A DNA stretch of 63,803 bases, counting the filler, from Octopus bimaculoides (Eukaryota): the NCBI RefSeq assembly GCF_001194135.2. It is 7 parts of 7 records of this genome, joined end to end, with 100 filler letters (N's around TTAATTAATTAA, not from the genome) between each part and the next. Parts side by side here need not be neighbours in the genome. Positions count along the whole stretch, not along the records: positions 39,851 to 44,975 come from NC_069005.1; 6 more parts are not named here. One strand, written 5' to 3'. Position 1 is the stretch's first letter; every line of letters begins with the position of its first letter. The notes beneath the pieces are model-generated. The model was not told the origin of the DNA and made no database searches. It worked only from the letters and a program-made list of their open reading frames with translations. Made by a program: the position numbers and the translations under genes. Shown one piece after another: positions 1-63,803 of the stretch.

Positions 1-108
1 TTTAGCGCACCACAGGCTATATACAGTAATCACAAACAAGTACGAACTTCCAAGCGACGACAGAAATATACGTACATATCTATCGGTCAATATTGTATTT
101 CTGAGAAA

Positions 109-328
109 GGTGGTGAGCTGGCAGAGACGTTAGCACGCCGGGCGAAATGCTTAGCGGTATTTCGTCTGCCACTGCGTTCGGAGTTAAAATTCCGCCGAGG
201 TCGACTTTGCCTTTCATCCTCTCAGAATCGATAAATTAAGTACCAGTTGCGTCCTGGGGTCGATCTAATCGACTGCCCCCCCACTCCCCAGAAATTTCGG
301 GCCTTGTGCCTAGAGTAGAGAAGAATAT
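109..328 (+). mobile_element. tRNA-derived SINE, family A
   Basis: A-box-like TGGCAGAGACGTTAG, B-box-like GAGTTAAAATTCC and body GTCGACTTTGCCTTTCATCC...GATAAATTAAGTACCAG; the sequence recurs at least 8 times in the window. Confidence 0.85.
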
Positions 329-1053
329 TGAATTTCTGATCGTTTATAGAATACATTTTGGAATTGTCTTCCATATTGAGGTGGAAATGCATGTCAGTAT
401 TACTGCGTCCTGAAATGCGGGGAGCTGGCAGACTCGTTAGTACTTCTATATATGCTTCCTTCCACTTATTAGAATTCTATCAGCACGGTGTTGATTGGTC
501 AACCGACTCGAGATTAAGGTTGACGATACTGGCGCTATACGCCGTGCACGTGGAATGAACTCGTGATCACGTAGTTTTCGAAGCTAACATCTTTACCATT
601 CAGCGACGCCCTGATATGTGCCCATATTGTCCAGTCTTAACCACGAATCGTATTTAGCGTGTCACTGTCTACGAATAATTAAGCAGATTTAGACAATGCC
701 CTGATAAAGAATTCGGAAGAAAAACAAAAGAAAGAAAGAAAGACAGCTCGAGTCTTTTATCTAATCCCATTATTAACCTATAATACAAGAAGAACCGGTA
801 TGAACAATTCTGAGAGATTACGGTCGATTCCTTTTTGTGACTATAATGATGATGTTGTGCTTGTGGTTGTTGTGGTTCTTGTTGTTGTTTGTGTGTCTTG
901 TCTATTGTTTTTCAGACGCCGAATATCACAAAACAACAACAACAATATGAATGGCTCTAATAACAATCAAAACAACGTCGATGGCAATATCGACAAACCC
1001 AATATAACGTTCTGCTGTTGAGATAATCAGATTATTGTCATTATTATTACGAA

Positions 1054-1269
1054 AGCGCTGAGCTGGCTGAATCGTTAGCACGCCAGGAGAAATTGCTTAG
1101 CGGTATTTCGTCTGCCCGCTACGTTCTGAGTTCAAATTCCACCGAGGTCGACTTTGCCTTTCATCCTCTCGGGGGTCGATAAATAAAGTACCAGTGAAAT
1201 ACTGGTGTCGATGTAATCGACAAGTCCGTCCCTCCAAATCTGAGGCCTTGCGCTTCCAGTAGAAAGGAC

Positions 1270-1301
<32 letters not shown>
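1054..1301 (+). mobile_element. SINE family A with (ATT)n tail
   Basis: Aligns by eye to 109-328; GAGTTCAAATTCC B-box; ends in (ATT)n. Confidence 0.85.
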
Positions 1302-1302
<1 letters not shown>

Positions 1303-1589
1303 CTTTCGTTCGTAACACAGTGTAAGTAAAAATGCACCGGAGTTTTAAGTCATCTGTCAAGTCACAACAAGGACCTTAGACAGATAATACTTTCCTTAAC
1401 GCCTGTCACATTATGTCGTTTATTTTCTCATTTTTCTTTGGCATTTATCCCTAACATACCTTTTATCTTCAATCTTTTACTTGTTTCAGTCGTCCGGACT
1501 GCGGCCATATCGACCCCGGGATATTTTGTTTTTGTTCTTAAGCCTCGACCGCTAACTACTAAAGCTTTCTTCTTTTTTTTTTCATTCTC

Positions 1590-1740
1590 TCTCTGTTTAT
1601 TTCCTCGTGTTCCTTTCTGCTGAAGAGCGTAGGCTCGAAACGTAAAAGACTTTCTCACCTTCCCTAGCGTTAAACTAATACACCTGTTTGTTGTTTACAC
1701 ACCTGTCTTCGTCTTTCGTTTTTTTTTTGTAAATTCCAAC
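1590..1740 (+). mobile_element. Penelope-like pseudo-LTR-type repeat (family C)
   Basis: Reverse copy at ~49560-49700; contains a CTGxTGA...GAAACG hammerhead-like core typical of Penelope-like element (PLE) terminal repeats. Confidence 0.55.
1613..1648 (+). ncRNA. minimal type-I hammerhead-like ribozyme (variant core)
   Basis: CTTT-CTGCTGA-A-GAGC(GTAG)GCTC-GAAA-CG-TA-AAAG: helix I 4 bp, helix II 4 bp, palindromic helix III; the core has C at position 6 instead of A. Confidence 0.55.
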
Positions 1741-1774
<34 letters not shown>

Positions 1775-2069
1775 TNNNNNNNNNNNNNNNNNNNNNNNNN
1801 NNNNNNNNNNNNNNNNNNNNNNNNNNNNNNNNNNNNNNNNNNNNNNNNNNNNNNNNNNNNNNNNNNNNNNNNNNNNNNNNNNNNNNNNNNNNNNNNNNNN
1901 NNNNNNNNNNNNNNNNNNNNNNNNNNNNNNNNNNNNNNNNNNNNNNNNNNNNNNNNNNNNNNNNNNNNNNNNNNNNNNNNNNNNNNNNNNNNNNNNNNNN
2001 NNNNNNNNNNNNNNNNNNNNNNNNNNNNNNNNNNNNNNNNNNNNNNNNATATATATATATATATATATA

Positions 2070-2229
2070 CGACGGACTTCTATCAGTTTCCTCCTGCAAA
2101 AAATCCACTCACAAAGTTTTGGTCGGCCTGCGGCTATAGTAAGAGACAGCTACCCAAGGTGCCACGCAGTGGGACTGAACCCTGAACCATGTGATTGGGA
2201 AGCAAGCTTCTTACCACACAGCCATGCCT
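2070..2229 (-). mobile_element. tRNA-derived SINE, family B (5' part)
   Basis: Reverse complement reads GGCTGTGTGGTAAGAAGCTTGC...GGTTCAGTCCCACTGCGTGGCACCTTGG; multiple copies in the window. Confidence 0.85.
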
Positions 2230-2636
2230 TCTGCCTTTATATGTAATATTTACTCTAAAGCGCATAACATATTTCTCCCTAATTTATTTTCATTTCTTTT
2301 TTTTTCTGCGAGTTCCACACCGTCTGCCAATGGTTAGGAATCAATGAAGTAGCGTCTACTTCCTTGCTTCCTAACCATTTCTATGTCTGTGATTCTTGTA
2401 ATTCTCTTATCACAGTTTCTTTACCAAAACACAGTATTAGGGCTTCTTAATCAATTTTCTTCCTCGTCGAGGTTACCTTCACGCTTCCCGCCACCGCCAC
2501 TTAATCCGAATCTCATTACTGCCGGTCTTACCATTGTTGTTGTAGTTGCTTATTGCTCTTGTTAACCCCCCCCCCCATCATCATCATCACCATCATCATC
2601 ATCGCCATCGTGGTCGTGATCATCATCATCATCGGC

Positions 2637-2683
<47 letters not shown>

Positions 2684-3547
2684 NNNNNNNNNNNNNNNNN
2701 NNNNNNNNNNNNNNNNNNNNNNNNNNNNNNNNNNNNNNNNNNNNNNNNNNNNNNNNNNNNNNNNNNNNNNNNNNNNNNNNNNNNNNNNNNNNNNNNNNNN
2801 NNNNNNNNNNNNNNNNNNNNNNNNNNNNNNNNNNNNNNNNNNNNNNNNNNNNNNNNNNNNNNNNNNNNNNNNNNNNNNNNNNNNNNNNNNNNNNNNNNNN
2901 NNNNNNNNNNNNNNNNNNNNNNNNNNNNNNNNNNNNNNNNNNNNNNNNNNNNNNNNNNNNNNNNNNNNNNNNNNNNNNNNNNNNNNNNNNNNNNNNNNNN
3001 NNNNNNNNNNNNNNNNNNNNNNNNNNNNNNNNNNNNNNNNNNNNNNNNNNNNNNNNNNNNNNNNNNNNNNNNNNNNNNNNNNNNNNNNNNNNNNNNNNNN
3101 NNNNNNNNNNNNNNNNNNNNNNNNNNNNNNNNNNNNNNNNNNNNNNNNNNNNNNNNNNNNNNNNNNNNNNNNNNNNNNNNNNNNNNNNNNNNNNNNNNNN
3201 NNNNNNNNNNNNNNNNNNNNNNNNNNNNNNNNNNNNNNNNNNNNNNNNNNNNNNNNNNNNNNNNNNNNNNNNNNNNNNNNNNNNNNNNNNNNNNNNNNNN
3301 NNNNNNNNNNNNNNNNNNNNNNNNNNNNNNNNNNNNNNNNNNNNNNNNNNNNNNNNNNNNNNNNNNNNNNNNNNNNNNNNNNNNNNNNNNNNNNNNNNNN
3401 NNNNNNNNNNNNNNNNNNNNNNNNNNNNNNNNNNNNNNNNNNNNNNNNNNNNNNNNNNNNNNNNNNNNNNNNNNNNNNNNNNNNNNNNNNGGATTAATTC
3501 TCGTTGCAGATAAATAACACATACACGTACATTAATATTTAGCTATG

Positions 3548-3638
<91 letters not shown>

Positions 3639-4596
3639 GTAGGTTTGTAAGTATGTATGTATGTATGTATGTATGTATGTACGTTTGATATCAGATATTA
3701 ACGACGGGAGCAGTATTGATATTGAATACTAATTTCTATATCCAACTTAATATGAATGTAGTATAAGAACGCAGTAATACTGCGGTATTCATCTTGAGAG
3801 GCCATCTCATATAGACGTTTAGTGCTTAAAAACATATCTGTATATGTATCTTTTCATTCATTTATATATGTATGTATACATATATGTATATATCTGTTTG
3901 TGTATTATGTATATGTACGTATATATATATACATATATATATATGTGTGTGTGTATGTATGTATATATCTATATATACATACATATATATACATATATAT
4001 ATCAACCCCTCTCCACCACTTGAAACATTATATACATACAATAATTCAAAACAAACATGTCAGATCAAATTCAGACTTGTATTCTATTTCCTAATTTGAG
4101 TTAATTTTATTTTTAGTCGACAGTTGTTTATTGTATATTCCTGTTCTCTCGTTTTTGTTCCATTTTCTGTTGTTTCCATAAAGACATTCTTCAGGAACTT
4201 GTGAACTGGTTACATCGGAGGTATTTTTAATTCACAAAAATCAATTTTCTCTCAAAGAAAATCCACATTAAAAAGCAATTTCCTGTATTTTGTGCAAATT
4301 CGGTCTGAAATTTACACATTTGGTAATTTAATATATTCCATAATATATGATTCTTACCATAAAAATCGAGACTTTCAAAGTAGCAAGCAGCTGAAAGTAC
4401 AGAAATGGTTGCGGCATGCAGTCATAAATTCTGTATACAAAACATGTAAAGGTTGGATATTTGAAAATGCAGTAAATGTCAATGTAGAATTTGATTGGTT
4501 CGAAGAATGTTTCAATAGAATAACAGACTTTGGTTATATTTTAATGTAGACACAAAAATGGCTGATGGATAACAAAACAGATTACTATTCTGACAG

Positions 4597-4604
4597 TTTT
4601 TAAA

Positions 4605-4660
<56 letters not shown>

Positions 4661-4662
4661 AC

Positions 4663-4693
<31 letters not shown>
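4597..4693. repeat. (TCTA)n microsatellite
   Basis: Tandem array read directly. Confidence 0.95.
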
Positions 4694-4694
<1 letters not shown>

Positions 4695-4769
4695 AATACC
4701 TAAATACCTAAATGGTGGAGAATGCATACACAGCATAACCAATATATTTATTATAATAGTCAATTCATG

Positions 4770-4864
4770 TTGCCTACGCGCGTTTCGGTTTATTACTTAA
4801 ATCCGTATGTAAGCAATTAAATTGCCTTATGAATTCGAAAAAGCAAAAACCTTCATCAGTGCAA
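4770..4864 (-). ncRNA. type-I hammerhead-like ribozyme with elongated helix II
   Basis: Minus strand: TTGCA-CTGATGA-A-GGTTT-(55 nt)-AAACC-GAAA-CGCGCG-TA-GGCAA; complete conserved core and palindromic ACGCGCGT helix III. Confidence 0.65.
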
Positions 4865-4942
4865 AAATGACTTCTATTTTTTCACATCTTGACGGATGGA
4901 AAGTTCATTCCGTAAAGATGTGAAATGAATAGCAGTCAATTT

Positions 4943-5040
4943 TTGCCCTGACGAAGGTTTAGGTTTTTTTTTCAAATTCATAATGCAATTTAATTGCATA
5001 AATATGAATTTAAGTGATAATCCGGAACCCGCGTAGACAA
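4943..5040 (+). ncRNA. degenerate hammerhead-like copy (right arm of palindrome)
   Basis: TTGCC-CTGACGA-A-GGTTT...AATCC-GGAA-CCCGCG-TA-GACAA; the GAAA box is mutated to GGAA. Confidence 0.45.
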
Positions 5041-6825
5041 CATGAATTGACTATTATAATAGATATATTGACTATTCTGTTTATGAACTCCCATTTTCTT
5101 TGTACACACAAAAAAAAAAAAAAAAAANNNNNNNNNNNNNNNNNNNNNNNNNNNNNNNNNNNNNNNNNNNNNNNNNNNNNNNNNNNNNNNNNNNNNNNNN
5201 NNNNNNNNNNNNNNNNNNNNNNNNNNNNNNNNNNNNNNNNNNNNNNNNNNNNNNNNNNNNNNNNNNNNNNNNNNNNNNNNNNNNNNNNNNNNNNNNNNNN
5301 NNNNNNNNNNNNNNNNNNNNNNNNNNNNNNNNNNNNNNNNNNNNNNNNNNNNNNNNNNNNNNNNNNNNNNNNNNNNNNNNNNNNNNNNNNNNNNNNNNNN
5401 NNNNNNNNNNNNNNNNNNNNNNNNNNNNNNNNNNNNNNNNNNNNNNNNNNNNNNNNNNNNNNNNNNNNNNNNNNNNNNNNNNNNNNNNNNNNNNNNNNNN
5501 NNNNNNNNNNNNNNNNNNNNNNNNNNNNNNNNNNNNNNNNNNNNNNNNNNNNNNNNNNNNNNNNNNNNNNNNNNNNNNNNNNNNNNNNNNNNNNNNNNNN
5601 NNNNNNNNNNNNNNNNNNNNNNNNNNNNNNNNNNNNNNNNNNNNNNNNNNNNNNNNNNNNNNNNNNNNNNNNNNNNNNNNNNNNNNNNNNNNNNNNNNNN
5701 NNNNNNNNNNNNNNNNNNNNNNNNNNNNNNNNNNNNNNNNNNNNNNNNNNNNNNNNNNNNNNNNNNNNNNNNNNNNNNNNNNNNNNNNNNNNNNNNNNNN
5801 NNNNNNNNNNNNNNNNNNNNNNNNNNNNNNNNNNNNNNNNNNNNNNNNNNNNNNNNNNNNNNNNNNNNNNNNNNNNNNNNNNNNNNNNNNNNNNNNNNNN
5901 NNNNNNNNNNNNNNNNNNNNNNNNNNNNNNNNNNNNNNNNNNNNNNNNNNNNNNNAGGGAAAGAGAAAGATGGGGGTTGTTTCAGTTTTATATACACATA
6001 CATTTATGTACAAAATGGAGAGCGCAATATATGCGGAATATAAGTGTGTGCGCGTGTGCGTCAGTATTTCTATGTACGTGTGTGTATGCGTGTGTGTGTG
6101 TGTGGGGGGTTATTTTCGGTGAGTTTTGTCCTCCAATTACCTTTATACCGAAATGAAGGGATGGATAATAATCAGTATATTTCCCTAATGTACATTCTGT
6201 CCAATTCGACGTAAATTTTTAACAGACGCGTCTGAATTTCCCCTTGAGCTGAAAACATTGATTTCATTGATGACTGCTTTCAAAATGGCGACATTTCCGC
6301 TTTTATTATCTCTATTATACAAGAGCGAAGGCGGAAGTGGTGAAAGTACACAAATTACACTCGAAACAAGCAAAAATGTAAACAAAAATACCAGTCCACA
6401 ATGCATTTCTAAATTATATAAATAGGACCTTTGCACACACACACGTATATATATATTTATACATATACATATGGATAAATATATATATATATGCGTGTGT
6501 ATGTATGTGTAATACTTTGATACAAACATATGCCTGTGTGTCTCTGTGTGTGTGTGTTAATACTTTTACAGCCCATAACCTTACATGTTTATGGGCTGTA
6601 AAAGTATTAGCAGTAACAAATATTTAGTGTTGAAATAACTCAGGCGCTTTAATTCGAATGAAATTTGTTGCACGTACTGGATGTGTATATGTGTCTATGT
6701 ATGCATGTATGTATGTATGTATTATGTATGTATGTTTGCATGCATCAATATAGGTATGTATGTTAGCATGCATGTGTGTAGGTATGTATGTACCATATCA
6801 TGCATGTATGTTTGCATGCATCTCG

Positions 6826-7308
6826 GTATGTCTCTTCTTTTTTTAATTATTATAAATCTTCCACTGAGGAGGGAGCCGGTTTCCAACAAAGATACAAGGC
6901 TCCATCTTTGGGATGTACCTAACACAGACAAATTCATATTTGGAACTTGAGAAAAGTCTTGCATATTTTTATTGTTCCACTCACAGATTGCACTAGTAAT
7001 GTACGAGTTAACAGGTCGATTTCTCTATCTGAAAATCTCAGTTTATCCACATTCTCCTTTCAGCATCTACTAACAAAATCTCGTGCTCCAATTATTATTG
7101 GTATGAATATGAATTTATAGTCTGGATATAGAAGCTGAAGATTTTGAAGCAGTTGTCCATAGATATCCTCTTTTCCTTTGATTTTCAAAGAGACATTTAT
7201 ATCTGCAGGGCAGCTGACCTCTATGATGCTACATACCTTTGCTCCTCTGTCCCAAACAACAATATGCGGCCTGTTATGTTTACATTTGACAGAAGTTTTG
7301 ATGGGAAT
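6826..7308 (-). mobile_element. 5'-truncated R4/Dong-like non-LTR retrotransposon: restriction-like endonuclease (RLE) domain, ORF end and 3'UTR
   Basis: Translates HNRPHIVVWD..CSIIEVSCPAD..K..LYPDYK..PIIIGA, then (past an internal stop) VQSVSGTIKICKTFLKF*; flanked on both sides by degenerate (TACA/TGTA)n. Confidence 0.85.
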
Positions 7309-8616
7309 ATGTAAGTATGTATGCATGTATGCATGTATGTATATATGTATGTATTTGTGTATGTATGTATGTATGTATAGGTATATACAGTCAGAAAATG
7401 AGGGCTAGTGTTTGAAAATCGAGATTCTCATAGAGGGAGAATAAAATATTAATCAAATGAGGTCTTAGATGAAGAAAAAAAAAATCGTTGAGAAAAACTG
7501 ACTGAACTCGATCGTCCAGTATCTGATGAGATACAAACAGTTTGAACGCTGAAACTCGGAAAAGCAGCCATCGTTTATTACTCGGCAATGAATACAGCGA
7601 TAGTCTATACCACCAAATTAGACGTTGGCAGCAAACAGTAAGTGGAAGAGCCAGCCTGTGGGTGGAGTCGGCTTCTTACTAACATCATTAATGATTGCTG
7701 AGAAAGGTACAAAGATGGCGGCTTTTGTTCGTCGCTAAATGAACTCTGAGACATTGTTCCAAAGTAGAAAATCAATAAGTTGAATCTTTTGACGACTATA
7801 ATGATTGGGTATTCGGAAGAGCGCGTTCTTAGACGCTGCACTGGATCGCCTTGAGTCAGTGATTCGTGTAGTTTCTCTCTCTCTCTCTCTCTTTCTTACT
7901 CTAATCTCTATATCTTTCTATTTCTCATTACCACATCCTTACTCTCCTCCTAACTCTNNNNNNNNNNNNNNNNNNNNNNNNNNNNNNNNNNNNNNNNNNN
8001 NNNNNNNNNNNNNNNNNNNNNNNNNNNNNNNNNNNNNNNNNNNNNNNNNNNNNNNNNNNNNNNNNNNNNNNNNNNNNNNNNNNNNNNNNNNNNNNNNNNN
8101 NNNNNNNNNNNNNNNNNNNNNNNNNNNNNNNNNNNNNNNNNNNNNNNNNNNNNNNNNNNNNNNNNNNNNNNNNNNNNNNNNNNNNNNNNNNNNNNNNNNN
8201 NNNNNNNNNNNNNNNNNNNNNNNNNNNNNNNNNNNNNNNNNNNNNNNNNNNATATATATCTACCTACCTATCTCTCTGTCTGTCTGTTTGTCTGTCTCTT
8301 CCTCTCCATATGTAGCCGTCACTGTTTATATGCGTGGCATCGTTAATATATGCGTGCCTCAAATTGGGGCTTATATGTTTCTCAACATGTATATATATGT
8401 AGTTATATACAAACATATACATACACATACATATATATATATACATATATATATAGGTAAATAGATACAGATATAGATATATATATCTATATATATATAT
8501 GTATGTATGCATATATATATATATATATATATATAATGNNNNNNNNNNNNNNNNNNNNNNNNNNNNNNNNNNNNNNNNNNNNNNNNNNNNNNNNNNNNNN
8601 NNNNNNNNNNNNNNNN

Positions 8617-8652
<36 letters not shown>

Positions 8653-8822
8653 TGTATAGATATATCGATATATATGTATATATGCAAACATACATATGTA
8701 TACAAACATACAAGTATGCATGTATACATATTCATGCATGTATATACATAATTTATACATACGCATACTCGCGTGCGCGCACACGCACACATTCTATATA
8801 TATGTGTGTGTGTATGTGTATG

Positions 8823-8871
<49 letters not shown>

Positions 8872-10189
8872 NNNNNNNNNNNNNNNNNNNNNNNNNNNNN
8901 NNNNNNNNNNNNNNNNNNNNNNNNNNNNNNNNNNNNNNNNNNNNNNNNNNNNNNNNNNNNNNNNNNNNNNNNNNNNNNNNNNNNNNNNNNNNNNNNNNNN
9001 NNNNNNNNNNNNNNNNNNNNNNNNNNNNNNNNNNNNNNNNNNNNNNNNNNNNNNNNNNNNNNNNNNNNNNNNNNNNNNNNNNNNNNNNNNNNNNNNNNNN
9101 NNNNNNNNNNNNNNNNNNNNNNNNNNNNNNNNNNNNNNNNNNNNNNNNNNNNNNNNNNNNNNNNNNNNNNNNNNNNNNNNNNNNNNNNNNNNNNNNNNNN
9201 NNNNNNNNNNNNNNNNNNNNNNNNNNNNNNNNNNNNNNNNNNNNNNNNNNNNNNNNNNNNNNNNNNNNNNNNNNNNNNNNNNNNNNNNNNNNNNNNNNNN
9301 NNNNNNNNNNNNNNNNNNNNNNNNNNNNNNNNNNNNNNNNNNNNNNNNNNNNNNNNNNNNNNNNNNNNNNNNNNNNNNNNNNNNNNNNNNNNNNNNNNNN
9401 NNNNNNNNNNNNNNNNNNNNNNNNNNNNNNNNNNNNNNNNNNNNNNNNNNNNNNNNNNNNNNNNNNNNNNNNNNNNNNNNNNNNNNNNNNNNNNNNNNGG
9501 TGGTGGTGGCGACGGCGACGGTGATGTTAGTGCTGGTGGTGGTGGTGACAGTAGTGGCGTGGTTGTTGTTGGTGGTGGTGGTGGTTGTGGTGGTTGTGGT
9601 GGTGGTGGTGGTGATGATGGTGATGATGGTGATGATGGTAATGATAATAAAGTCAGTGGTAGAGGGGGTGATGATGATGATGATGGTGATGGTGGTAGTA
9701 ATGGTGTCGAAAGTTGAAAAGCCCTAAATAATTCCTTCAAATTAGATCGGGATCTGCACTCAAAACAACCCTCTCGTAATATGCGGTCAAATACACACAC
9801 GTGCAGTTGTGTGTTTGCGCACGCATGTGTGTGTGTGTGTGTGTGTGTGTGTGAGTGCGTGTACATATATTAGACATACATAACTATATAGACAGATGGA
9901 AGACAGAGAGTTATCCTATACATGTACTATGAGTGCGCATATTGTGTGTGTATGTATATATGTGTGTGTTTATGCGTGCTCTGTGTGTATGTGTGTGCAT
10001 ATGTGTATACATACATACATATTATACACGCATAATTATAACCACAGGTGGAAGATGCACTGATATATGTATATATATATATATATATNNNNNNNNNNNN
10101 NNNNNNNNNNNNNNNNNNNNNNNNNNNNNNNNTTAATTAATTAANNNNNNNNNNNNNNNNNNNNNNNNNNNNNNNNNNNNNNNNNNNNC

Positions 10190-10661
10190 AGGTATCGATG
10201 GTCGACCCTATCGAAGGCTTTAGATTGATCTAAATTGATCAGCGCCCCACCCATGCCAGGATCCTTAACTACCCTGTCCATGATGTAGCGCATGAGGTGG
10301 AGGTTGTCATGGATGCTTCTGCCCGGCACGGCGCATGTGTGCGCCCTGTTGACCAGTTTATCGATGACAAGCGCCAACCTCTCGGCTATTACTTTGGCCA
10401 AAATTTTCAAATCTGCGTTGAGCAGAGTGATGGGCCTGAAATTATCTATAAAATTCCCCTTGTTTGGGTCTTTCTTCAGCAATGTCACTGCACCTCGGCT
10501 CACGAAACCGGGAATTCTCCCGTTTTGTTGCCAGTTGCAGTAGACTGATGCCAAGAGGTCGCCAAACAAGTCTGGCATTTGACAATACAGCTCGTAGGGT
10601 AGACCATCCAATCCAGGCGACTTATCCCTCGCGCAGCCCGCCATAGCATCCCTTACTTCAC
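10190..10661 (-). mobile_element. Tx1/L1-clade reverse transcriptase (RT) fragment
   Basis: KSPGLDGLPYELY...NFRPITLLNADLKILAKVIAERL...GRSIHDNL...LDQSKAFDRVDH; the open frame runs into a gap. Confidence 0.9.
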
Positions 10662-10773
10662 AGATAGATAAATAGATACGTAGATAGATAGATAGACAGA
10701 CAGTCAGACAGATAGACAAACAGACAGACATTCAGACAGACAGACATTCAGACAGACAGACATTCAGACAGAC

Positions 10774-10833
<60 letters not shown>
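10662..10833. repeat. compound (GATA)n/(GACA)n microsatellite
   Basis: Tandem array read directly. Confidence 0.95.
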
Positions 10834-10834
<1 letters not shown>

Positions 10835-11249
10835 TTTCAGTAATAACGTACGTACACCGACGACAAGACATAGTTGGATTTTCTCCGGCAAATGTTCACC
10901 ACATAGGTATCTGTAATTACATCTAAACTCCCATCACATATCTTGGTTGTGGTCCCTCCGCCACAATGGAATTCTTGTCAGAAACCCATTATCAGATTAG
11001 TTCATTTTCTTTAATTCTAGTTTCCACTTACATTAGAGACCATCCATATTGCTACCGAATAGCCTCAAGGTCAAATTTAAATACACGTTTCACTAAGAAA
11101 TTTGAAAACAACTGTAATTTTCTATACGGAAAATATAAAAATGCCTGTAAGCTGCGGCTTGTATTCGTTTAGTCTTTAGTGTATAATTAATTACGTCAAT
11201 TAACAGTTATCTATCTCTCAGTAGATAGACAGCTAGGTAGGTAGGTAGG

Positions 11250-11300
<51 letters not shown>

Positions 11301-11929
11301 CTAGATAGATAGATAGATAGAGGGAGGGAGAAACAAAACAATATGAAGTAATACTTTCCATTTTGTCACTAAAAAATGTCTCCTTTTCTTAAAACTTTTC
11401 AAATAGTTTGAAGATTTATGCAGCGAGATACTCTTTCCTTTTCATAATTTTTTCTACTCAGTATGTGACTATTTAAATAATTATGAATGTGTAAGTATGT
11501 TATAGTTATGAGAAAGTATTTATGTGAATTCATGTGTGTGTATGTCCGTGTGCGTATAAATGTATATGTGTTGGTGTTATTTAAGATAGATGGGACCAAA
11601 TTTGAAATTAAGGATTTCCTACCTGTTTCATTAAAAGCTATTCTACTACACCGATATTGTTTTCAGTTGAGATTTTAAAAGTTTCTTTGCTATATCATTT
11701 TATGTCCTTGTTTTCTAAATTGCATTTCATAAATATTAACAGAATAGGTTAGAAGATATACAATCTTATCGTATTCTTCCACTAATGGTTCAATGTGAAT
11801 GCTTGGTAATTTCACTTAGATGTAGACCCAACGTTTTTATTCTGTTATCGGTTTCATCCAGAGGCGGTGATCATGCTGCGGCATCGCCATGTTTATGCAC
11901 ACAAACATACACGCACGCGCGCGCACACA

Positions 11930-12039
<110 letters not shown>

Positions 12040-12589
12040 ATTTCGGTGATCGCATAGAGTAGAAGTTACAAGGTATGTAGCAAGAAGCTTTTTACGTCCA
12101 GAGTCAATTCCCAACCACAACTAAATAATCTCCTACAACCCAAACAGGTCTAAAGGCTCTCATTTTAATATAGAAATCATAACGGACCAAATGAAGCGTA
12201 ACTACTTTACATACTAAAGTCAATTGTCGATTAGTGACCTGGCCTCCAAAAACATGATGCATGTATGAGAGAATCATACCATATTTGAGCAGCAACAGGA
12301 AATTAAATATTCCAGTTGTTTCAACGAAAATTCTCTCCTGGAAAACATCCAATGGCAATCATATTCAAGAATGTTTAAATCGGTTTTAGATTTCAGCTCG
12401 CCAGAGAGGAAATTCTTCTTGACATGATAGATGTTCACTGGGTTCCTCAGGAGAAAATTACTGATACAAAAGATCTATAAATTTGCAACAAACTTCCCTA
12501 TGCGGCCACCTTAAACCAAGATGCAGTACTACAGGTGTAACACATTCGCACACCTTTCTTTCAAGCTATATTCTGATAGTTTAAATGAA

Positions 12590-13025
12590 AAAACTTTTTG
12601 TTGGCGGCTCTTGAATACATACCCAGCCTTTGCTTTCCTCAGAATCAGTGTGAGTGGTATCAAGCACAGTACAAAGATCAGTGGGGACAGGCAGTCTCCT
12701 TTGAAGGTGCATCTCCTGATTTCTACTGTCCCTAAACTTCTTTCATATGTTATTGGTTCCGTCCTCCACTTCGCCATACTTTTTCCAAGCAATCACTCAA
12801 CATTCAATGCAATACCAAGTAGGTTCATACTTTCCATAATCCAAGAATATGGAATCATATCGTACGCCTAACGGTAATGACATGGCTAAGTTAGTTTTCC
12901 TCCACTTGTAGTCTCTAAGTACAGTTTTGTCTACCAGGAGTTGATCCCTGGTGCATCTGCACTCACGCCTGCAACCCGTCTGCTCATGCGGCAAGACTAC
13001 ATTTTTCCTAGATGTCCGCAAGGGC
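12590..13025 (-). mobile_element. decayed R4/Dong RT fragment
   Basis: [26 protein letters not shown] and EIRRCTFKGDCLSPLIFVLCLIPL..ILRK..AGY in shifted frames. Confidence 0.85.
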
Positions 13026-13049
13026 GGTAGTGAAATATTTTAGTACAAC

Positions 13050-13255
13050 ACAGACATTTAAATTGATAGAGTTTTTCTAAGGATGTTGTCAGTACTTGTC
13101 AGTACAATCTTTTGGTTTTCTCTGAGTCATGGTTATCCTGGGATCCTATCTAGATGGCGCTGACATCTCTGTCTTATCATACCTAAACTCATTGGATGTG
13201 TCATCATGTACATGTTTTGTCTTGGTATAAAACATGTGCTACAGCATATATCTTG
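13050..13255 (-). mobile_element. decayed Dong-like ORF C-terminus
   Basis: Translates ...QKIVLTSTDNILRKTLSI*, similar to QKIALLGTAHILRKTLSIQ* at 29958-30159. Confidence 0.5.
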
Positions 13256-13624
13256 CACAATACCAAAGATTTGATGTTAGTTGCTTGACCTTATCCAGGT
13301 GAGCATGTCCGCTAGTGGGGGACACCTTCAATAACACTTATTCAGAGGTCTTTTGAGCAGGACGGGCAGTAGCATATACGAATCTTGTGGTCAATAAGGA
13401 GATTAGACGTGACACTGATAGTATCATGTTAAATAAATAAAACCTAGTCATTCCCAACATTTTTTATTATCTCCCTTATACCTAAAAAATTCATGATTGC
13501 CTTCCTCTGTCTAGAACCCCATATTTCACAGCATAGCGAAGAGATAACACAATATAGGTAAAGAAATTGGAAAAATTTGAAAAGAGAATACGTAACCCAT
13601 TATTTCTCAGAAAAAAAAATGTTA

Positions 13625-13742
13625 CTATACACAAAATTTAACTTCATCCCACAGGGGGAGGTGGTTTCCATTTTTCCATACATGATCAGCTATACCCGAT
13701 TTATCAATATCTCCTCGTGTCACAGCTTTGCGATGTTCTTCT
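13625..13742 (-). mobile_element. Penelope GIY-YIG endonuclease C-terminal fragment (inverted)
   Basis: Minus strand translates VEEHRKAVTRGDIDKSGIADHVWKNGNHLPLWDEVK. Confidence 0.7.
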
Positions 13743-14037
13743 ACCGAGCAAAGAATATAAGTAGCCATCGTGATACCCACCACGAGGAAATGATCAAGCT
13801 CAGTAACAATCTATTAAGAAACAACTACCCCAAGAACATACTATCTACTCCAATTATGAAGAAAAGAGAGGATGAAACCAATAAACTGTCTACAGTCTGT
13901 CTACCCTATGTGAAAGGCCTCTCTGAAAAGATACAAAAGATATGCGGCCCATATGACATCAGGGCAGTATTCAAGAGCAATACAACACTTCGCAAATATC
14001 TCCTTCGGGTAAAACCACCAACAGAAGAGAATATGAC
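13743..14037 (+). mobile_element. Penelope-like ORF fragment (RT thumb/linker)
   Basis: RNNYPKNIL...VCLPYVKGLSEKIQKICGPYDIRAVFKSNTTLRKYLLRVKP, the typical PLE linker ahead of GIY-YIG; runs into a gap. Confidence 0.8.
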
Positions 14038-14430
14038 NNNNNNNNNNNNNNNNNNNNNNNNNNNNNNNNNNNNNNNNNNNNNNNNNNNNNNNNNNNNNNN
14101 NNNNNNNNNNNNNNNNNNNNNNNNNNNNNNNNNNNNNNNNNNNNNNNNNNNNNNNNNNNNNNNNNNNNNNNNNNNNNNNNNNNNNNNNNNNNNNNNNNNN
14201 NNNNNNNNNNNNNNNNNNNNNNNNNNNNNNNNNNNNNNNNNNNNNNNNNNNNNNNNNNNNNNNNNNNNNNNNNNNNNNNNNNNNNNNNNNNNNNNNNNNN
14301 NNNNNNNNNNNNNNNNNNNNNNNNNNNNNNNNNNNNNNNNNNNNNNNNNNNNNNNNNNNNNNNNNNNNNNNNNNNNNNNNNNNNNNNNNNNNNNNNNTAA
14401 TAATAATAATAATAGTAATATAATAATAGT

Positions 14431-14567
14431 AACATCGTTAGGAATGAGAACCTAGGTTCGAAATTTCCCCAAGACACCTGACGAAGGCTGGAGGGTATAT
14501 CAGCCGAAACGTTGTGTTAACAACAAACAAGATGAGGACAAATATCCGTCAAATGTAAATAATGTAC
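14431..14567 (+). mobile_element. Penelope-like 3' terminal repeat (family D)
   Basis: Second copy at 45265-45440; lies downstream of the PLE ORF fragment and contains a hammerhead core. Confidence 0.65.
14473..14518 (+). ncRNA. minimal type-I hammerhead-like ribozyme
   Basis: GACAC-CTGACGA-A-GGCTG(10 nt)CAGCC-GAAA-CG-TT-GTGTT; all core nucleotides present. Confidence 0.7.
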
Positions 14568-16884
14568 ATAGAAAATATTCTATTTCCAAAATGAAGTCGC
14601 AACAGAAAGTGAAGGCGTAGATGTTAGCAGGAAATGTTATGAGGCTACATCGAAATGAGAGTTAGAAAAGCATATTCTATGTTTGTTTTGAGAAGCTGAA
14701 ATTTCGCTGATGAAGATTTAAGTTGCATTCTTACATTCGCTACTTTGAATGTTCAAAGTAGCGTATATTTTTGAAAAGTTCATCCGACTATCTATCCGTG
14801 GCCATCCAGTTTATATCTGTATCTCACTGACCTTGGTCATCAGTTCTAATTAAGCAAAGAAAATAATTATCGAGATGTCACGTGGAAGTATGAGTGAAGA
14901 TTTGAGAAGAACATATTTAAGCATGTTTTTTGTGGCCAAACAACTGGACGAGGCCTTTGGTAAGTATCATGCGCCATAGCCTGCGATCAGACCATTACGT
15001 CTGTGAGGAATTTGGTAAATGCAAACTGTAATCAGTGATCATTTCAGCAACACCATCTGCTACCTTCAGTGCCTTCAGTGGAGGACACAGTAGAAAGCAT
15101 TCAGCCCAAATTTTCGATGAAAAGATAATCATTTCTTTCTTCCCATCTGTCTGAAAATCCTTGAAAATTGTTATCAGTGCTGCCCCTTATCGTTTCAATT
15201 CAGCATTTATACTAAAACAAACAAAAATTCTCCTCTTTAGCCGTCCTAATATTTGATTAAAAAAAACATTTTGGCTAAAAGATCTGCAGTTTCTAACGCA
15301 GAGATGCAGCAGTCTTCAAGGCAACAGAACAGACTCACATCATACTGTCGGAGATTTAAAGCCATTTCGACAACCAACAGCTCTGTTGTTCGGAGTTCGA
15401 GTCTTATAGATTAATTATTCAATTATGAATCTAGTTATTTGATTTCAGAGAAAGTATTTAATGACTTATTTCTCTATTATTGAAGATTGAATTTAAGAAA
15501 AAAAATTGAAAATGATGTCATTGGTGCTAACTCTTGGACGGCAGCTGATTGTGTTCCATTTTTGGCCCAGAGCTTTACTCTCTAACAAATATTTAGTCCA
15601 GGTTCACCGTTTGAAGATGAATTCCACGTTAGCGGTCTCAGAGCCTTGGAAAGAGTCGTGGATAGTGACTTCTTTTTCAGTTATCAAGAAGCAATTGAAT
15701 AATGTTTTAACTGTTCGTTCTAAATAAATATATCCGACAGTTTTAACTGTATGCTAATTTACCCTGACCAAATATCCTTACCCGGTCCAGATATAAGCAT
15801 AAACACTATTCTTATATAATATTAACTGCATAGTCTTACTATCTTTTTAGGTACAGATTGAGGCGTGTCTCTATCACGCACATGAGTGGACAGATTTTCG
15901 TTAATGCTATTATTATATTTCTCGTTTAAATTGGAAATTTGAAGTGGCATACGAAACGACAAATAAAGAAACCCACCGTTATGAAAGTGTCGCAGTAAAA
16001 GTGGTGAAGATTTTCCTAACAACACCAAGATCAGTAATATATTAGGAAAGCTCTTTAATATGGGTAGGAGTGCAATGCTTTCTTGTTAAGAACCAAATAC
16101 CAAATAGTAGTCCTAATAACGTTGTCATCTGGAATATACAACAATTTGAATATCCTTTTATATTACAAGCAATAAAAATAATAAAGACACCATTCATAAA
16201 GTTTGAAATGGTTTCTTAACAATGATGTTCGCAGAGTTTAACTGTTAAAATGTCATAGTTCAAAGTACAATTAACAGGCGTTTCTCGTAGATTTACAAGT
16301 TGGGAGTAAGTTATCGGGAAATAATTGGCTGTGTAAATATATCTGATTATATTTTATGTCTTGCACATCTGTTAAGTTCTCTGGACAGTTTCCTGTTAAG
16401 AGAATGAAGCCTTACCATTGATCTCAAATGTCTATGTATTCGGCTATAGTTCATATTTCTACGCATTATATAGCAACTGAAATATTTAATTGTTTACGGT
16501 TAAACGAAGAAAAGAAGAGTCATCACAAACACGAAGCCACTCAGATATCGTAAGAAATAATCGCTGGAGTGAATTTTTGAAATGATGTGCGTGTGTGCGC
16601 ACGCGTGAAAGTCTGACTGAATGTTTATGCACCGGAGTGGAGTTGTTTGTATCACGTTTATTGTGTATCTCTAAGCAAACACTGCTGTCCCTTCGAGGTG
16701 GACTTATGTGTATCATATGATACACATAATATATGGATAAATTGTGAAGGATTCCCCATTGTTTGGCAGTGATGAGAATTTACATAATCGATAACACAAA
16801 TTCTATCATGGAAATTTAAATTATGTTCGGTTGAGTATTCTGCAGACATGCGTACCATGCAGGTATTTCGACGACTAACAGTCA

Positions 16885-17127
16885 CACATCGATGACTGGA
16901 TCGGTGCATCCTCACTCTCCCGCAAACAACTAGACTCCTTCCTCTCTTTTGTCCAATCTTTCCATCCTGCCCTCGAACTCTCCTGTACTGTCTTTAAATC
17001 TTCAGTCGAATTTTTCAAAATTTCTGTCAGAATAAACCACTCCGCTCCCATTACCTCCATCCATTACAAAGACACTGACTCAAACTTCCAACTTAAATTC
17101 TCCTCCTCCCACCCTACCTACACTAAG
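16885..17127 (+). mobile_element. Penelope RT fragment (absent from the ORF track)
   Basis: HIDDWIGASSLSRKQLDSFLSFVQSFHPALELSCT...EFFKISV...TSIHYKDTDSNFQLKFSSSPP matches the PLE RT (Y)IDD..NS.HP.L.FT..FLD..YK.TDS pattern. Confidence 0.7.
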
Positions 17128-17159
17128 CTCTCCATCCTGCACTCCCAGTTTCTCTGACT

Positions 17160-17230
17160 GCGGCAGCTCTGCCTGGAATCGAACTCGGCATCTTGGGGTT
17201 AGTAGCCCGCGCTCTTAACCACTACGACAT
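17160..17230 (-). mobile_element. tRNA-like (Ser-type) SINE/repeat head, not a functional tRNA
   Basis: Reverse complement GTCGTAGTGGTTAAGAGCGCGGGCTACTAACCCCAAGATGCCGAGTTCGATTCC has A and B boxes but no convincing acceptor stem. Confidence 0.5.
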
Positions 17231-17324
17231 ATGTATATGTATANNNNNNNNNNNNNNNNNNNNNNNNNNNNNNNNNNNNNNNNNNNNNNNNNNNNNNNNN
17301 NNNNNNNNNNNNNNNNNNNNNNNN

Positions 17325-17370
<46 letters not shown>

Positions 17371-17454
17371 TTCCATCATTCTGTCTCTCACTCTCTATCT
17401 CTCACTTTCCCTCTCTCTGTATATATATATACATATATATACAGAGAGAGGGAA

Positions 17455-17493
<39 letters not shown>

Positions 17494-18673
17494 GAGACAG
17501 AGAGTGAGAGACAGAATGATGGGAATGGTGGAAACTGTGGAATGTAAAGTCCACTTCAAGGGGACTTAAGCTAAGATCACAGCGGTCTGGAATGAATAGT
17601 ACAAAGCATTCTATCCAGTGCCAATTCTAACAAATCATTTCCATCCAGGTATGTCATGTTTGTATAAATCAGATGCAGAGAAAATGAACCAGCAAAGTTT
17701 TAAACGAGTAATATCGCGGAGAGAATAATTCTTAACTTTTTGATATATTCACTGCATTTCCTCTGTTTGAATGTATATTGAAGTAAAATAGTGATTTGGA
17801 ATATAGCTGTTAGATTTCTGTCGGCAACACAGGAATATGGGAACTCAACAAATCTACTTCCGACCAGAAATGGAAAAGTTCCGGCATATTAGGTTCTGAA
17901 CGTTTAATCGAAGATGAAGATTATCTATTGTGAATATTGACCATTTGAAATTAACCTTTCTCATTGCAACAGTCCTAGAGAATTAATGAATGAACATGTA
18001 AAATTAGGCTCGATGTAACTCCTTACGAGACAAATTCCCAAAGGACAATCATAGAATAGTCGAGAATGCCATGAGTAGATCACCTTTCTTTAGAGGACTG
18101 TCCAGTCGAAGATGGCATGCGGCTACACGATACCAACAACAATACTATTTTCACACCTGCTCTCCTATTTTATCCAATGCTGTCCGTGTATCAACGCTGT
18201 TTCTTTTCTGCATCAGATATCTCCAAGCCATGTTAACCTTCATATATACTATGTTCTAGCTGTTGCTACAATATAATCACAGTTAACAGTAAAATAATTA
18301 TATATTAAACTTCCCCCCCCCCNNNNNNNNNNCCACCACCACCACCACCAAAAACCTACTGTCAGTATTTTCGTGAAATTCAATGTGCAAACTGTGAGAT
18401 TCCACATTCCCTACTGTAGTTAAACCCGTCTTCACTCTTCTACAAACTCTGCTGGATTAATTACCAGTGATACACTCTAATCATTAATGTCCAGTTCTCC
18501 ACCATTTCCCCCGTTATTCTATTCAATACCCAGTAATTTTCATTGTCTTCCTGTCTCACTTGATTTCATTTCCAATACATTTACGTTACAAAGTCGTTAA
18601 TTCCTGAGATAGGTAAGCTGTTAGCTTCTTTGCTCTCTTCCAAATACTAATCTCATATGCGTCTCCTATTCTT

Positions 18674-19120
18674 TTACTTTTTCATATTTTCCAACATTCG
18701 TTGGCTACTCTGTGACTCATTTATTCGGAAATAGTTATGTTTATCTTGGTTCTGAATCTCTGATTTATCGATCGTTTTCTCAAACGTGACTGTGTTTGTT
18801 TCATTAAATTTCTTTCTTTGAGAAACCGCTTTGCCAAACTTCTCATTCTTTTTGCAAAATCTTATTGAGTGGGTGCAATGCGGAAATGAAGGTACTCCAG
18901 AGAGAAACGCGTGTGAAGACTTCTCGGCGATGGTGAGGAATGGGTCGATAGAAGTGTTTCTCAAAATGAATTCGGTATTGATTCCATATTCTTCTATAAG
19001 TGGTCTAGAGGATGCCAAAAGTTTCCTGTGTTGACTGGTGGCTGTTTGTAATGAGTAACGTTTCGTAAAACATAATGTTGCAGATATTAATAACGCTAAG
19101 TCGATGCTGTGTTGCTGTTT
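18674..19120 (-). CDS. candidate terminal coding exon of a host gene
   Basis: About 148 stop-free, non-repetitive codons in AT-rich DNA, with candidate AG acceptors near 19121 and 19040; ends ...MLENMKK*. Confidence 0.35.
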   Translation of the reverse strand, partial: KQQHSIDLALLISATLCFTKRYSLQTATSQHRKLLASSRPLIEEYGINTEFILRNTSIDPFLTIAEKSSHAFLSGVPSFPHCTHSIRFCKKNEKFGKAVSQRKKFNETNTVTFEKTIDKSEIQNQDKHNYFRINESQSSQRMLENMKK

Positions 19121-19640
19121 CTAATGGCAACATATATAATAACGTGTGATGATTCGTTGGGATGAAGAAAAAATTATGAAATATTGAAGAAAAGAAATAT
19201 TTTCAGGTTTATTTTTTAAAAAAAAACGTGAATATGACCGTCTTACAGTTAATCATATAAACCTAGCTTTGGGAACTTATCCTGGAGTTTTGTATTATAA
19301 AGTATGTGATGCAGTTTCAAACGTTAATTGACTTGTCAATGATCTCTAACTAACGAATATTGTTAAACCTCATTAAGAAGGCTACTCTTGTCTCCCTAAC
19401 TACTTCCTAAATTTCCGAGATATTAGTGCCACAGAAATATCTAAGAGCTGCGACTAAATTCAGATTCGAATAGTGTTCAGCAAATGGGTCACTGATATCA
19501 GCTCACCATATTTCAATAATACAGGTCCGTCGAAATATAATTTTGATGGCAAACAATAGGTTTTAATGAAGGCAGAATAGCAGTAATTATACAGCAGAGA
19601 GAACATCTCTTGAATATATCTGTGTGTATGTCTCTGTGTA

Positions 19641-19716
<76 letters not shown>

Positions 19717-20404
19717 TAATATTTTATACGTAAGGAAGTAATAACTTGAGCAGATATCTTAAGCAAAAAATAGGGTGTCTTTAACCTAAGCACGTTTAAT
19801 TTTCAGCCTGTAAATGTTTCTCGCTTGTGTTCCCATTCCTAAAATACATTCGAATCATGTATCACAGATAAGAATATTAATAATTCCTGAACAACCATGC
19901 GGTGCCTTATCAGACGAATTGTGTTTCGTTTTGTGCATGGTGTTATATTTCTTATATCCAGGATCGATTCAGTCCACAGAGTTACTTTTCTCATCTACAT
20001 TAACATAGGGCTATTCATTAATAACCACCATTTAGATATCTCCAGTTATCAGACACACGAAATTTCATGACTAAGTGATTTATAGTGTTTAGTACGCTTC
20101 CAAGATTTTTAACTCATATCCTAATGACAACCAATCATTTCTAATGGTTGGCACCAGTAAAAGTAACCAATAACATCCTCCATCATGTTTAAACTTAGTT
20201 CTTCTCATACCATATGTATTTATCTGTAATATATCTGTATTATCGTATAAGAATTTTACGGTTTAACCAAGAAAAGAAACTGAGGCTAGAGGCAGCACAT
20301 CGATTATTTATATTAGTCTTAACAGAATTTACTCATAAATTAACGTACTAAATTATGTTTTATGTGTATGATAGAAAGATGGATGGATAGATAAATAAAT
20401 AGAT

Positions 20405-20476
<72 letters not shown>

Positions 20477-20751
20477 GTATATATATGTACACATACAAAG
20501 CTACACACACGCACGCACGCACACACACACACACACACACACACGTATAAACTTGTCCTCCATACATTTACCACAATCGCTTAGTTTCCAACATAACCGT
20601 GGGATTGTTTCCGCAGGTACTACTAGTTTATATTTATTTCTCCATACGACATATCAATTTATTAAATTTCTCACAGGTTCTCCTTATTTGTGCGGGGTTC
20701 CAAGAAGGAAAACAAAGGAACCCGTAATAATCTCATTCGATATTTACTATA

Positions 20752-20856
20752 ACACCCGTCGCACTTTCAAAAGATTTACTGTTACACCCGTCGCACTTTC
20801 AAAAGATTTACTGTTACACCCGTCGCACTTTCAAAAGATTTACTGTTACACCCGTC
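20752..20856. repeat. 32-bp minisatellite, 3.3 identical copies
   Basis: ACACCCGTCGCACTTTCAAAAGATTTACTGTT at 20752, 20784 and 20816, partial at 20848. Confidence 0.95.
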
Positions 20857-22181
20857 TGTTTTTGAAAATAAAATTTGTTTCCTCAACGGTTTTGAATGCG
20901 CTTTGGTGAATCGGACAATCAAAACTGTCTTTTGCAATGGCTACAAGTGACTGCCTTCAATAGAACGCTCTGAGCACACGGAAAGTCAAGGCTTTTTGCT
21001 GCCATTTTCACTGACGTTCACGAAGCAGCAATAATTGAAAACCTTCTTTTGACACGAAGTTATTCCGGCACTCCTTTGCACGAATACGCGTTTCAATCAA
21101 GTCGAGGTAATTGAGATAGACGTTCCCACACCCTAGGTTGTCAAGTCTAGGCGTTTACTTAAATGAGGAGTGATTTTCGACGGATTTTATGGCCAGATTC
21201 GTTCAAAACATGTAAAACACCGCAAGAAAAATATACATTTCACCTTCAAAATGAGACAGGTCCCCTCAAAGTGAGAATGGCGTAAGAGTAAAAATTCACC
21301 ATCATAGATTATTCATTTCATTCACTTCACATGTGTCATTGAACCGCCTTTCTATCAAAGTAGAAATTAATTACACGTTATAAAGAGAGACAAATCGGTA
21401 AATCTCCTATCTAGCGAATGGTCTCTTGTTACGATGATATTGGTTTTCATATTTTGTTTGTTTGGCACTAAAAAATGGAGAATATGTTTTTTAGGGACAC
21501 TTATCTGGTGATGCTGAGTCACTGTTTTCAATAGAGTATAATCTGACAAAGGCAAACAAGATCTAGGTGGTAGTGTTAGAGGTACTCTTTAGATGTTAAA
21601 TATGGCTTGCGTGGGTTCGAAATTAAATTTAAAACCTATGAAATAGAACCAATCCTTCGGATATGGGCAAAGACTTTCACATAAATTCTGCCGATTAAAT
21701 CTTATATACAAAGTTTTGATCGACCTGATAATAAGTCGAAAACGATAAAGCTATGTCGAAGTTCGAACTCAAACGCACATATGGTTCTTTCACACTCCTT
21801 AACCACATAGTCAAGCTTGAATCTATCAATTTTAGTTTTACAGAGTTAGCTAAATTCGGCTATGATTGATTCTGAAGACATTGTTCAGTTGCTTTAGCGA
21901 AAGGTTTTATTGAACAACACCACATGATTATGTGCGAGTCATTCCCATGGATACTTGTTACCTGAGATTGAATAAAAAATAATGTTTATGAGGTAAATAT
22001 TTTAATATCTGCAAATTATTTTATATTAACACCACGTTATGCGAATTATCTGAATAGAGAAATCTTTCGCGTGACCATGTTGGGAGTCACATCTGTGTAT
22101 ACAGGTTTGTTATTCCACACAGGCGCATCTTGTTCATTCATTAAAATGACCGAATACATAATGATCTATTGGTTTCTCACC

Positions 22182-22647
22182 TTCAATGTTTGCGAGATTC
22201 ACATCTCACTAGTTACCTATTCATAAAATTTGTATGACAAACTACCAATTTCCCTTTGCCTCTCCAGTCAACGCTTGTGTGAACAGAGAAAGCAGGAATA
22301 TTCATGTTTGTCCACAGAATATTTCAACTTTAGCAAGATACGAAATCAGTTTTCTTTAGATTATTAGATTATTCTTGCATATTGTGATACATCGGATAAC
22401 TTATGGAATATTTATGGACTACAACTGGTGTCATATTGAACAGGGAACAAATGATTTGGTCTGTCCACAACATCAATGAATTATGTTACATAGGTAAAAA
22501 CATCAAGAGAGACACAATCAATGGGCAGAGATTCATCCTCAAATGAAGTCGAAACTAACGCTTAAATATGTGATTTACAAGTCAAATATCGAATATTACT
22601 AAATACTCAATCGAGTAAAGTGAGATGTGAATCTCGCAAACATTGAA
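22182..22647. repeat. perfect 29-bp inverted repeat pair (possible MITE terminal inverted repeats)
   Basis: TTCAATGTTTGCGAGATTCACATCTCACT at 22182-22210 and its exact reverse complement at 22619-22647. Confidence 0.8.
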
Positions 22648-24259
22648 TGGTTTTTGTTAATAGAAAAACATTTGTAGTTCTGTAAGATTATAAATCGTTG
22701 CCGAGATTTTCTTGTCTATTTACAAAGAACGAACGAGAAGAAAATCGACGAGTGGTAATAAATATGTCTCAAAATGATTTACATGGCTTCTGTGAAGAAA
22801 CCAGAAAAGGTGAATTAAAATATTTAATCATTATTTTCTTTCTGTTTTAATTTTATGGAAAGACTAAATAAAAAAAAATAAATAAACTGAAGAATAGTAC
22901 CATCTAAAAGTCTGGTTTGGAAAATAATATTGATATAATTTCTATTCAATTTTCAATGTTCATTCTGAAACAGTTCCCCTTGCTCAACCTGCGTTTCCGT
23001 TACTCTTGTTTACTTGTATGAATCTATCAATTTCTCTACACAGCACTACAGCCCTACATTCTCATACACCTACTCACCATATCTCTGTCTCTTCGTTTTA
23101 CCACTTCATTCGCCCAACTCAAGCCTATTTCCTCCTACATTCTAGGATTTCTTATTCGTTCATTTCGTCTCCGGAGATGCTGAGGTTCTTAAATTTAAAA
23201 TTAAACTAATCGTGGTTATTGGTCAAAGAAGAGATGAAAAGCAGAGGAGTATTGTGCTACATCCAAACACCCTTTTATAGAAAATAATCATACAACTATT
23301 ATATATTTCAGATATGATGGTCATAACACCTTCTGCCTTTCATAACATCGGTCACCTTTACGATGCTTATTTCAAAAGAATCAGATTAAATCTATTTTCT
23401 AAATACCCTGTAAATCAGATTATAGATTAATATTAATTATGAAGTAAATGTTATTAATGTGTTTTATTGGCGATGTAATTAATTTTCTATAATTACCTGT
23501 GAATAGGTATTGATAACTATTCTTAATTATATTTTGATTAATGATATTCTGATTGCTTTTGTCCTTATTGTTTGTCTCCATCTCATAAACATTTTCTTTC
23601 TTCAGATGATTTGATGATGTTTTGTTTGTCCGGGAAACGGATTCACTATGGTCTATTGAAGTAAATTTTTAAATGATTATCTATAAATAATCGCGTCTAA
23701 TCAAGATGTTAATTGACTTCGAGTTTATAATCCTAATTGAACGGAAGGTTGTTTATCTGGTGAATGACTTGGTGTAAAGACCGTTGAAACTTCACAATTA
23801 CAGGAAGGGTCCACTGTATGTTGATACATCCGGGCAATTAAATAGGGAATCGTGTATGATTGAAAGACATATCAGTTCGAGCGAGACTCTACGTGGTTGC
23901 TTTACGCGTTAGAAATAGCAGAATAATCAGCGTCAAATTACAAAGTTCATGGTGAGAAAAGTATATAATATGCATGCATATAAACATATGTATTTCCGAA
24001 TGGGAATTCAGAAGCGCCGTCTAGCCAAGAGGCTACCCTGTGCTGAGGAAGTGCCATAACGCAGAAACTGGTCCACAGATGTTGCTTTGCGGTGGATGGG
24101 GGTGCTAAGCTCCTCTGTTCGAAAATATGGCACATATATTGTGTCGTATAGCCAGCTGGAATCGACGTTTCCAGGGACTGAACAACAGTAACATTCGTCC
24201 CATCCGGGACTGCCACTTTATGTTGGCAAATAGTCTTTGCTATATATATATATGTATAT

Positions 24260-24304
<45 letters not shown>

Positions 24305-24391
24305 NNNNNNNNNNNNNNNNNNNNNNNNNNNNNNNNNNNNNNNNNNNNNNNNNNNNNNNNNNNNNNNNNNNNNNNNNNNATATACATATAT

Positions 24392-24500
24392 ACGACGGGT
24401 TTTTCAGTTTCCGTCTACCAAATCCACTCACAAGTCTTCGATCGGCCCGAAGCTATAGTAGAAAACATTTGCCCATGGTGCCACGTCGTGGGACTGACCC
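24392..24500 (-). mobile_element. SINE family B fragment
   Basis: CGACGGG...TTCCGTCTACCAAATCCACTCACAAG...GGTGCCACG matches the other copies. Confidence 0.8.
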
Positions 24501-39215: not shown

Positions 39216-39509
39216 AAGGCGGAAAACCCCGATGCGATACCACCTGAAGCACTGAAGGCAGACGTTCAGACTTCAACTGAGATGCTGCACCCTCTCCTAA
39301 AGAAGAGAGGAGACTGGAAGAAAAGACACATGCAAAGTGCCCTAAGAAAAGAGACCTGTCATACAGCAATACCTGGAGGGGAATCATGCTGCTATCAATC
39401 CCAGGGAAAGTATTGATGAAAATTATCCTTAAGGGACTGAAGACTGCCTTGAACAAGACACAACCGGATGAACAAGCAGTTTTCTGTCAAGATAGATCCT
39501 GCACAGATC
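39216..39509 (+). mobile_element. RTE-clade RT fragment (preceding segment, inverted)
   Basis: KAENPDAIPPEALKAD...WRGIMLLSIPGKVL..IIL...EQAVFCQDRSCTD. Confidence 0.8.
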
Positions 39510-39850
39510 CCAGTGGGATAGATGTTAACATCTTATTACTGAGCGCACGTTTTAGCTATTTGGATTTACTCTATACCTGAAATTATATTTATGATAATGA
39601 CATATATATGTGTATTTCTATGGGAGAGTCCATACGAACATATATGCATACATACAAACATATATATATATATGCATATATATATATATATACATATATA
39701 TACATATACATATATTTATATATACATATACATATATATATATATATATANNNNNNNNNNNNNNNNNNNNNNNNNNNNNNNNNNNNNNNNNNNNTTAATT
39801 AATTAANNNNNNNNNNNNNNNNNNNNNNNNNNNNNNNNNNNNNNNNNNNN

Positions 39851-40145
39851 GTTTATTGAGCGAAAATACCTAAAAAGCTCCATGAGGCTCCGGCAGGGGA
39901 TGGTGGCGAACCCTGCTGTACTCTTTCACCACACCTTTCTCACACTCTTACTTCCTGTTTCTGTTGTGCCTGTAATTCAAAGGGTCAGCCTTGTCACGCT
40001 GAATATCCCCGAGAACTACGTTAAGGGTGCACGTGTCTGTGGAGTGCTCAGCCACTTGCACGTTAATGTCACGAGCAGGCTGTTCCGTTGATCGGATCAA
40101 CTGGAACCCTCGACATCGTAAGCGACGGAGTGCCAATAACAACAA
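39851..40145 (+). mobile_element. SINE family E (body and 3' end)
   Basis: Aligns to 36490-36730 and 60613-60742. Confidence 0.85.
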
Positions 40146-41292
40146 TTTCTCTTATTGCTACTCGGGTTAAATTTGGTTTCTTTCCACTATAAACTGAAAT
40201 TGATGTTTGTTTCTCTTAGCTAAAGACTATGGTAGTCTTCCTCTCCATTTTTTACGGTTGTTCCTTATTACAATATCTTTTGTAACTCGTTGTTAAAAAT
40301 TATGGTTTCTTTCCGTTTCTTTTGATAGAATTTTCTTCTTTTGTCATGACATAAGAAAAACTGCCGTCCTACATACTGATGACCAGTATTACTGCCCCCT
40401 TTTCCGTTGAGTAAGGCTGACTTCTGGACATTTTACTGATATTTCTGTTTGTGCACCACTTTTGTCATCTTTGAAATTTCGTTGGTTGATGGAAACTGAT
40501 TGATATTCCGTCATTATATTCGTATTTTTTTTTGTTTTCTGCCTCGGAAATCTTTTGAGTATTTTTTCTTAAATTTAATCCTATTATATTGTATATTGTA
40601 AGAAGACGACGGGAGAGGAGAAAATGTACGAGGAGAAAGGAGAATAATAATTGTAAAGTACAACAATAACAGCAACAACAACAACGATGATGATGACGAC
40701 GGTGATGACAATCATAACAATAACAACAGCAGCAACAACAACAATAGCAAAAGCAATAATAACAGAGTGAGTGAATAGCAGAAAAAGATTTCAAGCGTAA
40801 AAACATATATAGACAAGTTGTTGGAAGAATAAAAAACTCTATTTTAATAACAACTGTTATAATTTGGCAATAGAAGTGAACAATTTTGGGGGCAATTCTC
40901 CAATTTTATCAACTAATTTATATACATTATCTCACAATGTCATATTTTAGCAGCATTGTTGTGTCCTAAAAACGTTTCGGTATCTTTATTCTGTCTGCAA
41001 AGCTTCAGAAACTATATTAAATAACCGGATATTGCAAATATTAAATATAAGTTTTAATGTGTTAACAGGAGAAATAAATTATTGCAACATTTGTAATTGT
41101 TGATCAAAACAACAAGAACAGGCAAGATTGTTCATAAGTTCTATTTTAATATTTCAGAGTGGCAAAGTGAAGTTCCGGTAAAGTAAGGCCATGATCTTGT
41201 GTCAGTTTCCAGGGGAGTAAGGGACGGTACAGTGTCGATTTCTGTTTGAAGTTATCGTGGAAAGATATGAGAGTTAGATATCTATTCTCGTA

Positions 41293-41470
41293 AAGGTTTC
41301 AAATTTTGTCACAAGGCCAGCGATTTCGGGAGAGGGAATGAGTCGATTATATCGACCCCAGTGTTCTACTGGTACTTTATTTTATCGACTCGGAAAGGGT
41401 GAAAGGCAAAGTCGACCCCGGCGGAATTTGAACTCAGAACGTAAGGTTGGACGAAATGCCGCTAAAACTT
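41293..41470 (-). mobile_element. SINE family A
   Basis: GAAAGGCAAAGTCGAC...GGAATTTGAACTCAGAACG, the reverse complement of the family body. Confidence 0.8.
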
Positions 41471-41557
41471 TTCCTCATCGCCTTATACATTTGCCTCATA
41501 TTAATAAATGAATACTCGGTCGTGAGTCAACATATGAAATCAATCTGAAATGAAATA

Positions 41558-41776
41558 ACGGTTTCAAATTTTTCCACAGGGGCAGCAACTTTGGGGGAGG
41601 GAATGATGAGTCGATTACATCAACCCAAGTGTTCAACTGGCATTTATTTTATCGACCCCGAAAAGATGAAAGGCAAAGTCGACCTTGGCGAAATTTGAAT
41701 TCAGAACGTAGCGGCTGACGAAATACCACTAAGCATTTCGCCCGGCGTGCTAACGTTTCTGCCAGCGCGCCGCCTT
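41558..41776 (-). mobile_element. SINE family A
   Basis: Near full-length reverse copy ending TAACGTTTCTGCCAGCGCGCCGCC. Confidence 0.85.
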
Positions 41777-42115
41777 GATTTAAAATGAAATAATAGCCTT
41801 CTGCAAGTATGAATACGTCGCTGGGGCAACAGAATTATCTTTACGTTGTGTGTCAAGTCGACCAAGTCACCTTGGTTGAGTTCATCTTTCAGGGATTCCG
41901 ACAATACCGAGGCATTGCAAGAATGAAAAGAAAAGGTACAGCACTCATTCAGAATCCATGTACAATAATCTAGATTCAGTCTGGTGCTCGTTTTACTTTC
42001 TCTCCATTTAACCTTGCGTTTAACCTCACACATATTTTATAATAAACTAACTCATTAAACTCCTTAAACAAATTAACTGATTCCCCAATTGTAAAATTCG
42101 AAAATTCTCAGAGAA

Positions 42116-42410
42116 TTGACAGAATGTTTCCAAGTTCCAATTTCAAAACAATTGGAATCAAACAGAATTTGTGTTAGGGTCACGTGCCATACGTCCCTTA
42201 CACAATTCAGGCTCACAACGCAAATTCATTGCAACAATTTCTTTTCCTCAACAGGCCCTGCTCTATTTAATATTATCACAAGACAAATAAAAAAGAACGA
42301 AAAAGATCCCATCACTTTCAAACAAAACCTGAACAAATTTCTTCAAAGGATACCAGATAAACCATCTGTACCTGGATACACCTGTCAACAACAGCTCCCT
42401 ACTTGAATGG
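42116..42410 (+). mobile_element. CR1-like LINE ORF2 C-terminus
   Basis: NFFSSTGPALFNII...FKQNLNKFLQRIPDKPSVPGY. Confidence 0.7.
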
Positions 42411-42648
42411 ACCATGATACCGTACCTCAAACTTGACTTTAAAATGACTTAACAGATCCTATCAGGTGGTGCTATTATGTTAGTCATGGCCTGGGCCAAT
42501 CTTTGGACGAAACACCTAAGTCATCTAAGTTATGTACACTGCTTGAGGATGTCACAATATTGCAGACAAAGGATGTTATCATAGGATAAAAACGATCTCA
42601 ATCACAATTAGGAAATTATCACCAGGCTGAGAAAAAAAATAATGCATG

Positions 42649-43043
42649 AGGCGTAGGCATGGTTATTAATAGGCTCACTTTGCAACCCTGTGGTTGCTTC
42701 AGCTCCAATGCACGGCACCTTGTGCAAATGTCATTTACTATAGCTCCGGGTTGACGAATGCCTTGTGAGCGAATTTGGCACAGGGAAACTGTGTGGAAGC
42801 CAATGGTATATATGAATGTATATGGATGTGTGTCTTTGCATTTGTGTTTATCTTCACCGTCACTTGACAAACTGTGTTGGCTTGTTTACGTTCTTGTATT
42901 TTAGCGGTTCTGCGAAAGAAACTGACAGAATAAGTACCAGACACAAGAGTTAAGCACTAGGCTCGATTTGCTCGACTAAGCCCTTCAAAACGTTGTCCCA
43001 GTAAGGCCACATTCCAACGAAGGAAATAAGTAAAAGATAAAAG
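42649..43043 (+). mobile_element. SINE family B, full-length and diverged
   Basis: Head, GCCTTGTGAG body, internal TA/TG tract and 3' tail collinear with 44466-44877. Confidence 0.7.
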
Positions 43044-43184
43044 AAAGTTAGAGCACATCTGCAAGACCAGATTTAGACAAAGGCTAAACAAGCTACAGCA
43101 AAATATTGCATATTCTCCGATTCTTTGACTGGTTCCAGTCACTAAACTACGGTCATGCTAGAGCACTGCCTTGCTATGTATACA

Positions 43185-43310
43185 TATGTCGGTCTTTTGC
43201 ATTAGTCGGCTCAGAACTATAGTATAAGACACCCGAGGTGCCGTGCACTGGGACTGAATCTGAAGGACATACTCGAGAAGCGAAATTCTTCATCAGATAG
43301 CCGTGCTAGC
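43185..43310 (-). mobile_element. SINE family B fragment
   Basis: CTATAGTATAAGACAC...GGTGCCGTGCACTGGGACTGAA. Confidence 0.6.
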
Positions 43311-43420
43311 ACATGGTCGAAGTGTATTCAGAAATATTAAATTCGATAAAAAGCAAAAATCTCGTAAAAAATGCGAATTTATGAACTGAATTCACAAATG
43401 CTGATTGTTAGTGGACTTAC

Positions 43421-43980
43421 CTCAAATAGCAGGATAGATAATATAGTTATACTGGTCAGATGAAATACATGAGTCACCTCAAAAAGTACATTGTGTTCCT
43501 CTTCGAGGGTGTCTACTTCTTCCGACCCTCCACTTTGTCTAGAGAAATGATTCGATGAATATTTTTTCGATTTATCTTTGATGATCGATTGATTACTCGA
43601 AGGAGAAAATCTCCGGAGCATAATTTGAGAAGTTTTGATAAGTTTTAGAATATTCTCATGGTCTTTTAAAGATTTCGAAAGCTGTTTCCACATGTCCAAG
43701 AGCAGTTCTTGTTTCTCTTTCAAAACAGTGGCATTGATGTTGTGATGAGGTATACCCATAATTAAAGTAGGAGAATGTGTCGCATCACTACCGTTAGAAT
43801 CTGGAGTCTTCTGCGAGTAGTGAGAACTATTCCTTACATCGTTTATTTCCAGTGTATTTTTCAGATGTCCCAAAACCTGGTCCAAAGTTAAATTGTCTGT
43901 AGCATTAAAGAAATGTGGGAACATCGTTTGTAGAACTTCGGCAAGGTCGTGTTTTTCTGTTTCAGTTCTGTCTAGTTTCT
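43421..43980 (-). CDS. internal exon of a voltage-gated proton channel-like protein (Hv1/TMEM266 family): long S1-S2 loop plus S2 helix
   Basis: Acceptor TATATTTTCAG and donor GAG|GTAAGT bound 560 nt with no stop (phase 1 in, phase 0 out); ends EVTHVFHLTSITILSILLFE, resembling Hv1 S2 (VFHYMSITIL....E, recalled from memory); six N-X-S/T sequons upstream. Confidence 0.7.
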
Positions 43981-44465
43981 CTGAAAATATAGACCAATGA
44001 AAGGAATTCTTGTTAAAACTCTATTCTTATGCAAAACTATAAAATATTTGTATAATGTTGGTTATAAGAAGCTATTTGTTGGATAGCTAAAACAAGTGAA
44101 ATATTACAAATAAATATATTGAATGAAATAAGAGCTGGTTACTCCTATTAAAGTTATATTGCATAATTCATTTTCAATTCATGTGTATACGCCATTAAAA
44201 CTACGTTGTACACACATTCTCAGGTCGTGCTTAATCATGTTACAAAATCTCTTTATCAAGGTAACCCAACATATTTTATCTTTTAAGTTATATTTTGTTT
44301 CAGAATGCTAGCCGACATTAACAGTTAAGCCATCTTCTATTGTCAGACTTATAAACAAAACTGGATATTGTACAAAGCATATATCATATAGAATGTATAT
44401 AATAAAGTGTATATAATTGTTTAAATATAACACATAGTGTTACTGTAGCCATCACAATCCTATAT

Positions 44466-44877
44466 TTTATCTTTTCTTTTATCTGTTTCAGTCATTAGGC
44501 TGCGGCCATACTGGGGCACCGTCTTGAAGTATTTTTGGTAGAATGAATCGATCCTAGTACTTATATGTTTTTCTTTAAGCCTAGTACTTGTTATATCGGT
44601 TTATTTTTGCCGAACCGCTGAGCTTCGGGGATGTAAACAAACCAATACCAGTTGTCAAGCGGTGTGGGTGAGGACAAACGCAGATACGAAGACACACACA
44701 CACACACACCACACACACACACACATTTATATAAACGACAGGCTTCCTTCGATTTCCGTCTACCAAATTCACTCACAAGGCTTTGGTCGGCCCTAGGCTA
44801 TAGTAGAAGACACTTGCCCAAGGTGCCACGCAGTGGGACTGAACCCGGAACCATGCAGTTGACACAGCCACGCCTGT
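44466..44877 (-). mobile_element. SINE family B, full-length with internal (CA)n
   Basis: All segments present; the best-conserved copy in the window. Confidence 0.85.
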
Positions 44878-45087
44878 GATTAAATAATAAATGTACGATG
44901 GAAATTACTGATACTTAATACTTGTTTTAATTTGGGCACAATGCCAGCATGTTTGAGTGACGGAGCTTGACGATANNNNNNNNNNNNNNNNNNNNNNNNN
45001 NNNNNNNNNNNNNNNNNNNTTAATTAATTAANNNNNNNNNNNNNNNNNNNNNNNNNNNNNNNNNNNNNNNNNNNNGTAATGTTTAAG

Positions 45088-45144
<57 letters not shown>

Positions 45145-45149
45145 TGGGC

Positions 45150-45230
45150 AATCCACAGCACATACCCAAGGCGTACAGAGCTGCGCTCGGTAGTGAAGTG
45201 AAAGCACGTTATAAAAATTAAACTACTGAA
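45150..45230 (+). mobile_element. Dong-like 3'UTR fragment within (TAA)n
   Basis: CACAGCACATACCCAAGGCG.ACAGAGCTGCGCTCGGTAGTGAAGTGAAAGCACG, reverse complement of 29958-30030. Confidence 0.8.
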
Positions 45231-45264
45231 CAATAATGATAATAATAATAATAATAACAACAAC

Positions 45265-45440
45265 AACATCGAAAAATACCATTGGAATGAGAACCCAGGT
45301 TTGAAATTTCCCGAAGACACCTGATGAAGGCTGGAGGATATATCAGCCGAAATGTTGTGTTAACAACAAACAAGATGAGGAAAAATATCTGTCAAATGTA
45401 AATAATGTAAATAATTCCTCATCTCTTAAATATAGAACTG
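45265..45440 (+). mobile_element. Penelope-like terminal repeat (family D)
   Basis: Near-identical to 14431-14567. Confidence 0.7.
45316..45361 (+). ncRNA. minimal type-I hammerhead-like ribozyme
   Basis: GACAC-CTGATGA-A-GGCTG(10 nt)CAGCC-GAAA-TG-TT-GTGTT. Confidence 0.6.
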
Positions 45441-45454
45441 AAATTCAATAATGT

Positions 45455-45648
45455 TTTCAAAATTTAGCACAAGGCCAGAAAGTTCGTGGGTTGGGGTAAA
45501 TAGATACCATCAATACCAGTGCTCACTGGTACGTATTTTGTCGATCCCAAAAGGATAAAAACCAAAGTGGACTAGGAACAAAAAGTCAGACGAAATGCCG
45601 TTACGCATTTTGCCCGGCGTGGTAAAGATTCTGCCAGCTCACCGCCTT
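45455..45648 (-). mobile_element. SINE family A, diverged with internal deletion
   Basis: GACGAAATGCCGTTACGCATTTTGCCCGGCGTG...CTGCCAGCTCACCGCC. Confidence 0.7.
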
Positions 45649-47435
45649 GAAGGACTTTTGATAATAATGCGTAATATCATAAACAAGGGCTTCATGAATA
45701 TATAAAGGTATTCCTGAACCTAACATTATCCCACTTTTACAGCTTGAAAGAAAAAAAAATCATTTTCTGATACTATAAACCTTTCAGCGATAGCAACATT
45801 TTTTGATTCAGCAAATTCATGTTATATTTCGCTGACTGCTCATTCGGTAGCTGTTCTGATCGTTATTATTTTTGAAATTACTATATCGGCGAGCTGGTCG
45901 CATCGTTAGCACGATGTGCAAAGTGTTTAGTGGCATTCATAATTCAAATGCCCTGAAGCCGACTTCGCATTTCGTCTTGATACTTTTGCTTTCAAACTCT
46001 GTAGGACAGTTCTAACGGTGTCTTTCGCCTTTAGGAATCATTTGACATCTTCCACTCTTGGAGATTATAAGTACTACTGGTAGAATGATTCATATTGTGC
46101 ATTATAAGCAGCTGAATTCCAAACAAAATGAGAAACACATTGCTAACAGATCATGTGGTGTTGTTTTGCTGCTTTAGTGGCACTTCATCGTCTAGCGAAA
46201 ACTTAGCCCTGATTTCTGATTTCTGTCCCTGGGTTCTCATCTTCTTTCACGCGTAATTTCTTCATCTAAATTTTGCAAGCTATGCACATTTTTCTATACC
46301 ATATACTCCCACATAGAGAGTTCTTAAATAGATATATCGATTCACGCACTAACTGACACATCACAAGAACTCGATAAACCTTCACATTTACATTTATCAC
46401 TCGCATAATAACGTAAACATAACAGTAATAACACATAGCTATATTTAAGATATTTGGTGAATGGCGACATAAATGTTTGATCTTGAGAAAGATTCATTCA
46501 TTTCCTGAAACTTGACTAACATAACTATATACTTAAACCTGCGATATCTCATCATTAGAACATCACATTTAATGTTGTATGGTAATCTTCGTAGCTGGCT
46601 GAGAAAAGTAAACAGGTTGTCATTTTCAATAACCCACATTAACTGAATATTCTACTGATAAATGAAGCTGAGCTGGTATGACACTGTTGATAAAATATAT
46701 TGAACATACCGTCGACCGCAACCGTGGAGTGTTTTGCTTTGATTATGTAGTAATTCTAACATTTGTAAATACAGTGATTTTATCTGATCGAATTTTAAAG
46801 ATAAAAATAATTATAGAATCAACATCTATAAATTGATATCATTAAGTAGTTAACTGTTCCTTTTTCATAACGTTTAAGAAGCCTTAACGGGAAGCTATCT
46901 TGCTCGTCGTAGTTCATAGTAACCGATTTTAATATAGATAAGATATGCATTTGTGGCCATAAATAACAACGTGCCGTCACAGGTGTTGCAGGGTAGCATT
47001 ACTACCTCTATATTCACATTTCTGTTTAATCGTATATACAGAACAGTTTGTTCCCTCTTTATAAAAAGTGGTAAGTCGGTTCGCTACATCTACTTAAGCG
47101 CATGCATATAGAAACACGGGCATGCAAACATATACACACACGTGTGTGTGCGTGTGCACGTGTGTGTGTGCTTGTATGGGTGTATATGTGTGCATATAAA
47201 GATAGGGTTAAAATCCAAGCTGTGTCCTCTTGAAGTATATCTGCTTCTTCCAATACTTCACAGTTGTTTGTAGATGTTATATTCGTGTGATTCATGCGTA
47301 AGAGTTTAAATTCCTGAAAATTTACTTCGGGATAAGTAGGATAGCTTGCCTCGTACAACTCATGAGAAAAACAGTTAACCGGTCAAAGTGTATATTATAG
47401 ATAAAATAAGATATAATATATCAAATTACTAAAAT

Positions 47436-48310
47436 ATATTAAATACATTATAATACTGGTGGCCCGTTAGCAATTATAACCTACAGGCAAGTTAATAAAC
47501 AAGGGTAAAAATTAGTACCGACAGTTGCTAGAACTAAGAGTAGAAACAATAAACCTACTCGAATAGTAACACAGAGCACTAACCTCATGAATTGGCGGAA
47601 AGTGAGGGACCGAGCTACAACAACTTTCCATGGTGAGATAAACTGGCAAAATGAAGTTTCAGACATATCCTTACCACGTGATTTCGAACCCTCATCATTA
47701 TAACCTTAGTTCGCATCAGAGGATCTTACTAATACTCCGGGTTAAAAAGAGTACGGCGCCACGTGCAACTAATGAGAAAAACCGTTGAAAGCCAGCGCTA
47801 AATTCAAAACGGTGAAAGCGTATCTCAACTCATGAGATTAGTTCTGTGCGTAACCATTCAAACCGTTTTATTTTTCACTCTTATTTCCAGCAATTTATAC
47901 GATATACGAATGATGAGACACAGCAAAGGTACAATAATGTGTACCCTTGTTTATTTACTTGCTTTTAGGTGTTAATTGCTAACGGACCACCTATATTATA
48001 ATGTATTTAATATGTTTAATATAATAATATATTATAATATCTTATTGTATTTATACTATACGTTTTGAACGTTTGATTAGAGTTCCAAATCACGTGATAA
48101 GGCTATGTCTGCTAACTTAATGTTGTAAGTTTATCTCACCATCGATAGGTGTTTTCGCTCGCTCCATCACTTTCCGTCAATCCATGAGGCTAGTGCTTTG
48201 TGTGGCTATTCTAGTCCTTTTTTTAAAACAATTATGAATCTTATTTCTAGCAATTGCCGGTATTAATATATACCGTTGTTTATTAACTTGGCTTGAGGTT
48301 TTAATTGTTA
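47436..48310. repeat. long diverged inverted repeats (fold-back or DNA-transposon remnant)
   Basis: ~47470-47689 is the reverse complement of ~48082-48310; 47436-47515 is also inverted at ~47940-48020. Confidence 0.7.
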
Positions 48311-49357
48311 TGTATCATTGCTGGGATATTTGGTTACTTTGCCATTGAGGCAGAGCGAAACCACGTGAGCTGGTAGACGGTTATCATGTTTCATCTATAT
48401 AAATGCAAGTGCTTTTATGCACAACAACCCTATTAAGGTAAGTAAAACAGTATTGTGAGTTGTAACTGAGCTTCCACGTTGTGTTGAGGATAGGATTGAA
48501 TTTATATACATGTACACACACACACGCACACATACACACATGCACACACACACATATGTATATCTGTATACATAAATATATATGTGAATATATACATATA
48601 TATGTATGTACATNNNNNNNNNNGTATGTATGTTTGTGCGATTTGTGCATATTTATGAAGGACATCACAATATCCGCTCCTGACAAAATTTATATCTATA
48701 GTCCATGTCATAAATCGGGTTTAAAAATAGAAAACAACAGCAATACCAGTCAACATATTTAGGTTACCTTCTTCATTCTCAGATGTTCCTTTGAATCATC
48801 AGCTTTATTGCTTAATGTTTCTATACAAAATATATTTATCCGAATTTTTCCCCTAATAACATTCTCAATTCAAATTGAATACGTCGAAAATTACAAAGCA
48901 ACCAACTTTATTCAAAAAATGCACTCAATACAAATACTGTTGATCCAAATAGTAATGATTCTGATGATAAGTATGAGGACGACATTAATAACAAGAAAAA
49001 AATTATTATAACGAGTGTAAAATTATTATAAATATAAAATTCTACTATATATGAATTTAATCTGAAGTATACTTTTTTGATTTCAGCTTTGAAATTATAT
49101 ATCCCCAGATATTGAAAACATATTGGAATTATTGACAAAAAATGAAGATGAAAGACATACTGAATGAATAAGATGATTGAAAAGATTCTAGTTCAAAATA
49201 TCTGGCTGAAGAAACAAACGTGATTATATTATTAAAGAAGGCTGTGATGTGACTTCTTACGTGAATAACTCCGTTAAGTATGGTATTGATACGGTTTAAA
49301 AGGTAATACACTATTGCATAGCTTTTCTTTCGCTTACTCTTTATCAACTATCTACCC

Positions 49358-49394
<37 letters not shown>

Positions 49395-49494
49395 NNNNNN
49401 NNNNNNNNNNNNNNNNNNNNNNNNNNNNNNNNNNNNNNTTAATTAATTAANNNNNNNNNNNNNNNNNNNNNNNNNNNNNNNNNNNNNNNNNNNN

Positions 49495-49555
49495 TCACTC
49501 AAAAGTCCAACCCATGCCATCATGGAAAGCAGACGTTAAACAACCATGATTATGA
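49495..49555 (+). mobile_element. RTE 3' terminus
   Basis: GTCCAACCCATGCCA.CATGGAAAGCAGACGTTAAAC followed by a (GAT)-like tail. Confidence 0.7.
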
Positions 49556-49559
49556 TGAT

Positions 49560-49700
49560 AGTTGGAATTTACAAAAAAACAACAGAAAACACGGAGATGA
49601 GTGTGTAAACAACAAACAGATGTATTAGTTTAATGCTCAGAAAGTGAGAAACTCTTTAACATTTCGAAAGGAACACAGAAATAGCAGAGAGAGAAAATAA
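49560..49700 (-). mobile_element. family C repeat with hammerhead core deleted
   Basis: Reverse complement matches 1590-1740 but jumps TTCCTTT to CGAAA. Confidence 0.6.
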
Positions 49701-49859
49701 AATAAATTAATATAGACACACGTATATATATGTATACATGTATGTATATATATATATATGTGTGTGTGTGTGGGGGTGAGTATGTGTATGTGTGCTTATG
49801 TGTATGCATGTATGCATATGTATGTTTGTATATATATGTATACATATATATATACACAC

Positions 49860-50224
49860 ACATCATCATCATCATCATCATCAACGTTTAACGTCCGCCT
49901 TCTATGCTAGCATGGGTTGGACAATTTGATGGAGGACTGGCGAACCAGAAGGCTGCACCAGGCTCCAATCTGATCTGGCAGAGTTTCTACAGCTGGATGA
50001 CCTTCCTAACGCCAACCACTCCAAGAGTGTAGTGGGTGCTTTTACGTGCCACCAGCACGAGGGCCAGTCAGGCGATACTGGCAACGGCCACACTCAAATT
50101 AGTTTTTTTTACATGCCACCTGCACAGGAGCTAGTCCAGCAGCACTGGCAACGACCTCGCTTGAATGATTTTTCACATGCCAGTAAGGTGACGCTGGTAA
50201 TGATCACGCTCAGATGGTACTATT
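49860..50224 (-). mobile_element. RTE LINE 3'UTR with (GAT)n tail
   Basis: (CAT)n-CGTTTAACGTCCG..ATGCTAGCATGGGTTGGAC, shared with 51935-52250. Confidence 0.8.
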
Positions 50225-50551
50225 NNNNNNNNNNNNNNNNNNNNNNNNNNNNNNNNNNNNNNNNNNNNNNNNNNNNNNNNNNNNNNNNNNNNNNNNNNNN
50301 NNNNNNNNNNNNNNNNNNNNNNNNNNNNNNNNNNNNNNNNNNNNNNNNNNNNNNNNNNNNNNNNNNNNNNNNNNNNNNNNNNNNNNNNNNNNNNNNNNNN
50401 NNNNNNNNNNNNNNNNNNNNNNNNNNNNNNNNNNNNNNNNNNNNNNNNNNNNNNNNNNNNNNNNNNNNNNNNNNNNNNNNNNNNNNNNNNNNNNNNNNNN
50501 NNNNNNNNNNNNNNNNNNNNNNNNNNNNNNNNNNNNNNNNNNNNNNNNNNN

Positions 50552-51071
50552 TACCAGCGTCACCTTCTAGCACTTTTGCTGGTGACTCGTTAGAAAATCA
50601 TTAGAGTAAAAGGCAGACTGTATGACGCATGTGTACGAACAGCCATGCTCCATGGCAGTGAAACATGGGCCGTGACTGCTGAGGACATGCGTAAGCTCGC
50701 AAGAAACGAAGCTAGTATGTTATGATGGATATGTAATGTCAGTGTGCATACTCGACAGAGTGTAAGTACCTTGAGGGAAAAGTGAGACCTAAGAAGCATC
50801 AATTGTGGTCTGCAAGAGAGATGATTGTGCTTGTATGGACATGTGGCAAGAATGGATGAGGATAGCTGTGTGAAAAAGTGCCACATCCTAGCAGCTGAGG
50901 GAACCTGTGGAAGATGTAGACCCAAGAGGACATGGGATGAGGTGGTGAAGCACGACCTTCGAACATTAGGTCTCACAGAGGCAATGACTAGTGACCGGGA
51001 CCTTTGGAAATATGCAGTACGTGAGGAGACCCGGCAAGCCAAGTGAGAGCATAATTCTGTGGCCCCTGCCA
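50552..51071 (+). mobile_element. RTE LINE ORF C-terminus
   Basis: RVKGRLYDACVRTAMLHGSETW...YGHVARMDEDSCVKKC...GRCRPKRTWDEVVKHDL; internal stops. Confidence 0.85.
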
Positions 51072-51780
51072 GAAGTGTAGTCAATTTGGCTAGTGTGTCT
51101 GCCAGAACGGTAGGTGACAAGGTGACTGGCAGGTTTCCTGAAGTTGGTATTGCAAAACATAATGTCATTTGCATCGCAGAACTCCAGCAGCCTGGTTCCC
51201 TCCTCATTACGGGAACGAAAACCATAGCCTCCATGTACACCATGGAAGCCCCCTGAATGTTGTCCATCATGTCCATTAAAGTCACCAGCTGCAAAGAGAA
51301 GGTCCCTGTCATTCATCAATGAGGTAGTCTCCAAGAGGGTGTCATAAAATCGGTCTTTTTGTCCATCGAGTAGCCCCAGCTGAGGGGCATATGCCGAGAT
51401 AATGGTTGCTAACCCATGATGAAGGACTAATCTAATCTTAAGTATTCTATCGCATACTCTGACTACCTTGATTACCTTATCCACCCATTTCTCTGCAAGA
51501 AGTATACACACACCCCCGACCCTGCCCAGAAAATCTTGTACCTGTGTTCTTTGCCGGTGAGGAACCTCTGAGGAACCTTGCTTCTTGGAGGCAGCAGATA
51601 TCAACACATCTCCATTCAAGCATCTCAACAATCTCACCAGACCTACCTTTCAGTGTGCCGACATTGAGAGTGCCAACCCTGAGGGTGTGGGAGGTATGGG
51701 CCCGTGAGACCTTGGGACGGGGGACAGCAGCATCATGTACCTGAAAAGAAAGCTCGCAGAATTCATAAACAAGCAGTAGC
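51072..51780 (-). mobile_element. RTE LINE 5' end: AP endonuclease
   Basis: LRVGTLNVGTLKGRSGEIVEML..DICCLQE...ISAYAPQ...GDFNGH...RNEEGTRLLEFC...SQIDY. Confidence 0.9.
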
Positions 51781-51805
51781 CTTCATTTCAACCTGTATAC
51801 ACTAC

Positions 51806-51885
51806 ACATGCTAAAGGTGCCATGCAGTGGTACTGAACCCAGAACCATGTGGTTAAGAAGCAAACTTCTTACCATACAGCCATAT
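51806..51885 (-). mobile_element. SINE family B head
   Basis: GGTGCCATGCAGTGG.ACTGAACCCAGAACCATGTGGTT..GAAGCAAACTTCTTACCA. Confidence 0.75.
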
Positions 51886-51892
51886 ATACATA

Positions 51893-51934
<42 letters not shown>

Positions 51935-51935
<1 letters not shown>

Positions 51936-52425
51936 ATCATCATCATCATCATCATCATCATCATCGTTTAACGTCCGCTTTCCATGCTAGCATGGGTTGG
52001 ACGACTTGACTGAGGACTGGTGAAACCGGATGGCAACACCAGGCTCCAATCTAAATTTGGCAGAGTTTCTACAGCTGGATTCCCTTCCTAACGCCAACCA
52101 CTCAGAGAGTGTAGTAGGTGCTTTTACGTGTCACCTGCACGAAGGCCAGTCAGGCGATACTGGCAACGGCCACGCTCGAAATGGTGTCTTTTATGTGCCA
52201 CCCGCACAAGCCAGTCCAGGGGCACTGGCAACGACCTCTTCTACGGGTTCCCTCAACTATTAGTGTGTGGCACTTTTTCACGCAGCTATCCTCATCCATT
52301 CTCACCACATGTCCATACCAGCGCAATCGTCTCTCTTGCACACCACAACTGATGCTTCTAATGTTCAGCTTTTCTCTCAAGATACTTACACTCTGACGGG
52401 TATTCACATTGACATATATATATGA
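51935..52425 (-). mobile_element. RTE LINE 3' end (ORF tail and 3'UTR)
   Basis: LREKLNIRSISCGVQERRLRWYGHVVRMDEDSCVKKC, 3'UTR and (GAT)n tail. Confidence 0.85.
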
Positions 52426-52581
52426 CGTGTGGTACACAGTGCACCTATTCAAGTTGATGGAGAGATTGAGCTAATGTGTGGCACAAACATTTTATCAATC
52501 ATTTGTACAGATTGTTCAGCAAAAGCTGAATGCTCATGCATCATTTTGGACAGGTGAGTCCATCACATACATACATACATA

Positions 52582-53300
52582 CAATCGACAAAACTGTAAT
52601 GTCAGAGGTGCAAGAGCATAGTAGGAACCAAGTTTCTAAGTGGCTAGACTACAAGAAAGCCTTTGACTCTGTTCCCTGCTCATGGATGCTATAAACCCTT
52701 CAACTTGCTAAAGTTCCTGTGAGAATAGTCAAAGATATAGCTTACCTGACTTCATCGTGGGCCACCATCTTGAAATTAAACACAAAGAGTGACTGTATTA
52801 TCACCGATAAAATACAGTATTGCAAGGGCATATTCCAAGAAGACAGCCTCTCTGTGATGTTGTTTATTCTTTCTGTAAACTCCTTATCATTCAAGTTAAG
52901 GAAGCCTGAAAAGGAAAGAGAAATGTCAAAATAACACAGTTTCTTTGTGGATGACTTAAAACTTTATGTAAAGAATATGCATAAGATGAAAAAGAGCCTT
53001 GATCTCACTACAATATTCTCAAAGGACGTTGGGTTGGAGCTTGGTCAGGGTAAATGTTGTTATATGGTTGTGAAAAGGGGAAAAACTATAAACCAGACTA
53101 GTAACCTCTCCATCAATGATTTGACTGTTTCCCCTGTATCTGACAAGGAATGTTATAAGTATCTAGGGGTGGATGAAAATATATCTTACAATGGAACCTG
53201 TAACAAAACACGTGTCACTAAAGAATATTACAGCCGAAAAAGGAAAATTTGGCTCTCAAAACTCACTGCATTCAATAAAACAGTGGCCCACAATATGTCT
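52582..53300 (+). mobile_element. R4/Dong-like RT fragment beginning at a (TACA)n tract
   Basis: IDKTV...WLDYKKAFDSVP...KGIFQEDSLS..LFIL...(V)DDLKLY...GKC...YKYLGV. Confidence 0.85.
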
Positions 53301-53415
53301 GCAAAAAATGTTTTTTCCACCATTCCGTTTATTTTTTCTGTAATAAAAGTTTCTTATTCCAAAACTCTGCTCATCCATCTTTTCATTTCCTCTCAGGAAT
53401 TTATATTATTTAATG

Positions 53416-53480
53416 CAGTGGTTCCTAACCTGTGGTCCACAAAGGTAGTACTAGGGTCCGTGAACTAAATTCAAAATTTC

Positions 53481-53530
<50 letters not shown>

Positions 53531-54314
53531 NNNNNNNNNNNNNNNNNNNNNNNNNNNNNNNNNNNNNNNNNNNNNNNNNNNNNNNNNNNNNNNNNNNNNN
53601 NNNNNNNNNNNNNNNNNNNNNNNNNNNNNNNNNNNNNNNNNNNNNNNNNNNNNNNNNNNNNNNNNNNNNNNNNNNNNNNNNNNNNNNNNNNNNNNNNNNN
53701 NNNNNNNNNNNNNNNNNNNNNNNNNNNNNNNNNNNNNNNNNNNNNNNNNNNACACACACAAAGATAAACAAATTAAAAGGGGTCTGTGGGAAAACTCATT
53801 TAAATAAAAGGGGTTCTTGATAGTGAAAAGGTTGAAGGCGGCGAGGCGGCAGAACCGTTAGCACGCCGAACGAAATGCTTAGCGGTATTTCGTCTGCCGT
53901 TACGTTCTGAGTTCAAATTTCGCCGATGTTGACTTTGCCTTTCATCCTTTCGATAAATTAAGTACCAGTTACGCACTGGGAGTCGATGTAATCGATTTAA
54001 TCCCTTTGTCTGTCCTTGTTTGTCCCCTCTTTCTTTAGCCCCTTGTGGGCAATAAAGAAATAAGAAACGTTAGCACATGCTAATGTGTTGGCAGAAACGT
54101 TAGCACAGGCGAAATGCTTAGCGGTATTTCGTCTGTCTTTACATTCTGAGTTCAAATTCCGCCGAGGTCAACTTTGCCTTTCATCCTTTCAGGGGTCGAT
54201 AAATTAAGTACCAGTTGCGTACGTCGATTGATCTAATCGACTGGCCCCCTCCCCCAAAATTTTGGGCCTTGTGCTAAAAGTAGAGAAGGATAGTGAAAAG
54301 GTTGGAAAAAATTG
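53416..54314. mobile_element. non-autonomous hAT-type DNA transposon (MITE)
   Basis: Left terminal inverted repeat (TIR) CAGTGGTTCCTAACCT, degenerate right TIR AGGTTGGAAAAAATTG (11/16 match), and exact 8-bp target-site duplication (TSD) ATTTAATG at 53408-53415 and 54315-54322. Confidence 0.8.
53835..54288 (+). mobile_element. dimeric SINE family A insertion with 16-bp TSD
   Basis: Two head-to-tail monomers flanked by GATAGTGAAAAGGTTG at 53819-53834 and 54289-54304. Confidence 0.85.
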
Positions 54315-55994
54315 ATTTAATGTCTCCTCGTTATGTGACCTGAGGTAGATTTAGTAGCTTTTTTTTTGTGTGTAGATATCTAATATAAATTTATTTACAT
54401 GTGGACAAAACAGAGAACACAATTAAAAGAATTAAAAGAAAAAAAAACTTAGAAAATTATAAATGCAAGTAAAATGTATTTATGATTACAAATATATTTA
54501 TTACAAACGATATATATTTATTATAAAGTGTAATTAAAATCCCCTAATCCTCACCATTTTTTAAATGATTAATTCATTTAAGAAATGAATTTGTTCAAAA
54601 TTCTTAATCTTTGGTGGGCAAAACATACACAATTCATTCACTGTTTTTCTTACGAATTAGAAAAGTGGAATGGTGTGATAATAGCAACAAGCGGACGTTT
54701 TATGGATATGTAAGATTGACTGAATTGATATTAATTTTAAATATCAATTCATTGGCGGAAAGTAAGACAAAATCGACATTGGTGTGAGGAGTAGATAAGA
54801 AGGCAGAATTAAATGGTTGAACACAGCTCATGCTGCTCTTAAATTGGGTTCTCTTTGTTGATTCCTGCTTAAAACCAAATGAAGTTAATATAGACTTATG
54901 AATTTGAACATGGAAAACGAGTGGCTGGGATTGATTGAATTCATATCAATAATAAATGAATTCCTAGAATAATTAATGGCGAAGATATTACATTAAAAAA
55001 AAAAATTTTTAACAGGAAAAGAAATAACTAAAAACAGCCAGGTATTTTGCCATTTAATGGCTTTAAAATAACGATTTCCTTTAATAATAATGATAGACCA
55101 AAATCATTCTAAATTAATATTAAATCTTGTAATTCCATTTGCCACAAACGAGACAATTTTCAAGTTTTGTTACAAACTACTAAATATACGGAGACTGTAG
55201 ATGGTCGTCCGATCTACTAGAAATAGACGCCAAATCAGTCTCACGTCACACTTTATCATCTTAAAAAAAGAAGGACACTACAGGAAGGGTAGTGACTGGA
55301 TGCCTGTGGCTGGAATGTTTTTCACAACAGAACTTCTTGACCAGGGTATGAAATAAAAACTTTTAAAAAGCCGAACCTGAGTGGTTATGGTGGAGCGCTT
55401 TTCATCCTCAGTTTGTTTAAGACAAGCTTTTTCCACACAGGATACAAATTGGAATGGTTCACCAAGAAAATTAGCGAACAACAAACCAGGTCAAGAATAG
55501 AATTAACAATATTTGTATGTTTTTTTAGAAAACAAAAACAAATTTCAAACATTTTCCTAATTCGCTAAAAATCCGAGGAGAGTAGTTGACATTACTACAA
55601 TGCGATGTAAATGGAATTATGAGAGATGTCTACTGTTTCGATTAGAAAAGGAGGCAAATATATAAGGTTCTTCTACGCAGCTCAACTAAAATCGAAACCG
55701 TCTCACTGTACATGAATCCCCGACTCGATAACGCAAATAGAAAGAATACAATAAAACAAATCTTAAATGAAAACTTGAAAATTTTTTCATATCTATATAA
55801 TGTATTGTTAATGATAAAGAAAGTTATAACCAACAGGAATGCGTCTCACATGTTGAATGGATTTAAAGCTTGAATGGATATAAAGCCTGAATATATTTAA
55901 AATCATTTCAGAAATATTTCATGGCAAAACTATAAGAAAAGGTACAAAAAAAAAAAGCGTTTCTAAACTCACGATCGAAACTGTTCTTGTCGAG

Positions 55995-56276
55995 ATGACG
56001 ACGCCATTCGAAAGACAGACGACAAACTTTCCGTTGTTATTCGGAATTACAAATTTATGTTCGGTCTTTCTCACTGTAACTGTTTATAAAACAACATTTT
56101 GCCATATTTCGTCCGATTTTTGTTTTTGCTGTTTATACTGAAACTAAAATCAGATAAGATATGACAAGAACTTGTTTAACGGAAAGTTATCGGTAGTAAA
56201 GACCGAATATTAATTCAAAATAATTCCGAATGACAACGGAAATTCTGTCGTCTGCTTTTTGAATGGCGTCGTCGTC
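55995..56276. mobile_element. ~280-bp fold-back/MITE-like palindrome
   Basis: GACGACGCCATTCGAAAG.CAGACGACA..TTTCCGTTGT.ATTCGGAATTA is mirrored at the right end; the inner halves are also complementary. Confidence 0.75.
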
Positions 56277-57517
56277 GTCGTCCTTGCCAGTTCAGAAACA
56301 TTTTTCTGTTTCGTTTTCTTCGTAATTCTATTATATATATTTCTCAAACGATTTTAAACCTGTTCAAGTGAGGCATTTTTCCCTTGATTTTAACTTCTCT
56401 GGATAAACATTATCATAAACAATAATATTGTGACTGGAAAGTTTTGTTCTATTTCCTGGTTAATAGTTGTGTTTTTTTTGGGGGGGGGGTTGTATAGCTT
56501 CAACTGGCCATATTGCGTCAAGAATCCATGTTTAGAAATACGATTTCCATTTTCTGTTAAGCCAGATAGAGAAACCTTATGTTTTGCTCTTTGCTATTTC
56601 TAACTGAAATGATGGACATAGTTCATTCGAAATATTTTCTTCGTGATTTTTCAATGAGTCACGATTAAAAAAAAACCTGAGAGCCAGTGGTAACACTGCA
56701 GAAAATCATTTTAATTTTTCGTAATATAGCTACATTAAATATTTGCAAAGGTGACTGAAAAAGTCAAAGATCGTAAATTCCCATTCATCAATAGTTTGCT
56801 ATTGCTTCTCTTATAATTCCATTCACACCTCGTATACAACTATGACACACATTTTATTTGTGATACCTGTAATTTATTTTTAATAGATGTGATTGTTGAA
56901 TCCTAGTTATATTTTAAATACTTCATCATTATGAGACACTTTGTATATTGTCTTCGGTACCTGACTTATACTTTATTTTGTGGAACCTGGGAGAATGAAG
57001 ATAAAGTTGATCTTAGCGCGATTTCGATTCAGAACGTAAAGGTCTCTAGTGAGACCTAGGATCGAAACCTCGCATTTTCATTTACTAGTGTAAAACCACA
57101 TTCAGGTCAGGCGGCGTGACCTGGTTATCAACCAGTCGGTTAGCAGAAATATCCTGCCATACAGTGGAACATTCTACAGATTTCTAGAAGTNNNNNNNNN
57201 NNNNNNNNNNNNNNNNNNNNNNNNNNNNNNNNNNNTTAATTAATTAANNNNNNNNNNNNNNNNNNNNNNNNNNNNNNNNNNNNNNNNNNNNATATATATA
57301 TATATATATATAGGTAAATTGAGAAATGGAGTCAAAAGCAGGTGTTATTCAAATCATTTGAAAAAAGATACATACATTTATATATACATATATACATATA
57401 TATATAGCCACATACGTATTAATATGTATATGTATAAATATGATATATATCTGCCTATACACACATGTATATATGTTTGTGTACATATGTATACACACAT
57501 ATATATATATGCATATA

Positions 57518-57556
<39 letters not shown>

Positions 57557-58670
57557 GTATGTGTGTGCATGTACATGTGTGCATGCGTGCGCGTGTAAGT
57601 GTGTGTGTGTGCATACAAACACACACATACCATTATATAATCATATTTCTTTTAAGAAACATTTCTAAACCCCATTGGAACTCGAAACACAATCGTTGCT
57701 CATTGAAATTTTACCACACCACCCAACATCCGCTATGCTACATAACTTACAAACTGAAAAATCTCCTCAAATCCGACCTCGAATGACTCATGGACATATA
57801 TCTGAGTCAGAGTAGAACAACTGACCCCTCTAAATCAAACGATCTAAAAACTGACTGATGCAGACGACATCCAAGCACGAAATAATTTCAACTTCGCGCC
57901 AAATGTAAATATGGACGTTACTATTTTGAATTGCAAATTCGGTAAAACTAACCAGTGATGTGGATATATATATATCCTACATGAAATGAGGGCGAAACAT
58001 GGCAAAGACAAGAGACAAAAGTCGGAATAAAGTGTTTTATTGAGCTGTATAATATCATAATTTCATAGTGTAATTCTGGCAAGGGTTTAACGAATGTCAA
58101 ACTCATGCAAGTCGCCATTTTTGTCCAAACTATGTTTGTTTGTCTTAGAACGTAATGTTGTTGATCTTTGTCTTTTAAGATCAAGTTGGATTTATAAAGT
58201 GTTTGCTCCATATTTCATTTCAATGTTGCTAATGATTGAACCATCGCCGCTACTACCACCACCACCACCACCACCACCACCACTACCGTTGCTGGTTATG
58301 CACGCTAAGTGAACTCTTTATTACGTTGGTGGTAACGGTGTTAGAAAATGAATGGGTGGTGTTGATAGTTTTAATGGTGGATGGTGCTGCGGCGAAGAGA
58401 GGAGAGGTGTGAGGAGAGAAGCGGACAAGGGTTTATTGATCTCCTTTTACAGTCGACTGGTAGGATCATTAGAACATCGGGACAAAAATGCCTGCGGTAT
58501 TTTGTTGCGGCCTTCCTTTGGCTCCGATTTCGAATCCTGTTAATGTAAATATTCTTCCCAGAGTGAATAAAAGCCGACTTTGTCTTTTCATCAACTACCA
58601 TCTTCAATAAAATACCAGGGTCAGTTTAATAAAATATCTGTGTGGGTTTGTGTCTGTGTAAAGAAATTAC

Positions 58671-58747
<77 letters not shown>

Positions 58748-58956
58748 ATTAGTATCATTATTGGTCTAATGGTTAGAGAGTCGCACTCAAGATCGCGAGA
58801 TCGTGGTTTCATCTCCTAGACCGGGTAGTTGAGCAAAGCACTTCATCTCACGCTGCTCAAATGCTGGGATCGATGTAACCAACTATTCTCCTCCCCACAA
58901 ATTCCAGGCCGTGTGCCTATGTAGAAATGATTATTATTATTATTATTATTATTGTT

Positions 58957-59125
58957 CAGTAGTTTTATTTTTATAACGTGCTTTCACTTCACTACCGAGC
59001 GCAGCTCTGTGCGCCTTGGGTATGTGCTGTGGTTTGCTGTGGTGCTCTTATGTTTACTGTATTGAAAGTGTTTTGCGTAGAATGTGTGCAGTACCCAGCA
59101 GTGCAATTTTCTGTATGTTATATAT
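58957..59125 (-). mobile_element. Dong-like 3' end within (TAA)n
   Basis: Near-identical to 29958-30125; (ATT)n on both sides. Confidence 0.85.
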
Positions 59126-59135
59126 ATATATTATA

Positions 59136-59183
<48 letters not shown>

Positions 59184-59597
59184 ATTTTCCTCTGTGGTCA
59201 AGCACTAATCGACATTTTTAAAGTTCTGTTTTGATAAAGGTGAGGATACTGACTGAGTTGTCACCCACAACCTAGCTAATTTGTTAAGATATGAATAAAT
59301 GTGGCCAGGATGACTGTGGTGAACGGACCAATAATAAATGTGCGCTTTTCGGACTGAGAGAATCAATGGTAAAGGGGCCCCTGGTCTTGGTGCACTTGGT
59401 GGTTGGGTTTTGATCCAGAATCGATGGGATTTCTAATTTGCTCCGAGGTAGTACTCCCTGTATATACATCATTCTGTAATAAGAATAATATTGACAGTAA
59501 TTTCGAAGTTTAGGCCAGCTAAACAATCATCGAACAGTCTGTCGATGGCTTAATGTAAAATTGTGTTTATTATAACTGAACATAAAAACAAACATAA

Positions 59598-59639
<42 letters not shown>

Positions 59640-60357
59640 AGTCACTCACTCAAATATATACTATTAAATAGATATGCAGATGTATACACGCATATGTATG
59701 TGTGCGCGCTTGTGTGTATATATATTCGTACATGTATGTTTATGTTTTATAAAATATTTTTATAAATATATATATACAAGCATATTCATATATATGTATG
59801 TATATGCATGCATACATACATTCACATACACGCACGCACGCACACACACACAAACACACACACACACGTATATTAAAAACAATCGTATGCCATCAGACAT
59901 TCAGTCACCAATTTTAAGAGAGTATAGTGATCATTAAGTCAATTTGTTATCCCTCTATAAATCATTATCATGTGATATCAGCTTAATTACCTTTATTACC
60001 TAGAGGGTTCACAGTTCATGCATGTGTATATATTTGTGTGTGTGTCTGTGTGTCTGTGTTTGCGTGTGTGTATGTGTGTATGTGTGAATATATATACCGT
60101 ATCGTATAATTAGTATAGTCATTCTAATTACTGAACAAGCTAGGTCTTAATTAACACACCAATATCATATTTCTCTTTACTCCGTTGATTGGTTTTTCAC
60201 GTTTGCTGTCGTGGTTTTCATATTCTCCATCTTGTTTTTCATCAATGAACGTAAATTGAGATGAGGTAATTTAATATAATTATAATTGTAAACAGAGATT
60301 TTGGCTTGTTGCTTTATGTTTATACTGAAAGGGCGGAGGTGTTAACGGTATGTATGT

Positions 60358-60543
60358 ATGTCATCATTCAGTTTATTTCAAGATTTCTTACCAATAGAGA
60401 AAGAACCGGTTTCTAACCTAGATCCAAGGCTCCTTTATTGAAATTTCAACATCAACAACCGGGTATTTTTGTATGTATGTATGTATGTATGTATGTCTCT
60501 TCTAATTTTTAATTGTTATACATCTTCCGCTGAGGAGGGAGCA
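60358..60543 (-). mobile_element. two short 3'UTR remnants of (TACA)n-associated R4/Dong-like families
   Basis: 60493-60543 matches 6826-6870 (GTCTCTTC..TTTTAATT.TTATA.ATCTTCC.CTGAGGAGGGAGC); 60358-60468 shares CCGGTTTC.AAC..AGAT.CAAGGCTCC; both are bounded by (TGTA)n. Confidence 0.6.
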
Positions 60544-60742
60544 CTCAACAGACACGTGTACCCTTAATGTAGTTCTCGGGAAGATTCAGCGTGACACAGA
60601 GTGTGACAAGGCTGTGTCACGCTGAATCTTCCCGAGAACTACGTTAAGGGTACCCGTGTCTGTGGAGTGCTCAGCCACTTGCACGATAATTTCACGAGCA
60701 GGCTGTTCCGTTGATCGGATCAGCTGAGACCCTCGATACCGT
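60539..60742 (+). mobile_element. SINE family E 3' part with inverted 5' duplication
   Basis: 60539-60598 is the reverse complement of 60613-60672 (57/60 identical). Confidence 0.85.
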
Positions 60743-61023
60743 CCTCTTTGGCGAAGTATTCAGCATCGTTTCTAAATATCACATGGAGAGGAAAATGAGC
60801 GTGGTGAGGGAAGAGCTGCTTTCCAGTAAGTTTGATGAAAGGTGGATGAAGGAGGCAAAAATGGTCCAAGTGAACAAAATTAACATCATCATTATCATCA
60901 TCATCATCGTCGTCACCGTCGTCGTCGTCGTCGTCATCGTCGTCGTCGTCATCATCATCATCATCATCATCATCATCAGCAGCAGCATTATCATAATTGT
61001 TGTTGTTACTGTTATTATAAGAC

Positions 61024-61235
61024 ATCGAGCTGGAAGAACAGTTTAGCAAGATGGACAAAATGTTTAGCCGCATTTCGTCTATCTTTACGGTCGTAGTTCA
61101 AATTCCGCTAAGGTCGACTTTGCCCTTTCACTCTCTCGGGGACGATAAAATAAGTACAAAACAGAGTACTGGAGTTCATGTAATCGACTTCTCCCTCCCC
61201 TCAAAAAGTGTTGGAGCTGTGTCGAAATATAAAAA
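61024..61235 (+). mobile_element. SINE family A, diverged
   Basis: GAGCTGG...TTAGC...TAGTTCAAATTCCGCTAAGGTCGACTTTGCC...GATAAAATAAGTAC. Confidence 0.75.
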
Positions 61236-61268
61236 CATTATTGTTACAAGTAGTAGTAATAGTAGTAA

Positions 61269-61314
<46 letters not shown>

Positions 61315-61645
61315 GGTGGGGTTGTGGTGTTGGTAGTGCTGGTGGTGATGGTGGTAGTAGTAGTAGTAGTAGTAAATCGTGAAGAAATAAATTGCATAGA
61401 AGAGTTATGTTCTACCGATGTACATCCGAATTTGGATTATAAGCAATTCCTACAGTTGACAAGAATTTCAAGATAGTGTTTCGATACAAATCAAATAAAA
61501 GAAACATGCCAAACTATACAAATTATAAATAAATGAATAAATAAATAAATGAAGAAAGTAAAAATGAAAAGAGATAATTAAATATACAAGGTGATATATA
61601 AGATGTTGAAGCGAACACACACATATGGCAAATACAACTATGATC

Positions 61646-61700
<55 letters not shown>

Positions 61701-62749
61701 ATGGTAACAACAGCAAAGATATATATATATATATATGATTTATATATATACATACATGTGTAGGAGTGTGTGCACACACACACACGCGCACATGCACATA
61801 TATATCATAGTTCTATATGCTATCATTTTGTGGTTCCATTTTTCACGTTTTATAAAACTAAAACTTCGATGTCGCTTGATCATACTTCCCCTCCCAGTAT
61901 TTACCTCCCCTTAATATGTTAAAGAAAAAAAAATAACATCAAATATTGATATAACCTTTATCATACTTTATGGTGGGATCTGTTTGAAACACATGTCTAC
62001 TTTGGTGGAATTATTGAATATATTAAGACATTCACATCTACAAACACACACACACATACATACACACACACATATAACTATAAAGACATACACTAACAGC
62101 ATCATCAGTAACAGCATCATCACCAACAACATTACCATTATCATCATTATACTTTTCTTTTTCTAACGCTCACACACAATCGTATAGAAGCACATACACA
62201 TACATACAACATACCCATTTCCAACATATTTACCCACGCACATACGTACACATCATCGTCATCATCGTCATCATCCTCATCGACGTCGTCGTCGTCGTCA
62301 TCGTCATCATCTTCATTGTCATCATCATAGACGTCATCATCGCCATCATCATCTTCATCATCGTCGTCGTAGTTGTCGTCGTCATCATCCGCATGGCATT
62401 TATTCCAAGCCACTCTGTGACTACTAAGCGACTGTCATCAGCACCAGTTAAGAATCAGATGAAATATGGAAGGCAAAAAAAAACCCGTATACACGCTTCA
62501 GTTCTATAAGCATAGACACATGTATATAGACTCACACAAACACACACACACACAAACTGAAATACGGACACAGCTATACACATTTGTACACACACACACA
62601 TACATTACTCACATATATATACATATACACTAATACACATATATATATACACATATACACGCGAAGCTGTATAATAGTCATGCAGTGCAAAAGTGAATAT
62701 GAACAGAAATAAAACATGTGTACATTACAACAACAAACAAACATCAACA

Positions 62750-62771
62750 ACTAATAATAATACTAATAATA

Positions 62772-62806
<35 letters not shown>

Positions 62807-62852
62807 GAAGAAGAAGAAGAAGAAGAAGAAGAAGAAGAAGAAGAAGAAGAAG

Positions 62853-62881
<29 letters not shown>
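62750..62881. repeat. compound (AAT)(GAT)(GAA)n microsatellite
   Basis: Tandem array read directly. Confidence 0.95.
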
Positions 62882-62883
<2 letters not shown>

Positions 62884-63561
62884 GTTAGAAAAAGACGTGG
62901 GATTAGTGTAGACTCCATAAATATCCAATCGGAAAACCCTAGTGGCATTTTGGATAGACAGGGGAGATAATTCTTAGTGAAATCGACACCTCCCACCGCC
63001 ACTTTAGCGGTCACAGCTGTGTAGCTTCTGAGCCGTGTTTCACTTTCAGATTGGTTGAAGGCAGATTAGGAGAATTATGGGAATTAAACAGACACCTCAC
63101 AGGAAGTGGAAATTGAAGTTGAAGAGTTGGAGATCAGTGGTAGTGGGTGTGTGAGGGGGTGGTGGTGCAAACAGATAGGATGAACTGTGGGTGTGGGAAG
63201 ACAGAAATGGAGGTAAACTGAAATGGAGGTAAACTGAAAAAGGAACGATAAGGAAATAGGAAGTAAAGACGGAAAAAATGAAAGAATAAACAAATAAAAA
63301 AAAGAAGCATTTTATCGTAACGATGATAAAAGCCATATCAGCTTCAAATTACATATCTCACATGTAGATATGTAAGATGTATGTATGTATGTATGTATGT
63401 ATGTATGTATGTATATCTATGTATGTATGTATGTACGTATGTATGTATATCTATGTATCTTTTTACACGCCATTGTTTACAGTTTTTTGTTAGGGTTTCG
63501 AGAATTACTATTTCAAGAAATAATGTCTCTCTTTATATATATATATATATATATATATATG

Positions 63562-63803
63562 GTGCCAAAGGTACCGTCCACTGCATCTCACATAAGAACG
63601 AGATACTGCAGCAGCCTCGGTTTCAGAGGACCTCAGCTCTTCAATGCCCTGCCAAAACATTTGAGAGACATGCAAGACATGGATGCGGAGGTCTTCAAGA
63701 CAAAACTTGACGCTTTCCTCTCCACGATACCAGACGAACCAATAGCTCGTAATGAGACGCAGTTTAGGGCAGCTGTGTCAAATTCTCTTATACACCAGAT
63801 GTG
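63562..63803 (+). mobile_element. CR1-like LINE ORF2 C-terminus (runs off the window)
   Basis: SLGFRGPQLFNALPKHLRDM...FKTKLDAFLSTIPDEP...AAVSNSLIHQ. Confidence 0.8.

What the first reader, a model, noticed from the sequence alone, without database searches (positions are those of the whole stretch)
43421..43980. Hv-like proton-channel exon with a >160-residue, six-sequon extracellular loop
Seen: canonical splice sites bound 186 codons. The last ~22 residues resemble Hv S2, and the preceding ~160 are hydrophilic with NAT, NLT, NSS, NGS, NAT and NQS sequons and several histidines. Established: mammalian Hv1 has a very short S1-S2 loop, while molluscs have expanded Hv paralogues, some with longer loops. 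Inference: a cephalopod Hv or TMEM266-like paralogue with a large glycosylated ectodomain that could confer extracellular pH, Zn or ligand modulation. I could not locate S1, S3 or S4 exons; they may lie in gaps or outside the window.
Basis: partly seen in the sequence, partly recalled or inferred. Interest (0 to 1): 0.7.

Follow-up and report, generated by a model that had tools for sequence, protein, structure and literature searches.

The report
Octopus HV3-type proton-channel loop exon
This is a real exon of an Octopus bimaculoides gene for an "unconventional" (HV3-type) voltage-gated proton channel; it encodes the family's giant sugar-coated outer loop plus the start of the second membrane helix, so it is a new, untested member of a family described in 2022-2023, not a new kind of channel.

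Summary
Window 43421-43980 (minus strand) is a 560-nt exon with consensus splice sites, 2 nt plus 186 open codons, six N-x-S/T sequons and 12 histidines. Its only hydrophobic stretch is the last ~20 residues, which align to S2 of human Hv1.

The piece is 100% identical to O. bimaculoides chromosome CM046625.1. The exon is 100% identical to the annotated but uncharacterised gene LOC106881396. The S1, S2b, S3-S4 and C-terminal exons exist in that genome, 3-50 kb outside the 5.1-kb piece.

The full protein carries the S1 selectivity Asp, an S4 reading LPWRVIR, and Leu at the Hv1 F150 position. The only solved structures it matches by sequence are Hv1 (E 1e-11). It sits inside the clade of Aplysia AcHv3.

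Chaves et al. (2022, 2023) already defined this HV3 family by a very large S1-S2 loop and xPWRxxR, and mentioned octopus homologues.

New here:
- Sequons are enriched specifically in the loops across the family.
- The S1 and S2 helices are predicted to extend outward.
- Cephalopods have their own extra helix.
- Cephalopods lack a furin-like site that about half of the relatives carry.

Function is inferred, not shown.

The parts
43421..43980 (-). Coding exon (560 nt: 2 nt completing a Glu codon, then 186 codons). It encodes the whole S1-S2 extracellular linker and the outer two-thirds of S2 of O. bimaculoides LOC106881396.
   Evidence: Open frame. 100% identical to P0153 residues 174-359 and P0154 residues 56-241. 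The piece is 100% identical to CM046625.1.
43981..44000 (-). 3' splice site: polypyrimidine tract and AG (tcattggtctatattttcag|).
   Evidence: The same position and phase occur in O. sinensis L001 and in the distant cephalopod L002.
43415..43420 (-). 5' splice site, gtaagt, directly after the codon for the Glu equivalent to hHv1 E153.
   Evidence: Identical TTTGAG|gtaagt in L001 and L002.
43922..43978 (-). Exon residues 1-19 (KLDRTETEKHDLAEVLQTM), predicted as an outward continuation of the S1 helix.
   Evidence: AF2 model of the O. vulgaris orthologue has one helix over residues 124-173, pLDDT 81-88. The same helix appears at lower confidence in the second model.
43886..43921 (-). Exon residues 20-31 (FPHFFNATDNLT): a turn with a family-invariant Pro followed by the conserved sequon N25 (and N29).
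   Evidence: P194 is invariant in A1. N25 is present in 7/7 cephalopod sequences. Sequons also follow this Pro in the non-cephalopod rows of A1, and a Pro-to-sequon pattern occurs in 52/106 family loops.
43826..43885 (-). Exon residues 32-51 (LDQVLGHLKNTLEINDVRNS): second ectodomain helix. Sequon N50 starts at its end.
   Evidence: Helix 186-205, pLDDT ~82; helix 58-77 in the second model. N50 is conserved 7/7.
43733..43825 (-). Exon residues 52-82: a Ser/Thr/Asn/His-rich linker of variable length carrying sequons N62 and N82.
   Evidence: pLDDT below 55 in both models. Length varies among cephalopods.
43613..43732 (-). Exon residues 83-122 (ATVLKEKQELLLDMWKQLSKSLKDHENILKLIKTSQIMLR): an amphipathic helix found only in cephalopods.
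   Evidence: Predicted helix 237-276, pLDDT 53-69; also helical in the second model. The WKQLxKSLKxxENILKLI block is conserved in cephalopods and does not align in other molluscs.
43514..43612 (-). Exon residues 123-155: a basic and Ser-rich linker with sequon N129. About half of the non-cephalopod relatives carry R-x-K/R-R|Ala at this position; here it reads FSRQSGGS.
   Evidence: pLDDT is below 50.
43421..43513 (-). Exon residues 156-186: an acidic N-cap and outward extension of S2, then S2 to the Glu equivalent of hHv1 E153. Landmarks are H162/H170/H173 (H-x7-H-x2-H; H173 = hHv1 H140), L183 (= hHv1 F150) and E186 (= E153).
   Evidence: phmmer alignment to 5oqk. Column statistics. His pattern in 84/106 relatives. 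Helix from residue 310, pLDDT 70-94.

Best explanation
The feature is exon 'loop + S2a' of the Octopus bimaculoides gene LOC106881396. [quoted passage not shown]

Shown:
- The exon is spliced between an S1 exon and an S2b exon.
- The protein is a pore-less four-helix voltage-sensor protein.
- It keeps the Hv proton-selectivity Asp in S1 and the conserved acidic residues of S2 and S3.
- Its S4 reads LPWRVIR, so the first gating arginine is missing and a Pro precedes the Trp.
- It has Leu in place of the hydrophobic-gasket Phe (hHv1 F150).
- It has a ~168-residue S1-S2 linker.

Inferred:
- Like the one tested family member, Aplysia AcHv3, it conducts protons through the voltage-sensor itself, with weak voltage dependence and a standing proton leak. 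It probably works as a dimer held by the long helix that follows S4.
- The exon-encoded linker faces the outside (or organelle lumen) and is N-glycosylated, at least at N25 and N50.
- The linker is part structure, part spacer. S1 and S2 continue outward as helices. A Pro-glycan turn and a second helix sit on S1. Two disordered Ser/Asn/His-rich stretches flank a cephalopod-only amphipathic helix.
- Its likely job is to set or modulate gating from outside (external pH or metal sensing through the His cluster at the S2 mouth, or partner binding). It does not form the permeation path.
For: Identity and gene structure:
- Exon identity to LOC106881396 is 100%, and the whole piece is 100% identical to CM046625.1.
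- In that locus the S1 exon lies 4 kb upstream, S2b 16 kb downstream, and S3-S4 and C-terminal exons further on. The same exon order holds in O. sinensis.
- An intron-less 1,937-nt RNA-derived contig from another cephalopod encodes S1-loop-S2-S4 in one frame.

Hv family membership:
- Human Hv1 5oqk scores E 2.6e-10 and mouse 3wkv 7.8e-6. With a family profile they are the only PDB sequences at E <= 0.01 (1e-11 and 3.4e-8).
- The D112, D123, H140, E153, K157, E171, D174, D185, W207, R208, R211 and N214 equivalents are all present.

HV3 class:
- S4 reads LPWRVIR.
- In an NJ tree the smallest clade holding octopus and the 980-aa protein taken here as AcHv3 has 121 xPWRxxR and 0 RxWRxxR members.
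- Loops are a median 124 aa in the PW class against 8 aa in the canonical class.
- Leu or Met stands at the F150 position in 121/121 PW-class proteins, against Phe in 47/47 canonical ones.

Published definition and physiology: PMC10377628 and PMC10911540.

Extracellular and glycosylated:
- The exon has 6 sequons against 2.2 expected, and N25 and N50 are conserved 7/7.
- Family loops hold 314 sequons against 141 expected, while cytoplasmic tails hold 214 against 219.

Loop anatomy: two AF2 models agree on secondary structure.

Loops can tune Hv gating: swapping the S1-S2 loop shifts G-V by about -30 mV in fungal Hv (PMC7910559).
Against: - No functional data exist for this gene or for its orthologous group. 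It is only 39% identical to AcHv3 over S2-S4, so the leak and weak-voltage phenotype is an extrapolation.
- AcHv3's own loop was described as lacking organisation.
- Confidence in the ectodomain is moderate: pLDDT is 81-88 in one model but 58-79 in the other, and the cephalopod-only helix scores 51-69.
- Foldseek found no significant structural match for either model.
- Pfam Ion_trans is below its gathering score.
- S1, S3 and S4 are not in the window. They are taken from the same genome and from gene models.
- Glycosylation, membrane location and dimerisation are not shown.
Confidence: 0.85

Rival explanations
1. It is an HV3-derived protein that no longer works as a plasma-membrane proton channel. 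It could be an organellar channel whose 'ectodomain' is luminal, or a voltage or pH sensor and scaffold without conduction.
For: - R1 is missing and F150 is Leu.
- The review notes that some mollusc Hv-derived sequences have probably lost channel function.
- AcHv3's C-terminus has intracellular retention motifs, and plasma-membrane currents may owe to overexpression.
- The octopus protein is only 39% identical to AcHv3 in S2-S4.
- A conserved C-terminal T-K/R-L motif suggests scaffold binding.
Against: - The selectivity Asp, R2, R3, W207 and all counter-charges are invariant or nearly so across the clade. That pattern argues for selection on the Hv permeation and gating machinery.
- AcHv3 carries the same three substitutions and still conducts protons selectively.
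Confidence: 0.1
2. It is a canonical Hv1/Hv2-type channel that merely has a long, His-rich S1-S2 loop, like Aplysia AcHv2 (79-residue loop, RxWRxxR).
For: The loop is His-rich with 10 His. AcHv2 shows that a long loop can coexist with normal gating.
Against: - S4 is LPWRVIR, not RxWRxxR.
- Exon residue L183 stands where all 47 canonical relatives have Phe.
- The tree places it in the PW clade.
Confidence: 0.03
3. It is a TMEM266/HVRP1-like, non-conducting voltage-sensor protein.
For: It is a stand-alone VSD with a long C-terminal tail, and R1 is absent.
Against: - The only solved-structure sequence matches are Hv1.
- The S1 Asp and the S4 Trp-Arg-x-x-Arg core are present.
- Source databases name orthologues 'voltage-gated hydrogen channel 1'.
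- No TMEM266 reference sequence was available here, so there was no direct comparison.
Confidence: 0.02
4. It is a chance open frame or a gene-model artefact in an intron-rich, repeat-rich region.
For: The surrounding piece is full of interspersed repeats. The O. bimaculoides gene model has a dubious C-terminal insertion.
Against: - About 0.02 such frames are expected by chance.
- The frame and both splice sites are conserved down to 42% identity.
- The exon is present in a spliced RNA contig of another cephalopod.
Confidence: 0.005

Closest known systems
Aplysia californica AcHv3 (HV3 'unconventional' proton channel; Chaves et al. 2022, PMC10911540)
   Same: - S4 lacks R1 and has Pro before Trp (LPWRxxR).
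- Very large S1-S2 loop with many His and no Cys.
- S1 selectivity Asp.
- Leu at the F150 position.
- Helical or coiled-coil start of the C-terminus.
- Same clade in the tree.
   Different: - Only 39% identical in S2-S4. The octopus gene belongs to another HV3 subgroup whose Aplysia counterpart is LOC101862058, at 73%.
- Its loop is 168 aa against 292-299 aa.
- Its N-terminus is ~120-170 aa against 35 aa, and its C-terminus ~190 aa against 535 aa.
- It ends in T-K-L.
- It has no R-x-K/R-R motif in the loop, while AcHv3 has RRKR.
- It is untested functionally.
Human/mouse Hv1 (HVCN1; PDB 5oqk, 3wkv)
   Same: - Four-helix VSD without a pore domain.
- D112, D123, H140, E153, K157, E171, D174, D185, W207, R208, R211 and N214 equivalents are present.
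- A His is also present at the H193 position.
- A helix follows S4.
   Different: - The S1-S2 linker is ~168 residues against ~8 in the canonical class.
- R205 is Leu, L206 is Pro, F150 is Leu and E119 is Gln.
Aplysia AcHv2
   Same: Enlarged, His-rich extracellular S1-S2 loop in a mollusc Hv paralogue.
   Different: AcHv2 keeps RxWRxxR and steep voltage gating, and its loop is 79 aa. The octopus protein is in the PW class.
Fungal Hv channels (AoHv1/SlHv1; PMC7910559)
   Same: They show experimentally that the S1-S2 loop and the outer end of S1 set opening kinetics and the voltage range of an Hv channel. This is the best precedent for a gating role of this exon's product.
   Different: Their loops are short, they are in a different kingdom, and they have a canonical R1.

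Membership tests
Voltage-gated proton channel (Hv/HVCN1) family | Stand-alone S1-S4 voltage-sensor domain with significant sequence similarity to Hv1 and no S5-S6 pore domain | tested here: met
   phmmer against 5oqk gives E 2.6e-10. With a family profile, Hv1 chains are the only PDB matches at E <= 0.01. The AF2 model of the 599-aa orthologue shows S1-S4 followed by one long helix, then mostly low-confidence sequence. The Pfam Ion_trans match covers only profile positions 33-106 and is below the cut-off.
Voltage-gated proton channel (Hv/HVCN1) family | Aspartate in mid-S1 (hHv1 D112), the proton selectivity filter | tested here: met
   VVMDATC aligns to VVLDALL and the column is invariant in A1. 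The S1 exon is present in the same O. bimaculoides chromosome, 3 kb outside the piece. It is not inside the window.
Voltage-gated proton channel (Hv/HVCN1) family | S4 signature RxWRxxR | tested here: not met
   S4 reads LPWRVIR, with R1 replaced by Leu and Pro before Trp. This is the published HV3 variant, and AcHv3 with it is still proton-selective.
Voltage-gated proton channel (Hv/HVCN1) family | S2 landmarks inside the window: external His (H140), gasket Phe (F150), Glu (E153) | tested here: inconclusive
   H173 and E186 of the exon match H140 and E153. The F150 position is Leu (L183), as in 105 of 121 PW-class relatives (13 Met, 2 Ile, 1 Val; none has Phe) and unlike 47/47 canonical ones.
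Voltage-gated proton channel (Hv/HVCN1) family | Proton-selective, voltage- and delta-pH-dependent conductance | not testable with these tools
   Needs patch-clamp. Only AcHv3 of this branch has been recorded.
Lophotrochozoan HV3 ('unconventional') subfamily (PMC10377628) | Modified voltage-sensor motif xPWRxxR | tested here: met
   LPWRVIR in P0153, P0004 and P0001.
Lophotrochozoan HV3 ('unconventional') subfamily (PMC10377628) | [quoted passage not shown] | tested here: met
   About 168 residues, nearly all encoded by the window exon (only the first 2 come from the S1 exon and the split codon). The PW-class median is 124 aa (range 84-576) against 8 aa in the canonical class.
Lophotrochozoan HV3 ('unconventional') subfamily (PMC10377628) | Enlarged intracellular domains | tested here: met
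   About 120 aa lie before S1 and about 190 aa after S4 in P0004. These are smaller than in AcHv3.
Lophotrochozoan HV3 ('unconventional') subfamily (PMC10377628) | Common descent with AcHv3 | tested here: met
   In an NJ tree of S2-S4, the MRCA clade of octopus and the 980-aa protein taken as AcHv3 holds 125 sequences: 121 PW, 4 other, 0 canonical. This was a quick distance tree without support values.
TMEM266/HVRP1 | Closer relationship to TMEM266 than to Hv1 | not tested
All positive evidence points to Hv.

The most novel reading that the evidence does not exclude
The HV3 S1-S2 insert may be a semi-structured, glycosylated helical ectodomain rather than a floppy spacer. Its parts would be outward extensions of S1 and S2, an invariant Pro-glycan turn, and an H-x7-H-x2-H cluster at the S2 mouth. 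Such a domain could sense external pH or metals, or bind a partner, to control a standing proton leak.

In about half of the family this domain carries a conserved furin-type site (R-x-K/R-R|Ala, ~25 residues before S2). Cleavage there would make a two-chain voltage sensor. Cephalopods lost that site and gained their own amphipathic helix. Neither feature is mentioned in the papers I could read.
Probability: 0.2. Interest if true: 0.55.

Novelty: new member of a known kind. Interest (0 to 1): 0.3.

Why it matters
The finding matters modestly. It pins an uncharacterised octopus gene (LOC106881396) to the HV3 branch of proton channels and gives exact coordinates for the loop and the S2 landmarks. 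It also shows that the loop exon cannot be skipped in frame (560 nt, and it carries S2a), so the giant loop is obligatory.

The family-level by-products give concrete, cheap experiments on why lophotrochozoans keep leaky proton channels with giant outer loops. These by-products are the loop-specific sequon enrichment, the F150-to-Leu/Met change coupled to xPWRxxR, the furin-like site missing in cephalopods, and the C-terminal T-x-L motif. This is an open question relevant to acid-base physiology in marine animals. None of it changes the picture published in 2022-2023.

Tried and rejected
- Pfam on the exon alone found no family even at E <= 10.
- Pfam on full proteins gave only a sub-threshold Ion_trans match, except for AcHv3.
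- tblastn of the orthologue against the piece found no S1, S2b, S3 or S4 exon inside 39851-44975, only the loop exon. They were later located outside it.
- Foldseek against the PDB with both AF2 models returned nothing at E < 1. VSD-containing chains appeared only among insignificant hits, so the fold-level test is inconclusive.
- The supplement of PMC10911540, which should list the octopus genes, is not held.
- Literature searches found no later paper on HV3 or on octopus Hv channels.
- A tRNA scan of the piece, looking for SINE heads, found none.
- I considered and dropped three readings: chance ORF, canonical Hv2-like channel, and TMEM266-like protein (see rivals).

Full report
**1. The observation.**
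Read on that strand, 43980 is preceded by tcattggtctatattttcag| and 43421 is followed by |gtaagt. Of the three frames only one is open. After two leading bases (AG, the end of a split Glu codon) there are 186 sense codons, from KLDRTETEK to SILLFE.

The six sequons (NAT, NLT, NSS, NGS, NAT, NQS) sit at exon residues 25, 29, 50, 62, 82 and 129. There are 12 histidines. The only hydrophobic stretch is the last ~20 residues.

Chance is not a credible source:
- With a stop-codon fraction of 0.054 in this piece, about 0.02 open runs of this length are expected over six frames. This is the longest open stretch present.
- Six sequons compare with 2.17 in composition-preserving shuffles (P = 0.008).

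**2. Where it comes from.**
A search with the exon translation found O. sinensis LOC115229029 (96% identical), a second Octopus sequence (88%), and a distant cephalopod ORF (42% identical over 99% of the exon).

The exon is 100% identical to O. bimaculoides LOC106881396 (P0153, P0154 = XP_014787259.1). The whole 5,125-base piece matches O. bimaculoides chromosome CM046625.1 at 100%. So the window is O. bimaculoides, and the gene is annotated but 'uncharacterized'.

**3. The rest of the gene.**
Nothing else in the piece encodes part of the protein. In the O. bimaculoides locus the exons lie as follows:
- S1 exon (…LLHTHAALIMLSFLVVMDATCVIGQLLADIFIV): about 4 kb upstream of the loop exon, 3 kb beyond the piece's edge.
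- S2b exon (TLLKVFAMGRKLLNHKIE): about 16 kb downstream.
- S3-S4 exon, a post-S4 exon and the last exon: further on.

O. sinensis has the same order. The acceptor and donor are in the same place and phase in O. sinensis and in the distant cephalopod.

An intron-less 1.9-kb contig assembled from a sequencing run of another cephalopod carries S1-loop-S2-S3-S4-tail in one ORF, so it is evidently cDNA. This shows the exon is spliced as predicted.

The exon is 560 nt long and carries two-thirds of S2. It therefore cannot be skipped without destroying the frame and the voltage sensor, and the long loop is constitutive.

**4. What the protein is.**
The full-length O. vulgaris orthologue (P0004, 599 aa) and the partial O. 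sinensis protein match human Hv1 (PDB 5oqk) at E 2.6e-10 and the mouse Hv1 chimera 3wkv at 7.8e-6. With a 15-sequence profile these are the only PDB sequences at E <= 0.01 (1e-11 and 3.4e-8).

The alignment puts exon residues VFHLTSITILSILLFE on hHv1 V138-E153. Across the protein, the equivalents of D112, D123, H140, E153, K157, E171, D174, D185, W207, R208, R211 and N214 are present.

Three positions differ in a coupled way:
- R205 (R1) is Leu.
- L206 is Pro.
- F150, the hydrophobic-gasket Phe, is Leu.

I split the 201 relatives by S4 motif, and 180 of them entered the S2-S4 alignment. Of those, 121 have xPWRxxR, and all 121 have Leu, Met, Ile or Val at the F150 position. All 47 with RxWRxxR have Phe there.

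The S1-S2 linker could be measured in 106 proteins of the xPWRxxR class and 26 of the canonical class. Its median length is 124 residues (range 84-576) in the first and 8 in the second. In a distance tree of S2-S4, the smallest clade holding the octopus protein and a 980-aa sequence with AcHv3's published length, loop and S4 motif contains 121 xPWRxxR members and no canonical one.

**5. Comparison with what is known.**
Chaves et al. cloned three Aplysia channels. AcHv3 (980 aa, 299-residue S1-S2 loop, 13 His) lacks R1 and has Pro before the S4 Trp. It is proton-selective, but with ~60 mV per e-fold voltage dependence and a large proton leak, and it is Zn2+-sensitive. The authors mention similar genes in octopus (PMC10911540).

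[quoted passage not shown] It describes huge variation in loop length across molluscs and counts four putative Hv genes in O. bimaculoides (PMC10377628).

The window exon therefore belongs to a known family. Within it, the octopus gene is not the AcHv3 orthologue, at 39% identity in S2-S4. It groups with a widely conserved set that includes Aplysia LOC101862058 (73%), Lottia, Patella, oysters and mussels. I found no functional study of that subgroup or of any cephalopod Hv.

**6. The loop itself.**
Seven cephalopod sequences each carry 5-7 sequons. N25 and N50 are conserved in 7/7, N129 in 6/7 and N82 in 5/7. N25 follows a Pro that is invariant across molluscs.

Across 106 xPWRxxR proteins the loops hold 314 sequons against 141 expected from shuffling. 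Their cytoplasmic tails hold 214 against 219 expected. This is good indirect evidence that the loop is luminal or extracellular and glycosylated.

Two AlphaFold2 runs (599-aa orthologue; 315-aa partial orthologue) agree on secondary structure:
- S1 continues outward for about 20 residues.
- A turn follows, then a 20-residue helix.
- A disordered Ser/Thr/Asn/His stretch comes next.
- A 40-residue amphipathic helix follows. It is conserved only in cephalopods (WKQLxKSLKxxENILKLI).
- A second disordered stretch follows.
- S2 then begins about 12 residues outside the membrane, with an acidic cap (EEEH).

Confidence for the membrane-proximal helices is 81-88 in one run and 58-79 in the other, so the secondary structure is plausible but the packing is unknown.

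At the S2 mouth, H162, H170 and H173 form an H-x7-H-x2-H pattern that is present in 84/106 relatives. H173 is the equivalent of the Zn2+-binding H140 of hHv1. That role rests on established knowledge; the review and note a His at the start of S2 as the Zn site.

**7. Mechanism, with the steps marked.**
Shown by sequence: Hv-type voltage sensor, HV3-type S4, obligatory large loop, conserved sequons.

Inferred from AcHv3:
- Proton permeation through the VSD.
- Weak voltage dependence and leak, plausibly tied to the R1-to-Leu, Pro and F150-to-Leu triad. The AcHv3 authors themselves suspect a breach of the hydrophobic gasket.

Inferred from other Hv channels: the loop modulates gating rather than permeation. 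In fungal Hv, swapping the S1-S2 loop shifts activation by about -30 mV, and the outer end of S1 lies at the dimer interface in animal Hv.

The proposed pH, Zn or ligand role of the octopus ectodomain is reasonable but untested.

**8. Things that did not work.**
- Pfam gives nothing for the exon and only sub-threshold Ion_trans for the protein.
- Foldseek with both models gave no significant hit.
- The relevant supplement is not held.

**9. Verdict.**
The exon is real and correctly read by the first stage. It is a new, uncharacterised member of the published HV3 proton-channel family.

The family-level by-products are worth a specialist's look but do not make this locus surprising. They are loop-specific sequon enrichment, a furin-like motif in half the family but not in cephalopods, the T-K/R-L C-terminus, and xPWRxxR in an annelid and two nemerteans.

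- Interest: 0.3
- Novelty: new member of a known kind

Noticed in passing
Relatives only (P0005-P0014, P0158-P0161 and others). The corresponding window position is 43514-43612, which lacks the motif.: An R-x-K/R-R motif sits a median 25 residues before the H140-equivalent His in 54/106 xPWRxxR-class loops. A narrower window (the last 45 loop residues) gave 52/106 against about 2 expected by chance. The P1' residue is Ala in 36 of the 54. This looks like a proprotein-convertase site that would cut the voltage sensor between S1 and S2. All cephalopod orthologues lack it (FSRQSGGS / SSRKSG). It is not mentioned in the papers read.
   Followed up: partly
window 43430-43432 (exon residue L183): The hydrophobic-gasket Phe of Hv1 (F150) is Leu here. 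It is Leu, Met, Ile or Val in 121/121 xPWRxxR-class relatives, against Phe in 47/47 canonical ones. This third substitution is coupled to R1-to-Leu and Leu-to-Pro. It may bear on the proton leak reported for AcHv3.
   Followed up: partly
C-terminus of P0153/P0004 (outside the window): The protein ends in H-T-K-L. An [ST]-x-[LVIF] end (mostly TKL or TRL) is found in 64/106 xPWRxxR-class proteins and 0/26 canonical ones. This looks like a class I PDZ-ligand motif and hints at scaffolding.
   Followed up: partly
P0019 (Owenia fusiformis), P0018 (Tubulanus polymorphus), P0022 (Lineus longissimus): An annelid and two nemerteans carry LLPWRVIR with loops of 175-265 residues. The 2023 review states that the S4 proline is missing in Annelida and Nemertea, so the proline may be older than proposed.
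   Followed up: partly
L008 (O. bimaculoides locus), gene models P0153/P0154: Both O. bimaculoides models replace the conserved segment QTKSLQGVCRKFGVPEYQITACMPA with an unrelated ~90-residue insert. tblastn finds no exon for that segment in the locus, which contains 33,775 N. This is probably an assembly gap and a gene-model error.
   Followed up: partly
window 41291-41465 and 41556-41732: Two neighbouring copies (82-83% identical) of a ~180-nt interspersed element lie in the downstream intron. Copies also occur elsewhere in the O. sinensis locus. No tRNA-like head was detected.
   Followed up: partly
window 39851-40134 and 44475-44861; (AC)17 at 44692-44725; 40640-40760: More multi-copy interspersed repeats (77-93% identical to several places in the O. 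sinensis and O. bimaculoides loci), an AC microsatellite inside one of them, and an AAC/GAT-rich low-complexity tract. This is ordinary octopus intron content.
   Followed up: no
L004-L007 (P0002): Four ~1-kb contigs from runs SRR11869384-91 carry the exon of another Octopus species (88% identical). The ORF runs through the donor site into the intron, so they are genomic or unspliced reads, not evidence of an alternative isoform.
   Followed up: no
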